Below are positions 1-64,000 of a stretch of 64,000 nt of DNA, one piece after another. The DNA is from Mobula birostris. Lineage: Eukaryota. The first letter of the stretch is position 1. Every line of letters begins with the position of its first letter. Made by a program: the position numbers and the translations under genes. Below the pieces are notes generated by a model that worked only from the letters and a program-made list of their open reading frames with translations, was not told the origin of the DNA and did not search any database. Location: contig NC_092379.1 of assembly GCF_030028105.1 (NCBI RefSeq), positions 29,195,821-29,259,820 on the forward strand, read 5' to 3'.

Positions 1-28
1 GGCGTGTCTCTCGCACCTCATTTGGCAC

Positions 29-61
29 TTACGCAAGATAAAGGATTATGAAACCAATCAG
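29..61 (-). promoter_or_regulatory. V-gene promoter module (TTACGCAA + CCAATCAG) of a V gene lying just left of the window
   Basis: Bases 1-100 are nearly identical to 14603-14700, the region upstream of the intact V leader at 14504; TTACGCAA at 29-36, CCAATCAG at 54-61. Confidence 0.7.
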
Positions 62-439
62 AACAGGCGTGTGTTAACAGACTCTCTCAGTTTCTCTCTC
101 TTGGTCCTTCTCGCCCGTCTTCATCTTGTCGTCTGAATCCTTCGCACATCCTCTCTCCTTCCCTTCTATCTCTCCCTTAATCAATTTCTCAACTGTTTGC
201 CGACTCTTCTCTACTTTCTCTTTTCCCCTCTCTTTTCCTTTTTCATTTGTTCGGAGCCACTTTTACCCGTTTTCCTTTGAAGTAAGTGAGCATGTTGTAT
301 CGATCTTCACTGTGGAAGACACCAGCATGTGCCAGCTGTTAAAGGGCGCAGGGAAGAGAAGCGAATGCAATTACAATTACAAAGGAAAAGCTGCTCAAAA
401 TTCCGAAGGATCGAAAGATAATGTCATCCAGACCCGACG

Positions 440-1985
440 AACTGCACACTAGGTTTCTGTAAGAGGTAGTGGTAGAGATTGTAGAGGCATGAGTAATGAT
501 CCTTCAAAAATCATTGGATTCTGGCATGGTGGCAGAGGACTGAATAATTGAAAATGCTCCTTTAAGGAAGGAGGAAAAGAGAAAAGAAATTATAGACCAG
601 TTATCTTGACCTCAGTGGTTTGAGTCAATTTTTCAGGATAAGTTTATAGAGTACTTGGTGACACAGGACAAGACAGGGCAAAGTCAACATGGTTTCCTTA
701 AGAGAAAACCTTGCCTGACGAAGCTAATGGAATTTTCTGAGGAGATTATAAGAAGGATAGATTAGAAAAAAACATGTAGTGGATGCTGTAAATTTGGATT
801 TACAGAAGACCTTTGACATGGTGCCACACAGGAGGATGTTTACCAAGATAAATGCCCATGTTATTACTGGAATGGTTAGATCATTGCCTGATTGTTAGGA
901 GACAGCGAGTGGGAATAAAAGATGTTTTTTTCTGATTGGCTGCCAATGACTAGTGCTGTTCCGCAGGGGTCAGTGTTCGGCTTCTTCTTTTTATGCTGAA
1001 TATCAGTGATATATAAGATGGAATAAATGGCTTTGTTGCCAAGTTTACAGATGATGCGAAGATTGGTGGAGGTGCAGGTAGTGTTAAGGAAACAGGTAGG
1101 CTGCAGAAAGAATTAGTCAGATTGGGAGAATGGAAAAGAGAGTTGCAAATGAGATACAAAGTTGGATAATGCATGGTCATCACTTTGGTAGAAGAAATAA
1201 ATGTGCAGACTATTTCCGAAACGGGGAGAAAATCCAAAACCCTGAGATGCAAAGATGCAAAGGTGCTTGGGAGTTCTTGTGCATAACTCCCAAAAGATTA
1301 GCCTGCAGGTAGAGTCGGCGGTAAGAAGGCAACTGCATTATTAGCAGTCATTTCAAGAGGTCTAGAATACAAGAGCAGGGATGTGATGCTGAGGCTTTAT
1401 AAGGTACCGATGAGGTCTCACCTTGTTTATTGTGAACAGCTTTTGGCTCCTCATCTAAGAAAAATATGCTGCCATTGAAGAGAGTTCAGAGGAGGTTCAC
1501 AAGGGTTATTCGGGGAATGCAAGGGTTATATCATACGAGGAACTTTGACAGTTCTAGGACTGCACCTAATGGAATTCGGAAGAATAAGGAGGGATCTCAT
1601 TGAAACGTTTCAAATGTTGAAGGGCCTAGACAGAGTAGATATGAAAAGGATGTTTCCCATAGTGGGTGGTCCTGGACAAGAGGGCATAGCCTCAGGATAG
1701 AGGGCCGTCAATTTAAAACAGAGATCCAGAGAGATGTATCCAGAGGGAGGTGAATTTGTGGAATCTGTTACCACCTGCAGTTGTGGCGGCCAGACCGTTA
1801 GTTGTATTTAAAGCAGGGGTTGATAGGTTCTTGTTTGGCCATGGCACCAAAGGTTACAAGCAGAAGGCCAGAGAAAGGGGCTGAGGAGGGAGGGGAATAG
1901 ATCAGTCATGACAATGGCGGAGGAGACTCGATGACCCAAATGGCCTAAATCTGCTCCTATGTCTTATGGTCTTCTGGTCTTATGC
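440..1985 (+). mobile_element. Decayed CR1-type LINE, 3' half (RT region and tail)
   Basis: Broken RT-like frames similar to the CR1 ORF2 at 7805-8782; ends in a (TCTTATGG)-like tandem tail; paralogue at 15040-16570. Confidence 0.85.
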
Positions 1986-1999
1986 TATCTTTCAAAATG

Positions 2000-2400
2000 A
2001 GCAGGTTTTAACAGGGTCTCTCACTTTTTGCCATCTTCCCTTCTTTCTCTCCCTTATTCACTCATTCTCACCTGCTTTCTAACTCCCCTTTCGCTCAATT
2101 CCTCTCTTTCCCTTTCTCTTTATTTGTACTCCCTCTTTGACCCATTTTCTCCACTCTCTTCTCTCCCTCCCCTTCTCATATCCTGAATGTCTCCATCACT
2201 CTCTCTTTCCCTTTTCCGCCCTCTCCTTGCTCTGCCTTTCTTTGTCTCTTTATCGTTTTTTCTGACGCTCTCTAAATTATTTTGCTCTCTGTCTCTACCG
2301 CGCTCTCTCTCTCTCTCTACTGCTCTCTCTCTCTGTCTCTCTCTCTCTCTGTCTGTCTACCTGTCTGTGTCTCTGTTTCTCTCACTCTCTCTCCTACATG
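2000..2400. repeat. Pyrimidine-rich low-complexity/(CT)n tract
   Basis: Direct reading; paralogous to 16600-17000. Confidence 0.9.
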
Positions 2401-2869
2401 CAAGCACATAGGTTCCATAATAATGGTTACACACTGTGACTACGACAATCACATGGATCAATTACGGGACAACGGATGTTAAAGAAACATGGGATACATG
2501 CGGTGCAGTCTCTACAGTTTGAATTTGGCCTCACACTGGCATTAGAGAAAGCCGGTGACGTCAGTCTCTCCCTATCTATAAAGTCGCACTCCTCCTGTAT
2601 GCATCTCTACGCCTTCCCCGTTTCCGTGTCTAAAACTGCAAATAAGGGACGGCAATAAGGGATGTCTTTGCTGGTGTTGAGGGTAGGGGGGTCGGGTGTT
2701 GAAGCATTTGTCCCTTGGCGCTGTTGCCATGAGCAGTGTCTTTCATTGTTCCCCACTCTTTTCGTTTCTCCCTTGCCCTTTTTTCTATTTCCACTATTTT
2801 CCTCTCTCTCTTTCTGTCTTCTTCCTTCTCAATTTCTACTGCTTTGCCGACTTGCTCCGCTACTTCTAT

Positions 2870-2883
2870 CTGTCTCTCTCTCT

Positions 2884-2925
<42 letters not shown>

Positions 2926-2926
2926 T
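2870..2926. repeat. (CT)n(CA)n compound microsatellite
   Basis: Direct reading. Confidence 0.95.
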
Positions 2927-3059
2927 GTAGCTCATTCTGTTTATGCCAGCATAATGATCCCTTGATAACGCTTAAACAAGGCTGAACTTTCATAAGTCAT
3001 CAGTGACGTTTTGCTTCCCTGCACGCTGCTTTGCGAGTATTGAGTCGGTTAAAATCACA

Positions 3060-3470
3060 GAGAATATATTTGTATTTTAAAAGAATTACCGGATACAGCA
3101 TGTGGAGACTTTGGAAAACTGGATGCCGGTGTTGAAGGAAGGAGAGGTAACCTGGAATGATTCAATGGCTTGGCTTTCTCTTTTTCCTGATTATCATAAC
3201 ACTGTAACTTGATTTCTAGTTTCTGTAAATTAATAATGCAGAAATTCACCATGACTCGTCTGCACACTAAAAAGAGTAGGAAGCTTCTGCAGAAATAGTA
3301 AAGTGCAAGGAGAAACATCCGTTCTGAGGTGGACCGGTTATTTCAGGGGAAAACGACAAATTCTCCACGACGGTTCACAGAAGATGCACTTGTGGGTGAG
3401 ATGTTTGTACTTTAAGCAGAATATTCAGCAGTTGAATATAGGGCAAATGCACTTTCTCTGTTCGACCTGT
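3060..3470 (-). pseudogene. Heavily decayed V-like relic (family C)
   Basis: Minus strand reads ...SFQVTSPSF-NTGIQFSKV (cf. DTAVYFCAV), then CACATGC-24bp-ACAAATATA; acceptor-like ttaaacag/gt at ~3467; homologous to 8950-9350, 17100-17420, 22550-22760, 24170-24340. Confidence 0.5.
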
Positions 3471-4201
3471 TTAATCATTATCAAGGCATCTTTGTGCTGG
3501 CATATGGGATAAACAGAGTGAGTGATAGAGAGCGAGTGAGAGAGGATGAGACAGAAGGGGGAAGGCAGAGATGGGAGACAAGGTGAGTGGTGTGATGGAG
3601 TTTGCGGAGAGCTGGGTGTCAAGGATAAATAGAAAATAAGGGAAGTGGAAAGAGAAAGTGACTGAGAGAGTGCGTGTGTGAGAGAGAGAGAGATAAAGTC
3701 ACAGAGCGATATAGCAGAGCGAGAACAGAAAGGCAGGGGAAAGATTGAGGGAAGGAGACAGAGAAAGGAAGAATGGGAAAGAGAGGAAATGCAGGAAGAA
3801 AGAGAGATGCAGAGAAAAGAAAGAGGGGAAAGTGAAAAGAGGAGACACGAAACATGAGAAAGACTGACTGAGGGACTGGAAGTGCGAAATAAAGAGGAGG
3901 CGGGAAGAATTCTGACAGCAAGAAGAAGATGAAGCGCAGGAAAATTTGAGAGTGAGAAACTAAGATACACTTTGAACATGGAAGAATCATCTCGGCCCGA
4001 AATGACAACTGTCTACCCATTTCTTTACATGCTGCCTGACATGCTGAGTTACTGAAACATTCTCTGTGTGTTTCTTTGAACACCTGCTCGTTCTGTTTGT
4101 CCAGCTATCTTTCATGGAGTGTCCGATGGTCTTGAGCTGAAGATATTAACCTTTCGCGTCTCATTTTCAAACTGGTCGTTTGTTGCTTTACTTCGGACCC
4201 C

Positions 4202-4310
4202 ATGTCTCCCCGTGTTGGTTGTAGTTGCTCTGCCTGGTGAATCTCTGTCTGATCGGTAAGTACTTGTGTCACGTGGCCAGAGCGATCCGGCGCCGATCAC
4301 AAACTCCGAG
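4202..4310 (+). pseudogene. Inverted V leader exon plus intron remnant (family A), V exon mostly deleted
   Basis: ATGTCTCCCCGTGTTGGTTG...CTGCCTG/GTGAATCTCTG matches the leaders at 14504 and 21264; intron motif GCGATCCGGCGCCG.TCACA.ACTC is shared with 14400-14410. Confidence 0.7.
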
Positions 4311-5039
4311 ATTGTCCCCAACAATCTCGAACACAGATCCGAACGTCATGTTTTTTTTTCAGCAGGCTGCACCTTCGGCCCTCCGAGCACCGATCCCGCT
4401 GAACCATCGGCTCAAGGGAGAGCTACTGAACCCCGAATAAAGATTCTGTGAACGTTCTTCGTGCAGAGTGTGTCCGTTGTCCTTTTAAATAAGGCGACCA
4501 CATAAGAACGAAGTTCTCTCCATTGTCCTTTGCCATCGTTTGAATGCTCCCTCCTCTGTTTATTGTAATGTGAGTCACGGCGATCAGCTCTCTGAACATG
4601 GACCAGAGTAACCAGGATTCTTTACTGTGGATTGTTCCACATTAGCCAGAGGAGAAAGACCAGGATATTTCATCATTCCAGGTTTCTTCTCAATTAACAT
4701 TATCCCTCAATTGGTTTATGAGATTTTAATGGATGCAACGTCTCAACTACCTCGCAGAAGAGTAAAACTAGTCAACACCTCCTCTACAACTTCAACATTG
4801 TATAACCATTATTATAAAACTTATGTGTTTTCATGTAACAGAGAGAGAGGGAGAGAGAGAGAGAGTGGGGGGAGAGGCGGCAGAAGAGAACGGAAGAGGC
4901 AGATGGTACACTGCGTGAAGAGGAGTGAGTGAAATAGTAAATGAAGAGATGACACGAAGTGGAGGATCGAGAGAAAATAGGTTATAAAGACAAATACAAA
5001 CAGACAGACGAAATGCGGCAATCCTAATTCTAATTGGAA

Positions 5040-5640
5040 ACCTCATTTATTGTTCGCACCAATGAATCGTTAAGACACTGGTGAGCCTCACCTTGGGTAT
5101 TGTGTACAGTTTTGGGCTCCTCATCTTAGAAAAGAGGTGCTGGCATTGGAGAAGGTCCAGAGGAGGTTCACAAGGATGATTCCAGGATTCTGGGTTATCA
5201 TACCAGGAACGTTTGCTGGCTCTGGGTCTGCACTCACTGGAATTTAGAAGAATGAGGAGGGATCTCATTGAAACCGTTCGAATGTTGAAAAGGCTAGACA
5301 GAGTAGATGTGGAAAGGATGGTTCCTATCGCGGGAGAGTCCAGGACAAGTGGGCACAGCCTCAGGATAGAGGGGCGTCCATTCAAAACAGAGATGCGGAG
5401 AAATTTCTTTAGCCAGAGGGTCGTCAATTTGTGAAATTTGTTGCCACGTGCAGCTGTGGAGGCCCGGTAGTTGGGTGTATTTAACGCAGACATTGATAGG
5501 TTCTTGATTGGACATGGCATCAAGGGTTATGGAGAGAAGGCAGAGAAATAGGGTTGAGGAGGGAAAAAAAAGCATCAGCCATGATTGAACGACGGAGCAG
5601 ACTCGATGGGTCAAATGGCCTAATTCTGCTCCAATGTCAT
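5040..5640 (+). mobile_element. CR1 3' fragment inserted between a V promoter and its leader
   Basis: ORF 5213-5434 (LEFRRMRRDLIETVRMLKRLDRVD) is the CR1 ORF2 C-terminus. Confidence 0.85.
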
Positions 5641-5767
5641 ATTAGTCACAAAGCCCCAGGGCAAAGTTGAAATGTGTAGCAGGACTGGTCTTAATCTGTA
5701 AGATCACTCAAAGATATCAACTTTTTGGAAGTCAGCTGCCTTTCCGTGGAGTGGGAAGTCAGATACC

Positions 5768-6117
5768 ATCTGTTCCCTCCGTTATTTATTGATTATGTTG
5801 GTTGACCTTTTCTTGCAGGAGAATTAACGGTCGAGGAAGGACAGGCCGTGAGATTGAACCAGCAGCTACAACGGCGTCGGTGCACTTTTGGTACATTTGT
5901 CATTATGAGGAAACTCCAAAATACTTGCTGAAGTTATATACCTCTGGAACGGTGGAGTGGTCTCCAGAATCTCCAGTGAGGTGTACCGATGCTTTGCAGA
6001 GAGGCAGCAAGGTGGTTCATTTTAATATCTCTGGAGTTTTGTATCGAAATCCGCCGTCTATCTGCGTGCCATGGGGAGCACTCCATGCCAAGGAGACTAT
6101 GACTCCCGATAAAATCA
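5768..6117 (+). pseudogene. TCR V pseudogene (family B), inverted orientation, degenerate 23-RSS
   Basis: Frameshifted ELTVEEGQAVRLN / HFWYICHYEETPKYLLKLYTSG...VHFNISG / SAVYL; leader ATG reads ATC and most of the intron is deleted; CACTCCA(6079-6085)-23bp-ATAAAATCA(6109-6117). Confidence 0.85.
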
Positions 6118-6239
6118 GTGCACAGTCGCTAAAGGGCGATTTTTGCTAGAACACTGGAGGTGGCGCATTCAAATATTCGCGAGGATCACGTAATTGACAT
6201 AAGAGGGCGAAACTCAATAGCAAAATACATCGGTCAGGA

Positions 6240-6370
6240 TGTTGGGACAAATGTGGCGAGTGGTTCCATTGAAATATCTCCGCTGGTTTTGTGTCGGATT
6301 CCGCTGTGTATTTTCGCACGGATCAGCCCTCACTAATACAGAGCGACGGCCGATCTGGTGAAATAACTCA
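6240..6370 (+). pseudogene. 3' remnant of a second V with degenerate RSS
   Basis: FH*NISAGFVSDSAVYFRTDQP followed by a CACTAAT...AAATAACTC RSS-like sequence; homologous to 10335-10450 inverted. Confidence 0.65.
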
Positions 6371-7244
6371 TCCTGCGGACAATGGGAGCTCGCATTAGAG
6401 GGCGCGCTCGCTCCACCAGGTCCTGCTCAATATCGAACACAGTTTCGTCCTCGGGACCTCGGCGACAACAAAACCGCCCTGTTTAGAGGCTGCAGGGCTA
6501 GAATCACAAAAGTTGGAACACACCCAAAACCCCTAATAGCAATTTCCTACGAGAACGGCAGACATACATGCGTGGATAAAGCTTTGTGAATGAGGAGCAA
6601 CTTCAGGGAATGCGAGCAAAAGAGGAAAGGGATAGGAAGAGTCATCTGGTGGGAGGAGGCCGGCGGTAAAATTGACAGAGAAAGAGTGACGGAGATGGGG
6701 AAACAGAGTGAGCGAGAGAGAGATTGAGAGAGAAGGAGAGTAAAGTGAACGGAATGAGACGTCTAAAGCAATGAGATGGCGAGGGAGACATTGATAGAAA
6801 GTGCAGTAAGTAGACCGAGAGAGTTGGGTGCAACGCTGGAGAGTAAGGTCAAAATTTTATCTCTTCGTAGAGAGGAAACATGCAATTGTTTTATAAAAGT
6901 TGTTTCTGAGCCTGGTTATGCGTGATTTCAGGGTTTATATCTCCGCCGATGTAAAAGAGGCAGAGGAGAAGTGGCCGGAATTTTAATCGTGCTGACTACT
7001 TTACAGAAACAGCGACAAGTATCGATAGAGTCTGCGGAGGGAGGCTGAGGTGCTGCGTTGCGTCCTGTGCGTTGGGCTCTACTCAATAACGCCTTTGTCT
7101 GCCCTCCTACCCGCCGAACACTGAACCTTAACGCCGACAGGGGAATTTCCGTGTAGTGGGATGTGATGGAGACAGCTCCACACATGCTAATCCATCTTCA
7201 TCCCTCTTCTCGACAGTTACCTTCACAAACCCCTTCAATAGAGT

Positions 7245-8862
7245 CTAATCAGATCGAAATAGAATACAGATCGAAAAGGAGGAGATTCTTGCTGTCTTGA
7301 GGAAAATTAAAGTGGATAAATCCCCGGGACTTGACAGGGTGTTCCGTCGGACCTTGAAGGAGACTGGTGTTGAAATTGCAGGGGCCCTGGCAGAAATATT
7401 TAAAATGTTGCTGTCTACAGGTGAGGTGCCGGAGGATTGGAGAGTGGCTCATGTTGTTCCGTTGTTTAAAAAAGGATCGTAAATTAATCCGGGAAATTAT
7501 AGGCCCGTAAATTTAACGTTGGTAGTAGGTAAATTATTGGAGGGAGTACTAAGAGACAGAATCTACAAGCATTTGGATAGACAGGGACTTATTAAGGAGA
7601 GTCAACATGGCTTTGTGCGTGGTAGGTCATGTTTGACCAATCTATTGGAGTTTTTCGAGGAGGTTACCAGGAAAGAGGATGAAGGGAAGGCAGTGGATAT
7701 TGTCCATGGACTTCAGTAAAGCCTTTGACAATGTCCTCATTGGAGGTTAGTTAGGAAAATTCAGTCGCTAGGTGTACATGGAGAGGTGGTAAACTGGTTA
7801 GACATTGGCTCAATGGAAGAAGCCAAAGAGTGGTAGTAGAGAATTGCTTCTCCGAGTGGAGGCCTGTACTAGTGGTGTGCCACAGGGATCAGTGCTGGGT
7901 CCATTGTTATTTGTCATCTATATCAATGATCTGGATGATAATGTGGTAAATTGGATCAGCAAATTTGATGATGATACAAAGATTGGAGGTGTAGTAGACA
8001 GTGAGGAAGGTTTTCAGAGCCTGCAGAGGGACTTGGACCAGCTGGAAAAATGGGATGAAAAATGGCAGATGGTGTTTAATGCAGACAAGTGTGAGGTATT
8101 GCACGTTGGAAGGACAAACCAGGGTAGAACATACAGGGTTAATGGTAAGGCACTGAGGAGTGCAGTAGAACAGAGGGATCTGGGAATACAGATACAAAAT
8201 TCCCTAAAAGTGGCGTCACAGGTAGATAGGGTCGTAAAGAGAGCTTTTGGTACATTGGCCTTTATTAATCGAAGTATTGAGTATAAGAGCTGGAATGATC
8301 TGATGAGGTTGTATAAGGCATTGGTGAGACCGAATCCGGAGTATTGTGTTCAGTTTTGGTCACCAAATTACAGGAAGGATATAAATAAGGTTGAAAGAGT
8401 GCAGAGAAGGTTTACAAGGTTGTTGCCGGGACTTGAGAAACTCAGTTACAGAGAAAGGTTGAATAGGTTAGGACTTTATTCCCTGGAGCGTAGAAGAATG
8501 AGGGGAGATTTGATGGAGGTATATAAAATTATGATGGGTATAGATAGAGTGAACGCAAGCAGGCTTTTTCCACTGAGGCAAGGGGTTAAGGGTGGGGGGG
8601 TGGAGTTTAAAGGGAACATTAGGGGGGGCTTCTTCACACAGACAATGGTGGGAGTATGGAATGAGCTGCCAGACGAGGTGGTAAATGCGGGTTCTTTTTT
8701 AACATTTAAGAATAAATTGGACAGATACATGGATGGGAGGTGTATGGAGGGATATGGTCCGTGTGCAGGTCAGTGGGACTAGGCAGAAAATGGTTCGGCA
8801 CAGCCAAGAAGGGCCAAAAGGCCTGTTTTTGTGCTGTAGTTTCTATGGTTCTATGGTTCTAT
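7245..8862 (+). mobile_element. CR1 LINE, 5'-truncated, RT ORF2 fragment
   Basis: ORF 7805-8782 with GVPQGSVLGPLLF..YINDLD..KFDDDTK (RT motifs); (TTCTATG)n 3' tail at 8840-8862. Confidence 0.95.
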
Positions 8863-8949
8863 ATCCTTTATGATTCAGCACAAACATTATTATCCTTCTA
8901 AACAACACATACCCAAACCGTTTGGTAGACATTTTCCTCAGTAGGCAGC

Positions 8950-9440
8950 CTCCTGGGCCCTATATACGAAAAAAAATGGATGTCGGTGTTAAAGGATGGA
9001 GCGGTAATCTGGAATAATCCAGTGGCCTGGGTTTTCTGTTTTTCCTGATAATAGTAACAATGTAACTGGATTTCTGGTTACTGTGGATTCCTTATGTACT
9101 TAGTCGTCATGACTCACCTACTCAGTAAACAGAGTAGGGACTTCCTGCCCCGATGGTAATGGGAAAAGGAGAAACTTCCGTTCTGGCGTGGTCTCCATAT
9201 TATAGGAGAACGGAACGAGCACTCCACGAGGGATCTTTACAGAAGTAGTTGTCCATTGAGCAGAATGTTCAGCTGATCCGGTGTTTATGGGGCTAAGGAG
9301 GCTGGCTACTGACAGGAGTGTCTATCGAGCGGGTTGGATCTGTTTTGATGAAAGCATAAGCAATGTTGGCGCTAAGTCACATTGAACACTGAAGTAACTT
9401 ATGAAGGTAACTGTCGAGAGAAGGGCTGAAAATGGAATAG
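8950..9440 (-). pseudogene. Heavily decayed V-like relic (family C)
   Basis: Minus-strand frames read SVKIPRG...YNMETT / FSFSHYHRGRKSLLCLLS (cf. WYALYSGKSLKQLLT) / LFQITAPSFNTDIHF. Confidence 0.5.
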
Positions 9441-10334
9441 CACGGCCCGGGTTGTATCCATCTCTGTCCCAATGAACGGAGAATCAATTGAGGACGTTAG
9501 GAGTGAGCCACAGGCACCCCTGTTGAGTGATAAGGGCGGGGGGGGGGGCGGGCAAGGGCGTTTCTCAGGAGATCCCAACGCAGACTCTCGAGGTCACAAC
9601 TCAGCCCATCATGGAATACAACCTTCTCTCACGAGACTCTACCTGTAATTCTCGCTGCCTCTGTGCAGTAGTCAGCATAGTTACCCATTCCGGCCGTTCC
9701 CTATTCTGTCTCTTTTTCAATGGCGAATGATACAAAGCCTGAAATCGCGTATCACAAAGCTCACCGGAATCTGTTGAAACTAATATATGGATCCTAATTA
9801 CGATAAGATATAATTTTGATCTTTTTACCCTTGTTATGAGCTTGCTCCTTTTCCTCAGCCTGAGTCAGCTCTTCCCTGTCTATTGCCCACTCGTCTCTCT
9901 CGCTCTACTTACTGCTCTTTCCACCACTGTTTCTCTCGCCATCTCATTTCTCTCTGCTTCATTGCTCTCTACGCCTCCCCATTTTATTCACTTACTCCCT
10001 CTCTCGTTTTTACTGCCTTCTTTTCCCTACCCACAATATCTTTCATCCTATCTATTTCCCTGCTTTTGCTCGTTTCCCCTCTAGTCGCTACTCATTCGCA
10101 AAACCTTATCACGCATACGTATCTCTCGGTTCCACGTTAGAAACTGCAAATATGAGTTATTGGTGTGTTATCCCGCTACCCTGCAGCATTAGAACCGGTG
10201 TACATAGAAGGGGTATTGTCGCCTGGGTCACGAAATCGGGACGGTACACAATGTTGAGCTGGCGATAAGGGGGACTTGGAGGTGGCGAGGGACACCCCCA
10301 CACCCCATGCGAGCGCGCACTATTTTCAGGGTGA

Positions 10335-10450
10335 GTCTGTGTTCGGATCCAAAGTCGACTTGGCCTGGATCAGAGAGGGCTGTACGGTACAAAGATACAC
10401 AGCGCAATCGGGTACAAAAGCCCCGGAGATATTTAGATAACACCACTGGT
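10335..10450 (-). pseudogene. 3' remnant of a V with degenerate RSS
   Basis: YLNISGAFVPDCAVYLCTVQP, then a degenerate spacer and ACACAGACT-CACCCTG (cf. ACAAAAACT-CACCCTG after the intact Vs). Confidence 0.7.
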
Positions 10451-10612
10451 CATTTTTGTCCAAACAACATCACATAATGACAGATGTATTTTGCGACTGA
10501 GTTTCGCCCTCTTAAGTCAACAACAACACGTTCGCAGATATTTAGTCGTGCCCCCTTCGGTTCTCCAGCAAAGGGCGCCCTCTAGGGACCGCTCTGCTCG
10601 TCACCGCAGGGA

Positions 10613-11081
10613 AGATTTTATCCGGAGCCAACACCTCCTTACAACAGTTGTTCCCAATGGCACAGAGGTGCACAGCGAAGTCTGACAGACTAGCTCCAGA
10701 GATATTAAAATGAACCTTCTTGCTATCTCTCTGCGACGCAGCAGTAAACCTCACTGGAGATGCTGGGGACTGCTCCGTCGTTCCTGGGGAATATAACTTC
10801 AGCAAGTATTTTGGAGATGCCCGCGATGCTGAATGCAGCAAAAATTATATGTGCATCAATGTTTCTAATTACAGTTCAGTGTTATGGTCTGTCTTTCTTC
10901 AACCTTTAATTCAGGAGACTGCTAGGTCACAGAATCTTCCCCAGTCACTCCTGCAATAAAAGCACAGAATGCATGAGCACCTCGCGATGCACCGCTCACA
11001 CGGAACAAATGCAAGTCATTGCCGCGTAGACTCACCGGACATCACCCACAACATCATCATCAAAGAACAAAGGGAACACAT
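10613..11081 (-). pseudogene. TCR V pseudogene (family B): leader 11081-11036, V exon 10950-10651, degenerate RSS
   Basis: Leader MCSLCSLMMMLWVMS G/gtgagt; acceptor ttattgcag; V reads GVTGEDSVT*QSPELKVEERQTITLNCN*... with stops and a 1-bp frameshift, then PKYLLKLYSPG...VHFNISGASLSDFAVHLCAI; CAACTGT-22bp-ATAAAATCT. Confidence 0.9.
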
Positions 11082-11255
11082 GATGTCTGGCTTCAAGCTC
11101 GATCAAAAGACAGCTTAATTCCGAAAAGTTAATACAGTTTACCGATATTCGAGAGTATATTGGAAAGTTCTCGACCTGCGAAAACTTTCAGCTTGTGTAA
11201 GACTGGGGCGTTACCCTGTCTATCGATTTATTGGCGGGAGCAATAAATCCGGTCA

Positions 11256-11263
11256 CCAATCAG
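11256..11263 (-). promoter_or_regulatory. NF-Y/CCAAT box upstream of the family-B V leader
   Basis: CCAATCAG 175 bp upstream of the ATG at 11081; the same box recurs at 14656, 17587, 21423, 28116, 28924. Confidence 0.55.
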
Positions 11264-11414
11264 AATGGGATTTACTTCAGTTCGTGTGCTTGTCTCCATT
11301 TGTCTTTGTAGCCCATTCTCTCTTGATCTTCTCCTCCCGTTCTCTCTTCTGCTTTCACTCATCTACAATCATTACAAAGCACTCTACACTCCGCCACTCA
11401 CTTTCTGTTGTGCT

Positions 11415-11471
<57 letters not shown>

Positions 11472-11589
11472 ATCTCCCTGTCTCTCCCGCACTTCTTCGC
11501 AGCTTCTCCACTCAATACCCATGTCTCCAACTCAAAGTCTCCCTCCCTTTTCAGTTTGGAGAAGTACACAGACTCAGTAGCCCATCATC

Positions 11590-13180
11590 GCGCAAGGCGG
11601 CTGAGAAGGATCCAGGATAAAAGGGACACAGTGCCTAGCGGAATCGGTCGTCGAAAGAGTGACCGTCGGAGCAGTGTGAGTCAGAGTAGCGGTGCTTTGG
11701 CTGATCGGAGCCTCGGCGAGGGCGGCCTAGGGGAGGAAAGGAGTTAAGATGCGTCCGTACCTCGTTTTCCCTCTAACTTAAGAATAGTGGTTATGACTGC
11801 AAGGCCAGATTTCTGCTCTGGTTGTCACATTTGGGATATCCGGAGACTTCCATCTGCGCCAGCTGCATCAAGCTGCAGCCGTTAGTGACCGAGTTAAGGA
11901 AATCGAACTGCAGCTCGATGACTTCGGCTTGTTAAGGAAAGTGAGGAGGTGATCGATAGGAGATACAAGCAGTTGTCATACCGTGGCCATAGGAGACAGA
12001 TAAGTGGGTGACTGTCAGGAGAAGGAAGGGAGAGCGTCAGGTAATGGCGAGCATCCCTGCGGCTGTACCCCTTAACAATAAGTTCTCCATTTTGAGTGCT
12101 GTTGGTGGGGGCGACCTATCTGTGGGAAGCAACAATGGTCGTGCCTCTAGAACTGAGTCTAGCCTTATGACTCAGAACGGCAGGGAATGGAAGAGGATGG
12201 CATCAGTGATAGGGGACACTAGTTAGGGGAACAGAAAGGCTACTCTGTGGAAACGAAAAAGAAACGCGGATGGTAGTTTGGATCCCAGGTGCCAGGGTTC
12301 ATGCTGAACGTGTCCACAATATCCTGAAAGGTGAGGGTGAGCAGCCAGAAGTCGTGATACATATTGGTACCAACGATATAGGTAGAAAAATGGAGATGGT
12401 CCTGAAAAAATAAATATTACAGGGAGTCAGGAAGGAAGCTACAAAGCAGGGACACAAGGGTAGTAATCTCGGGATCGCTGTCTGTGCCACGCGACATGGA
12501 GTATAGAAATACAGTGAACTGGCGGATTAATGCGTGATTGAAGGATTGGACTGGGGTTAGTGATTCAGATTTCTGGATTATTAGGAACACTTTAGACGCG
12601 GTTGTGGACGGTACAAAAAGGATGGGTTGTACTTGAATCTGAGGGGGATCAATAACCTGGCGGGGAGGTTTACTACTGCTACTGGGGAAGGTAGTTTGTG
12701 AAGAAGGCTAGGCAGATGATAGAGCAAAGATGAACTCATCCTGATGGTTTGAGATGTGTCTATTTTAATGCAACGCGTATTATAAACCAGGCGGATCAAT
12801 ACTTGGATCTGTCACGTTGTGGCCATTACAGAGACTGTGTCAGAAACAGGAATGGCTGCTGATTGTGCCAGGTTTTAGATGCTTCAAAAAGGAGAAGGAC
12901 GGAGGCAAAATAGCTGGGGAATGCCATTGCTGATCGGGGATAGTGTCACCGCTGCAGGAAAGGATTTAAGTCATGGAGGGATTATCAGTGTGGGTGGAGT
13001 TGGAACAAGAAAGGGGGCAATAACTCAACTGGGTGTTTATAGCCACCGCCCCTTTCCCCTTCCCAATAGTAACAGAGACATCGAGGGGTAGATACGGAAA
13101 CATATGTTCTCAGGCAAGGCAAAAATGTGCCAAATATTCAGGGAACAACTTTGCAGGCCGTAGGGGCTGTAATGTGCTGT
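11590..13180 (+). mobile_element. CR1 5' portion (5'UTR, decayed ORF1 Zn-finger/esterase, start of ORF2), 3'-truncated
   Basis: MTARPDFCSGC..CASC zinc finger; VIHIGTND and KKDGLYLN esterase motifs; CVYFNA endonuclease start; paralogue at 17960-19900. Confidence 0.85.
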
Positions 13181-13730
13181 AGATTTCTTTGTTTCATGTC
13201 CTATGCTCTGTGTCCTTTTCTACCTGCACGAGATTGCTATCTCTTCGCTTCTTGCTCGACTAAACTCATCGCTATCCTACCCTTTCTTATTTTGTCCTCT
13301 TTGTCGCTTTTTTCTTCTTTCTTCCATTTCCCCCACTTTCCTTCCCTCTGTCTCGTTCCTTCCCTTCCTCTTATTCTTTTTTTCCATTTTTCTTTCCTTC
13401 CTATTCCGTTGTTCACTACTTTGCTTCTTCTCATTCCTCTCCATCGCTATTTCCTTCCGTTTCTCTTCTTCTTTCTTTCCACATTCTCCATTCCCCTTTC
13501 ACTTACTTCCTCTGTACCCCATTCTCAATTTCACTTGCTCACGCTCTCCTCCCCGTTTCTGCAATTCTGTCTCTCTCTCTCGGTCATCCCACTTATTACT
13601 CTCTCGATCACTAATTCTTTAGTTCTGTCACTTCTTCATTGCTCTATGCGTCTCCATCTTTCATTTACTTACTCTTCATTTCTCACTGTTTGTCTCTCTC
13701 CCTCAGACGGCACTCCTGCCTTCCACATCA
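13180..13730. repeat. CT-rich low-complexity tract downstream of the V RSS
   Basis: Direct reading; paralogue at 19940-20500. Confidence 0.9.
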
Positions 13731-14033
13731 CACTCCCTATATAACAAAACGCTATCTACACATAATATGCATCTCTGGCCTTCCTTCCCTCCGCGTCCGA
13801 AAACAACGGACACGCCACTGAGGACAGAAAGAAAGAGGAAAGCCGTTGCTCGTTAGTGGCTGTGGTTCTCAGGGGCTGTTGTTGAGGGTGTTGAATCACT
13901 TGGCACTCGCCCTGCAGACTTCAGTAGCCTCAGTTCAAGGAGGGTGCATTTTTGTCTCGGTCCCAAGGACGGGCCTTATTAAGTGCGTAGGGCTCAGTGC
14001 GCCCTCTACGGCGAGCGCCCACTACACAGGGTG

Positions 14034-14072
14034 AGTTTTTGTCACGATCCGCCGTTAGCCTGGAACGCTGTG
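14034..14072 (-). other. 23-bp-spacer recombination signal sequence
   Basis: Heptamer CACAGCG (14072-14066), 23-nt spacer, nonamer ACAAAAACT (14042-14034). Confidence 0.95.
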
Positions 14073-14504
14073 GGATCCACGGCGCAAATATACAGGGCGG
14101 AATCCGGCATGACAGTCTCGGAGATACTTATATGAAACCGCTGGCCAGTTTTGTTGAGAGAACCTGAAACCCTCAAAGAAATGCCTTCACCCCGAACCGG
14201 GTTTCCAGTGCTGAATATTGTCAACAATTGTTTCAGAGATTTTCCAGAATATAGAGCGTACCACAGATAAGCTCTGACCGTTCCCGAGTAGCTGCAGCTC
14301 AGCGACGCTGTCTGACTTTCCTCGATCATTAATTCCCTCCGATCCTGAGTCACCGAGATTGCCGCACTCGTACCTGTAACAAATCCCAGAGTGTGTGAGC
14401 GGCGCCGGATCGCACTGAACATGAAAAACACGCGCCAACCGATTAACCAGAGACTCACTAGGGAGAGCAGCCGTTAGAATCAGCAACCAATACATGGGAG
14501 ACAT
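14073..14504 (-). CDS. TRAV: T-cell receptor alpha/delta-type V gene, apparently intact (leader 14504-14459, intron 14458-14374, V exon 14373-14073)
   Basis: Spliced ORF MSPMYWLLILTAALPSTSAAISVTQD...SLSCSYSGTVRAYLWY...DSALYICAVD has Cys23, Trp41, Cys104, a GT-AG phase-1 intron and a 23-RSS. The alpha/delta assignment is inferred from the CAV end and overall similarity. Confidence 0.9.
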
Positions 14505-14559
14505 GGTGTCTGCATTACAATCAATATAATTTATGAAATTGTGACTTGAGAGAAGGTAT

Positions 14560-14665
14560 TACCTTCACGTCTGGACCAGTAGGGACTTAATAGGAGACAG
14601 GAGGCGTGTCTCTCGCACCTCATTTGGCACTTACGCAAGATAAAGGATTATGAAACCAATCAGAA
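14560..14665 (-). promoter_or_regulatory. V promoter module: CRE-like AGACGTGA, TTGCGTAA, CTGATTGG
   Basis: Motifs at 14565-14572, 14631-14638, 14656-14663, in conserved order relative to the ATG in paralogues. Confidence 0.6.
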
Positions 14666-15039
14666 CAGGCGTGTGTTAACAGACTCTCTCAGTTTCTCGC
14701 TCATGGTCCTTCTCGCCCGTCTTCATCTTGTCGTCTGAATCCTTCCAACATCCTCTCTCCCTCCCTTCTTTCTCTCCCTTAATCAATTTCTCAACTGTTT
14801 GCCGACTCTTCTCTTCTTTCTCTTTTCCCCTCTCTTTTCCTTTCTCATTTGTTCGGAGCCACTTTTACCCGTTTTCCTTTGAAGTAAGTGAGTAGTTTGC
14901 ATCAGTCATCACTGTGGGAGACACCAGCATGTACCAGCTGTTAAAGGGTGCAGGGAAGAGAAGCGAATGCAATTACAATTACAAAGGAAAAGCTGCTCAA
15001 AATGCCGAAGGACCGAAAGATACTAAGTCATCCAGACCC

Positions 15040-16570
15040 GACGAACTGCACGCTATGTTTCTGTGAGAGCTAGCGGTACAGATTGCGGAGGCATTAGTAA
15101 AGATCCTTCAGAAATCATTGGACTCTGGCATGTGGCAGAGGACTGGAAAATTGCAAATGCCTCTCCACTCTTTAAGGAAGGAGAAAGGCAGAAAAGAAAT
15201 TATAGACCAGTTAGCTTGACCTCAGTGACTGGAGTCAATTGTTCAGGATAATTTTATGGAGGACTTGGTGACACCGGACAAGATAGGGCAAAGTCAGCAT
15301 GGTTCCTTAAGGGAAAATCTTGCCTGACGAACCTGACGGAATTTTCTGAGGGGATTACAAGAAGGATAGATTAAAAAAGCATGTAATGGATGTTGTACAT
15401 TTCGATTTTAAAAAAGGCCTTTGACAAGGTGCCACACAGAAAGCTGCTTACCAAGATATAAGCCCATGTTATTACCGGAATGTTTAGATCATTGAATGAT
15501 TGGTAGGAGACAGCGAGTGGGAATAAAAGATCTTTTATTTCTGATTGGCTGCCAGAGGCTAGTGGTGTTCCACTGCGGTCGGTGTTGGGCCTTTTCCTTT
15601 TCTGCTGAATATCAATGATTTCTAAGATGGAATAAATGGCTTTGTTGCCAGTTTGCAGCTGATGCGAAGATTGGTGGAGGTGCAGGTAGTGTTGAGGAAA
15701 CAAATAGGCTGCAGAAGGACTTAGGCAGATTAGGAGAATGGAAAAGAGAGTGCCAAATGAAATACAAAGTTGAATAATGCATGGTCATCACTTTGGTCGA
15801 AGAAATAAATGTGCAGACTATTTCCGAAAAGGGGAGAAAATCCAAAACCCTGAGATGCAAAGATGCAGAGGGATTTGGGAGTTCTTGTGCAGAACACCGG
15901 GAAGATTAACTTGCAGGTCGAGTCGGCAGTAAGAAGGCAACTGCAGTATTAGCATTTATTTCAAGAGGTCGAGAATACAAGAGCAGGGATGTGATGCTGA
16001 CACTTTAAAAGGCAGTGGTGAGGTCTCACCTTGAGTATTGTGAACAGCTTTGGGGTGCTCATCTAAGAAAAATATACTGCCATTGGACAGAGCTCATAGG
16101 AGGTTTTCAAGGATTATTCGGGGAAAGCAAGTGTTAGCATACGAGGAAATTTAACAGTTCTAGGTCTGCACCCATTGGAATTTAGAAGAATAAGGAGGGA
16201 TCTCATTGAAACGTTTCCAATGCTGAAAGTCCGAGACGACAGATATGGAAAGGATGTTTCCTATAGTGGGTGATTTTCGGACAAGAGGGCAGAGCTCAGG
16301 AAAGAGGGCCGTCAATTTAAAACAGAGATGCAGAAAAATTTCTTTAGTCAGACGGTGGTGAATTTCTGGAAATTGTTACCACCTGCAGCCGTGGAGGTCA
16401 GGTCGTTTGGTGTATTTAAAGCAGAGCTTGATACGTTCTTGTTTGGCCAAGGCACGAAAGGAGTTGAGGAGGGAGGAAAGTAGATCAGTCATGACTGAAT
16501 AGTGCAGCAGACTCGCTGACCCAAATGGCCTAATTCTGCTGCTATGTCTTATGGTCTTATGGTCTTTGGT
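15040..16570 (+). mobile_element. Decayed CR1 3' half (duplicate of 440-1985)
   Basis: Colinear with 440-1985 at an offset of ~14.6 kb, same tail. Confidence 0.85.
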
Positions 16571-17038
16571 ATATTTCAAAATGAGCAGGTTTTAACAGAG
16601 TCTCTCACTTTTTCGCTCTTGACCGTTCTTGCGCATCTCCTTCTTGCCTGTTTTCACTCATTCTCACCTGTTTTCTAACTCTTCTTCCCTTTCGCTCAAT
16701 CCCTCTCTTTACCTTTCTCTTTATTTGTTCTCCATCTTTACCCATTTTCTCCACTCTCTCCTCTCCCTCACACCTCCCACTTCCTGAATGTCTCTATCCC
16801 TCTCGCTTTCCACTTTCCGGCCTCTCCTTGCTCTGCCTTTCTTTGTCTCTTTATCGCCTTTTCTTTCTCTCTCTAAATTATTTTGCTCTGTCTCTCTCTA
16901 CCGCTCTCTCTCCCTTTCTCTCTTCCTTCTCTCACTCTCACTCTCACTCTCTCTGTCTACCTGTCTGTCTCTCTGTCTCTCTCACTCTTTCTCCCACATG
17001 CAAGCACATAGCTTCCATAATAATGGCTACGCACTGTG

Positions 17039-17500
17039 ACTATGACTATCCCATGGATCAATTACAGGAGGACGGATGTTAAAAAATAAAGAACGTATCT
17101 GGTCTGAAACAATAGCCAATCTTTCTCCTGTTGCTAACATTTGTAACTGTCGTTCATCCATCAAGAGTGTGATCGTCATGTCTCGCATACTCACTAATCA
17201 GAGTATGGAGCACCGCAAAGATGGTAAAGGACAAAGGAGAGACCTCCATTGTGGTCTGGTTCCCTTATGTAAATAGACTAGGTGCAAATTCATGACGAAG
17301 GATATACACAGAACCTTCATTTTGGGTGATGTGCCTGTCCGTTTAAGGATTTATGTTCGGTGTTTATAGGGCTGAGTGTTTATATACCGAAAATAAATGT
17401 CGATTGAACGGTATGCTTCTGGATTGGAGATTAGGTGGTTAGTATTATTGGACATACAGGATATTGAGAGGATTTTAGAGGATAATTGCCGAGTGGACAC
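17039..17500 (-). pseudogene. Heavily decayed V-like relic (family C) with leader-like exon and a perfect heptamer at 17032-17038
   Basis: Homology to 8950-9350; leader-like GTGTCCACTCGG...ATATCCT/GTATGT; LSFVLYHLCGAPY motif; CCAATCAG at 17587. Confidence 0.45.
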
Positions 17501-17959
17501 TTCGCCTGGTGAACGGAATCAAGACAAAGCAATGTCGATAAGTTTGTGACACTTTGACTTCAGAAGAAGGGCAATAATTCCAGTCGCCAATCAGAATGGG
17601 ATTTGCTTCCGTTTGTGTGTTTGTCTCTATTTGTCTTTGTAGCCCATTCTCTCTCGAGCTTCTCCTGCCGTTGTCTCTTCTACTTTCACTCATTTACAAT
17701 CATTACCAAGCACTCTTCGCGTCACTCGCTTTCTGTTCTACGACTTATCTTTCTCTGTCTCCATCTGTCTCTCTCTCTCTCTCTCTCCCCCCCCCCCCCC
17801 CCACCTCTCTCACTAATCATCATCTCTCCCTGCCTCTCCGGCATTTCTTCATAGCCCCTCTACTCAGTACCAATGTCTCCCACTCAAAGTCTCCATCCCT
17901 TTTCAATTTGGCGAAGTGCACAGACTCAGTAGCCCATCATCGCGCAAGGCGGCTGAGGA

Positions 17960-19900
17960 GGATCCAGGATAAAAGAGAGTCAGTGCCTCGCGGAGCGGTC
18001 GTCGAAGGAGTGACCGTCCGAGTAGTGTGAGTCAGAGTAGCGGTGCTTTGGCTGATCGGAGCCTCGGCCGGGGAGGCCGAGGAGAGGTAAGGCTATAAAT
18101 TGCGTTAATATCTCGTTTTTCCTCTAACTTAAGAATAGTGGTAATAACAGCAAGGCCAGTTTTCTGCTCTGGTTGTCAGACCTGGGATATCCGAGAGGCT
18201 CCCAGCCTCGCTGGTGGCCACATCTGCGCCAGCTGCATCGAGCTGCAGCTCGTTAGTGACCGATTTAAGGAAATTGAGCTGCAGCTCGATGACTTCGGCT
18301 TGTTAGGGAAAGTGAGGAGGTGATCGATAGGAGCTGCAGGCAGTTGTCATACCAGGGCCATAGGAGACAGATAAGTGGGTGACTGTCAGGAGAAGGAAGG
18401 GAGAGCGTCAGGTAAAGACGAGCATTCCCGTGGCCTACCCCCTTAACAATAGGTACTCCATTTTGAGTGCTGTTGCGGGGAGGCGACCTATCTGGGGGAA
18501 GCAATAATTGCCGTGCCTCTGCAACTGAGTCTAGCTCTGTGGCTCAGAACGGCAGGGAATGAAAGAGGATGGCATCAGTCATAGGGGACTCTTTAGTTAG
18601 GGAAAGACAGGCTATTCTGTGGGTGCGAAAAAGAAACGCGGATGGTATTTTGGATCCCAGGTACCAGAGATGATGGTGAACGTGTCCACAATATCCTGAA
18701 AAGTGAGGATGAGAACCCAGAAGTCGTGATACATATTGGTACCAACGACATTGGTAGAAAAAGGGAGGAGGCTCTGAAGAAAAAAAGAATAACAGGGAGT
18801 AAGGAAGCTTCGAAGCAGGGCCTCCAGGGTAGTAATCTCGGGATTGCTGTCTCTGCCACCCGAATGGGAAAGTAGGAATAGAATGAGCTGGCGGATTATT
18901 GCGTGACTGAAGGATGGGAGCAGGGGACGATGATTTAGAATTCTGGTTCATTGGGAACTCTTTAGACGCGGCTGTGACCTGTACAAAAAAAGGGGGCTGC
19001 ACTTGAATTCGAGGGGGATGAATATCCTGCGGGGAGGTTTGCTAATTCTACTGGGGAAGGTTTAAACTAGAAATGCAACAGGTGGGAACCAAAGGGAAGA
19101 GGCAGAGGATGAGGCCATTGGCGCACTAGTAGTGACAGCTTGTAGGAAGCTTGTGAAGAAGGTTAGGGTGATGATAAAGCAAAGAAGCACTCATCCTGAT
19201 GGTTTGAGGTGTGTCTATTTTAATGCAAGGAGTATCATAAACAAGGCGGATCAATACTTGGAGCTATCACGTTGTTGCCATTACAGAGACTGTGTCAGGG
19301 CAGGAATGGCTTCTGAGTGTGCCAAGCATTAGATGTTTGAAAAAGAAGAGGGACGGAGGCAAGATAGCTGGGGCATGACATTGCTGATCGGGGATAGCGT
19401 CGCCACTGCAGGAAGGAGAAAGTCATGGAGGGATTATCTACTAAATCAGTGTGGGTGGAAGTCGGAACAAGAAAGGAGGGTAATAACTCAACTGGGTGTT
19501 TTACAGCCAATTCCTCCCCCCCCGCCCACACTTCACAATAGTAACAGAGACATCGAGGGGCAGATAGGACGGTACAATAATAACAGGTTTGTTGTGATAG
19601 GAGATTTTAACTTTTCTAATATTGACTGGCATCTCTTTAGAGGAAGGAGTTCAGATGGAGTGCAGTTTATTAGGTGTGTTCAGGGAATTTTCCTGATGCA
19701 ATATGTAGATAGGCTGCACTTGATCTGGCATTGGGAAATGAACCTAGTCAGGTGTCAGATCTCGTTAGGAGAGCATTTTGGAGATAGTGCTGTAGAAAAT
19801 ATGATGCTATTAGGCAGAAACTTCGGAAAATAAATTGGGAGCATATGTTCTCAGGGAAAGGCACGACAGAAATGTGTCAAATGTTCAGGGAAAAACATTG
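17960..19900 (+). mobile_element. CR1 5' portion, duplicate of 11590-13180, extending further into the endonuclease
   Basis: ORFs 18138, 18642, 19132, 19333 (VVIGDFNFSNIDW). Confidence 0.85.
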
Positions 19901-20793
19901 CGGGCGAATAGCCTGTAACGTGCTGTAACTTTCTTTGTTCTATGTCCTATGCTCTATTTTCTTTTCTACTTGCACGAGATTGCTGTATTTTCGCTTCTTA
20001 CTCGACTAATCTCATCGCTATCCTACCCTTTCTTATTGTGTCCTCTTTGTCCCTTTTTCCTTCCTTCTTCCTTTTCCCTCACTTTCCTTCCCTCTGTCTC
20101 GTTCCTTACCTTCCTCTTATTCTTCATTTCCATTTTTCTTTCCTTCCTATTCCGTTGCTCACTACTTTACCTCTTCTCATTCCTCTCCACCGCTATTTCA
20201 TTCTGTTTCTTTTCTTCTTTCTTTCAACATTCTCCATTCTCCTTTCACTTACTTCCTCTGTACCCCATTCTCATTTTCACTTGCTCACGCTCCCCTCCCG
20301 TCTCCACATTTCTCTCTCCCTCCCTCTCTCTCTCCCTCTCTCTCTCTCTGTCTCTCGCTCATCCCTCTTATTACTGTCTCGATAACTTTAGTGCTCTCAC
20401 TTCTTCATTGCTCTCTCTGTCTCCATCTTTCACTTACTCTTCATTTGTCATTGTTTGTCTCTCTCCCTTTCCCTCAGACATCACCCCTGCCTTCCACATC
20501 ACTCTCCCTATATATCAGAACGCAATCTACACATAATATACATCTCTCGCCTTCCTTCCCTCCGCGTCCGAAAATAAGGGACAGGCCACTAAGGACAGAA
20601 AGAAGGAGGAACGTCGTTGCTCGTTAGTGGCTGTGGTTCTCAGGGGCTGTCGGTGAGGGTGATGAATCGCTTGGCACTCGCCATGCAGACTTCAGTAGCC
20701 TCAGTCCAAGGAGAGTACAGTTTTGCCTGGGTCGAATGGACGGGCCTTGATAAGTGTTGTGGATGGAGCTCAGAGCGCCCACGACACAGGGTG

Positions 20794-20832
20794 AGTTTTT
20801 GTCCTGATCCGCCGTCACCCTGGAACACTGTG
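20794..20832 (-). other. Consensus 23-bp-spacer RSS
   Basis: CACAGTG (20832-20826), 23-nt spacer, ACAAAAACT (20802-20794). Confidence 0.97.
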
Positions 20833-21264
20833 GGCTGCACGGCGCAAAGGCACAGGGCGGAATCCGGCATAACAGTCTCGGAGATAGTTATGTGAAACCG
20901 CTGGCTAGTTTTGTTCAGAGAACCCGAAATCCCGACCGGGCTGTCTTCAGACTGAACCGCATCGCCCGTGCTGAATATCGTCAACAATTTTTTCAGTGAC
21001 TTTCCAGAATGTTGAGCGTACCACAGATAGGCTGTGCCGGTTTCCGAGTAGCTGCAGCTCAGTGACACTCTCTGTCCTTCCTTCGTTATTAATTCCTTCG
21101 GATCCTGAATCACCGAATTTGCACAACTCGTACCTGTAACAAATGCCGAAGTATGAGAGAGGCGCCGGGTCGTAGTGGCCACGTCGAACACGCGCTAACT
21201 GGCCAGGCAGAGACTCACCATGCAGAGCAGTAATTAGTATCAGCAACCAACACAGGGGAGACAT
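20833..21264 (-). CDS. TRAV: T-cell receptor alpha/delta-type V gene, open frame (leader 21264-21219, V exon 21133-20833); conserved Tyr102 replaced by Cys
   Basis: Spliced ORF MSPLCWLLILITALHGTSCANSVIQDP...SLSCSYSETGTAYLWYAQHSG...DSALCLCAVQ; canonical splice sites; consensus RSS. Confidence 0.88.
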
Positions 21265-21324
21265 GGTGTCCGCATTTAAGTTAAAAATCGGATTTCATGA
21301 AAACATGACTCGAGAGGAAGCAAT

Positions 21325-21432
21325 AGCTTCACGTTAGGACGAGCAACACACTCTGTGGGCGACAGGTGGCGCATCTCTCGCACCTGATCTATCACTTACG
21401 CAAAATGGGGGGGATTCTAGATCCAATCAGAA
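21325..21432 (-). promoter_or_regulatory. V promoter module
   Basis: TAACGTGA 21329-21336, TTGCGTAA 21396-21403, CTGATTGG 21423-21430. Confidence 0.6.
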
Positions 21433-21735
21433 CGAGGATGTATTAACAGAGTCTCTCAGTTTCTTACACTAGGCTCTTCCCGCGCGACTGCTCCTTGCAG
21501 TCCGGCACTATCTCTCCTTCTCTTCTTTCTCTCCCTTAATCACTCTATCTCACCTGTTTCCTGAGCCTTCTCAGCTTTCTCTTTTCCCGTCTCTCCCTTT
21601 CTCTCTTTTTGTTCTCCCTCTCTTTTAGCTATTTTCCTTTTCCTATTATTTTCTCTCCCTTTCTCGCTCTCTCTTTCCTTTTCTCCACTCCCTCATTGCC
21701 TCCTCCCCTTTTGCTTTCCCCTCTCTGCCTTCGCA

Positions 21736-21894
21736 NNNNNNNNNNNNNNNNNNNNNNNNNNNNNNNNNNNNNNNNNNNNNNNNNNNNNNNNNNNNNNNNN
21801 NNNNNNNNNNNNNNNNNNNNNNNNNNNNNNNNNNNNNNNNNNNNNNNNNNNNNNNNNNNNNNNNNNNNNNNNNNNNNNNNNNNNNNNNNNNNNN
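21736..21894. other. Assembly gap (N run)
   Basis: 159 N bases following a CT-rich tract. Confidence 1.
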
Positions 21895-21899
21895 TCAAT

Positions 21900-22540
21900 G
21901 TTGAACTTGTAGAAGAGGTAGGTGACTAGATTTAATCTTCTGCGAGATGCCTGGAGACATTGCGACGGTTAGTCACATAGACCAATTTGGCGATATGTGC
22001 AGACGACCAACCCATAGAAGCGGGTGTTAAAGAATGGAGAACGAAGGTGGAGTGATCAAATGGCCTGGTCTTTCTCCTCTAGCTAATGATGGTTACGTTG
22101 GAAGTCATACTGGTTACTGTGGTTCACTGTTCAAGTGAACCCGACCTTTTCTCCTTGGAGCGGCAGAGGATGAGAGGTGACCTGATATAAGATGATGAGA
22201 GGCATTGATCGTGTGAATAGTCAGAGGCCTTTCTCCCAGGGCCGTAATGCCTAACACGAGAGTTCACAGTTTTAAGGTGCTTGGAAGCAGGTACAGAAGA
22301 GATGTCAGGGGTAGGTTTCTAACGCAGACAGTAGTCAGTGCATGGAATGGGCTGCCGGCAACGGTGGTGGAGGCAGATACTATAGGGTATTTTAAAAAAA
22401 ATCCTGGATAGGTACATGGAGCTTAAAAAGGGCTATGGGTAACCCTAGGTAATTTCTAAAGTAAGGACATGTTCAGCACAGCATTGTGGGCCGAAGGGCG
22501 TATATTCTGCTGTAGGTTTTCTAAGTTTATATGTTTCTAA
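21900..22540 (+). mobile_element. CR1 3' fragments
   Basis: FSLERQRMRGDL-like sequence and a (TTTCTAAG)-like tail. Confidence 0.75.
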
Positions 22541-22549
22541 GTGTCTGAT

Positions 22550-22760
22550 CGCTATGTCTCTCATTCTCACTGAACGGAGAATGGAGCACTGCATCGATGG
22601 TAAAGAGCAAAGGACAGAACTCCATTCTTATGTGCTCCCCTCATTTTAAAGAACGAAGGTACACGGTCTACACGAAGGACGTTCATAGAAGGTTCCTCTG
22701 GCTGCAGTGGTTGTATATTTGAGCAGGTGGTTCAGCATGTTCGCTGTTTAAAGGCCTAAA
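22550..22760 (-). pseudogene. Partial family-C V-like relic
   Basis: By-eye homology to 17175-17370. Confidence 0.4.
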
Positions 22761-23525
22761 GAGGTCGATTGAATGGTTTGGATGTGTGCTGCAGATGAGA
22801 AGGATAAGCACTGTTAGACAAATTTCTCTTGGCGAAAGAAGTTAGGAGAAAGGGACGTCGATAGGATTGAGAGATTGTCTTCAGAAATAAGGCGGAAGAT
22901 TGGGATCTGATGCAAATATGAGGTAGTCTGCAACCAGATAGGGAAGGATGGTGGGCAGCTGGGAACAGTTGGGGCAAATGGCGTCGATATAGGTGATTGA
23001 GTGCGTGGAGCCCGGGGCAGGAGCAGAAAAATAGAAAGACTGATAACTTTGGTGGTGTTGGAAAGAAGGGATGATTTGAATGGAATTGGGTAGCTCACAC
23101 GAACAGAGAACGATAAGACCGAGACATTTGAAACAGGAGAATTAAAAGTTAATACCGTCGCTTTGCAGATACCCCAGAGAGAAAATGAGGTGCAGTCCCT
23201 CCTGTTTGTATTTGGCCTCACTCTGGTTTTGGAGGAAGCTGACGAAGTCATCCTCTCCCTATCTACCAAACCGTTATCCTCGTATATGCAATTCTCCACC
23301 TTTCTGCGCGTCCCAAACTGCAAATAAGGGGCATAAGTGAGGGACGTCTTGGTTATGGGGGTGGGGTGTACGGGTGTTGAATCTCTTGTCCTTTGACATT
23401 GTAGCCATGATTAATCTCTACCCAGGGAGATGTGTGGTCGCCTCTGTTTCCTGCTCGGGCGCTCTTTGGATATGGAAGAAGTACTGAGGATACCCCTGCT
23501 ACTCCGACCCATTGCAATCGGGTCA

Positions 23526-23920
23526 AATTGTTGTTCAGATCCTCCGTCGCCCTTGAACCAAATATACACGGCGAAACTCCGCACAAAAACCCGGAACGAC
23601 TTAAACCATTGGCCTTTCTGATCCAGAGGACCCGGCGTCCTGCCAGGACCGTCTTCAGGCTGAATCACATCTCCAGTGATGAATACTGTCAACATTTTCC
23701 ACGATGCTCAACATACCACGTATTGCCTTCGCCAGTTTTGAGCAACTGCAGCTATGTGATATCGTCTCCCTTTCTTCGTTCATTGATTACCTCCGAACCT
23801 GGGCCAACGAAGCCACCTCACTCTTACCTGTAATAAACCCCGGGGTTTGAGCCATGGATAAGATACGTTGAAACGAGAGAATTGAATACCTGCACGTCAG
23901 GCTCATCCGACACTCCGTGA
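23526..23920 (-). pseudogene. Leaderless V pseudogene (family A-like): V exon 23827-~23559, heptamer deleted, degenerate nonamer
   Basis: Acceptor ttattacag/gt; KSEVASLAQVRR*...SHSCSC / TWYVEHRGK / MLTVFITGDVIQPED...FAVYI; spacer-like ttcaagggcgacggaggatctga + ACAACAATT; 23880-23920 matches V promoter sequence (TGACGTGC), not a leader. Confidence 0.8.
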
Positions 23921-23964
23921 GACAAGCATGTAATCAGAACGAACATGTGCCTTCCTCTCTATAT

Positions 23965-23996
23965 CTTCCTCTCTCTCTCTCTCTCTCTCTCTCTCG

Positions 23997-24044
<48 letters not shown>

Positions 24045-24045
24045 C
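23965..24045. repeat. (CT)n(CA)n microsatellite
   Basis: Direct reading. Confidence 0.95.
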
Positions 24046-24169
24046 ACATTCTGAGATCAGCATAAGGGTCCCATTATAATGAATAGACGATTTAGAACTT
24101 CTATAAGAGGATGGTGACTAGTTTTGCTCTCCCGCCTGGTGCCCTGGAGGCATTATCGATTAAAATCGC

Positions 24170-24340
24170 AGAAAAGAAAGTTTTGCAAAGGAATTAAGGG
24201 ACATGTGGAGACTTCAGAATTATGGGAGCGGACGTTAATAAATGAAAGTGGAATCTGGGATAGTCGAATCGCCAGGCCGTCTTTGTTTCTCCTGTTAATG
24301 ATCATAGTGCTGTGTCATTCTAGATATTCCGGATAACTGT
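24170..24340 (-). pseudogene. 3' part of a family-C V-like relic
   Basis: Homology to 3090-3220, including GTCTC-CACATG at the predicted coding end. Confidence 0.4.
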
Positions 24341-24379
24341 TCATTGGTTCATTGTTCAAGCGTCCATTCGTTGTCTTAG

Positions 24380-24382
24380 ACA

Positions 24383-24421
<39 letters not shown>

Positions 24422-24468
24422 CCTCTCTCTCTCTTTCTTTCTTTCTCTCTCTCTCTCTCTCTCTCGTG
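24380..24468. repeat. (CT)n microsatellite
   Basis: Direct reading. Confidence 0.95.
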
Positions 24469-25757
24469 AGTGTGCACATGATAAAAATAGTTTAGACTGC
24501 AAGTTTTCGCGCAGCTGGACTGTTGCGTACTCAAGGTGAATATGAGGAGACGTTCCTGGTTTTCTTGACTCAACGCACACCTCTACCTGGCTCTATCTGC
24601 CCATCATCCCTCCTCCATTTCGGCTACATGTCCTCCCCATCACTTGTCCATATTGGCTATCAGTCCTCTACCCTCTCAGTCCCGTTGCATGGTTTCCATC
24701 TTGCACTACAACTACTCTTTTACCTCCTCGGACGCTGCTTCGCCCACAGGGATCTTCCAGCAGTGTATTTTTATTGTATTTTTTTTTCTTCTGCTCATTT
24801 ACTCTTATGCAACAATCGATCATTTGCTTCAGGATGAAGGAATGTGGTGGTAGGAGATGAGAGTGCAAGGCAGAGTTTGAATCCACTAGGATTGTAGTTT
24901 CGGCAACACCGAATTTGGAGCAATCAATTAGGAAAGATTGTGATCCTTGCAGAATGAGGCACAAGCACACCTGGGCACAGGAGCACAAAACGGCGACTTT
25001 TTTTCTCTCTCAAAGTGGGAAATACAAAAGAACGACTTTCTGGCAGAGTGTAGTCCGTATGAAAGAGAGCTGAAAACGAGGACTAGAAGTAATTTTAAAA
25101 AGCGAATTGAGGAATGAAAAGGAAGTGTGAAAAAAATACCGGATCGCTCGGGCTGAGTGGGTCGGTCTTGCACAGAGTTTGTATATTATGGGCCCAATGG
25201 TTCGATTCTGTGACCTTCGGATTAGAAGCATGAGCGGTCCTGCATTGGACAGGGTGGGGTTTTATAACCATTTCTTTAAACTGGAATAAATTGTCCAACA
25301 TCCTCTCGGAGCGATGTTATACATATTAGAATAGCACGTGAAAAATCGTGCAAACAAATGATCTTGTGTACAACCCTCTTATGTTTCCCTGCCGGATTGG
25401 TTCCTAAATTCACTGATTACATCTGATTCCACCAACCCGCAGCAGTTCCACGCTGTGTGTTAAAAAACTCTGTCACTAAACTCCCGTCGTTTTAAAAAAA
25501 AATCTCCTTATCTCCTCTTAAATTTGTGCCCTTCAGTTCTTAAGCTTATGAACTTACATATATGGTATGGCCCACGAATGAAATAACAAGAGGAGTTAAA
25601 AGTTCAAATATTAGGAAAGTTGAAATATTGTTTGTTAACGCAATGCGAGTGCACAGGGGTACGACAGCCCAGTACATTCAGCAGTATCCGAGCAGGAAAT
25701 CCGGGACAGTTTTTTGAATTGGAAAGTAAGGGTTTAAGTCTTTCTTGCTTGCATCGT

Positions 25758-25840
25758 ACCAGGATGGCCGAGTGGTTAAGGCGTTGGACTTAAGATCCAA
25801 TGAACAAATGTTCACGTGGGTTCGAGCCCCACTCCTGGTA
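25758..25840 (+). tRNA. TRL-TAA: tRNA-Leu(TAA)
   Basis: 83-nt ACCAGGATGGCCGAGTGGTTAAGGCGTTGGACTTAAGATCCAATGAACAAATGTTCACGTGGGTTCGAGCCCCACTCCTGGTA; cloverleaf with a paired long variable arm (GAACA/TGTTC), A and B boxes, and a T5 run ~25 bp downstream. Confidence 0.97.
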
Positions 25841-26069
25841 ACTCATTAACAGGCTCACACTGAATTTTTCGGGGCACAGAAGTATTTCCACGTTTATTAT
25901 ATTTAAAGTATACATATATATTTTCCGCAAAACTCAGGTGGGAGGCCATTCGGGCCCACTTCCGACACATTCCACCACCACCCGCCCCTGTGATCTCGTT
26001 AGAGCGAAAAGAGGACAGAAGGCCTAAAAGTACCGCGATCTCTCAATCAGTTTGCAAACCCCACTGCTT

Positions 26070-27760
26070 CCCGTTACCCCAAACACAACAGATTCTGCAG
26101 ATGCTGGAATTCCGGAGCAAAACCCACAAACTGCTGGAGGAACTTAATAGGTCCCGTAACGTCTATGGAAATGAATAAACAGTCCACTTTCCGGGCCGAC
26201 TCCCTTATTAAGGACTGGAAAGGAAAGGGGATGACACCCTGATGTAAAGTTGAAGTGGGGGAAGGAGGACAAGTCAAAAGTTGATACGTGAAACCAGGTG
26301 GGTGAGAAAGGTAAAGAGCGGGAGAAGAATAAATCTAATGGGAGAGGAGAGTGGACCATGTGAGAAAAGGAAGCAGGATGGGCTCCAGGAGAATGTGATA
26401 GACAAGAGAGGAGAAAGATAAGAGGTCGGAGTGGAGGACGGAAGAACAGGGAATGGGGAGAAGAAAATGACTGGAGAAAAGTACTGGTCGGTTTGAAGCA
26501 ACTACTATATTTGACAAAACAAGATACAGCAGTCATCATATTGAAGCCCTTTCCGTCGACGCTACCCAATATTTTATGTGCTAAACATCAAAAGAAAATT
26601 ACATATCTACAATGCATCCATAATGCTTTTTTGGAAGTACACAGAATCTTCACGGGTCCCGATTTTCACCCACACCACAGACATCTAAATGAATTTTAAT
26701 CAGCATTCTCTGGCCCGTGATACAAGGCTTTTGGGAACCTATTGTCCAGAGCTGTATTTCACATTAAATCTACAATGTATGTTCGAATCTGAAGGCCAGT
26801 GACCGAAGTCAGTTACGTTAATTGCTACATGTGCTAGACTCAGAAATCTGCATAATAAGGCAACGAGCTGGAAAGAAGACATCTGATAGGAGAGGAGAGT
26901 GGACCATGTGAGCAAGGGAAGAAGGAGGGGCACCGGGGGAGGTGATAGACAGGTGGGGTGAATTTGGAGTCAGAGTGAGGAATGGAAGAAGAAGGAAGGA
27001 GGAGGAGGGAAAAATACCATAAGGAGAAATCGATCAAGTTGTAGCCTACCTGGACGGATGATGAGGTGTAACTCCTCCACCTTAAGAGTCGCCTCACTGC
27101 GGCAGAAGAGGAGTCCACAGAGTCCAGACAAACATGTCGGGAAGTGAATGGGGATTGGAATTAAAATGGTAAACGAGAAATTCTGCTTGTGGCAGATGGA
27201 GTGAAGGTGTTCGACAAAGCAGTCCCTCAATGTCCATTGGGTCTCACCAATACAGGGTATCAGGAGCACCGGATACAACAGATGTATCCGAAGCTCTTGG
27301 CACTCTGATGCCCTAGAAAGAAAAGCTTCTTTCTGGGAAAAGCTGCAGAGGAGACGAAGAAACTGATAAAAAGGAAGAGCATTTTACAGGAGACAGGGTA
27401 GAGAGAGGTATAGTCAAGGTACTGTGGGATATAAAAGAAGATGGTGGCCTAATTGTTTCCAGAGACGGAGACAGAGCGATCGAGAAATGGGAGAAAGGCG
27501 TCAGAAATTGTCCAAGTGAATGTTAGGGCATGGTGGATGTTGGATGCAAAGTTGAAATTGACAAGTTCAGTAGAGGTGCATGAAGAAGCTCCAATGCCGT
27601 CGTCAATGTAGTTTAGAAAGAGCTGTGGAGCATTACTTTGGAAGGTTTGGAACATGGACTGTTCCAAGTACCCAATAAAATGGTAGGCATTTATGGAGGC
27701 CTTGCATTAAAAGTTGGGGTAGATATTTTTTCTCCAGAGATAAAGACAGCGAGTTAGAGA

Positions 27761-27817
<57 letters not shown>

Positions 27818-28040
27818 GATTAAGGACAGGGAGGAAACTGGAGACAAAATAATGACCATTTTGAGCTCCGCATGCGCGAATGAAGCAGCACCAAATCAAT
27901 CACTAAGGTAACGCAGAAAGGGCTGGGGAGCATTATCTTGGAAGGCTTGAAACATGGACTGATCCACGTAGCCATCGAAAAGCCAGGCAAAGTTTAGACC
28001 CACGCGCCTCCTGTACCATCTTTGGGGCGCGGGTGTGTGG
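26070..28040 (-). mobile_element. Decayed Penelope-like element fragments
   Basis: ORF 27449-27667 (FLNYIDDGIGASSC...LPFLDRSVSVSG) matches the Penelope RT at 37671-38996; terminal-repeat sequence at 26070-26250. Confidence 0.75.
27760..27815. repeat. (GA)n microsatellite
   Basis: Direct reading. Confidence 0.95.
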
Positions 28041-28109
28041 CCGCACAGTGACATAAATGCTTCCTTTCACATAGCCTTTGTTGCCGCGCAGCTGGAAGAT
28101 GAGCCGATT

Positions 28110-28200
28110 ATAGATCCAATCAGAACGAGCTTGTGTTAACAGAGTCTCTACGTTTCTCACTCTCGGCTCTTCTCTCGCATCTTCTTGCACTAGAAATCCT
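28110..28200 (-). promoter_or_regulatory. Orphan V-promoter upstream module (CCAATCAG 28116-28123) whose V gene has been lost
   Basis: gatccaatcagaacgag..tgttaacagagtctct matches 21420-21460; no leader or V follows. Confidence 0.55.
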
Positions 28201-28499
28201 TCCCACACAGTCTCTCCTTCTCTTCTTTCTCTTTCATTGTCACTCTTTCTCACCTATTTCCTAATTCATCTCCTCTTTCTCCTTTCTCCTACATTTTCCT
28301 TCCACGTTTTTGTTCTCCTTCTCTTTTAGCCATTTTCTTTTCTCGATTCCTCACTATCTCGCATTGCCTCTCCTCTCCCTCTCTGTCTCCTTCCCTCTTG
28401 CTTTACCCTCTCTGTCCTCGCTTTGTCCTCTCCCTTTGCCTTTTCGCCTTTTTTACTCTTTCTATGTCGTGTCTTCTCTGTTATTCATTATCTTTCTTT

Positions 28500-28824
28500 C
28501 CCACATTCACGTCAAGTCCAGCCGTCCAAAACTCCTCAACAGCCCTGCCCGGTCTTTCATCATGATACGCCACGCTGTTGGGCGGACCACACATAGGCTC
28601 AGCCAGTTTCTGCGCAACTGCCCTGAGTAGGAACTTCTGCGCTTCCTTCAATTTGAATTCTCTCGGCTCCTGGCTCAACGAATCCGCCTCACTCGTACCG
28701 GTATCTCAGAAGTTTGAGAGCGGCCCTGATGACACTGATCACGTAGGACAAGCACTTAGCAATTAGACAGAGACCTAGCAGGACAAGAAGTCATGAGGAT
28801 CAGCAACCAAAGCAGGAGAGACAT
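28500..28824 (-). pseudogene. 3'-truncated V pseudogene (family A-like) with both splice sites mutated
   Basis: Leader MSLLLWLLILMTSCP with donor GT>CT; acceptor AG>CG; TSEADSLSQEPREFKLKE / GSCAETG*AYVWSAQQRG; no RSS. Confidence 0.85.
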
Positions 28825-28888
28825 TGTTTTTGAATTATAATCAACAGTAGGACATTTCGAAAATGTGACACAAGAGAAGTTCATTGTT

Positions 28889-28931
28889 TGACGTCAGGGT
28901 CGTCCGACATGAAAAATAGGTGGCCAATCAG
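28889..28931 (-). promoter_or_regulatory. Perfect CRE (TGACGTCA) plus CCAAT box upstream of the V pseudogene
   Basis: TGACGTCA 28889-28896; CCAATCAG 28924-28931. Confidence 0.6.
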
Positions 28932-29172
28932 AACGAGCGTGTATTAAAAGAGCCTCTTAGTTTCTCACTATCGTCCTCTCTGCTGCGTCTTCTTTTTGCA
29001 GCCGTTCCTTCCTCCTCCTCTCTATTCAACACTTTCTCTAGTCGGTTTTTCTCACCTGCTTCCTGTCTCTCCTTCTCCCCCCTTCTCTTTTCCCCTCTTC
29101 CTTTCTCTTTTTATTTTCTCCCTTTTCCTTTTGTCAGTTTATTCTATTTACCTTTCTCTCTTCCCCGTCTCC

Positions 29173-29328
29173 NNNNNNNNNNNNNNNNNNNNNNNNNNNN
29201 NNNNNNNNNNNNNNNNNNNNNNNNNNNNNNNNNNNNNNNNNNNNNNNNNNNNNNNNNNNNNNNNNNNNNNNNNNNNNNNNNNNNNNNNNNNNNNNNNNNN
29301 NNNNNNNNNNNNNNNNNNNNNNNNNNNN
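29173..29328. other. Assembly gap (N run)
   Basis: 156 N bases following a CT-rich tract. Confidence 1.
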
Positions 29329-29607
29329 AAAGATCCCTTGATGTGAGTATACAAGGATACAAGATCTAACTACCATAAGGGATTAGTGGCTAGCTTCTCT
29401 CTTGTTGCTTTGGAAGTACAGTCGATTAATATCACAGAGGAGATATTTATATTTTAAATTATTTACGCGACAATGAATATGGACACTTGAAAAAATGAAA
29501 GCGGGTGAAAGAAATGAAAGAGTGAAGAGGGAATCTGGAATTCTCCAATGGCCAGGTCTTTCTCTTTTTGCTAATGATCTGTCATTGTTCAAGCACCCAA
29601 TCAGTAC

Positions 29608-32600
29608 ATAGAACATAGAATAGTACAGCATAGTACAGGCCCTTCGGCCCACAATGTTGTACCGACCCTCAAACCCTGGCTCCTATATAAGCCCCCATCT
29701 TAATTTCCTCCATATACCTGTCTAGTAGTCTCTTAAACTTCACTAGTATATCTGCCTCCACCACTGACTCAGGCAGTGCATTCCACGCACCAACCACTCT
29801 CTGAGTAAAAGATCTTCCTCTAATATCCCCCTTGAACTTCCCACCCCTTACCTTAAAGCCATGTCCTCTTGTATTGAGCAGTGGTGCCCTGGGGAAGAGG
29901 CGCTGGCTATCCACTCTATCTATTCCTCTCATTATCTTGTACATCTCCATCATGTCTCCTCTCATCCTCCTTCTCTCCAAAGAGTAAAGCCCGAGCTCCC
30001 TTAATCTGTGATCATTATGCATACTTTCTACACCAGGCAGCATCCTGGTAAATCTCCTCGGTACCCTTTCCAATGCTTCCACATCCTTCCTATAGTGAGG
30101 TGACCAGAACTGGACACAGTACTCCAAGTGTGGCTTAACCAGAGTTTTATAGAGCTGCATCATTACATCGCGACTCTTAAACTCTATCTCTCGACTTATG
30201 AAAGCTAACATCCCATAAGCTTTCTTATCTACCCTATACACCTGTGAGGCAACTTTCAGGGATCTGTGGACATGTACCCCGAGATCCCTCTGCTCCCCCA
30301 CACTACCAAGTATCCTGCCATTTACTTTGTACTCTGCCTTGGAGTTTGTCCTTCCAAAGTGTACCACCTCACACCTCTCCGGGTTGAACTCCATCTGCCA
30401 CTTCTCAGCCCACTTCTGCATCCTATCAATGTCTCTCTGCAATCCTTGACAATCCTCTACACTATCTACAACACCACCAACCTTTGTGTCGTCTGCAAAT
30501 TTGCCAACCCACCCTTCTACCTCCACATCCAGGTCGTTAATAAAAATCAGGAAAAGTAGAGGTCCCAGAACAGATTCTTGTGGGACACCACTAGTCACAA
30601 TCCTCCAATCTGAATGTACTCCCTCCACCACCACCCTCTGCCTTCTGCAGGCAAGCCAATTCTGAATCCACCTGGCCAAACTTCCCTGGATCCCATGCCT
30701 TCTAACTTTCTGAATAAACCTACCGTGTGGAAACTTGTCAAATGCCTTACTAAAATCCATATGGATCACATCCACTGCACTACCTTCATCTATATGCCTG
30801 GTCACCTCCTCAAAGAACTCTGTCAGGCTTGTTAGACACGGACTGCCCTTCACAAAGCCATGCTGACTGTCCCTGATCAGACCATGATTCTCTAAATGTC
30901 TATAGATCCTATCTCTAAGAATCTTTTCCAACAGCTTTCCCACCACTGGTCTATAATTACCCGGACTATCCCTACTACCTTTTTTGAACAAGGCAACAAT
31001 ATTCGCCTCCCTCCAATCCTCCGGTATCATTCCCGTGGACAACGAGGACATAAAGATCCTAGCCAGAGGCTCAGCAATCTCTTCTCTCGCCTCGTGCAGC
31101 AGCCTGGGGAATATTCCGTCAGGCCCCGGGGACTTATCTGTCCTAATGTATTTTAACAACTCCAAAACCTCCTCTCCCTTAATATCAACATGCTCCAGAA
31201 TATCAACCTTACTCATATTGTCCTCACCATCACCAAGTTCCCTCTCATTGGTGAATACCTAAGAGAAGTATTCATCGAGGACCTCGCTCACTTCCACAGC
31301 CTCCAGGCACATCTTCCCATCTTTATCTCTAACCGGTCCTACCTTCACTCCTGTCATCCTTTTTTTCTTCACATAATTGAAGAATGCCTTGGGGTTTTCA
31401 TTTACTCTACTCGCCAAGGCCTTCTCATGCCCCCTTCTTGCTCTTCTCAGCCCCTTCTTAAGCTCCTTTCTTGCTTCCCTATATTCCTCAATAGACCCAT
31501 CTGATCCTTGCTTCCTAAACCTCATGTATGCTGCCTACTTCCACCTGACTAGATTTTCCACCTCACTTGTCACCCATGGTTCCTTCACCCTACCATTCTT
31601 TATCTTCCTCACCGGGACAAATTTATCCCTAACATCCTGCAAGAGATCTCTATACATCGACCACATGTCCATAGTACATTTCCCTGCAAAAACATCATCC
31701 CAATTCACACCCGCAAGTTCTAGCCTTATAGCCTCATAATTTGCCTTTCCCCAATTAAAAATTTTCCTGTCCTCTTTGATTCTATCCTTTTCCTTGATAA
31801 TTATAAAGGCCAGGGAGCGGTGGTCACTGTCCCCCAGAAGCTCACCCACTGAGAGATCTGTGACCTGACCCGGTTCATTACCTAGTACTAGATCTAGTAT
31901 GGCATTCCCCCTGGTCGGCCTGTCCACATACTGTGACAGGAATCCATCCTGGACACTCTTAGCAAATTCTGCCCCATCTAAACCCTTGGAACTAATCAGG
32001 TGCCAATCAATATTAGGGAAGTTAAAGTCACCCATGATAACAACCCTGTTATTTTTGCACCTTTCCAAAATCTGCCTCCCAATCTGCTCCTCTGTATCTC
32101 TGCTGCTACCAGGGGGCCTATAGAATACCCCCAGTAGAGTAACTGCTCCTTTCCTGTTCCTGACTTCCACCCATATTGACTCAAAAGAGGATCCTGCCCT
32201 TTCTGTAGCTGTAATAGTATCCCTGACCAGTAATGCCACCCCTCCTCCCCTTTTTCCGCCCTCTCTATCCCTTTTAAAGCACTGAAATCCAGGAATATTG
32301 AGAATCCATTCCTGCCCTGGTGCCAGCCAAGTCTCTGTAATGGCCACTACATCATAATTCCATGTATGTATCCAAGCTCTCAGTTCATCACCTTTGTTCC
32401 TGATGCTTCTTGCATTGAGGTACACACATTTCAGCCCTTCTACCTTACCGTCTTTACACCGTTTATTCTGCTTCTCTTTCCTCAAAGCCTCTCTGTATGA
32501 TAGATCTGGCTTTACTCCATGCACTTCTTTCACTGCTCTATCGCTCTGGGTCCCATCCCCCTCGCAAATTAGTTTAAATCCTCCCGAGCCATGCTAGCAA

Positions 32601-33680
32601 ACCTACCTGCAAGGATATTGCTCCCCCTCGAGTTCAGGTGCAACCCATCCAATCTGTACAGGTCCCACCTTCCCCAGAAGAGATCCCAATGATCTAAAAA
32701 TCTAAAATCCTGCTCCCTGCACCAACTCCTCAGCCACGCATTCAACTGCCATCTCCTCCAATTCTTACCATCTCGGTCACGTAGCTCTGACAGCAATCCT
32801 GAGAACGTCACCCTTGAGGTCCTGTTCTTCAGCCTTCAGCCTAATTCCCGCAACTCACACTTCAGGACCTCATCCCTCTTCCTGCCTATGTCGTTGGTCC
32901 CAACATGTATCACGACTTCTGGTTTCTTTCCCTCTCGTACCAGGATGTTGTGCACCCGGTCAGAGACATCCTGGACCCTGGCACCTGGGAGGCAACAAAC
33001 CATGCGGGTGTCCTTCTCACGTCCACAAAATCTCCTGTCTGCTCCCCTGAGTATAGAGTCTCCAATGATGACAGCTCTCTTCTTCTCCGTCCCACCCTTC
33101 TGCACCACAGGGTCAGACTCAGTGCCGGAGGCCCTGCCACCGTGGCTCACACCTGGTCGGTCGTCCCCGCCAACAGTATCCAGGATGGTAAATTTATTAT
33201 TCAGGGGATTAACTACAGGGGTGCTCTGCACTACCTGTCTGCTCACCTTCGCTTTCCCCCCTCTGACGGTCACCCAACGACTTGCTTCCGACAGCCTAGG
33301 TGTGACTACCTCCCTGTAGCTCTCATCTATGACTGCCTCATTCTCCCTTATGAGTCGAAGGTCATCCAGCTGCTGCTCCAGATTCCTTACACGGTCTTCC
33401 AGGTCGCCCAGCCGTATGCACTTCTGGCAGATGTGACTCTGCGGGAGAGGGGCGTTCCCCCAAGACTGTCACATCTCACATGAGAGGCACATCACCGTCT
33501 CAGGAGACATTGTAAAGACTAACTGCGAGCTAGCTCGTCCTTCGCCTCTTCTCGTCCTTCGCCTCTCGAGTCAAAGCCTCAAAGCTCCACTCCTTCACTG
33601 GCCCACTCACGCTCTGGCCGCTTTCCACTGGCCACTTCGCTTGAGCTATCCCTCTATTTATCTCAGACAGGCTCTGTCTC
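29608..33680 (-). mobile_element. Near full-length CR1 LINE (ORF1 Zn-finger + SGNH esterase; ORF2 APE + RT)
   Basis: ORF1 GDS / GTND / DGLH motifs (32569-33273); ORF2 stays in one frame 32533-29669 with two nonsense codons (31535, 31259); KFADDTK; (TTCTATG)n tail at 29608-29621. Confidence 0.97.
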
Positions 33681-35399
33681 TCCATCGACGCTGAGACAAC
33701 GAGAGGGGAGACCAGCTGTTCCGATGCTACAACCTTCCACGTTGCATTTACAACTCCCCGTGTCGAGGAATAACAGGCTGTCACTCTCCATCAAAAGAGG
33801 GAGAGAGAGGGTGGATCGCTCGAGTGAAGTGGCCTTGTTCCGACAGCAGCTGGCGATTAGAAACCACGCTTATATACATCAGTAGGTAGATGACGTTGGG
33901 TGAGCAAGTGAAGAAAAGACAGTGGATGAAGGTGAGAAGTTGAATCGAACGGGGAGGGTATGATGGACAGATGAACCAGGTGTGGAGGTGGAGATGAAAG
34001 AATAAGGACAGGACTGAAAGGTGGTAGTTGGAACTAGATGATGTAGGGATGGTGGGCAGGTAGTGCCAGCTGTGGAGAGAGCAAATACCAGGGAGGAAAG
34101 TGAAGAAAGGGTGGCGAGGCTATCAAGAATTGGGCAATTCAAATATTGGACCAGCCTGAGGTCCTATACAACCGGGTTCAAGAACAGCTGCTTCACTTCA
34201 ACAATTCGTCTTTGAACCAACCGCAAACCGGCAAAACCATATTTGCTAGAATTAGGGGCAGTGTGACCATTTTGATCACTTTGCACTAAAATGGGATTCA
34301 TTTTTTTAGTTCAAATTGTATCCCTTCTTGTAAAAATGTCAATGTTTTTCTGGGGAATGGTGTTTATCTGAAGCTATACGTCTCTGTTATTGTTGCAAGT
34401 AAGTTTTTCATTACACCTGTGCACATATGTACTTGTGCTCATGACAAAATATAACTTCAACTTTACGTATTCGCACAACTGGGCTGTTTTTCACTCAAGA
34501 GAAATATGAGCAGATTTTCTTCTGGTTTTCTCGACTCCTCACACACCTTCGCCTGTTTCTATCGGCCCATCACCCATCCCCCATTACGGTCCCACCGATC
34601 GCCTACCATCACCCACCACACTTCTTCCCTATGACTTCTATATGCAGGCTATCAGCCCTCTGCACTGTCAGACACGATGCAGGTTTTCCACCTTACATGT
34701 CAACCATTCTTTTACCTCCAGAGTTATCCACGGAGTTCGTCCAGCATTTTTGTTTTTTTTTCTTTTTGCTCATAGATGTTTAACAAAACAATCGATCCTT
34801 CATTTGTGTATGAGTGAATGTGGTGACGAGAGATGAAAATGCAAAGCGAAGTTTGAAACCACTGGGATTGTGTCTTCTGCAACACTGAAACCAGACCAAT
34901 CAATTAGGAAAGATTGTGATACATGCAGAATGAGGCACAAGCACTCCTGAGCACTAGAGCACAATAAAGTGACTCATTTTGTCTTAAAGGGGGGAATTCC
35001 AAGGAACGATTATATTGAAGTGTGGTCCACATGAAATAGTGCTGGAAACGGGGTCCGGAAGTAAGTTATAAACCCAATTGAGGAATGGAAAGGAAGTGTG
35101 AACAAATACCAGTTCACTCGGGCTAAGTGGATAGGTCTTGCACAGACATTGTATATTATGGGCCCAATGGATGGATTCTGTACCCTTGGTGATTGAGAGC
35201 TCGAGCGAAGGGGTCGGGGGAATGATTATTCATACCACTCTGTTACCTGGTATAAATGATCCATCATCGCTGGGAGCAATATTATGCATATTAGAATAGC
35301 AGCAAAAAAATAAGAATAACTGACCTTGCATTGGTAAATAAAATACAAATAAATGCAAATGTAAATACAGAAATCGAAGGAAGGTGGATTGAAACAGAG

Positions 35400-35860
35400 A
35401 ACAGTACAGCACAGGAACAGGCTCTTCAGTGCACAATGCCTGTATCTACCACTTTACTAGTTCAGACTGACATGTCCCTGAACATGGTCCATTTGCCTGC
35501 ATCTTATGAGCCAATCTAAGTGACCCTTAAACGTTATTCAGTATTTGTTCCAACACTTCCCTGATAGAGTGTTTCAGGTATCCGCAACGCTCTGTGCAAA
35601 TGAAACACTGTCTTAGAAAATTTCTTTTAAACTTTGCCCCTCTGACCATAAATCTATGCCCTCTACAGGTTGCCATTTCCACCCTGAGGAGAACAATTGG
35701 ACTCTCCCATATCTCTACCTGTGATACTTGTATGATCCTTTCTCAGGTCTCCCCTGAGCCTCCAACGCTCCAAAGAGAACACATCAGGTTTGTCCAAACT
35801 CTCCCTATCGCTCATACCTTAAAAGCCAGGCAAGATTCCTGCTAACCTGCTTTCCACCTC
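35400..35860 (-). mobile_element. CR1 3' fragment
   Basis: Reverse complement resembles the CR1 ORF2 C-terminus and 3' UTR. Confidence 0.65.
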
Positions 35861-35952
35861 ATCCGATTTTAGCAAGAGTTAATGCACAAGTATCTGATTA
35901 CGCTAATCGCCTTCCTTATCAGATTTCAAAATCTGCAGCCAACCGTTCTCTT

Positions 35953-35959
<7 letters not shown>

Positions 35960-36000
<41 letters not shown>
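35960..36000. repeat. (TA)n(TG)n microsatellite
   Basis: Direct reading. Confidence 0.95.
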
Positions 36001-36682
36001 TCATCTTTTTCTTTCAGTGCCTTTGCCTCTCTGTTCTTCCTCTCTCCCTCCCTCAAAACCCACCTCGTTCTCTTTCTACATCTCAATTTCCTATAGTTTC
36101 ATTCTTCTGTTGTCTCTCATTTTTCTATCGTTTTTCTCATTCATACTTTTTCATTATTCCTTTCACTTACTCTACCAATCAATGTTTGACGTTTTCTATT
36201 TATCTTTTTCGTCTCTCTCCCTCTCGATCTCAATCTCTGTCAGTCTTTCTTTCCCAGTCTTTCTGCACCTCCTCTCTCTCTATCTCTATATATCTATCTA
36301 TCTCATCCTGTCAGGGACTGCCTATTCCATTCCCTGTCAGATTGCCACCTAAATTCTGTGATTGCATCTGATTCCAACACTTCGGGGCAGTTCCTGATAT
36401 TAACCACGCTGTGTGTAAAAATAAACTTACCCATCACTCCCGATTGTAAAAAAAAATTCTCATTCCTCTCCCCTTCTGTTTTAATCGTACAGCTTTACAT
36501 GTGGGGCATAGCCCACATAAGAGACTACATGACATGTTGAAAGATGGAATATTAGGAAAGCAGATAAATATTTTTTAATGGATTTCGAGTACACAGGGGT
36601 ACATTCGGCACTATCCGAGCAGGAATTCCGGGGAAGTTTTTCAAATTGAAAGTAAGGGTTTACGCCTTTGTGTTTCTGTCAG

Positions 36683-36765
36683 ACCAGGATGGCCGAGTGG
36701 TTAAGGCGTTGGACTTAAGTTCCAATGAACACATGTTCACGTGGGTTCGAACCCCACTCCTGGTA
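36683..36765 (+). tRNA. TRL-TAA: tRNA-Leu(TAA), second copy
   Basis: 83 nt; differs from the 25758 copy at 3 positions, all in loops; stems intact; anticodon TAA. Confidence 0.97.
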
Positions 36766-37159
36766 ATTGATTATCAGTCCCGCACCGAACTTTTCATTGT
36801 AAAAGGTATTTCGATGCATATATTTTCCGCACCACACAGGTGGGGGGCCGTTTGGGACCAGAGACATCCCACGTATTCCACCAACCTGCTCCCGTTAACT
36901 CATTGGAATGAAAAAAAGCCCGCAAACTCCTCAATCCGGTTAAACTCTCACTGCTTCCCGTTACCCCAAACACGAGAGATTCTGCAGATGCTGGAAATCC
37001 AGAGTAAAACACAAAATAAAATTGCTGGACAGGAGCTCTGCAGACAGCAACTATGGAAATGATTAAACAGTCAAAGTTTCGGGCCGAGACTGGAAAGAAA
37101 AGGGGAAGACGCCAGAATAGAAGTAGGATAAGTGAGAAGATGATAGCTGGAACTGGGTG

Positions 37160-39470
37160 GGTGAAAACCTGGAGAAGTGGGAATCTGAAAACGCAAACAC
37201 GAGGAAATCTGCAGATGCTGGAATTTCAAGCAACACACATAAAAGTAGCTGGTGAACGCAGCAGGCCAGGCAGCATCTCCAGGAAGAGGTACAGTCCACG
37301 TTTTGGGCCGAGACCCTTCGTCAGGACTAACTAAAGGAAGAGCTAGTAAGAGATTTGAAAGTGGGAGGGGAGGGGGAGATCCAAAATGATAGGAGAAGAC
37401 AGGAGGGGGAGGGATGGAGCCAAGAGCTGGTCAGTTGATTGGCAAAAGGGATATGAGAGGATCATAGGACAGGAGGCGTAGGGAGAAAGAAAAGGGGGAA
37501 GGGAGGAAAAGCCCAGAGGATGGGCAAGGGGTATAGTGAGGGGGACAGAGGGAGAAAAAGGAGAGAGAGAAAAAGAATGTTTGTAGTGTCACCTCACCTG
37601 GAAGGACTGTCTGGGGCTCTGAATGGTAGTGAGGGAGGAAGTGTAAGGGCATGTGTAGCACTTGTTCCACTTACAAGGATAAGAACCAGGGGGGGAGATC
37701 GGTGGGGAGGGATGGGAGGGACGAATGGACAAGGGAATGGCGTAGGGAGCGATCCCTGCGGAAAGCAGAGAGAGGGGGGGAGGGAAAGATGTGCTGAGTG
37801 GTTGGATCTCGTTGGAGGTGGCGGAAGTTACGGAGAATAATATGTTGGACCCGGAGGCTGGTGGGGTGGTAGGTGAGGACAGGGGGAACCCTATTCCTAG
37901 TGGGGTGGCGGGAAGATGGAGTGAGAGCAGATGTGCGTGAAATGGGGGAGATGCGTTTGAGAGCGGAGTTGATGGTGGAGGAAGGAAAGCCCCTTTCTTT
38001 AAAAAAGGAGGACATCTCCCCTGTCCTGGAATGAAAAGCCTCATCCTGACAGTAGATGCGGCGGAGATGGAGGAATTGCGAGAAGGGGATGGCATTTTTG
38101 CAAGAGACAGGGTGAGAAGAGGAATACTCCAGATAGCTGTGAGAGTCAGTAGGCTTATAGCAGACATCAGTAGATAAGCTGTCTCCAGAGATAGAGACAG
38201 AAAGATCTAGAAAGGGGAGGGAGGTGTTGGAAATGGACCAGGTGAACTTGAGGGCAGGGTGAAAGTTAGAGGCAAAGTTAATGAAGTCAACGAGCTCAGC
38301 ATGCGTGCAGGAAGCAGTACCAATGCAGTCGTCGATGTAGTGAAGGGAAAGTGGGGGACAGATATCAGAATAGGTTTGGAACATAAATTGTTTCCCAAAG
38401 CCAACAAAAAGGCAGGCATTGCTAGGACCCATACGGGTGCCCATAGCTACAACTTTAGTTTGGAGGAAGTGGGAGGAGCCAAAGGAGAAATTATTAAGAG
38501 TTAGGACTAATTCCGCTAGACGGAGCAGAGTGGTGATAGAGGGGAACTGGTTAGGTCTGGAATCCAAAAAGAAGCGTAGAGCTTTGAGACCTTCCTGATG
38601 GGGGATGGAGGTATATAGGGACTGGACATCCATGGTGAAAGTAAAGCAGTGGGGGCCAGGGAACTTAAAATCATCGAAAAGTTTCAGAGCGTGAGAAGTG
38701 TCACGAACATAGGTCGGAAGGGATTGAACAAGGGGTGATAAAACCGTGTCGAGGTAAGCAGAAATGAGTTCGGTGGGGCAGGAGCAAGCTGAGACAATAG
38801 GTCGGCCAGGACAGGCAGGTTTGTGGATCTTGGGTAGGAGGTAGAAACGCGAAGTGCGGGGTGTAGGAACTATAAGGTTGGTAGCAGTGGATGGGGGATC
38901 CCCTGAGCGGGTAAAGTCGGTGAAGCTGTGGGAGACAATGGCCTGGTGCTCCTCAGTGGGGTCACGATCGAGGGGTAAATAAGAGGAGGTATCCACGAGT
39001 TGTCGCTGTGCCTCGGCAAGGTGGATGTCAGTACGCCAGACGACAACAGCACCCCCCTTATCGGCGGGTTTGATAGTAAAGTTAGGATTAGTGCGGAGGG
39101 AGTAGAGAGCAGAGCGTTCAGAAGGAGTGAGGTTGGAATGGGAACAAGGTGCGGTGAAGTCGAGACGTTGATGTCCCGTCGGCAGTTAGCAATAAAGAGA
39201 TCCAGAGCAGACAGAAGCCCAGAGCGGGGTGTCCATGAAGAGGAGAAGGGTTGAAGACGGGAGAAGTGGTCATCGGTGGGGGTGGAAGAGTCCTTGCTGA
39301 AGAAGTAGGCTCGAAGACGGAGCCGGCGGAAGAAGAGTTCAGCGTCATGGCGAACGCGGAACTCGCTGAGGTATGGGCGAAGGGAGACCAAGCGTTCTGA
39401 GCGTTCTGCCTCAGACAGTTGAAGGTCGGAGGAAATGGTAAAGACCCGGCACGGATGAGACCTGGGATCA
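37160..39470 (-). mobile_element. Penelope-like (Neptune-type) retroelement, RT largely intact, GIY-YIG deleted
   Basis: ORF 37671-38996 with LPKIHK..GRPIVS, MDVQSLYT, AMGTRMGP, YIDDC; Cys linker CKWNKCYTC then truncation after FQVR; terminal repeat with hammerhead-like motif at 37292-37329. Confidence 0.93.
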
Positions 39471-39499
39471 GAGGGGGGAGGTGGGAATCTAATAGGGGA

Positions 39500-40290
39500 A
39501 GAGTAGACCATGTGAGAAAGGGAAAATGGACGGACGCCATGGGGGTGTGGTAGGTAGGTGAGGAGAAGAGCCAGAGTGGGGAATAGAAGAAATTGGAAGG
39601 AGCAGGAGGGGAAACAATTACTGTAAGGAAAAATCAATATCGATGCAATAAATTGGAGCTTACCTCGACCGATTATGAAGTGCTGTTCCACCAAGGTCTC
39701 ACCTTGGCAGAAGGGGAGACCATACAGTCCAGCACAACATGTCAGAAAAGGAATGAGAATAAGAATTAAAATGGTTGGCACCGGGAAGTTCCGTTTTTGG
39801 TTTTGGCAGATGACGTGAAGGTGTTCGACAAAGCAGTCCCTCAATGTCCATTGGGTCTCACCAATTCCAGGTATCGGGAGCACTGGGTATATAGAGGTAA
39901 CCAATGCTTTCGATACTCTGATGCCCAAGAAAGGAGCGCCTCACCTGGGAACAGATGCAGCGGAGATGAAGAATAGCGTTTTTACAGGAGACAGGCTAGG
40001 GGGAGGTATAGCTAAGATAATCCTTGGGATATAAAAGATGTCAGTAGACAGTTTGTCTCCAGAGATGGAGACAGAGAGATCGAGGAATGGGAGAGGGGCC
40101 TGAAATGCACCAAGTGAAAGCAAGGGCATGGTGGAGGTTGGAGGCAAAGTTGATGAAATTGACAAACTCAGCATGGGCTCATGAAGCAACGCCAATGCAG
40201 CCATCAACGTAGCGCAGAAAGAGCTGGGAGCATTACCTTGAAAGGCTTGAAACATGGACTCTTCCCCATAGCCAATCAAAATAGAGGCAT
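39500..40290 (-). mobile_element. Older decayed Penelope fragment (paralogue of 26900-27600)
   Basis: ORF 39941-40279 LPFLDLSVSISGDKLSTDIFY. Confidence 0.8.
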
Positions 40291-40859
40291 GTGGTCACTG
40301 CTTCCTCTTTGAGGAACAGGTGTGTGGCCGCAGAGTAACTGAAATGCTCCCGCGCACATAGCCTTTGTTGCCACGCAGTGGAACTTTCTTTTATATAATG
40401 ACAATATAAGTTTTCTTTACTGTACTGCATTATACCCTTCAATTAATAAATTGAATTAAAAGAACGCGATTTTTTCAAGGTTCATTCTAAAAATTCACTT
40501 CATGCATATTACAAAAAAAATTAAAATGCCTTGCAGTTTTCAGGCCATGTAAAAATTTCCTGCTCAGAATAATGGTTGGTCCGCAGAGCTATAAAAGCAA
40601 AATTAGAGGGACGTTGCCCATACACTTCACCCTGTGTACTTTCCTGAGAACGGCTCCACTTGACCGTTTCCTACACAACACACCCTCAACTGTCCAAACC
40701 CGGGATCTCTAGCTTCTGTATCATCTTCCAGTCTTTCTTGTCCTCCTCCCTCTTGTTCTCTCTACCTCTCCTCTTTTTTTCTCTCTTTCCTTTCCTCCCG
40801 TCCTCCACCTGCACCCATCTGCCCATCATAGAGCAATATACTACCAAGAAGTGGGCCCT

Positions 40860-41430
40860 TCGGTTCAATTCGTCCACAACGAGCAGAATATCCATCCGAG
40901 ATAGTCCTATTTGCTCGTGTTTTGGTCCATATCCCTTGAAACCTTTCCGAACAAGGTACCTCCAAATAAATGTCTTTTAAACATTGTAATATCCCACCCC
41001 CGTACCTACAGCTTCCTCTGAACGATCGTTCTACACACCCACCACCCTTTACATTAAAGGTGTACTGCCCATGTCTCCTTTCAATATTTCCCCTCGCGTC
41101 TTAACCTCTGCCCTCTAGTTTTAGACTCCCCTTCTCTGGGAACATAAGAACATGAGAAATAGGAGCAGGAGTCGGCCATCTGGCCAGTCGAGCCTGCTCC
41201 GCCATTCAATAAGATCATGGCTGATCTGGCCATGGACTCATCTCCACCTACTTGCCTTTTCCCCGTAACCCTTAGTTCTCGACTATGCGGAAATCTATCC
41301 AACCTTTTTTTAAAATGTATTTACTGAGGTAGCCTTCACTGCCTCATTGGGCAGAGAATTCAACAGATTCACCATTCTCTGGAAAAAGCAGTTCCTTCTC
41401 ATCTCCATCCTAAATCTACTCCCCCGAATC
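40860..41430 (-). mobile_element. CR1 3'-end fragments
   Basis: FRMEMRRNCFFQRMVNLLNSLP-like sequence; catagaa-type tail. Confidence 0.75.
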
Positions 41431-41626
41431 TTTATCCTCAACCATCCTGTGGAGAGCACCGCCCTCGAATTCTCCTCTCCCCCCTCCCCCACACCACGGG
41501 GGACAACGTCCCATCAGAGATAGGGGGAGAGTTCCAAAAGCCTCCCTCTTTCTGCCTTACGGCCTGAGACCGAGCGACTGTCCCATGTCCATCTTTACGC
41601 CTCCCACACAGCGCCGGCTGGCACGG

Positions 41627-41815
41627 GGGGCGGGGCTGGCGGAGTGTCGCGGTAATGTATAAAACCAGCGCCTCCTAATGGCCCACTGTGCTGCGATTTC
41701 CTCAGTCCTCTCTTTCCTTGGAAACTGCTTTGGGTTCCCTTCTCTTTCGGCTGTCCACCGATTTCCGGTTCAAATCCCCGCCTCTATTCCTACGTATTCC
41801 TCTGGCAGAGTAAGT
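41627..41815 (+). promoter_or_regulatory. Candidate Pol II promoter (GC box + TATA) and non-coding first exon ending at a GTAAGT donor
   Basis: GGGGCGGGGC 41627-41636, TATAAAA 41658-41664, CpG-rich context, CAGA/GTAAGT at 41809/41810. Confidence 0.55.
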
Positions 41816-41828
41816 AGCCTCCAGCCCC

Positions 41829-41833
<5 letters not shown>

Positions 41834-41882
<49 letters not shown>
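41834..41882. repeat. (CA)n microsatellite
   Basis: Direct reading. Confidence 0.95.
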
Positions 41883-41883
<1 letters not shown>

Positions 41884-43199
41884 CCGGGCTATCTGACTCT
41901 GATGTGTCTCCAACCACTTCCCTATTGGTAACTACGTCTATTCCCAATCATCTATCACCCTGTCCTCTTCTCTCTATCCCACCTTCTGCCCATCCATATT
42001 GAAGCGATCTGTATATCTACAGATCGCACCTACGAGGTTAACCGGTCCGTTTCGTCTTCAAGAAGTGGTGCCTCAAGACGCAGACGTTTATCACCGAGAC
42101 CTCCACCACCCGGGACATAACCTCTTCTCGTTACTAGGAAGAGCAAATCTACAGATGTTGGAAATCTCATTTTGTGTGTAATTTTTGTTACTACCATCGG
42201 GAGGCACTACAGGACCAGAAGACTCACTGAATGATTCGGGAACAGCCTTTCCCACTCAGACATCTGAATTCTGAATTTTGACCGATGCGTGGACCCATAA
42301 GCGCTAGTTCATAATTCCTCGTTTTATGTCTATTATTTTGTGATTTGCAATAACTTTAAGGCTCAGCAAATTTATTACTGCCGCAAAATAACAAATTTCA
42401 CATCATATGTCAGTGATAATAAGTCTGATTCTGAATCTTGTCCTGATGGAAGTTCTCGACCCCAAACTGTTTATTCCCCTCAGTGGATTCTTTCCGACCT
42501 GCTGACTTCCTCCAGCATTTTGTGTGTATTGCTCTGGTTTCTCCAAAGATCTGCAGAATCTCCAGTGAATCATTTATCTCTCTATCTATCTATCTACCAG
42601 TCTATCTCTATCTCTCGACTCTCCCACACCCCCACCCATGCAGAGGTCACAATCCCTCCATGAAAAAGATATTACACTAAAGTCTGTTTGTCTCCCAATG
42701 CCACTGACCCTGTCACTCTGACCTTATTCCTCTCTCTACTTCCTCTCATCCTCTTTGTTTTCTCACTCTATCTCTTTATCTCTCTTGGCCCCTCTCACTC
42801 ACAGCGTCTTTGCCTCTATTTCGGTCTCTCGATCTTCCTGTGAACATACAATACCAAACCAAATCTACATGTCCAACTGACTGTCAATTGCTTGTCCAAG
42901 CATGTGTCTATCTCTGATTATACAACACTGAAGCAAGTCAAACTGCCCACCATATGTTGATCAGGCATCAAGTTTCTATCTGCATGAATCGTTGCAGAGA
43001 AGCAACACCCACAACATGCAGGAGGGACTCAACAAGCCGGACAGCATTGATGGACAAGAGGACTGTTGACGTTTTGGTCCAAAACCTTTTGGCAGTCTTG
43101 CTGAGTTCCAGCGTCTGCACATTTTCTCTTGTTTGCAGTTGCAGTTAGGACTCATTTGCAGCAGCCTAGCCCATAGCTCCTCTGCCTTGGTAATTCAGG

Positions 43200-44525
43200 A
43201 ATTTAAGCAGGTAATATAAGGTGTCCTATCCACCTATGGATGCCCTGAAAAGTACATTGGAATCCTGAGACTCCTCCACGATGGCATGCTTGCCACAGTC
43301 ATGGTCAGCAACAGTAACTGTGAGCCTTTTCAAGTTAGATCAGGAGTAAAACAGGGATGCATGATAGCCCCAACTTTGTTCACCATCTTAATTGCGACAA
43401 TCATCCACATTATCAAGGACAACTTACCCCAGGAACCGAAATTGTCTACAAAACAGATGGCAGACTTTTCAATCTTGCCCGTCTCAAATCCAAAATGAAG
43501 ACACCCATGAGTTCCCTCATCGAGTTCCAATATGCAGATGACAACAGTGTTGCAGCTCTCTCAGAAAACCACCTACAACCGATTCTGACTGCCTTCAACC
43601 GTGCATACACGAAACTTGGACTTACCATCAATTCCAAGAAGACTCAGACCATCTATCAACTGTCACCAATTGAGGCAAATCAGACTGAACCATCGATTCA
43701 ACTTGGCGAAACAACGCTGGAAAATGTGGACCATTTTCCGTATCTTGGAAGTCACCGCTCCTCCAATGTCGACCTTAATGATGAGATCTAACATCGTCTT
43801 CAATGCGCTGGAACAGATTTTGGACATCTCCGAACAAGAGTCTTTCATGATCGTGACATCCAAACAGACACCAAAATGTTAGTGTACAAAGCAGTAGTAA
43901 TCCCAACGCTCCTGTATGCATCAGAAACCTGGCCAACATACCGACGACATCTGAAGGCACTTGAAAAGTTCCATCAACGCTGTCTTCGAAACATCTTAAA
44001 TATCAGCTGGGAAGATAGAAGAACCAACGTCAGTTGCTAAATGAAGCAAAACCAACAAGCATTGAAGCCTACGTCATCAAGAACCAACTAAGATGGAGCA
44101 GTCATGCTTTTCGAATGAAAGACGAACGTCTGCCGAAATAAATCTCCTACTCCCAGCTTAAAGGATGCAAAACGTAAAAGAGGCGGACAACAGAAGAGGT
44201 TCAAAGACGTCTTAAAAGCCAACATGAAGAAATGTAACATCGACATCAACAATTGGGAAACCAATGCCAAGGACAGGAAACTCTGGCAAGCCATCATCCA
44301 AGAAGGAACAGCAACTTTTGAAGCCAACAGATGTGCAGAATTAGAAGAAAATGGAAAGAGAGGCAACAACAACCAAAGCCTGACCTGCCATCTGGAACTA
44401 CCTGTCCTGAATGCGGAAGAACTTTCAAAGCCAAGATTGGACACATAAGCCACTTGAGAGCCCATAAATAGATCAACAGAATGAAGACCATCATCCTGGA
44501 CCTTGAGGGATAGCCACGACGATGA
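43200..44525 (+). mobile_element. RTE-clade LINE, 5'-truncated and frameshifted
   Basis: GCPEKYIGILRLLHDGM...SGVKQGCMIAPTLF / EFQYADD...LGLTINSKKT...HFPYLGS / LLYASETWPTY. Confidence 0.9.
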
Positions 44526-44859
44526 CAACAACATGAGAGTTTCTCATGATTCAGGGATGTCACCCTCTCCAGCCAAAGAACTCTTCAGTCCTCAAAAAGC
44601 AGTATGGAGCAGGGGTCAAGGCAAAGGTGAACATCTCCAGGTCCATGACCTGAAGGGAAAGATTTGTGCTCACCGGCATGCTTCCAAAATGGAACATTTC
44701 ATCCTGCATTTCACCCAGACTCTGGATGTCTGAACAGCGGACATGAACAAGCTCAGAACATTTGCTTTTAAAGGCCACATCCCGCCCATTCATTGCATCC
44801 ATCATATACATGAATGGTTTTGAGTAAGAGGTAGGAAGTGTGATTAGCTTGCAGATGAT

Positions 44860-46120
44860 CCCAAATTTTAGGAGTTTTCTCTTTGGAGCAAAGGAAGAAA
44901 GTGTAGATGATTATAAGAGGAATCAATTCTGTGGCTAGTCAGAGCCTATATTTCTCCCACAGCAGCAATGGTTAATACCAGAGAATATCGTTTCAAGAAG
45001 AGCGGAGGAAAGTTTAGTGCAGATGTCAGGTGTAGGATTTTTCACAGAGAGTGGTAAGTGGCTGTAGCACACTTTTGGGAATGGTAGTAGAGGCAGATAC
45101 ATTAGGGACACAAGAGACTGTTGGATAAACGTAGGAATGAAAGGAAAATAGAAAGGGTCATGGGCAGATTGGGAGTGAAAGGTCAAATTGATCATAGAGT
45201 AGAATAAAAGATTGGCACAACATCATGGGGTGAAAAGCTGTTCTATGTTCTAAAATTGGTGGTGTAATAGACAGTGAAGAAGGTTGTCTCGGGTTACAAT
45301 GGGACATTGGTCAATAGGACAAGCGAGCTGAGGAATAGCAGGTGGAATTTACCTCAAACAGGTGAGAAATGATGAAGTTTCAGAACATCATCTAGGGAGG
45401 GGCAACATACACAATGAATGCTGAGGAGTATTGTAGAAGAAATAGTCGTTCTGCTATAGGTACAAAGTATCCTAAAACTGACACAGATAGACAGGATGGT
45501 GAAGAAGGCATTAGACACACTTACCTTCATTGCATGGGGTACCGAATACAGGAGTTGGGATGACTCGTTGCAACTGTACAAGAATTTGGGGAGACCAAAC
45601 CTGGAGTACTGTGTGCAATTCTACGAACGATGTGACTGAGTTGGCCAGGGTATAGAAAAGATTGACAAGGATGCTGCCAGGAAGGGAGTACTTGGATTAT
45701 GAGGCAAAATTGAATGGGCCGCCAATGGAAAAAGATGGAGGGAGTCAAAGGGTAAGGCAGCATCTATTGAGAGAAATGGCGACAGGAATGATATTGTGAA
45801 ACTGGAAAAGGGTCAGAAAAGATTCAAGGTGGAGAGAAAAAGTGGGAAAGAGGGAGCATTGCACTGGAGAGAGCACAGAGGAGATTCCCCAGGATGTTGC
45901 TGGCACTGGAGGGCTTGAGTTATAAAGAGAAACTCGATAGACTGGGATCATTTTCACATGAGTGAAGGAGGATCAGATGTGACAAGATAGTTTTATAACA
46001 TTGTGTGTGCAATAGATTGAGCTAAGCATCTACTTCCCATGGTGTTGTTGTCTAAAACTAGAGAGAATAGGTTTAAGGTGAGAAGGAAGATGATTAAAAG
46101 GAATCACAGGGGATAAACAG
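44860..46120 (+). mobile_element. Decayed CR1 fragments
   Basis: RPNLEYCVQF / RLTRMLPG-like remnants. Confidence 0.7.
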
Positions 46121-47254
46121 TAAACATAGATCATTATTAATGTTGCAGAATTTTTTTATGAGATCTTCCATTATGAACTAGGAGCTCCAAAGTACCAGCT
46201 GAAGTTTGGCAGTGAAACTTATACCAAGGCGGAGAGTGTAGGGTGGGCAACACTTGACTGGATTTCAAGAGGATTTCTGTCAACTGTATCCCTCGTGTGT
46301 AATCACAAATGGTTCATTTTACTCTCACCATCAGTAAAATTACTGCAAAGGTAAGCCACTTAATTTATCAAAAATTAGGATGTCTCTTCTTCATAAACCT
46401 TTGAGGGCTGCTCATTCCAAGGCAGAGCGGCTGCGGTAATGCTCCATGTCTTATTCTGACTGCTCGGCAAGGGGAAAGAAATGTCCCATTATTTGACTGT
46501 CCGTGTTTCTGCTACTGAAAACATTGCCTCCAACTTTTAGGCCTAGCATAAGTTAACTGGCTATTGTAAGTTGCCCGATTGTGAGTGTTGCAGAAGGAAT
46601 AAGGAGATTAAAAGCTGAAGAACGGCTGAGCACTTAGCACGACTGCCCCAGAGCTCGAGTGAACCTGGTTCAATCCCGAGTTCAGTAGATGGAAACTGGG
46701 ATGATCCGCCAGAGGGGCTGGTGGAAGTACGAGGGGTGATAGATAAGTTCGTGGTCTAAGGTAGGACTCAGTTTTAGAAAACCTAGCACATTTATCTTTC
46801 AACTTAGTCCCTTCTCACATTTACACACTTAGTCCAGCGGTCGTGAAGCATACGGATCCCTTCTTTGTAGAATTCGGTGCCTTGGACTTCCAGCAAGTGG
46901 TCCACAGCAGGGGTGATTGATAAGATAGAAGGAGATGTGTTATACAGTTCTCGTTACATGCACTTGCAGTTCAACTCTTTGAGTGATTATGTGAAAAGTT
47001 TGAAGTTAATAACTCATCTCCTTCTACCTTAGGCCACGAACTTATCAATCACCCCCGCTGTGGACCACTTTCCAGAGGTCCAAGACGCCGATTTCTACAA
47101 AGAAGGGATCCGTGTGCTCCATGACCGCTGGACTAAGTGTGTAAATGTAGGAGGGGCAAACACGAGGAAACCTGCAGATGCTGGAAATTCAAGCAACACA
47201 CATCAAAGTTGTTGGTGAACGCAGCAGGCCAGGCAGCATCTCTAGGAAGAGGTA

Positions 47255-47292
47255 GAGTTGACGTTTCAGGCTGAGACTCTTCATCAGGACTA
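47255..47292 (-). ncRNA. Minimal type I hammerhead ribozyme motif
   Basis: TAGTC-CTGATGA-AGAGTCTCAGCCT-GAAAC-GTC-AACTC; catalytic core intact, stems I and II imperfect. Confidence 0.65.
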
Positions 47293-47340
47293 ACTGAAAG
47301 AAGAGCTAGTAAGAGTTCTCCTACTAGCTCTTCTTTCAGT

Positions 47341-47378
47341 TAGTCCTGACGAAGGGTCTTGGCCCAAAACATCGACTG
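47341..47378 (+). ncRNA. Minimal hammerhead motif, core mutated
   Basis: TAGTC-CTGACGA-AGGGTCTTGGCCC-AAAAC-ATC-GACTG (GAAA>AAAA). Confidence 0.55.
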
Positions 47379-47829
47379 TACCTCTTCCTAGAGATGCTGC
47401 CTGGCCTGCTGCATTCACCAGCAACTTTGACATGTCGGAGGGGACTATGTTGAAAAATAAATGTGCTAGGTTTTCTAACATTGACCTTAGGCCACAAACT
47501 TATCAATCACCCCCCCCCCCCCCCGTAGGACCAGTAACATCCTTCAAGAGGATTAAACACATGTGGAATTAATCTAATTACCCAGAGTCATTGAAGCTGC
47601 ACTCAACCAGGCAAGTGGTCATTGTCACATCACATAGATAGACAAGATGGTCAGCCCTGGGGCAATGGGCCGAAGGGGCTGCTTCTCCACTGTGCAACTC
47701 TTTGTGATTCCTATGGTGTTCTGTTGACCTCCCTGTACTCCTCCAGGTGCAGAACCCTCGGCTTGCAAGGAACTCAGAGCCCTAGCCCTCATGGAAGAGC
47801 ACTTCAAAGATTAAACAACCTCTGAGTGA

Positions 47830-48200
47830 AGATACGTTTCCTCTTCTTTTCCACCTAAACAATGCTGGAGGAACTCAACAGGTCAGGCAGCATCTATGTG
47901 GGGAAATAAACACTCGATGTTTCAGGCTGAGACCCTTCATCAGGACTGGAAAGGGAAGGAACAAAGGGCAGAATAAGAAGGTGGGTAAGGTGGAATAGAA
48001 GCTGGCAGGTGATAGGTTAGATCAGGTAAGGAGGAAGGGGTAATGGGAGAAGGGGGCTGAGAAGTTGGGGGTGATTGGTGGAAGAAGGACTGAAGGAGAA
48101 GAAATGTAATATGAGGAAAGTGTGGACTACTGAATAGAAGAAAGGAGGTTGGAAACCAGTGGGAGGTGATGGGCAGATTAAAAGCACAGGGGAGAAAATT
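47830..48200 (-). mobile_element. Penelope terminal fragment with hammerhead motif at ~47911-47948
   Basis: CAGTC-CTGATGA-AGGGTCTCAGCCT-GAAAC-ATC-GAGTG. Confidence 0.7.
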
Positions 48201-48599
48201 AGTGGAAATAGTTGACAACGCAACAACATTCAAGAGTTATAACAGAACTCGGTAAAAGCATTGTGCTGCACCTAAAATGTTCCAATTACACTGGTCAACG
48301 ATTATGTTTCTTGAATACTCTTGCATGTATCATATGTATTTTTAGCTGCTGACAATGAAAATCAACAAATTTCCCAATAAGGCAATATCTTTTGAAAGCA
48401 CCTATATTTTTATTTCAATTCACAATTCAATCAATTAAAATGTTGCACATCTTGTAAGCTGAAAAGTGTTCTACTGTGTCCAGGCATGCCTGGACATGCT
48501 CGGGCAGGGCAGATACTGCATGGGAGGACAGGTTTCAGAAAGACTATAAAGCATCACACATACACCGTTCTACGCTTTGCGTTTGCACGTATATCGGTT

Positions 48600-50530
48600 T
48601 GTGATCATGTTGATGGTCATGTTCTACAGGCATAGCATATTGTACATACTCACTATAATAAAGTGATTGTATTCTCAGGACTATTTGTGATAGCAAAATG
48701 TCTCACCAATGTTGTAACAGCCGTGATTCTTTCTGTTATATTTGTAGTGAATATACACTTAAATCTCAAAGATGGAGTTTGACTCCAAAAAGGTTTGATG
48801 TAATTCTTTAGTCAGGTTGCTAACCTGTGTTCCTGCATTGACATTCATGGGCTTTTGAATGCTTTGGGTTGCCAGCATGACCCACAGCAATGGCATCTTT
48901 ATATTGACTCTTCAGTGTTAAGCCGGAACGCTGCTCTGCTACACACAACAACAATGCCCACCCTTCAATATCAATGAGCTATACAGCACATGTGAAAGAA
49001 AACTCCCAAAATTTGGAAGTCTTGTTGAGACACATACAGTACAGCAACTATGATTATGATTATGAGGACACGCAGTCCCCTTTTATTGTCATTTAGTAAT
49101 GCATGCATTAAGAAATGATAAAAATGTTTTTCCAGAATGATATCACGGAAAACACATGACAAACCGACTTAAAAACTAACAAAAACTACATAATTATAAC
49201 ATATAGTTACAACAGTGCAAAGCAATACCATAATTTGATAAGAACAGACCATGGCACGGTAAAAGTCTCAGAGTCACTCGAAAGTCCCATCATCTCACAC
49301 CAGACGGTAAACCTCCAGCCAGCTTGCCGATGCACCATCCCGGAAGCATCTGACCACAGTCCAATTCGGAGTCCGTCCAAAAAACTCCGAGCCTCCGACC
49401 GGCCCTCCGACACCGATGCACTGAGCACCATCTCTGCTGAGCGTTTCGACCGCAGCTCCGGCAACAGGCAATATGCAAAGCCAAGGATTTGGGGCCTTTG
49501 TCTCCGGAGGTTCTCGATCCAACTACAACTGGAACATCCGTGGTGATCGGAAAGTCGTGGTGCTGCTATCAGGAATGCAGCTTATATAGACCGAGTACTG
49601 CTGTTTCATTTGCAAATGTGACAGCCATGCTAAAAAATCTCATTACATTGAGAAGGATTAGCCATTCCATATGCAATTGGTTCCGGAGTGGGAAAGTGTG
49701 GCTCTTAAGCCACTTGTAGACCCAACAAAAGATATTTTTGCCTCCTCTTCATATAAAACCAGGGCTTCGGAAATATTTTGTGAAAGCAATGAACAAGGAA
49801 GGTGAAGGATTTCAATATCTGAGACAAGTGTTTCCCCAAACAACCAATGCCAAGATTAAGGAAGGTTTTTTTGTTGGTCCACAGATCAAATAGGCCATCA
49901 ATGACAGGCAATTCAAAGAATTTCTAGTGGGACAGGAGAAAATTGCATGGAAGAAATCAAGGATGTTGTTGAATTTTTTCTTGGCAACTACAGAGCACCA
50001 AACCAAACTATGTGCAGATGGTTGACAGCATGCTTCAAGAATACAAAACCATTTTGTTTTCTGCATTCCTACTTAAACTGTTCTGCTGCAAATCTAGGCA
50101 CTGTCGATGATGAGCATAGTGAAAAGTTTCACCAGGATATTGTATCAGGGCAACTAGAATCCATCAATACTGACTGAGTAAGAACCCTTCAACACCAAGT
50201 ATAAATGAAATCCATCGACAAAATATTTTAAGCTTAATTGAACTATTGCACCATAATGAAATTAAATGCATCATAATCAATAAAAGTAAATTTCTTGTAT
50301 CTCCTGAGCCCTGCATGAGACAAGTAGTCGGAAATTATAGTTGTGTTGACATTCACATGGTCTATCATAACCACAAAAAAATTCTGAGGAGCCAACACCT
50401 GCAAAAAACAAAATTGCCTGTCCGCTGATATCAGATTTTGCATGCTAAATGCAGGAATAAACAGGTATAAAAGGTCCCAAGGCAATATTCAATGGAGGCC
50501 ATGGTAAGTCATTTCCAAGGTACTGGAAAT
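48600..50530 (+). mobile_element. Decayed DNA-transposon transposase (family assignment tentative, possibly Sola3-like), interrupted at ~49040-49540 by another repeat
   Basis: DSFCYICSEY, LYIDSS, FLPPLHIKPG, GFFVGPQIK, SEKFHQD motifs across frameshifts. Confidence 0.7.
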
Positions 50531-50779
50531 TATTTACTTTTCAACTAATAATGAATAGCAGATTGGACAATGGACAAATATTTCTTGTTCTAATCGTGCC
50601 CTTTCTTTTACAAATTGTGTTTAGTTTATGTTTAACTTTCATCTTTCTTGTGAATGCTGCTTGTCTCATGCTATGTGTCTGTGATATTCCTGAAAACTTT
50701 GAAAATAAACTCAACTTTGCCTGTGTCCTTGATCCTAATTCCTTTATTATCCAGCCATCTGCTGACCTTAACATTATGA

Positions 50780-51950
50780 GACAATAAGACAAAGGAGCAG
50801 AATTAGGCCTTCTGTACCATCAAGTCTGTTCTGCCTATCCATTATGTCTAATTAATTATCTCTCACAACCCCATTCCCCTGCCTTGTCCCCGTAACTTTT
50901 CGTGCCCTTACAAATCAAGAACCCAGCAAGCTCTGCTTTAAGTATATCCAATGACTTGGCTTCCACAGCAGTTTGTGAAATGAATTCCACAGCTTCACCA
51001 CCCTCTGGTAAAGAAATTCCTCTTTATCTCTGATTTAATTGGATGTCCTTCTGTTCTGAGGCTGTGCCATCTGGTCCTAGACTCCCCCACTGTCGGAAGT
51101 ATCCACTCCACATTCTCTTTGTCTAGGTCTTTCAATATTCAATGGATTTCAATGAGATTCTAATCTCCAACAAGTACAGACCAGAGCAATCAAACACTCT
51201 TCCATTTTCACACTCTCATTCCGAGGATCATTCCCATGAACCTCCTCAGGATCATCTCTAATGCCAGAATTTTTCTCTGAGGTAAGGGGCGCTAAACTGC
51301 TCACAATACTGCAAGTGCTGTCTGGCCAATGCCTTATAAAGCCTCAACTTTTGACCCTTGCTTTTATATTCTAGTCTCTCAAGGTATGATAACATTGCTT
51401 TTGCCTTCCCTACCACTGATTTAACCTGCAAGTTATTCTTTAGGGAATCCTGCATGAAAAATTTCAAGTCCCTTTGCAACACTAATTTCTGAATTCACTC
51501 CCTATTCAAAAAAAAAGACCACACCTTTATTCCTTCCACCAATGTGAATGACCATACACTTCCGAACACTGAAAGGCCTTCCGTAAACACCCTGCTCCCT
51601 CAACACAACCTCCACCCTCAGTCCGTCTTTGTATTATTAACAGACTTAGCCACAAAGTCATCAACTGCGTCATCCAGATCATGAACATTTATCATGAAAC
51701 GAGGCGGTCCAAACTCTGAACCTTGTGGAAATCCACTTGTTGCTGGCAGCCAAACAGAAAAAAAAACCTTTTATTCCCACTCTTGTCAGTCAACCAGTCC
51801 ATCCTTCCCTTTAATACCATGGGCTTTTATCTTGTTTATCACCCTCATTTGTGGCACCTCATCAAAGACCTTCTGAAAATCCAAGTAAGCACCATCAACT
51901 GACTCCTCTTTGTCTATTCTGCCTACTGTGTCCTCAAAGAATTTGAACAG
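50780..51950 (-). mobile_element. Decayed CR1 RT fragments
   Basis: ORF 51258-51482 (LRLYKALARQHLQYCEQF). Confidence 0.8.
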
Positions 51951-52689
51951 ATTTGTTTGACCTCCTGCATGAAGGGTGAAGAATGATGAATCCTTCCCAG
52001 GTAGATCTTTTCAAATATTCATCAGCCCCTGGGTGAAGAGTTTTCTTTTCCTTGTCACAATCCTGAACAACTGATCCCTTAACCTGAACTGGTCACTTCT
52101 TCTTCTGGTGTTCTGACCTCGGGAAAACTTTATCCAGCTGGTTCAGCTCTGCAATAACTTCACAACTTCTAAACATTCCTTTTTCTTATAAGCTAATAAC
52201 GTGGCCTTTTTTAAACCACTCTTTCACTACGAGAATGCTGTCTGGGTTAGAGAGCATAAGCTGTCATGAGAGGTTGGACAACCCAGGGTTGCTTTCTGTG
52301 GGGCAGCAGAGGCTGAGGGGTTTGGGGAGGTCAGATAGATGCTTATAAGGTTATGAGTGACGTAGACAGAGTAGACAGTCATTATATTTTACTTAGGGTT
52401 GAAATGTGAATTACAGGTGAGAGGGATAAGTTGAAAGGAGATGTGCGGAGGAAGTTGTTTACAAGCAGAGCAATGGATGTCTGGAATGTGCTGCATGCAG
52501 TGCTGGTTCAGAGTTCAAAGTTCAAAGTAGATTGGTTATCAATGGGCGTGGAAGAGGGAATTCAAGAGACTTTTAGTGAATGTGCGGCAAATGGAGAGAT
52601 ATGGACATTTTGTAGGCAGAAGGGATTAGTGTAGTCGGGCATTTGATTACCAATATAATGAACTTGGGTGGCAATTGCTAGATTCCACT

Positions 52690-53700
52690 CAGAGAGGCAA
52701 ATCGTGAGTGGACAGCCTGTTGCCCAGGCTGTAACGCGGGTCCCAGATATCCTTCGCTTTGCCTTGGTCTCCGCTCTCCAGGTAGAGGCCAGCAAAATCT
52801 CTCTTGCCCGCATCAGTTTCTCCTTCCAGACTGTCTGCTGCAGGGTCCCCGACCTCCGCTTCTTGTTCCGGGAAGACAGGCGGAGAGCAACCGAACGGTG
52901 ACATCCCATGCGCCGAGTGCTGTAAGGTGTTGCGGGTGACCTCTACCCGCTTTAAATAGTCACACAACTCAACAGGTCTTTTGGAGGCCAGGTCTCTCAG
53001 GGTATGTTCCAAACCTTGGTTGGTCCATTCCATCTGGCCGTTGCACCGCTTTGTCTGGCCTTTCCTGCTCCAAACCAAATTGTAGGCACACCGGAGGTGT
53101 AACTTTATGCAAACCCTTGCCCCTTGGAGCATCACAAGTCGTATTCACAAGAGGAAGGGGGTAGTGATTCTTGGTCGTTATGTGGTTTAATACTGGATAA
53201 TCAATGACAGGCCGCAAGCTCCTGTCTTTCTTTCGTAGAAAAAAGAAACCAGAGCCGGCGGGTGGGGTGGAGCGTCCAATGAAGCCTGTGGCAAGAGCTT
53301 CCTTTACCTACTCCTCCACGACACTTCTCTCTGGGCCTGAGAGCGTGTACAACCGACCCCACAGAATACAGGTGCCGGGCAGCAGGTGTCTGGCACAGTC
53401 TTCTGTCGAGGCCTTTTCCTTGCTGAAAACCTCCTCCAAGTCCTTGTAAACAGAGGGGATTTTGACCGGTTGGGTGATGCTATCTCCTATGGACCTTCCT
53501 TCAAGGCCGACTCCTGAGACTTCTTTGGTGACAGCGGTGGTTCGAAGGGCTTGAGAGTCCTCTCTTGGAGCTCACGAAGTTCATCCGTGGAAACACTGGC
53601 CAAATCAGAGTCCGACTCCCCTGTCTGTATCCACAGGCAATGGCAGTGAGGCATTACAGAGGGTTCCTGCATCCCCGAGAATAAGCTTCAAGGATCGGTG
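52690..53700 (-). mobile_element. Ty3/Gypsy pol remnant (RT and integrase pieces)
   Basis: [12 protein letters not shown] (RT); [16 protein letters not shown] (integrase). Confidence 0.8.
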
Positions 53701-55069
53701 TGAACGAGTCCTTCACTTCCTTGAGACCTGGTGGTATCTAGCGACCTTTTATCCAATATTTTCATTTAATTTGATTTATTACTCTTTCAATCTTTTTTTT
53801 TCAAAGTTTTAGATTTGCTCAGAAAGTCTTTCTTTCTTTTTTTTTTGGTCGTATCCTCAAAATGGACTGCTCTGTCCCTTTTTGGGTTTTTTTTATATAG
53901 TGTAGTGGGTTTTTTTTCCTCTCCATTTAAAGCTCAATCTTTTTTCTTTTCTCTTTATAAACTGATAAGAGGAGAACTGCTATTTTCATTTTTTTATTGT
54001 ATATTTTATACTAGTTTAACAATATCTATGATTTTGTCAATGTTTATCTTAATCTCGGTTTATATTGTTACTGATATATATATTTGAGATCATTCTCCTC
54101 TTGATTGTATTTATGCTACTTTTAAATCAATAAAAGATTAATAAAGAAAGAGACCTGGCAGCTACTTCCCTTCAGCCTCAGGGCAAGTCTCCCAGACTGC
54201 TCGGATATTTCCTTGGTCTTCTCCCGACCAGGAAGCTCTCTGTCTGGTTCCTGTAGGATTCTGACTAGACTGTCGGGATTTGCACTGTCCCATTGGCCAG
54301 AACCAGCTTGTCTGTGCTTGAGGACTGGACTAGGTCTCCAGGTCCTATTCCCTTGCACTGAAGTTGTCCCCTTATAGGTCATTGATCAATAGAGAGTCTG
54401 GGTGTCGGAACACCATGACGTACACAAAGCCTCTTACTATGGGCCAAGCAATGACTCTCCCCTCTCTCCATTCCACAGGTGGGTTACGCTGGGACAGCTA
54501 ATGGTACTGGAGAATTAGGGGTAGGAGTGGAGAGTCAATGTAGAAACTAATATCTTCCACATGATCCCCTATCCTCATCTGTAAGTCCACAGTATGTGTC
54601 TGGGTCTGCCCGGAACTAGCAGTCAGCTGCCCAAGACGGTTTTGTGGGCAAGGATTTGCTCAACTCTCACAGTGACGTTTTGAACAGACGGGTGGTTTCT
54701 AAAGCCAGAAAATTACCTGCTGCTCCCGATTCCACAAAAGCCTTCTCATGCCTCGAGTTCTTACCCCAGGTGAACTCCGCCTTCAGCACCAAACCGGAAT
54801 CCGTGGGATTGGGCATAGCTGCTGCTAACGTCACAGTCCTCCGACACTAGACGATCTTAGTAGTTCCCCAGTTGGCTTCAGTTTCAGACATTCGGCCCGC
54901 AAGTAACCTGCTTCCCCGCAGTGAAGGCAGCAGCCTTGACTCCGACACCAGGACCTCTCATGGGTGGGGAGTCTACTGCAACCAACTTGCATGGGTTCAA
55001 CTGGACGGTGATGGGCTGGTCATGGCCGGAGGGTGGGGAGTAGAACTGCACTGCGTAGGGACTGAGCTG

Positions 55070-56305
55070 AGAAAGTAATGAGGCATGGGATCCAAGGGGA
55101 CATTGTTTCGTGGATCCAGAACTCGCTTGCCCACAGAAGGCAAAAAGTGGTTGAAGATGGGTCATATTCTACGTGGAGGTTGGTGACCAGTGGTGTGCCT
55201 CAGGGATCTGTTCTGGGACCCCTACTCTTCATGCTTTTTATAAATGACCTGGATGAGGAAGTGGAGGGATGGGTTAGTAAATTTGCTGATGACACAAAGG
55301 TTGGGGGTGTTGTGGATAGTGTGGAGACCTGTCAGAGGTTACAGCGGACATTGATAGGATGCAAAACTGGGCTGAGAAGTGGCAGATGGAGTTCAACCCA
55401 GATAAGTGTGAGGTGCTTCATTTTAGTAGGTCAAATATGATGGCAGAATATAGTATTAATGGTAAGACTCTTGGCAGTGTGGAGGATCAGAAGGATCTTG
55501 GGGTCCGAGTCCATAGGACACTCAAAGCTGCTGTGCGGGTTGACTCTGTGGTTAAGCAAGCATATGGTGCATTGGCCTTCATCAATCCTGGAGCTGATGA
55601 TATGGAACAAGCAGACATTCATGGGTCCAAGTCCACAGGACACTCAAAGCTGCTGCACAGGTTGACTTTGCGGTTAAGAAGGAATACAGTGCATTGGCCT
55701 TCATCAACCGTGGGATTGAATTTAAGAGCCGAGAGGTAATGTTGCAGCCATATAGGACCCTGGTCAGACTCCACTTGGAGTACTGTGCTCAATTCTGGTC
55801 ACCTCACTACAGGAAGGTTGTGGAAACCATGGAAAGGGTGCAGAGGAGATTTTCAAGGATGTTGCCTGGATTGGGGAGCATGCCTTATGAGAATAGGTGA
55901 ACTCGGCCTTTTCTCCTTGGAGCGACGAAGGATGAGATGTGACCTGATAGAGGTGTATAAGATGATGAGAGGCATTGATCATGTGGATAGTCAGAGGCTT
56001 TTTCCCAGGGCTGAAATAGCTAGCACAAGAGGGCATAGTTTCAAGGTGCTTGGAAGTAGGTACAGAGGAGATGTCGGGGTAAGTTTTTTTACACAGAGAG
56101 TGATGAGTGTGTGGAATGGGCTGCCTGCAACGGTGGTGGAGGCGGAAATGATAGTGTTTTTTAAGAGACTCCTGGATAGTTACATGGAGCTTAGAAAAAT
56201 AGAGGGCTATGGGTAAGCCTAGGTAGTTCTAGGGTAAGGACATGTTCAGCACAGCTTTGTGGGCTGAGGGGCCTGTACTGTGCTGTTGGTTTTCTATGTT
56301 TCTAA
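55070..56305 (+). mobile_element. CR1 3' portion inserted in the Gypsy relic, with a small internal duplication
   Basis: ORF 55078-55440 GVPQGSVLGPLLFMLFINDLD..KFADDTK; 55560-55700 repeats 55510-55590. Confidence 0.9.
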
Positions 56306-56329
56306 GGCTCTCTTCGGCCTCATGAAGTG

Positions 56330-57001
56330 GTCCCACTTCCGCCCTGCCAGATGACTATAGAGACGGATGGACTGGCCGATGAGAATCTAAGTTCTTTTCT
56401 GGCTCTCCAAGGCAAGGGCATCCTTCAGTTCGTCTCGGAGTCCATGGTGGTATAGCGTGGCCAAGGCTTCCCCGTTCCAACCAGCCTCTTGGGCCGAGGT
56501 CCAAAATTCGATCGCGTAGTCGGTCATTGACTGTTCCCTCTGTCGAATCTTCATCAAGTGGTCTGAGGCCTAGCTGCCTCCAGCGTGGTGATGAAACACC
56601 TTCCTCATGGCAGCCATAAACTCCTTCAAATCCGAGCAGAACTCTGAACCACACTCCCAATGCGTGGTGGCCCAGGCCAGAGCTCTTCCAGACAGGAGAG
56701 CGATAATGAAGGCCACTTCTCCATGCTCCGGGGGATCGGGACGGCTGAGTTTCATATACTAACAAGCATTGCATGAGGAAGCCGTTGCAAGAGCCCAGAT
56801 TACATCGAATCTCCCAGGGGCTGGTAGATGCACTCACTCCGGAGTGGGTCCAACTGGTTCTCAGAAGCGACTCTGGCTTCCTCCTTGCGAAGGTTGACCA
56901 ATGGCTCTGAGGAGACTGTGAATATTGAGGCTCTGTCTGGAAACATCTTCTCTGTGGCCGGTCACAGCAGATGACGGACTCTGATACGCCGCTGGGTCCA
57001 T
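56330..57001 (-). mobile_element. Sushi-like Gypsy gag remnant
   Basis: MDPA start at 57001; VAFIIALLSGRALAWAT, IRQREQSMTDYAIEF. Confidence 0.8.
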
Positions 57002-57749
57002 ATTGGCTCCATCATTCAGTGACGAAACTCATTGACAAGGATGCTGGAATATCGGAGGCTGGGATTGAGAAACTGAGCACAAACCAAATGCTAAAGCAAA
57101 TTGCTGGCAGACTTACAATTCAGTACTGAACCTTCTTCTTTTTCTTTTGACTTTTAAAGGCAGTTGGCAGTCCAACTTAAGGTGCATTACCGCTACCAAC
57201 TGGACCGGAATGTGTTGGAAAATAAAAGCCCTGCTAGTTCTTTATTAACTGAAAACTAAATTTCCCCAGAAAGCCCTGTAGATTTTAAATAATGAAAGAC
57301 ACTATTGTGAATTAAAGTCACTTCCATAACTTAAAAATTTTTTAATGAAAACTGTCAACCCCCAAAACTAGTACTGCAGCCCGCATTTGTTTTCTTTCAA
57401 CTTTATATGCGTCACATTGTAAAAGAATGTGTTCAACTGTTTCATACTGATGACAACACCTACACACCCTAGAGTGATGGTTTCCTACAAGATATAAGGA
57501 ATAATTAAGCATAGTATGCCCAATTGTAAGGAGTCAATACAATCCCTTCCCTTCTTGTCTTACCCCCTCCCCCAACAATCCAACAGTTTTTATGTATTCT
57601 GTAAAGTTGTCTCTTCTTATGCCTACTATCCCACAGATTTTGCCATAATCCCCTAATTCTTAGTCTCACCGACCCCTTAGCTTCTGATTTGCTAAAGAGC
57701 ACTGAACCTATATTCAGGTGTTCCTTAAATACTCAACTCTTGGTGGCCA

Positions 57750-58450
57750 AAACATGATTATCAATTAACGGGAATTTTCCAAACCCCTAAAAGGGCTGTG
57801 CCAGCTATCCATACTCCAGAGAGTTAGAGTGCTTAAATCTGGGTAGTGGCTTGGTTGGGGGCATCTCGTAACAGACAGTGGGAGCTGCAGCCTGACGTAA
57901 TGGCTGGGCATTGTGGTGGCTGATGCTTTAGGTGGGTGAGTGGTTCATTCTTTCTGCTGTTCACACCGGACCTCTTTCAGATTAATTTGATGGACGTGTA
58001 CTTCATAGGCTGCAACGCCATTCTGTTGCACATCTCTCGTTACCCTTCAGAGGGGTACAGAGCTGCCTTCTTGAACCATTGCCGCCCTGGAAGTGCAGGT
58101 TACATCCACAGTACCATCAGAGAAAGATATCTGGGATTCTGCCCCGGCGTCGGTGATGGAACGTGGATATATTTCCAAGCTGAGGGAGAGAGTAGCATAG
58201 CGGGCAACTTCCAAGAAGTGGTGTGCCCTATTGGATTTGCTGCCCTCATCCTTCCAGCTGGTAGAGGGGGTGTGTTTGGAAGGAGCTGCTCAAAGAGGGA
58301 GGGAGCTGCTGCAGGAGGTACAGACTGGGCTGCTGTGCATCATTGCAATTATCAATGACGGACCTCTGATACATCCTGTCTAAAGCCTTCACACTCTTCC
58401 TGTGGTGATGTTCATGGTGGATTCCAACATGCATGTAGATTGGGAAAACC
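57750..58450 (-). mobile_element. Decayed LINE fragment (CR1/L2 group)
   Basis: By-eye resemblance to LINE RT C-terminal sequence; no intact ORF. Confidence 0.5.
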
Positions 58451-58739
58451 AGGTTGGAGCCTGATCCCAGGGGAAGGAATTTGCAGGGTGCCTACAAGAT
58501 GGCTTTTTAGAGCAGTTTATGGGGAGCGACGATTCTGGATTAGGTGTTGTGTAATAAGATCATAAGATGGGGGAGCAAAATTAACCCATTTGGCCCATCT
58601 AGTCTACTCCATCATTCAACCACGGTTGAGTTATTATCCCTCTCAGTCCTACTATCCTGCCTTCTCCCATCTTTGATGTCCTTATTAATCAATAACATAC
58701 ACTGGGCAGCAACCTTTTTTTTTTGGGAAACTATTGCTT

Positions 58740-59510
58740 CCTCGGAAGTTTTTGTGGTTATCATAGACCATTTGGAGCTGAATACAAATATAATTTCAGA
58801 CTACTTGCATCACGTAGGACTTTGCAGAAACACAAAATTAACTCTTATTGAATATAAAACATTTACTGTAATTGCATAACTGCACTGATGCTTTCCAATA
58901 GTTCAATTAAGCTAAAAATGTTATGTTAATGATTTTCATCTGTACTCAGTATCTGAGGTTTCTTGCTTAAGTATCCAACAATAATTAGCCAGCCAGATGC
59001 CCTGATGACTGCAGTGTCCTGGTGGAACTTTTCACTAAGCTCAGCACTGACAGCACCAAGATTTGCAGGGAAGAAATCAAAATGGGAATGCAGAAAATGA
59101 GTCTTTAGTGACATGGTGAACTTCACGGTTTTGTATGCTTGAAGAATGTTCTCAGCCAGCTGCACATAGCTGCCAAGAAAAAATTCGACAACATCTTGAA
59201 TACCTTCCATGCGATTTTACTCTGGTCCCACTGGAAGTTCTTTGAATTGCCTGTCATTGCTGACCTGCCGGAGGTGTGGACCAACAAAATGCCTTCTGTA
59301 ATCTTGGTATCAGTTATTGTGGGGAACATCTACCTCAACTGTCAAATTCCTTCATGGAAAGTTTTGTGCCAGGTGACAGAAGATTCCATCCTTGCAGTCT
59401 TAAATCCAGTGATTCTTCTTTGGCTTTTGCCAATCCCAAATCTCTGACCAGGTCACTTAACTCAGATTGAGTTTTCAGATGAGGCTCACTCGACATAAAG
59501 GGTTAAAAAT
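58740..59510 (-). mobile_element. Second decayed copy of the 48.6-50.5 kb DNA transposon
   Basis: ORF 58926-59210 (MSLKTHFLHSHFDFFPANLGAVSAELSEKFHQD). Confidence 0.75.
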
Positions 59511-59579
59511 CTGTATCAGTGTCGTTTTCCATTCCTGACTCATGCATCATGGCCCCTTCATCTGCCTCCGCTAGACTCC

Positions 59580-60470
59580 CTATTTCTGGTGGCTTTGGTA
59601 CTGTTGGAGGGGCTGGTAGTGTTGAGGAAGCAGGGAGTCTGCAGAAGGACAGATGAAGAGAATGGGAACAGCCTCAGTACAGAAAGACGACCCTTTAGAA
59701 TAGAGGAGAGGAGGAATTTCTTTAGCCAGAGTGTGATGAATTTGTGTAAGGCATTGCTACAGATGGCTGTGGAGGCCATCATTTGGTATTTACACAGCTT
59801 GATTGGTCCTTGATTAGTAAGGGTGTCTTATGGTCTTGTACTCAAGCACCCTAACCAATGAAGGTAAGTATGCCAAGTGGCTTCTTTACACCTTATTGAC
59901 TGGAATAACCACTTTTGAGGATCTACAGACTTACACCGCAAGATCCTTCTGTGCATCCGTGCTCCCCAGCATCCTGCCACTTACTGTATACTTTCACCCT
60001 GCATTTCACTTCCCGAAATACATCACCTCATACATGCCCTGACTGAACTCCATTGATCTTGTCTCCATCACATTCCTAACTGATCCATATCTCTCTGCAG
60101 TTCAGTCAATACTGCGTCATTATGCTCCCCTACCTTTCTGAAAGATCTCTTTTAACCTGTCTCCATATTGTTTTTTTTTCTCTCTGCCTCATCCATTGTG
60201 TCATAGAGCAATACTGAATAGATACTGGACTTTTGGCTGAACCCACCTATACAGACCAGGGTGCCCACTCGGCTAGTCCTAATTAGCTGCATTTGACGAC
60301 TCTCCCTCAAAGCTGTGCTTCTTAAATGATACGATTGTACCTGCCTCAGCAATTCATATCGCAGCTTGTTCCATGTACTCATCACCCTCTGGGAGAAAAA
60401 GTTGCCCCTCAGGTCCCTTTTAAATCATTCCCCTCTCAACCTCAACCTATGTCTGCTGGTATCAGACTCT
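59580..60470. mobile_element. CR1 3' fragments in both orientations
   Basis: ERRPFRIEERRNFFSQSVMNL (+) and reverse-strand CR1 pieces. Confidence 0.7.
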
Positions 60471-60498
60471 CATACCTGAGGAAAAGACAGTTAACTTA

Positions 60499-62006
60499 CA
60501 TGGTCAATAAAAGGTGTTCACCACCCTTGGAAATTTTCGTGTTTTATTGTTTTACAACATTGAATCACAGTAAATTTAAATTAGCTTTTTTTTTAATACC
60601 AATCAACAGTAAAAGGCTCTTTCATGTCAAAGTGAAAACAGATCTCTACAAAGTCATCTAAGTTAATTACAAATATAAAACACAAAATAATTGATTGCAT
60701 AAATATTCGCCACCTTTAATATGACACACCAAATCATTAGAAGTAACATAATTGGAGATCACCTATGTGCAGTCAAGTTCTTTCAGATGATTGTAGGAAA
60801 AAATACACCTGTATCTAGAAAGTCCAACTGCTGGTGCAAAAAACTAAACCATGAAGACAAAAGAGCACTCCAAGCAACTCTGTGAAAAGGTTATTGAAAA
60901 GCACAAATCAGGAGATGGATACAAGAAAACTTCGAACTCACTGAAAATCCCTTGGAGACGGTGAAGTCAATCATGAAGTAAATCAGCCAAGAGCAGGCCA
61001 TCCTCAAAAACTCATGCAAGAAGGGGACGCGTGAGGGAGGCCACCAAGAGATCTATGACAACTTTGGAAGAGTTGGAAGCCTCAGTGCCCGAGATGGAAG
61101 AGACTGCACATAGAACAACGATTGCCTGGGTGCTTCGCCGGTCACAGCTTTATGGGAGAGTGGCAAAGAGAAAGCCAAGGTTGAAAAATACTCACATGAA
61201 ATCTCAGCTAGAGTTTGCCAGAAGGCATGTAGGAGACTATGAAGTCAGCTGGAAGAAAGTTCTATGGTGTGATGAGCTTTCTGCCCATCAGACTAAACGT
61301 TATGTTTGGCGTAAGCACATCCTCAAAAATGCACCATCCCTACTGTGAAGCATGGTGGTGGCTGCATCATGTTGTAGGGATGCTTCACTGCAGCAGGCCC
61401 TGGAAGGCTTTTGAAGGTATGAATGTAGCAAAATACAGTGTGATCCTGGAGGAAAACCTGATGCAGTCTGCAAGACAATTGTGACTTGGGAGAAGACTTG
61501 TTTTCCAGAAAGACAATGATCCAAAGCATAAAGCCAAAGTTACTCAGGAATGGGTTAAAAACAACAAAGTTAATGTCCAGGAGTGGTCAAGGCAGAGTCC
61601 AGACTTCAATGCAATTGAGGATTTGTGACTGGATGTGAAAAGGGCTCTTCACCCATGATCCCCACGCAATCTGACAGAGCTTAAGCAGTTTTGTAAAGAA
61701 GAATGGAGAAAATTTGCAGTGTCCAGATGTGCAAAACTGATGGAGACCTATCTGTACTGAATCAAGGCTGTAATTGCTGCCAAATGTGCATCTACTAAAT
61801 ACTGACTTCAAGGGGGTTAATACTTATGCAATCAATTATTTTGTGTTTAATAATTATAATAAATTTAGACCAATTTGTAGAAATTTGTTTTCACTTTGAC
61901 ACGAAAGGGTATCAAAAACACCAAATTAAATCCACTGCAATCCAATGCTGTAAAACAATAAAACATGAAGGCTACCAAGGGTGGTTAATACTTTTTACAG
62001 CCACTG
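60499..62006 (+). mobile_element. Tc1-like DNA transposon, ~1.5 kb, decayed transposase 60851-61805
   Basis: TA flanks (60497-60498, 62007-62008); imperfect long TIRs; MKTKEHS.., WKKVLWCDE, FQKDNDPKH, SPDFNAIE (DDE motif). Confidence 0.93.
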
Positions 62007-62019
62007 TATCTATGCCTCT

Positions 62020-63190
62020 CATAATTTTCAAACTCCTCTATCAGTTCACCCCTTTTTCTTATACATTCCAAGTATTTAAAGATCAGGGCTAGAAAAGCCC
62101 GCCCTATGAATCAGGCCCTTTCGTCATGGAAACACCCTTGCAAACTTTTTCCAGCTTAAGCATGTCTTTCTATAAAAGAGTGGCCAATGCTGTACACAAT
62201 ACTCCAAGTGTGGCCTCACCACCATATTGTACAAATACAACAAAACGACTCAACTCTATCACTCATTGTCCTGACTGATGAAGGCAAGAATGCTAAGCAG
62301 CTTTCTCATCACACTGTGTAGCTGTGGCACTGTTTTCAGCAAACCCATCCTGTCATGCAAATCAGCTTTGAACACTGTAAACCCACAACGCTCCCCTGAG
62401 GGCCAGGAACAGGAGCTGTCTCAGCAGGTTTCCAGAATTCAGACTAATGATTCCGAAAAAGAACACTTCAACGGCATAAGGTTACAAAAGACTGAATTTA
62501 TTAAGAAATAGGAAAATGCAGGAGATATTAATCAAACAATTAGTAAAATAGTAAGTCAGAATTATCACTAAAGCAATCCTGCCCTTCTTCAGGGATTCCG
62601 CAGAGATAATCGAGAGCATCAAGGAGAATATAGATCAGTACAGCACAGGCAAAGGCCCTTCAGCCCACAGTATTGTGCTGAACAAACTAAACTGGAAAAG
62701 AAACATGACACAAATCTCATTCCTACTGCCTCCACAATGTCCATAATTGTAGGCAGAAGTGACTAGTTTAGCAGGTGAATGTGCAGAAGTTTCCCTGCAC
62801 ACCCGCGTGCCTATCTACAAGTCTCTGAAACACGCCTATCACATCTGCCTCCACCACCAGCCCTGGCAGTGCATTACAGGCACCCACCACTCTGTTTATA
62901 TTTAAAAAATTGTCCTGCACATCTCCCTTTAATCTGCCCCCTTAATTGCCTGCCCTTAGATGATAGATTATTTTGTCCTTGGGGAACAGTTACTGGCTGT
63001 CTACTCTATCCTTGCCTTATAAACTTCCCTCAACTCCCGCTCTCCAAATAAGTTGACCCAACTTTGTCCAACCTCTCCCTACAGCTCCTGCCCTCTCCTG
63101 GCATCCTGGTTTAACCTCCTATGCCCTCTCCAAAGCATCCACACTCTTTTGTAAGTGGGCAAGCAGAGCGTACGGCAATATCCCAGAGGC
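62020..63190 (-). mobile_element. Decayed CR1 3' fragments
   Basis: Reverse-complement similarity to the CR1 C-terminus/3' UTR. Confidence 0.65.
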
Positions 63191-63204
63191 AGCCTAACCA
63201 GAGG

Positions 63205-63500
63205 GGGGTGCCACAGTGGCCTAGCAGTTAGAGCAATGCTTAACAATGCTAGCGATCAGGGTTCAACTTCTGCCATTGTCTGTAAGGAGTTTGTACATTC
63301 TGCCTGGACTATGTGGGTTTTCATCATGGGAACCAGTTTCCTCCTGGATGCCAAAGACCTACGTGATTGAAGTGGTAATTTGTGGGCATGCTATGTTGGC
63401 ACCAAAACCATGGCGACTCCATGGGCTTCGCTCAGCACAGCCTCAGACTGCGTTGGTAATTGATGCAAATGAGACATTGCATTTTATGTCTCCATATTTA
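63205..63500 (+). mobile_element. tRNA-derived SINE (HE1/V-SINE-like)
   Basis: cacagtggcctagcagttag..gggttcaacttc A/B-box head followed by a gtaaggagtttgtac..gtgggttt..gtttcctcc core. Confidence 0.7.
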
Positions 63501-64000
63501 GATGTATATGAAACAAATGAAATTGATCTTTAAAAAAAGCAGTCTTTTAAAGCTGCAACATAACTTCCTGATTCGTAAACACACTGTCTTGACTAATGAA
63601 GACAAGAATGTCGTGCAATTTCTTTACCACCTTATCAACCTGTGCAAACAGAAACTGATCCTCCTGGCACTGTCTGCAGTCCACGAGGAAGTCCAAGGAG
63701 TCATAACAAAATTTCCTCTTTCTACAACAAGATAAACAATTTCTCGTGACAATTGCTTACGCCGCATCAGCAGTTTCAGGGGAATAAGAAAACAGATTCG
63801 TACTGCAGCTCTTGTTACTGTGCACATCCCAGTGTAACATATTTATTGCTGGATATCATTTCAGCTTTAGTTTTCTTCCCAATACATTTCTCTGCAGACG
63901 CTGGTGAGCTTTTAGTTTCTGGGTCCAAAGTGTTCAGCTTTTATTTGTTTTGCAAAGACATTTAATTATACATCTGAAAAGCTTTCTCCCACTGTAAATG

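What the first reader, a model, noticed from the sequence alone, without database searches (positions are those of the whole stretch)
13997..14015. CTCF-like motif ~20 bp 3' of V-gene RSSs, in one orientation relative to the V
On the V sense strand, ctcgCCGTAGAGGGCGC lies 18 bp past the nonamer of the intact V (13999-14015). Related copies: gtCCCTAGAGGGCGC ~20 bp past the family-B RSS (10575-10593), cgCATTAGAGGGCGC after the remnant RSS (6391-6405), and a degenerate CGCTAAAGGGCGA after the inverted B RSS (6126-6140). These fit the 3' core of the CTCF consensus (CCASYAGRKGGCRS) with 5' mismatches. RSS-adjacent CTCF elements that stall cohesin/RAG scanning are established for mouse proximal IgH V genes. 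Finding this layout in two V families of a cartilaginous-fish TCR locus would suggest the mechanism is ancestral to jawed vertebrates. The second intact V (20794) has lost the motif, giving a natural test of V usage. Another CTCF-like site, GGGCGACAGGTGGCGCA, lies in that V's promoter (21356-21373).
Basis: partly seen in the sequence, partly recalled or inferred. Interest (0 to 1): 0.72.

Follow-up and report, generated by a model that had tools for sequence, protein, structure and literature searches.

The report
CTCF-type sites behind TCR V signals
Behind most V gene segments of this cartilaginous fish's T-cell-receptor alpha/delta locus, about 21 bases past the recombination signal and facing the same way as the V, sits a conserved motif for the DNA-looping protein CTCF; this layout is known from mouse antibody heavy-chain genes, the copy flagged here is a weak one at the far end of the array, and binding is untested.

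Summary

- **Focal site (13997-14015):** alone it is sub-threshold, at 6.7 bits and p about 1.7e-4.
- **Locus-wide pattern:** it is a degenerate copy of a wider element. In 28 V segments picked by protein similarity alone, 24 carry a V-sense CTCF-type hit starting 17-25 bases (mostly 20-22) after the nonamer. Chance would give about 0.001 per V.
- **Conservation:** the core is as conserved as the RSS heptamer and nonamer. It is two to four times less diverse than the distal flank within three V families.
- **Other families and species:** it recurs behind V families with dissimilar flanks. It is also present in the little skate (3 of 3 V) and the Antarctic toothfish (10 of 10). It is rare or absent in Danionella, a skink and a frog.
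- **Orientation:** the J-alpha array lies 5.5 Mb away on the same strand, so the motifs of this cluster point towards it. The window is the distal end of the array.

Most likely these are RSS-associated CTCF-binding elements like those of mouse proximal VH genes. Binding, any effect on V usage, and ancestry in all jawed vertebrates remain untested. Other agents of this scan reported the same layout elsewhere in this genome.

The parts
13997..14015 (-). Focal CTCF-like 19-mer behind V1 (CTCGCCGTAGAGGGCGCAC), starting 18 nt after the nonamer
   Evidence: 6.7 bits, p=1.7e-4, 12 of 14 matches to the IUPAC core. The mismatches fall at matrix positions 4 and 6.
14034..14072 (-). V1 23-RSS (heptamer CACAGCG 14066-14072, nonamer ACAAAAACT 14034-14042)
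14073..14373 (-). V1 V exon, open frame ending ...DSALYICAVD; TCR alpha-type V
   Evidence: best PDB matches are TCR alpha V domains, E 1e-10 to 1e-12
14016..14033 (-). Spacer between nonamer and motif. It holds GTAGTGGGCGC, a direct repeat of the motif's GTAGAGGGCGC with a period of 16 nt.
   Evidence: V2 keeps only this first copy.
10573..10591 (-). Strongest site in the window (CGGTCCCTAGAGGGCGCCC), behind the family-B pseudogene V (in-frame stops; heptamer mutated to CAACTGT at 10644-10650; nonamer-like ATAAAATCT at 10613-10621)
   Evidence: 14.1 bits, p=5e-6, starting 21 nt after the nonamer
10562..10580 (+). Overlapping opposite-strand CTCF-like hit that shares the palindromic GGGCGCCC
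   Evidence: 13.7 bits
6389..6407 (+). Copy behind an inverted family-A V remnant (CTCGCATTAGAGGGCGCGC)
   Evidence: 6.7 bits
6123..6141 (+). Degenerate copy behind the inverted family-B remnant
   Evidence: 2.7 bits
20794..20832 (-). V2 23-RSS (CACAGTG / ACAAAAACT). The motif is missing from its flank: a 16-bp deletion with the junction at 20772/20773.
21356..21374 (+). CTCF-like hit in the V2 promoter, antisense to the V. No equivalent hit of at least 7 bits occurs upstream of the other 35 V genes.
   Evidence: 9.6 bits

Best explanation
The focal 19-mer is the local, weakened copy of a locus-wide element. This is a CTCF-type motif in V-sense orientation whose 19-mer matrix match starts 17-25 nt (mostly 20-22) after the 23-RSS nonamer of most TCR alpha-type V segments in a TCR alpha/delta locus of at least 5.6 Mb.

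Most likely these are RSS-associated CTCF-binding elements. In the minus-strand V cluster (C12 28.43-29.22 Mb) they point towards the J-alpha array (C12 23.60-23.69 Mb, same strand). Bound CTCF would therefore stall cohesin loop extrusion coming from a J-based recombination centre and hold the adjacent V RSS there for RAG, as shown for mouse proximal VH genes.

Shown here: the motif, its position, its orientation, purifying conservation, and its presence in other species. Inferred: CTCF occupancy, cohesin stalling and an effect on V usage.

The window's own copies look like decay at the far distal end of the array. V1 has a weak motif and a CACAGCG heptamer. V2 has lost the motif by deletion and has Cys in place of the conserved Tyr before the second Cys. 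The best site in the window sits behind a dead V.
For: - Position and orientation: 24 of 28 unbiased V carry a V-sense hit at offsets 17-25, against a background of about 1.5e-4 per position per strand. The IUPAC check gives 17 of 28 with at most 2 mismatches.
- Specificity: 27 of 28 genome-wide RSS-plus-motif hits lie in this cluster, with 0 in the control pattern.
- Conservation: the weighted information content of the core equals that of the heptamer and nonamer. Nucleotide diversity of the core is 0.06-0.07, against 0.17-0.28 (up to 0.45 in the farthest F3 flank) beyond +130, in families F1, F2 and F3. Only 8%, 1.5% and 4% of non-coding windows are as conserved.
- Identity: the column profile correlates with MA0139.1 at r=0.62, against a null maximum of 0.49. 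Differences between families fall mostly at degenerate CTCF positions.
- Other families: V families with dissimilar flanks still have a site at +20 to +23 (L068/L075 13.4 bits; L069 and L071-L073 11.2 bits).
- Other species: little skate 3 of 3 V at 16.5-17.2 bits; Dissostichus mawsoni 10 of 10.
- Direction: the J-alpha array is on the same strand, downstream of the cluster.
- Plausibility in this clade: in the little skate, ctcf and cohesin genes are present, and MA0139.1 motifs in ATAC peaks are orientation-biased at TAD boundaries (PMC10115646).
- Known mechanism: RSS-associated CBEs at mouse proximal VH genes; deleting the VH5-2 CBE cuts its rearrangement 50-fold (PMC10293834).
Against: - There are no binding, accessibility or repertoire data; no ChIP or ATAC run could be identified.
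- Most sites are only moderate, 6-15 of a possible 27 bits. T replaces the strongly preferred C at matrix position 4 in about 90% of the weighted sequences. The largest families (F1, F3) have G instead of A at position 9.
- The focal site is below the usual threshold.
- An intact V (V2) lacks the motif, and the best site in the window is behind a dead V.
- In the inverted, plus-strand V genes (25-28.4 Mb) the motif follows the V and so points away from J. This fits inheritance with the V unit better than selection for direction.
The IUPAC check agrees with it.
Confidence: 0.55

Rival explanations
1. The element is a conserved site for a different DNA-binding protein, or one part of a composite V-downstream regulatory module, and only resembles the CTCF core. 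The module would comprise TGATGCA at +8 to +16, the GC-rich core, a second GGGGCGCAC block, and the E-box CACGTG at +83 to +87.
For: About 110 bp of flank is conserved in blocks, not the core alone. CACGTG occurs at +83 to +87 in 25 of 36 V. There are systematic departures from the CTCF matrix at positions 4 and 9. In family F1 the whole +1 to +130 stretch is conserved.
Against: The core is the only block shared by families with dissimilar flanks, by the skate and by the toothfish, where it is a near-canonical CCACCAGAGGGAGC. Family A has the core without the E-box. No better-fitting known motif came to mind, but that rests on memory and was not tested.
Confidence: 0.2
2. The motif has no function. 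It is flank sequence copied along with each V during array expansion and kept similar by recent duplication or gene conversion.
For: Most flanks in the minus-strand cluster align with each other. The motif's orientation follows the V even in inverted V genes. V2 is intact without the motif, and dead V genes keep it.
Against: The core is as conserved as the heptamer and nonamer and far less diverse than neighbouring flank in three families. It persists at the same offset where the rest of the flank is dissimilar, and also in the little skate. F1 carries extra V-sense sites at +49 and +113 while its +21 site is weakened, which looks like turnover under constraint.
Confidence: 0.12
3. The block is an extension of the recombination signal itself, contacted by RAG/HMGB1 or needed for the post-cleavage complex.
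For: It lies at a fixed distance from the nonamer and is as conserved as the RSS.
Against: The offset differs between lineages (+21 here, +21 and +28 in skate, +30 in toothfish). It is absent from other functional 23-RSS V genes of the same genome (L074, L077-L084) and from frog and skink V genes. From general knowledge, no RAG contact beyond the nonamer is established.
Confidence: 0.04

Closest known systems
RSS-associated CTCF-binding elements of mouse D-proximal VH genes (VH5-2/81X and dozens of others)
   Same: A CTCF motif within tens of bases downstream of the V 23-RSS, co-oriented with the V and pointing to the (D)J recombination centre, repeated behind many V genes (PMC10293834; PMC5859386 Table 2).
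   Different: The locus is TCR alpha/delta rather than Igh, in a cartilaginous fish. The layout is seen across the array, including its most J-distal end (5.5 Mb from J), not mainly in proximal V genes. The motifs are weaker on average. Some families carry two or three tandem sites plus an E-box. Binding and function are untested.
Mouse Tcra/Tcrd V-region CTCF sites
   Same: The same locus type. Most sites (129 of 144) point towards J-C (PMC5859386).
   Different: [quoted passage not shown] Here they lie behind the RSS, and no general promoter site exists within 1.4 kb.
V8E, a conserved downstream element of PAIR-associated mouse VH8 genes
   Same: A conserved putative regulatory element in the downstream sequence of a V family (PMC10390877, abstract only).
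   Different: Only the abstract was read, so its sequence and binding factors were not compared.
CTCF-type motifs behind TCR-beta and TCR-alpha/delta V RSSs reported by other agents of this scan in the same genome
   Same: Same layout and orientation rule (notes s1-145129, s1-145130, s1-145196, s1-145254, s1-145321).
   Different: Those notes give offsets of 32-43 nt for TCR beta. The three TCR-beta-like V genes I sampled on C17 showed no motif within 110 nt.

Membership tests
RSS-associated CTCF-binding element (CBE) | Sequence match to the CTCF core motif at a conventional threshold (p<1e-4, or PWM score of at least 8 as used for skate in PMC10115646) | tested here: inconclusive
   The focal site fails (6.7 bits, p=1.7e-4). 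The family-B site passes (14.1 bits). Across the array, 17 of 28 V reach 8 bits and 24 of 28 reach 6 bits.
RSS-associated CTCF-binding element (CBE) | Located within about 100 bp downstream of the V RSS | tested here: met
   The match starts 17-25 nt (mostly 20-22) after the nonamer in this genome.
RSS-associated CTCF-binding element (CBE) | Motif oriented towards the (D)J-C recombination centre | tested here: met
   The J-alpha array lies at C12 23.60-23.69 Mb on the minus strand. The minus-strand V cluster at 28.43-29.22 Mb has V-sense motifs pointing to it. This is not met for the inverted plus-strand V genes at 25-28.4 Mb.
RSS-associated CTCF-binding element (CBE) | Conserved beyond neutral expectation | tested here: met
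   Information content equals that of the heptamer and nonamer. Diversity is 0.06-0.07, against 0.17 or more in the distal flank. The motif is present in the little skate.
RSS-associated CTCF-binding element (CBE) | Occupied by CTCF (and cohesin) in lymphocyte precursors | not testable with these tools
   No ChIP, CUT&RUN or ATAC run could be identified among the runs found.
RSS-associated CTCF-binding element (CBE) | Raises recombination-centre contact and use of its V | not testable with these tools
   This needs repertoire data, 3C data and mutants.

The most novel reading that the evidence does not exclude
RSS-adjacent, V-sense CTCF sites are an ancestral feature of jawed-vertebrate TCR alpha/delta V arrays. 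They would be retained in batoids and some teleosts, and lost or moved to promoters in tetrapods. Cohesin/CTCF-guided presentation of V RSSs to RAG would then date to the origin of V(D)J recombination in large translocon-type loci.
Probability: 0.25. Interest if true: 0.8.

Novelty: new member of a known kind. Interest (0 to 1): 0.6.

Why it matters
RSS-associated CTCF sites are a key part of the current model of how RAG finds V genes by loop extrusion. They have been established experimentally only in mouse Igh.

It also offers natural experiments. Paralogous V genes here carry strong, weak, multiplied or deleted sites, and there are inverted V clusters in which the site points the 'wrong' way. 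These could test the model through repertoire sequencing alone.

I found no paper describing this in fishes. That search covers open-access text only.

Tried and rejected
- **The search for homologous proteins:** run on V1 and on an F2-family V, it returned nothing. This is a limit of the word index, not evidence of absence.
- **Pfam PF09291 (TCR alpha constant domain):** it found no credible TRAC exon. The J-alpha pattern search located the J array instead.
- **Sequencing runs:** they carried no library labels, so no ChIP or ATAC data could be chosen.
- **Read laying:** it confirmed the assembly at V1. At 80% likeness it could not separate orthologues in related species from paralogues, so I draw no cross-species conclusion from it.
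- **CTCF 'upstream motif' idea:** I considered that the conserved TGCAGTGAG block 5' of the core is that motif. By my memory of that motif, the spacing is about 5 bp too short. Left open and untested.
- **CpG protection:** CpG observed/expected is 0.74 in the flank against 0.65 overall, so there is no clear signal.
- **Promoter CBE as in mouse Tcra:** no positional enrichment within 1.4 kb upstream. Only V2 has a hit, and it is antisense.
- **Other look-ups:** two representative proteins had no contig on record. The locus from assembly GCA_009733165.1 gave no V that passed my RSS filter.

Full report
**Observation**

The window is G000:C12:29195821-29259820 of a 4.0-Gb genome. On the minus strand it carries an intact V, here called V1. 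Its V exon is 14073-14373 and its open frame ends ...DSALYICAVD. Its 23-RSS is at 14034-14072, with heptamer CACAGCG and nonamer ACAAAAACT.

The flagged CTCGCCGTAGAGGGCGCAC (13997-14015, minus strand) begins 18 nt after the nonamer.
- 10573-10591 (minus) lies behind a family-B pseudogene whose heptamer has mutated to CAACTGT.
- 6389-6407 (plus) lies behind an inverted family-A remnant.
- 6123-6141 (plus) lies behind an inverted family-B remnant.

The second intact V, V2 (RSS 20794-20832), lacks the motif through a clean 16-bp deletion. V1 reads GGGCGCtc[gccgtagagggcgcac]tgagc where V2 reads GGGCGCtctgagc. This is a slip between two GGGCGC repeats that are 16 nt apart.

V1's site scores 6.7 bits (p=1.7e-4), the family-B site 14.1 bits (p=5e-6), the remnants 6.7 and 2.7 bits, and the V2 promoter site 9.6 bits. 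The V2 promoter site is antisense to the V. So the focal site alone is sub-threshold.

**The wider pattern**

A protein search with V1 found 150 V-like matches, most of them on C12 between about 25.0 and 29.22 Mb. From 28.43 to 29.22 Mb nearly all of them are on the minus strand, and V2 is the last V of that run. V1's best solved-structure matches are TCR alpha V domains.

The 30 best loci were chosen by protein similarity only, so they are unbiased with respect to the motif. Of these, 28 have a 23-RSS:
- 24 of the 28 have a V-sense matrix hit of at least 6 bits starting 17-25 nt after the nonamer, and 17 of 28 reach 8 bits.
- The background rate in the held sequence outside these flanks (about 170 kb) is about 1.5e-4 per position per strand at 6 bits or more.
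- Independently of the matrix, 17 of 28 have at most 2 mismatches to CCASYAGRKGGCRS in that window, against 0.0008 expected per V. 26 of 28 have at most 3 mismatches.

A combined pattern of heptamer, 23-nt spacer, nonamer, a 20-32 nt gap and RGAGGGMGC has 28 matches in the whole genome. 27 of them are in this cluster, and the reversed control pattern has none. Within 1.4 kb either side of 36 V genes, hits of at least 7 bits pile up only just past the RSS. A second pile lies about 113 nt past the nonamer in family F1. There is no general promoter site.

**Conservation**

I aligned the 36 RSS flanks with MAFFT and weighted the sequences. The AGAGGG core is as invariant as the CAC of the heptamer and the A-run of the nonamer. 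The 14-column window over the core has 1.47 bits per column, against 1.42-1.52 for the RSS elements.

Within three V families the core has nucleotide diversity of 0.06-0.07. This compares with 0.17-0.28 from +131 onwards (0.45 in the farthest F3 flank) and 0.10-0.13 in the V exon. Only 8%, 1.5% and 4% of non-coding 19-column windows are as conserved in F1, F2 and F3 respectively.

The column profile matches MA0139.1 with r=0.62, against a null maximum of 0.49 at other offsets or on the other strand. There are two systematic departures:
- T instead of C at matrix position 4, in about 90% of the weighted sequences.
- G instead of A at position 9 in families F1 and F3.

F1, whose +21 site is weakened in this way, carries two more V-sense sites: +49 at 10.5 bits and +113 at up to 14.2 bits.

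The flank is conserved in blocks over about 110 nt. These include an E-box CACGTG at +83 to +87 in 25 of 36 V genes. Family A, the window's family, has the core but not the E-box.

**Other V families and loci of this genome**

TCR alpha-type V genes on the plus strand between 25.7 and 28.43 Mb have flanks that look very different. They still carry a V-sense site at +20 to +23:
- L068 and L075: TGGTCACTAGATGTCGCGC, 13.4 bits.
- L069 and L071-L073: CAGACTTCAGGGGGCAGCA, 11.2 bits.
- L070, L076 and L078: weak versions.

The differences between families fall largely at degenerate positions of the CTCF motif. No site was seen behind the following:
- two other V families on C12 (L077/L079 and L080/L081);
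- a solitary V at 47.4 Mb (L074);
- three TCR-beta-like V genes on C17 (L082-L084);
- germline-joined Ig-like genes on C9 and C3.

**Orientation relative to J**

A J-segment pattern (12-RSS followed by a TTYGGNNNNGGNAC coding motif) found 18 J segments at C12 23.60-23.69 Mb, all on the minus strand. Their coding ends encode FG.G, the J-segment motif.

The minus-strand V cluster therefore rearranges by deletion, and its V-sense motifs point towards J. The window lies 5.5 Mb away, at the J-distal end of the locus. The plus-strand V genes in between are inverted relative to J, so their motifs point away from it.

**Other species**

Representative proteins from a profile-free HMMER search led to genomic loci through exact look-up.

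| Species / assembly | V genes with a V-sense site near the RSS | Details |
|---|---|---|
| Little skate, GCA_028641065.1 | 3 of 3 | 16.5 bits at +21; 17.2 bits at +28. One flank shares the whole TGCAGTGAGCGCTCACTAGAGGGCGCC block with this genome's F2-type flanks. |
| GCA_025770515.1 (species not identified; flanks near-identical to the toothfish's) | 7 of 7 | Same motif at +30; one copy is broken by a 1-nt deletion (5.3 bits) |
| *Danionella*, GCA_007224835.1 | 1 of 6 | |
| Skink *Lerista edwardsae*, GCA_029204185.1 | 0 of 6 | |
| Anuran assembly, GCA_933207985.1 | 0 of 11 | |
| GCA_003427335.1 (cited in a brown-banded bamboo shark study) | 0 of 1 | A CAL-type V |

The distribution is patchy. 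Neither ancient origin with losses nor repeated gain is excluded.

**What is known**

[quoted passage not shown] In TCR alpha/delta they lie mostly upstream of V promoters, and 129 of 144 point to J-C (PMC5859386).
- Dozens of D-proximal VH genes have RSS-associated CBEs that impede extrusion past the recombination centre. Deleting the VH5-2 CBE lowers its rearrangement 50-fold (PMC10293834, citing Jain et al. 2018).
- In the little skate, ctcf and cohesin genes are present, and MA0139.1 motifs (score of at least 8) in ATAC peaks are orientation-biased at TAD boundaries (PMC10115646). Using this matrix in cartilaginous fish is therefore reasonable.
- Full-text searches found no paper on CTCF sites at fish V RSSs.
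- Other agents of this scan noted the same layout elsewhere in this genome, for both TCR beta and TCR alpha/delta, and call the organism a ray. I did not determine the species.
- One of those notes held the layout to be limited to skates and their relatives. The toothfish result argues against that.

**Verdict**

The element is real, conserved and best described as a CTCF-type site. It most likely works as an RSS-associated CBE (confidence 0.55).

The focal copy and its neighbours in this window are the weak, deleted or orphaned copies at the distal edge of the array. Binding, function and deep ancestry remain to be tested.

Noticed in passing
L012-L034 and relatives (C12 28.5-29.1 Mb); not in the window's family A: An E-box CACGTG sits at +83 to +87 after the nonamer in 25 of 36 V genes. 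It is part of a flank of about 110 nt conserved in blocks: TGATGCA at +8 to +16, the CTCF-like core, a second GGGGCGCAC block, GTCACGTG, and TTAAGAG.
   Followed up: partly
Family F1 V genes, e.g. L014 (C12 28691480): There are three tandem V-sense CTCF-like sites behind one RSS: +21 (8.8 bits, with G at matrix position 9), +49 (10.5 bits) and +113 (up to 14.2 bits).
   Followed up: partly
G000:C12:23600197-23689654, minus strand: A J-alpha array of at least 18 J segments with 12-RSSs lies 5.5 Mb from the window. It defines the locus orientation.
   Followed up: partly
G000:C12 about 25.0-28.43 Mb: Many TCR alpha-type V genes lie on the plus strand, inverted relative to J and to the distal cluster. 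Either this is a large cluster that rearranges by inversion, or it is an assembly inversion. Their RSS-adjacent motifs point away from J.
   Followed up: no
window 20833-20860 (V2, minus strand): V2 ends ...DSALCLCAVQ, with Cys replacing the conserved Tyr two residues before the second Cys. Together with the motif deletion, this hints at relaxed constraint on the last V of the array.
   Followed up: no
window 30636-30654(-), 35654-35672(-), 41666-41684(-), 63086-63104(-), 63195-63213(+): Five more matrix hits of at least 12 bits lie beyond the last V. Counting the two at the family-B site, the window has seven, against about 2 expected. Four of the five are in the V-sense direction and could be boundary sites of the array.
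   Followed up: no
window about 11500-13220: A very high-copy repeat lies between the family-B pseudogene and V1. Summed contig word depth reaches 1e5 in all four runs laid, including runs from related species.
   Followed up: no
window 10300-10420 (minus strand): A further decayed family-A RSS remnant. Its flank motif has eroded to tcgcatggggtgt.
   Followed up: partly
L096 (GCA_029706075.1, species not identified): Six tandem TCR-beta-like V genes (…YFCASSKA) each have a weak V-sense AAACCAACAGAGGTTGGTT (6.7 bits) at +20.
   Followed up: no
window 54637-54674: An RSS-like match here has no V in front of it, and the surrounding sequence does not look like an antigen-receptor segment. I treated it as a chance match.
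   Followed up: no
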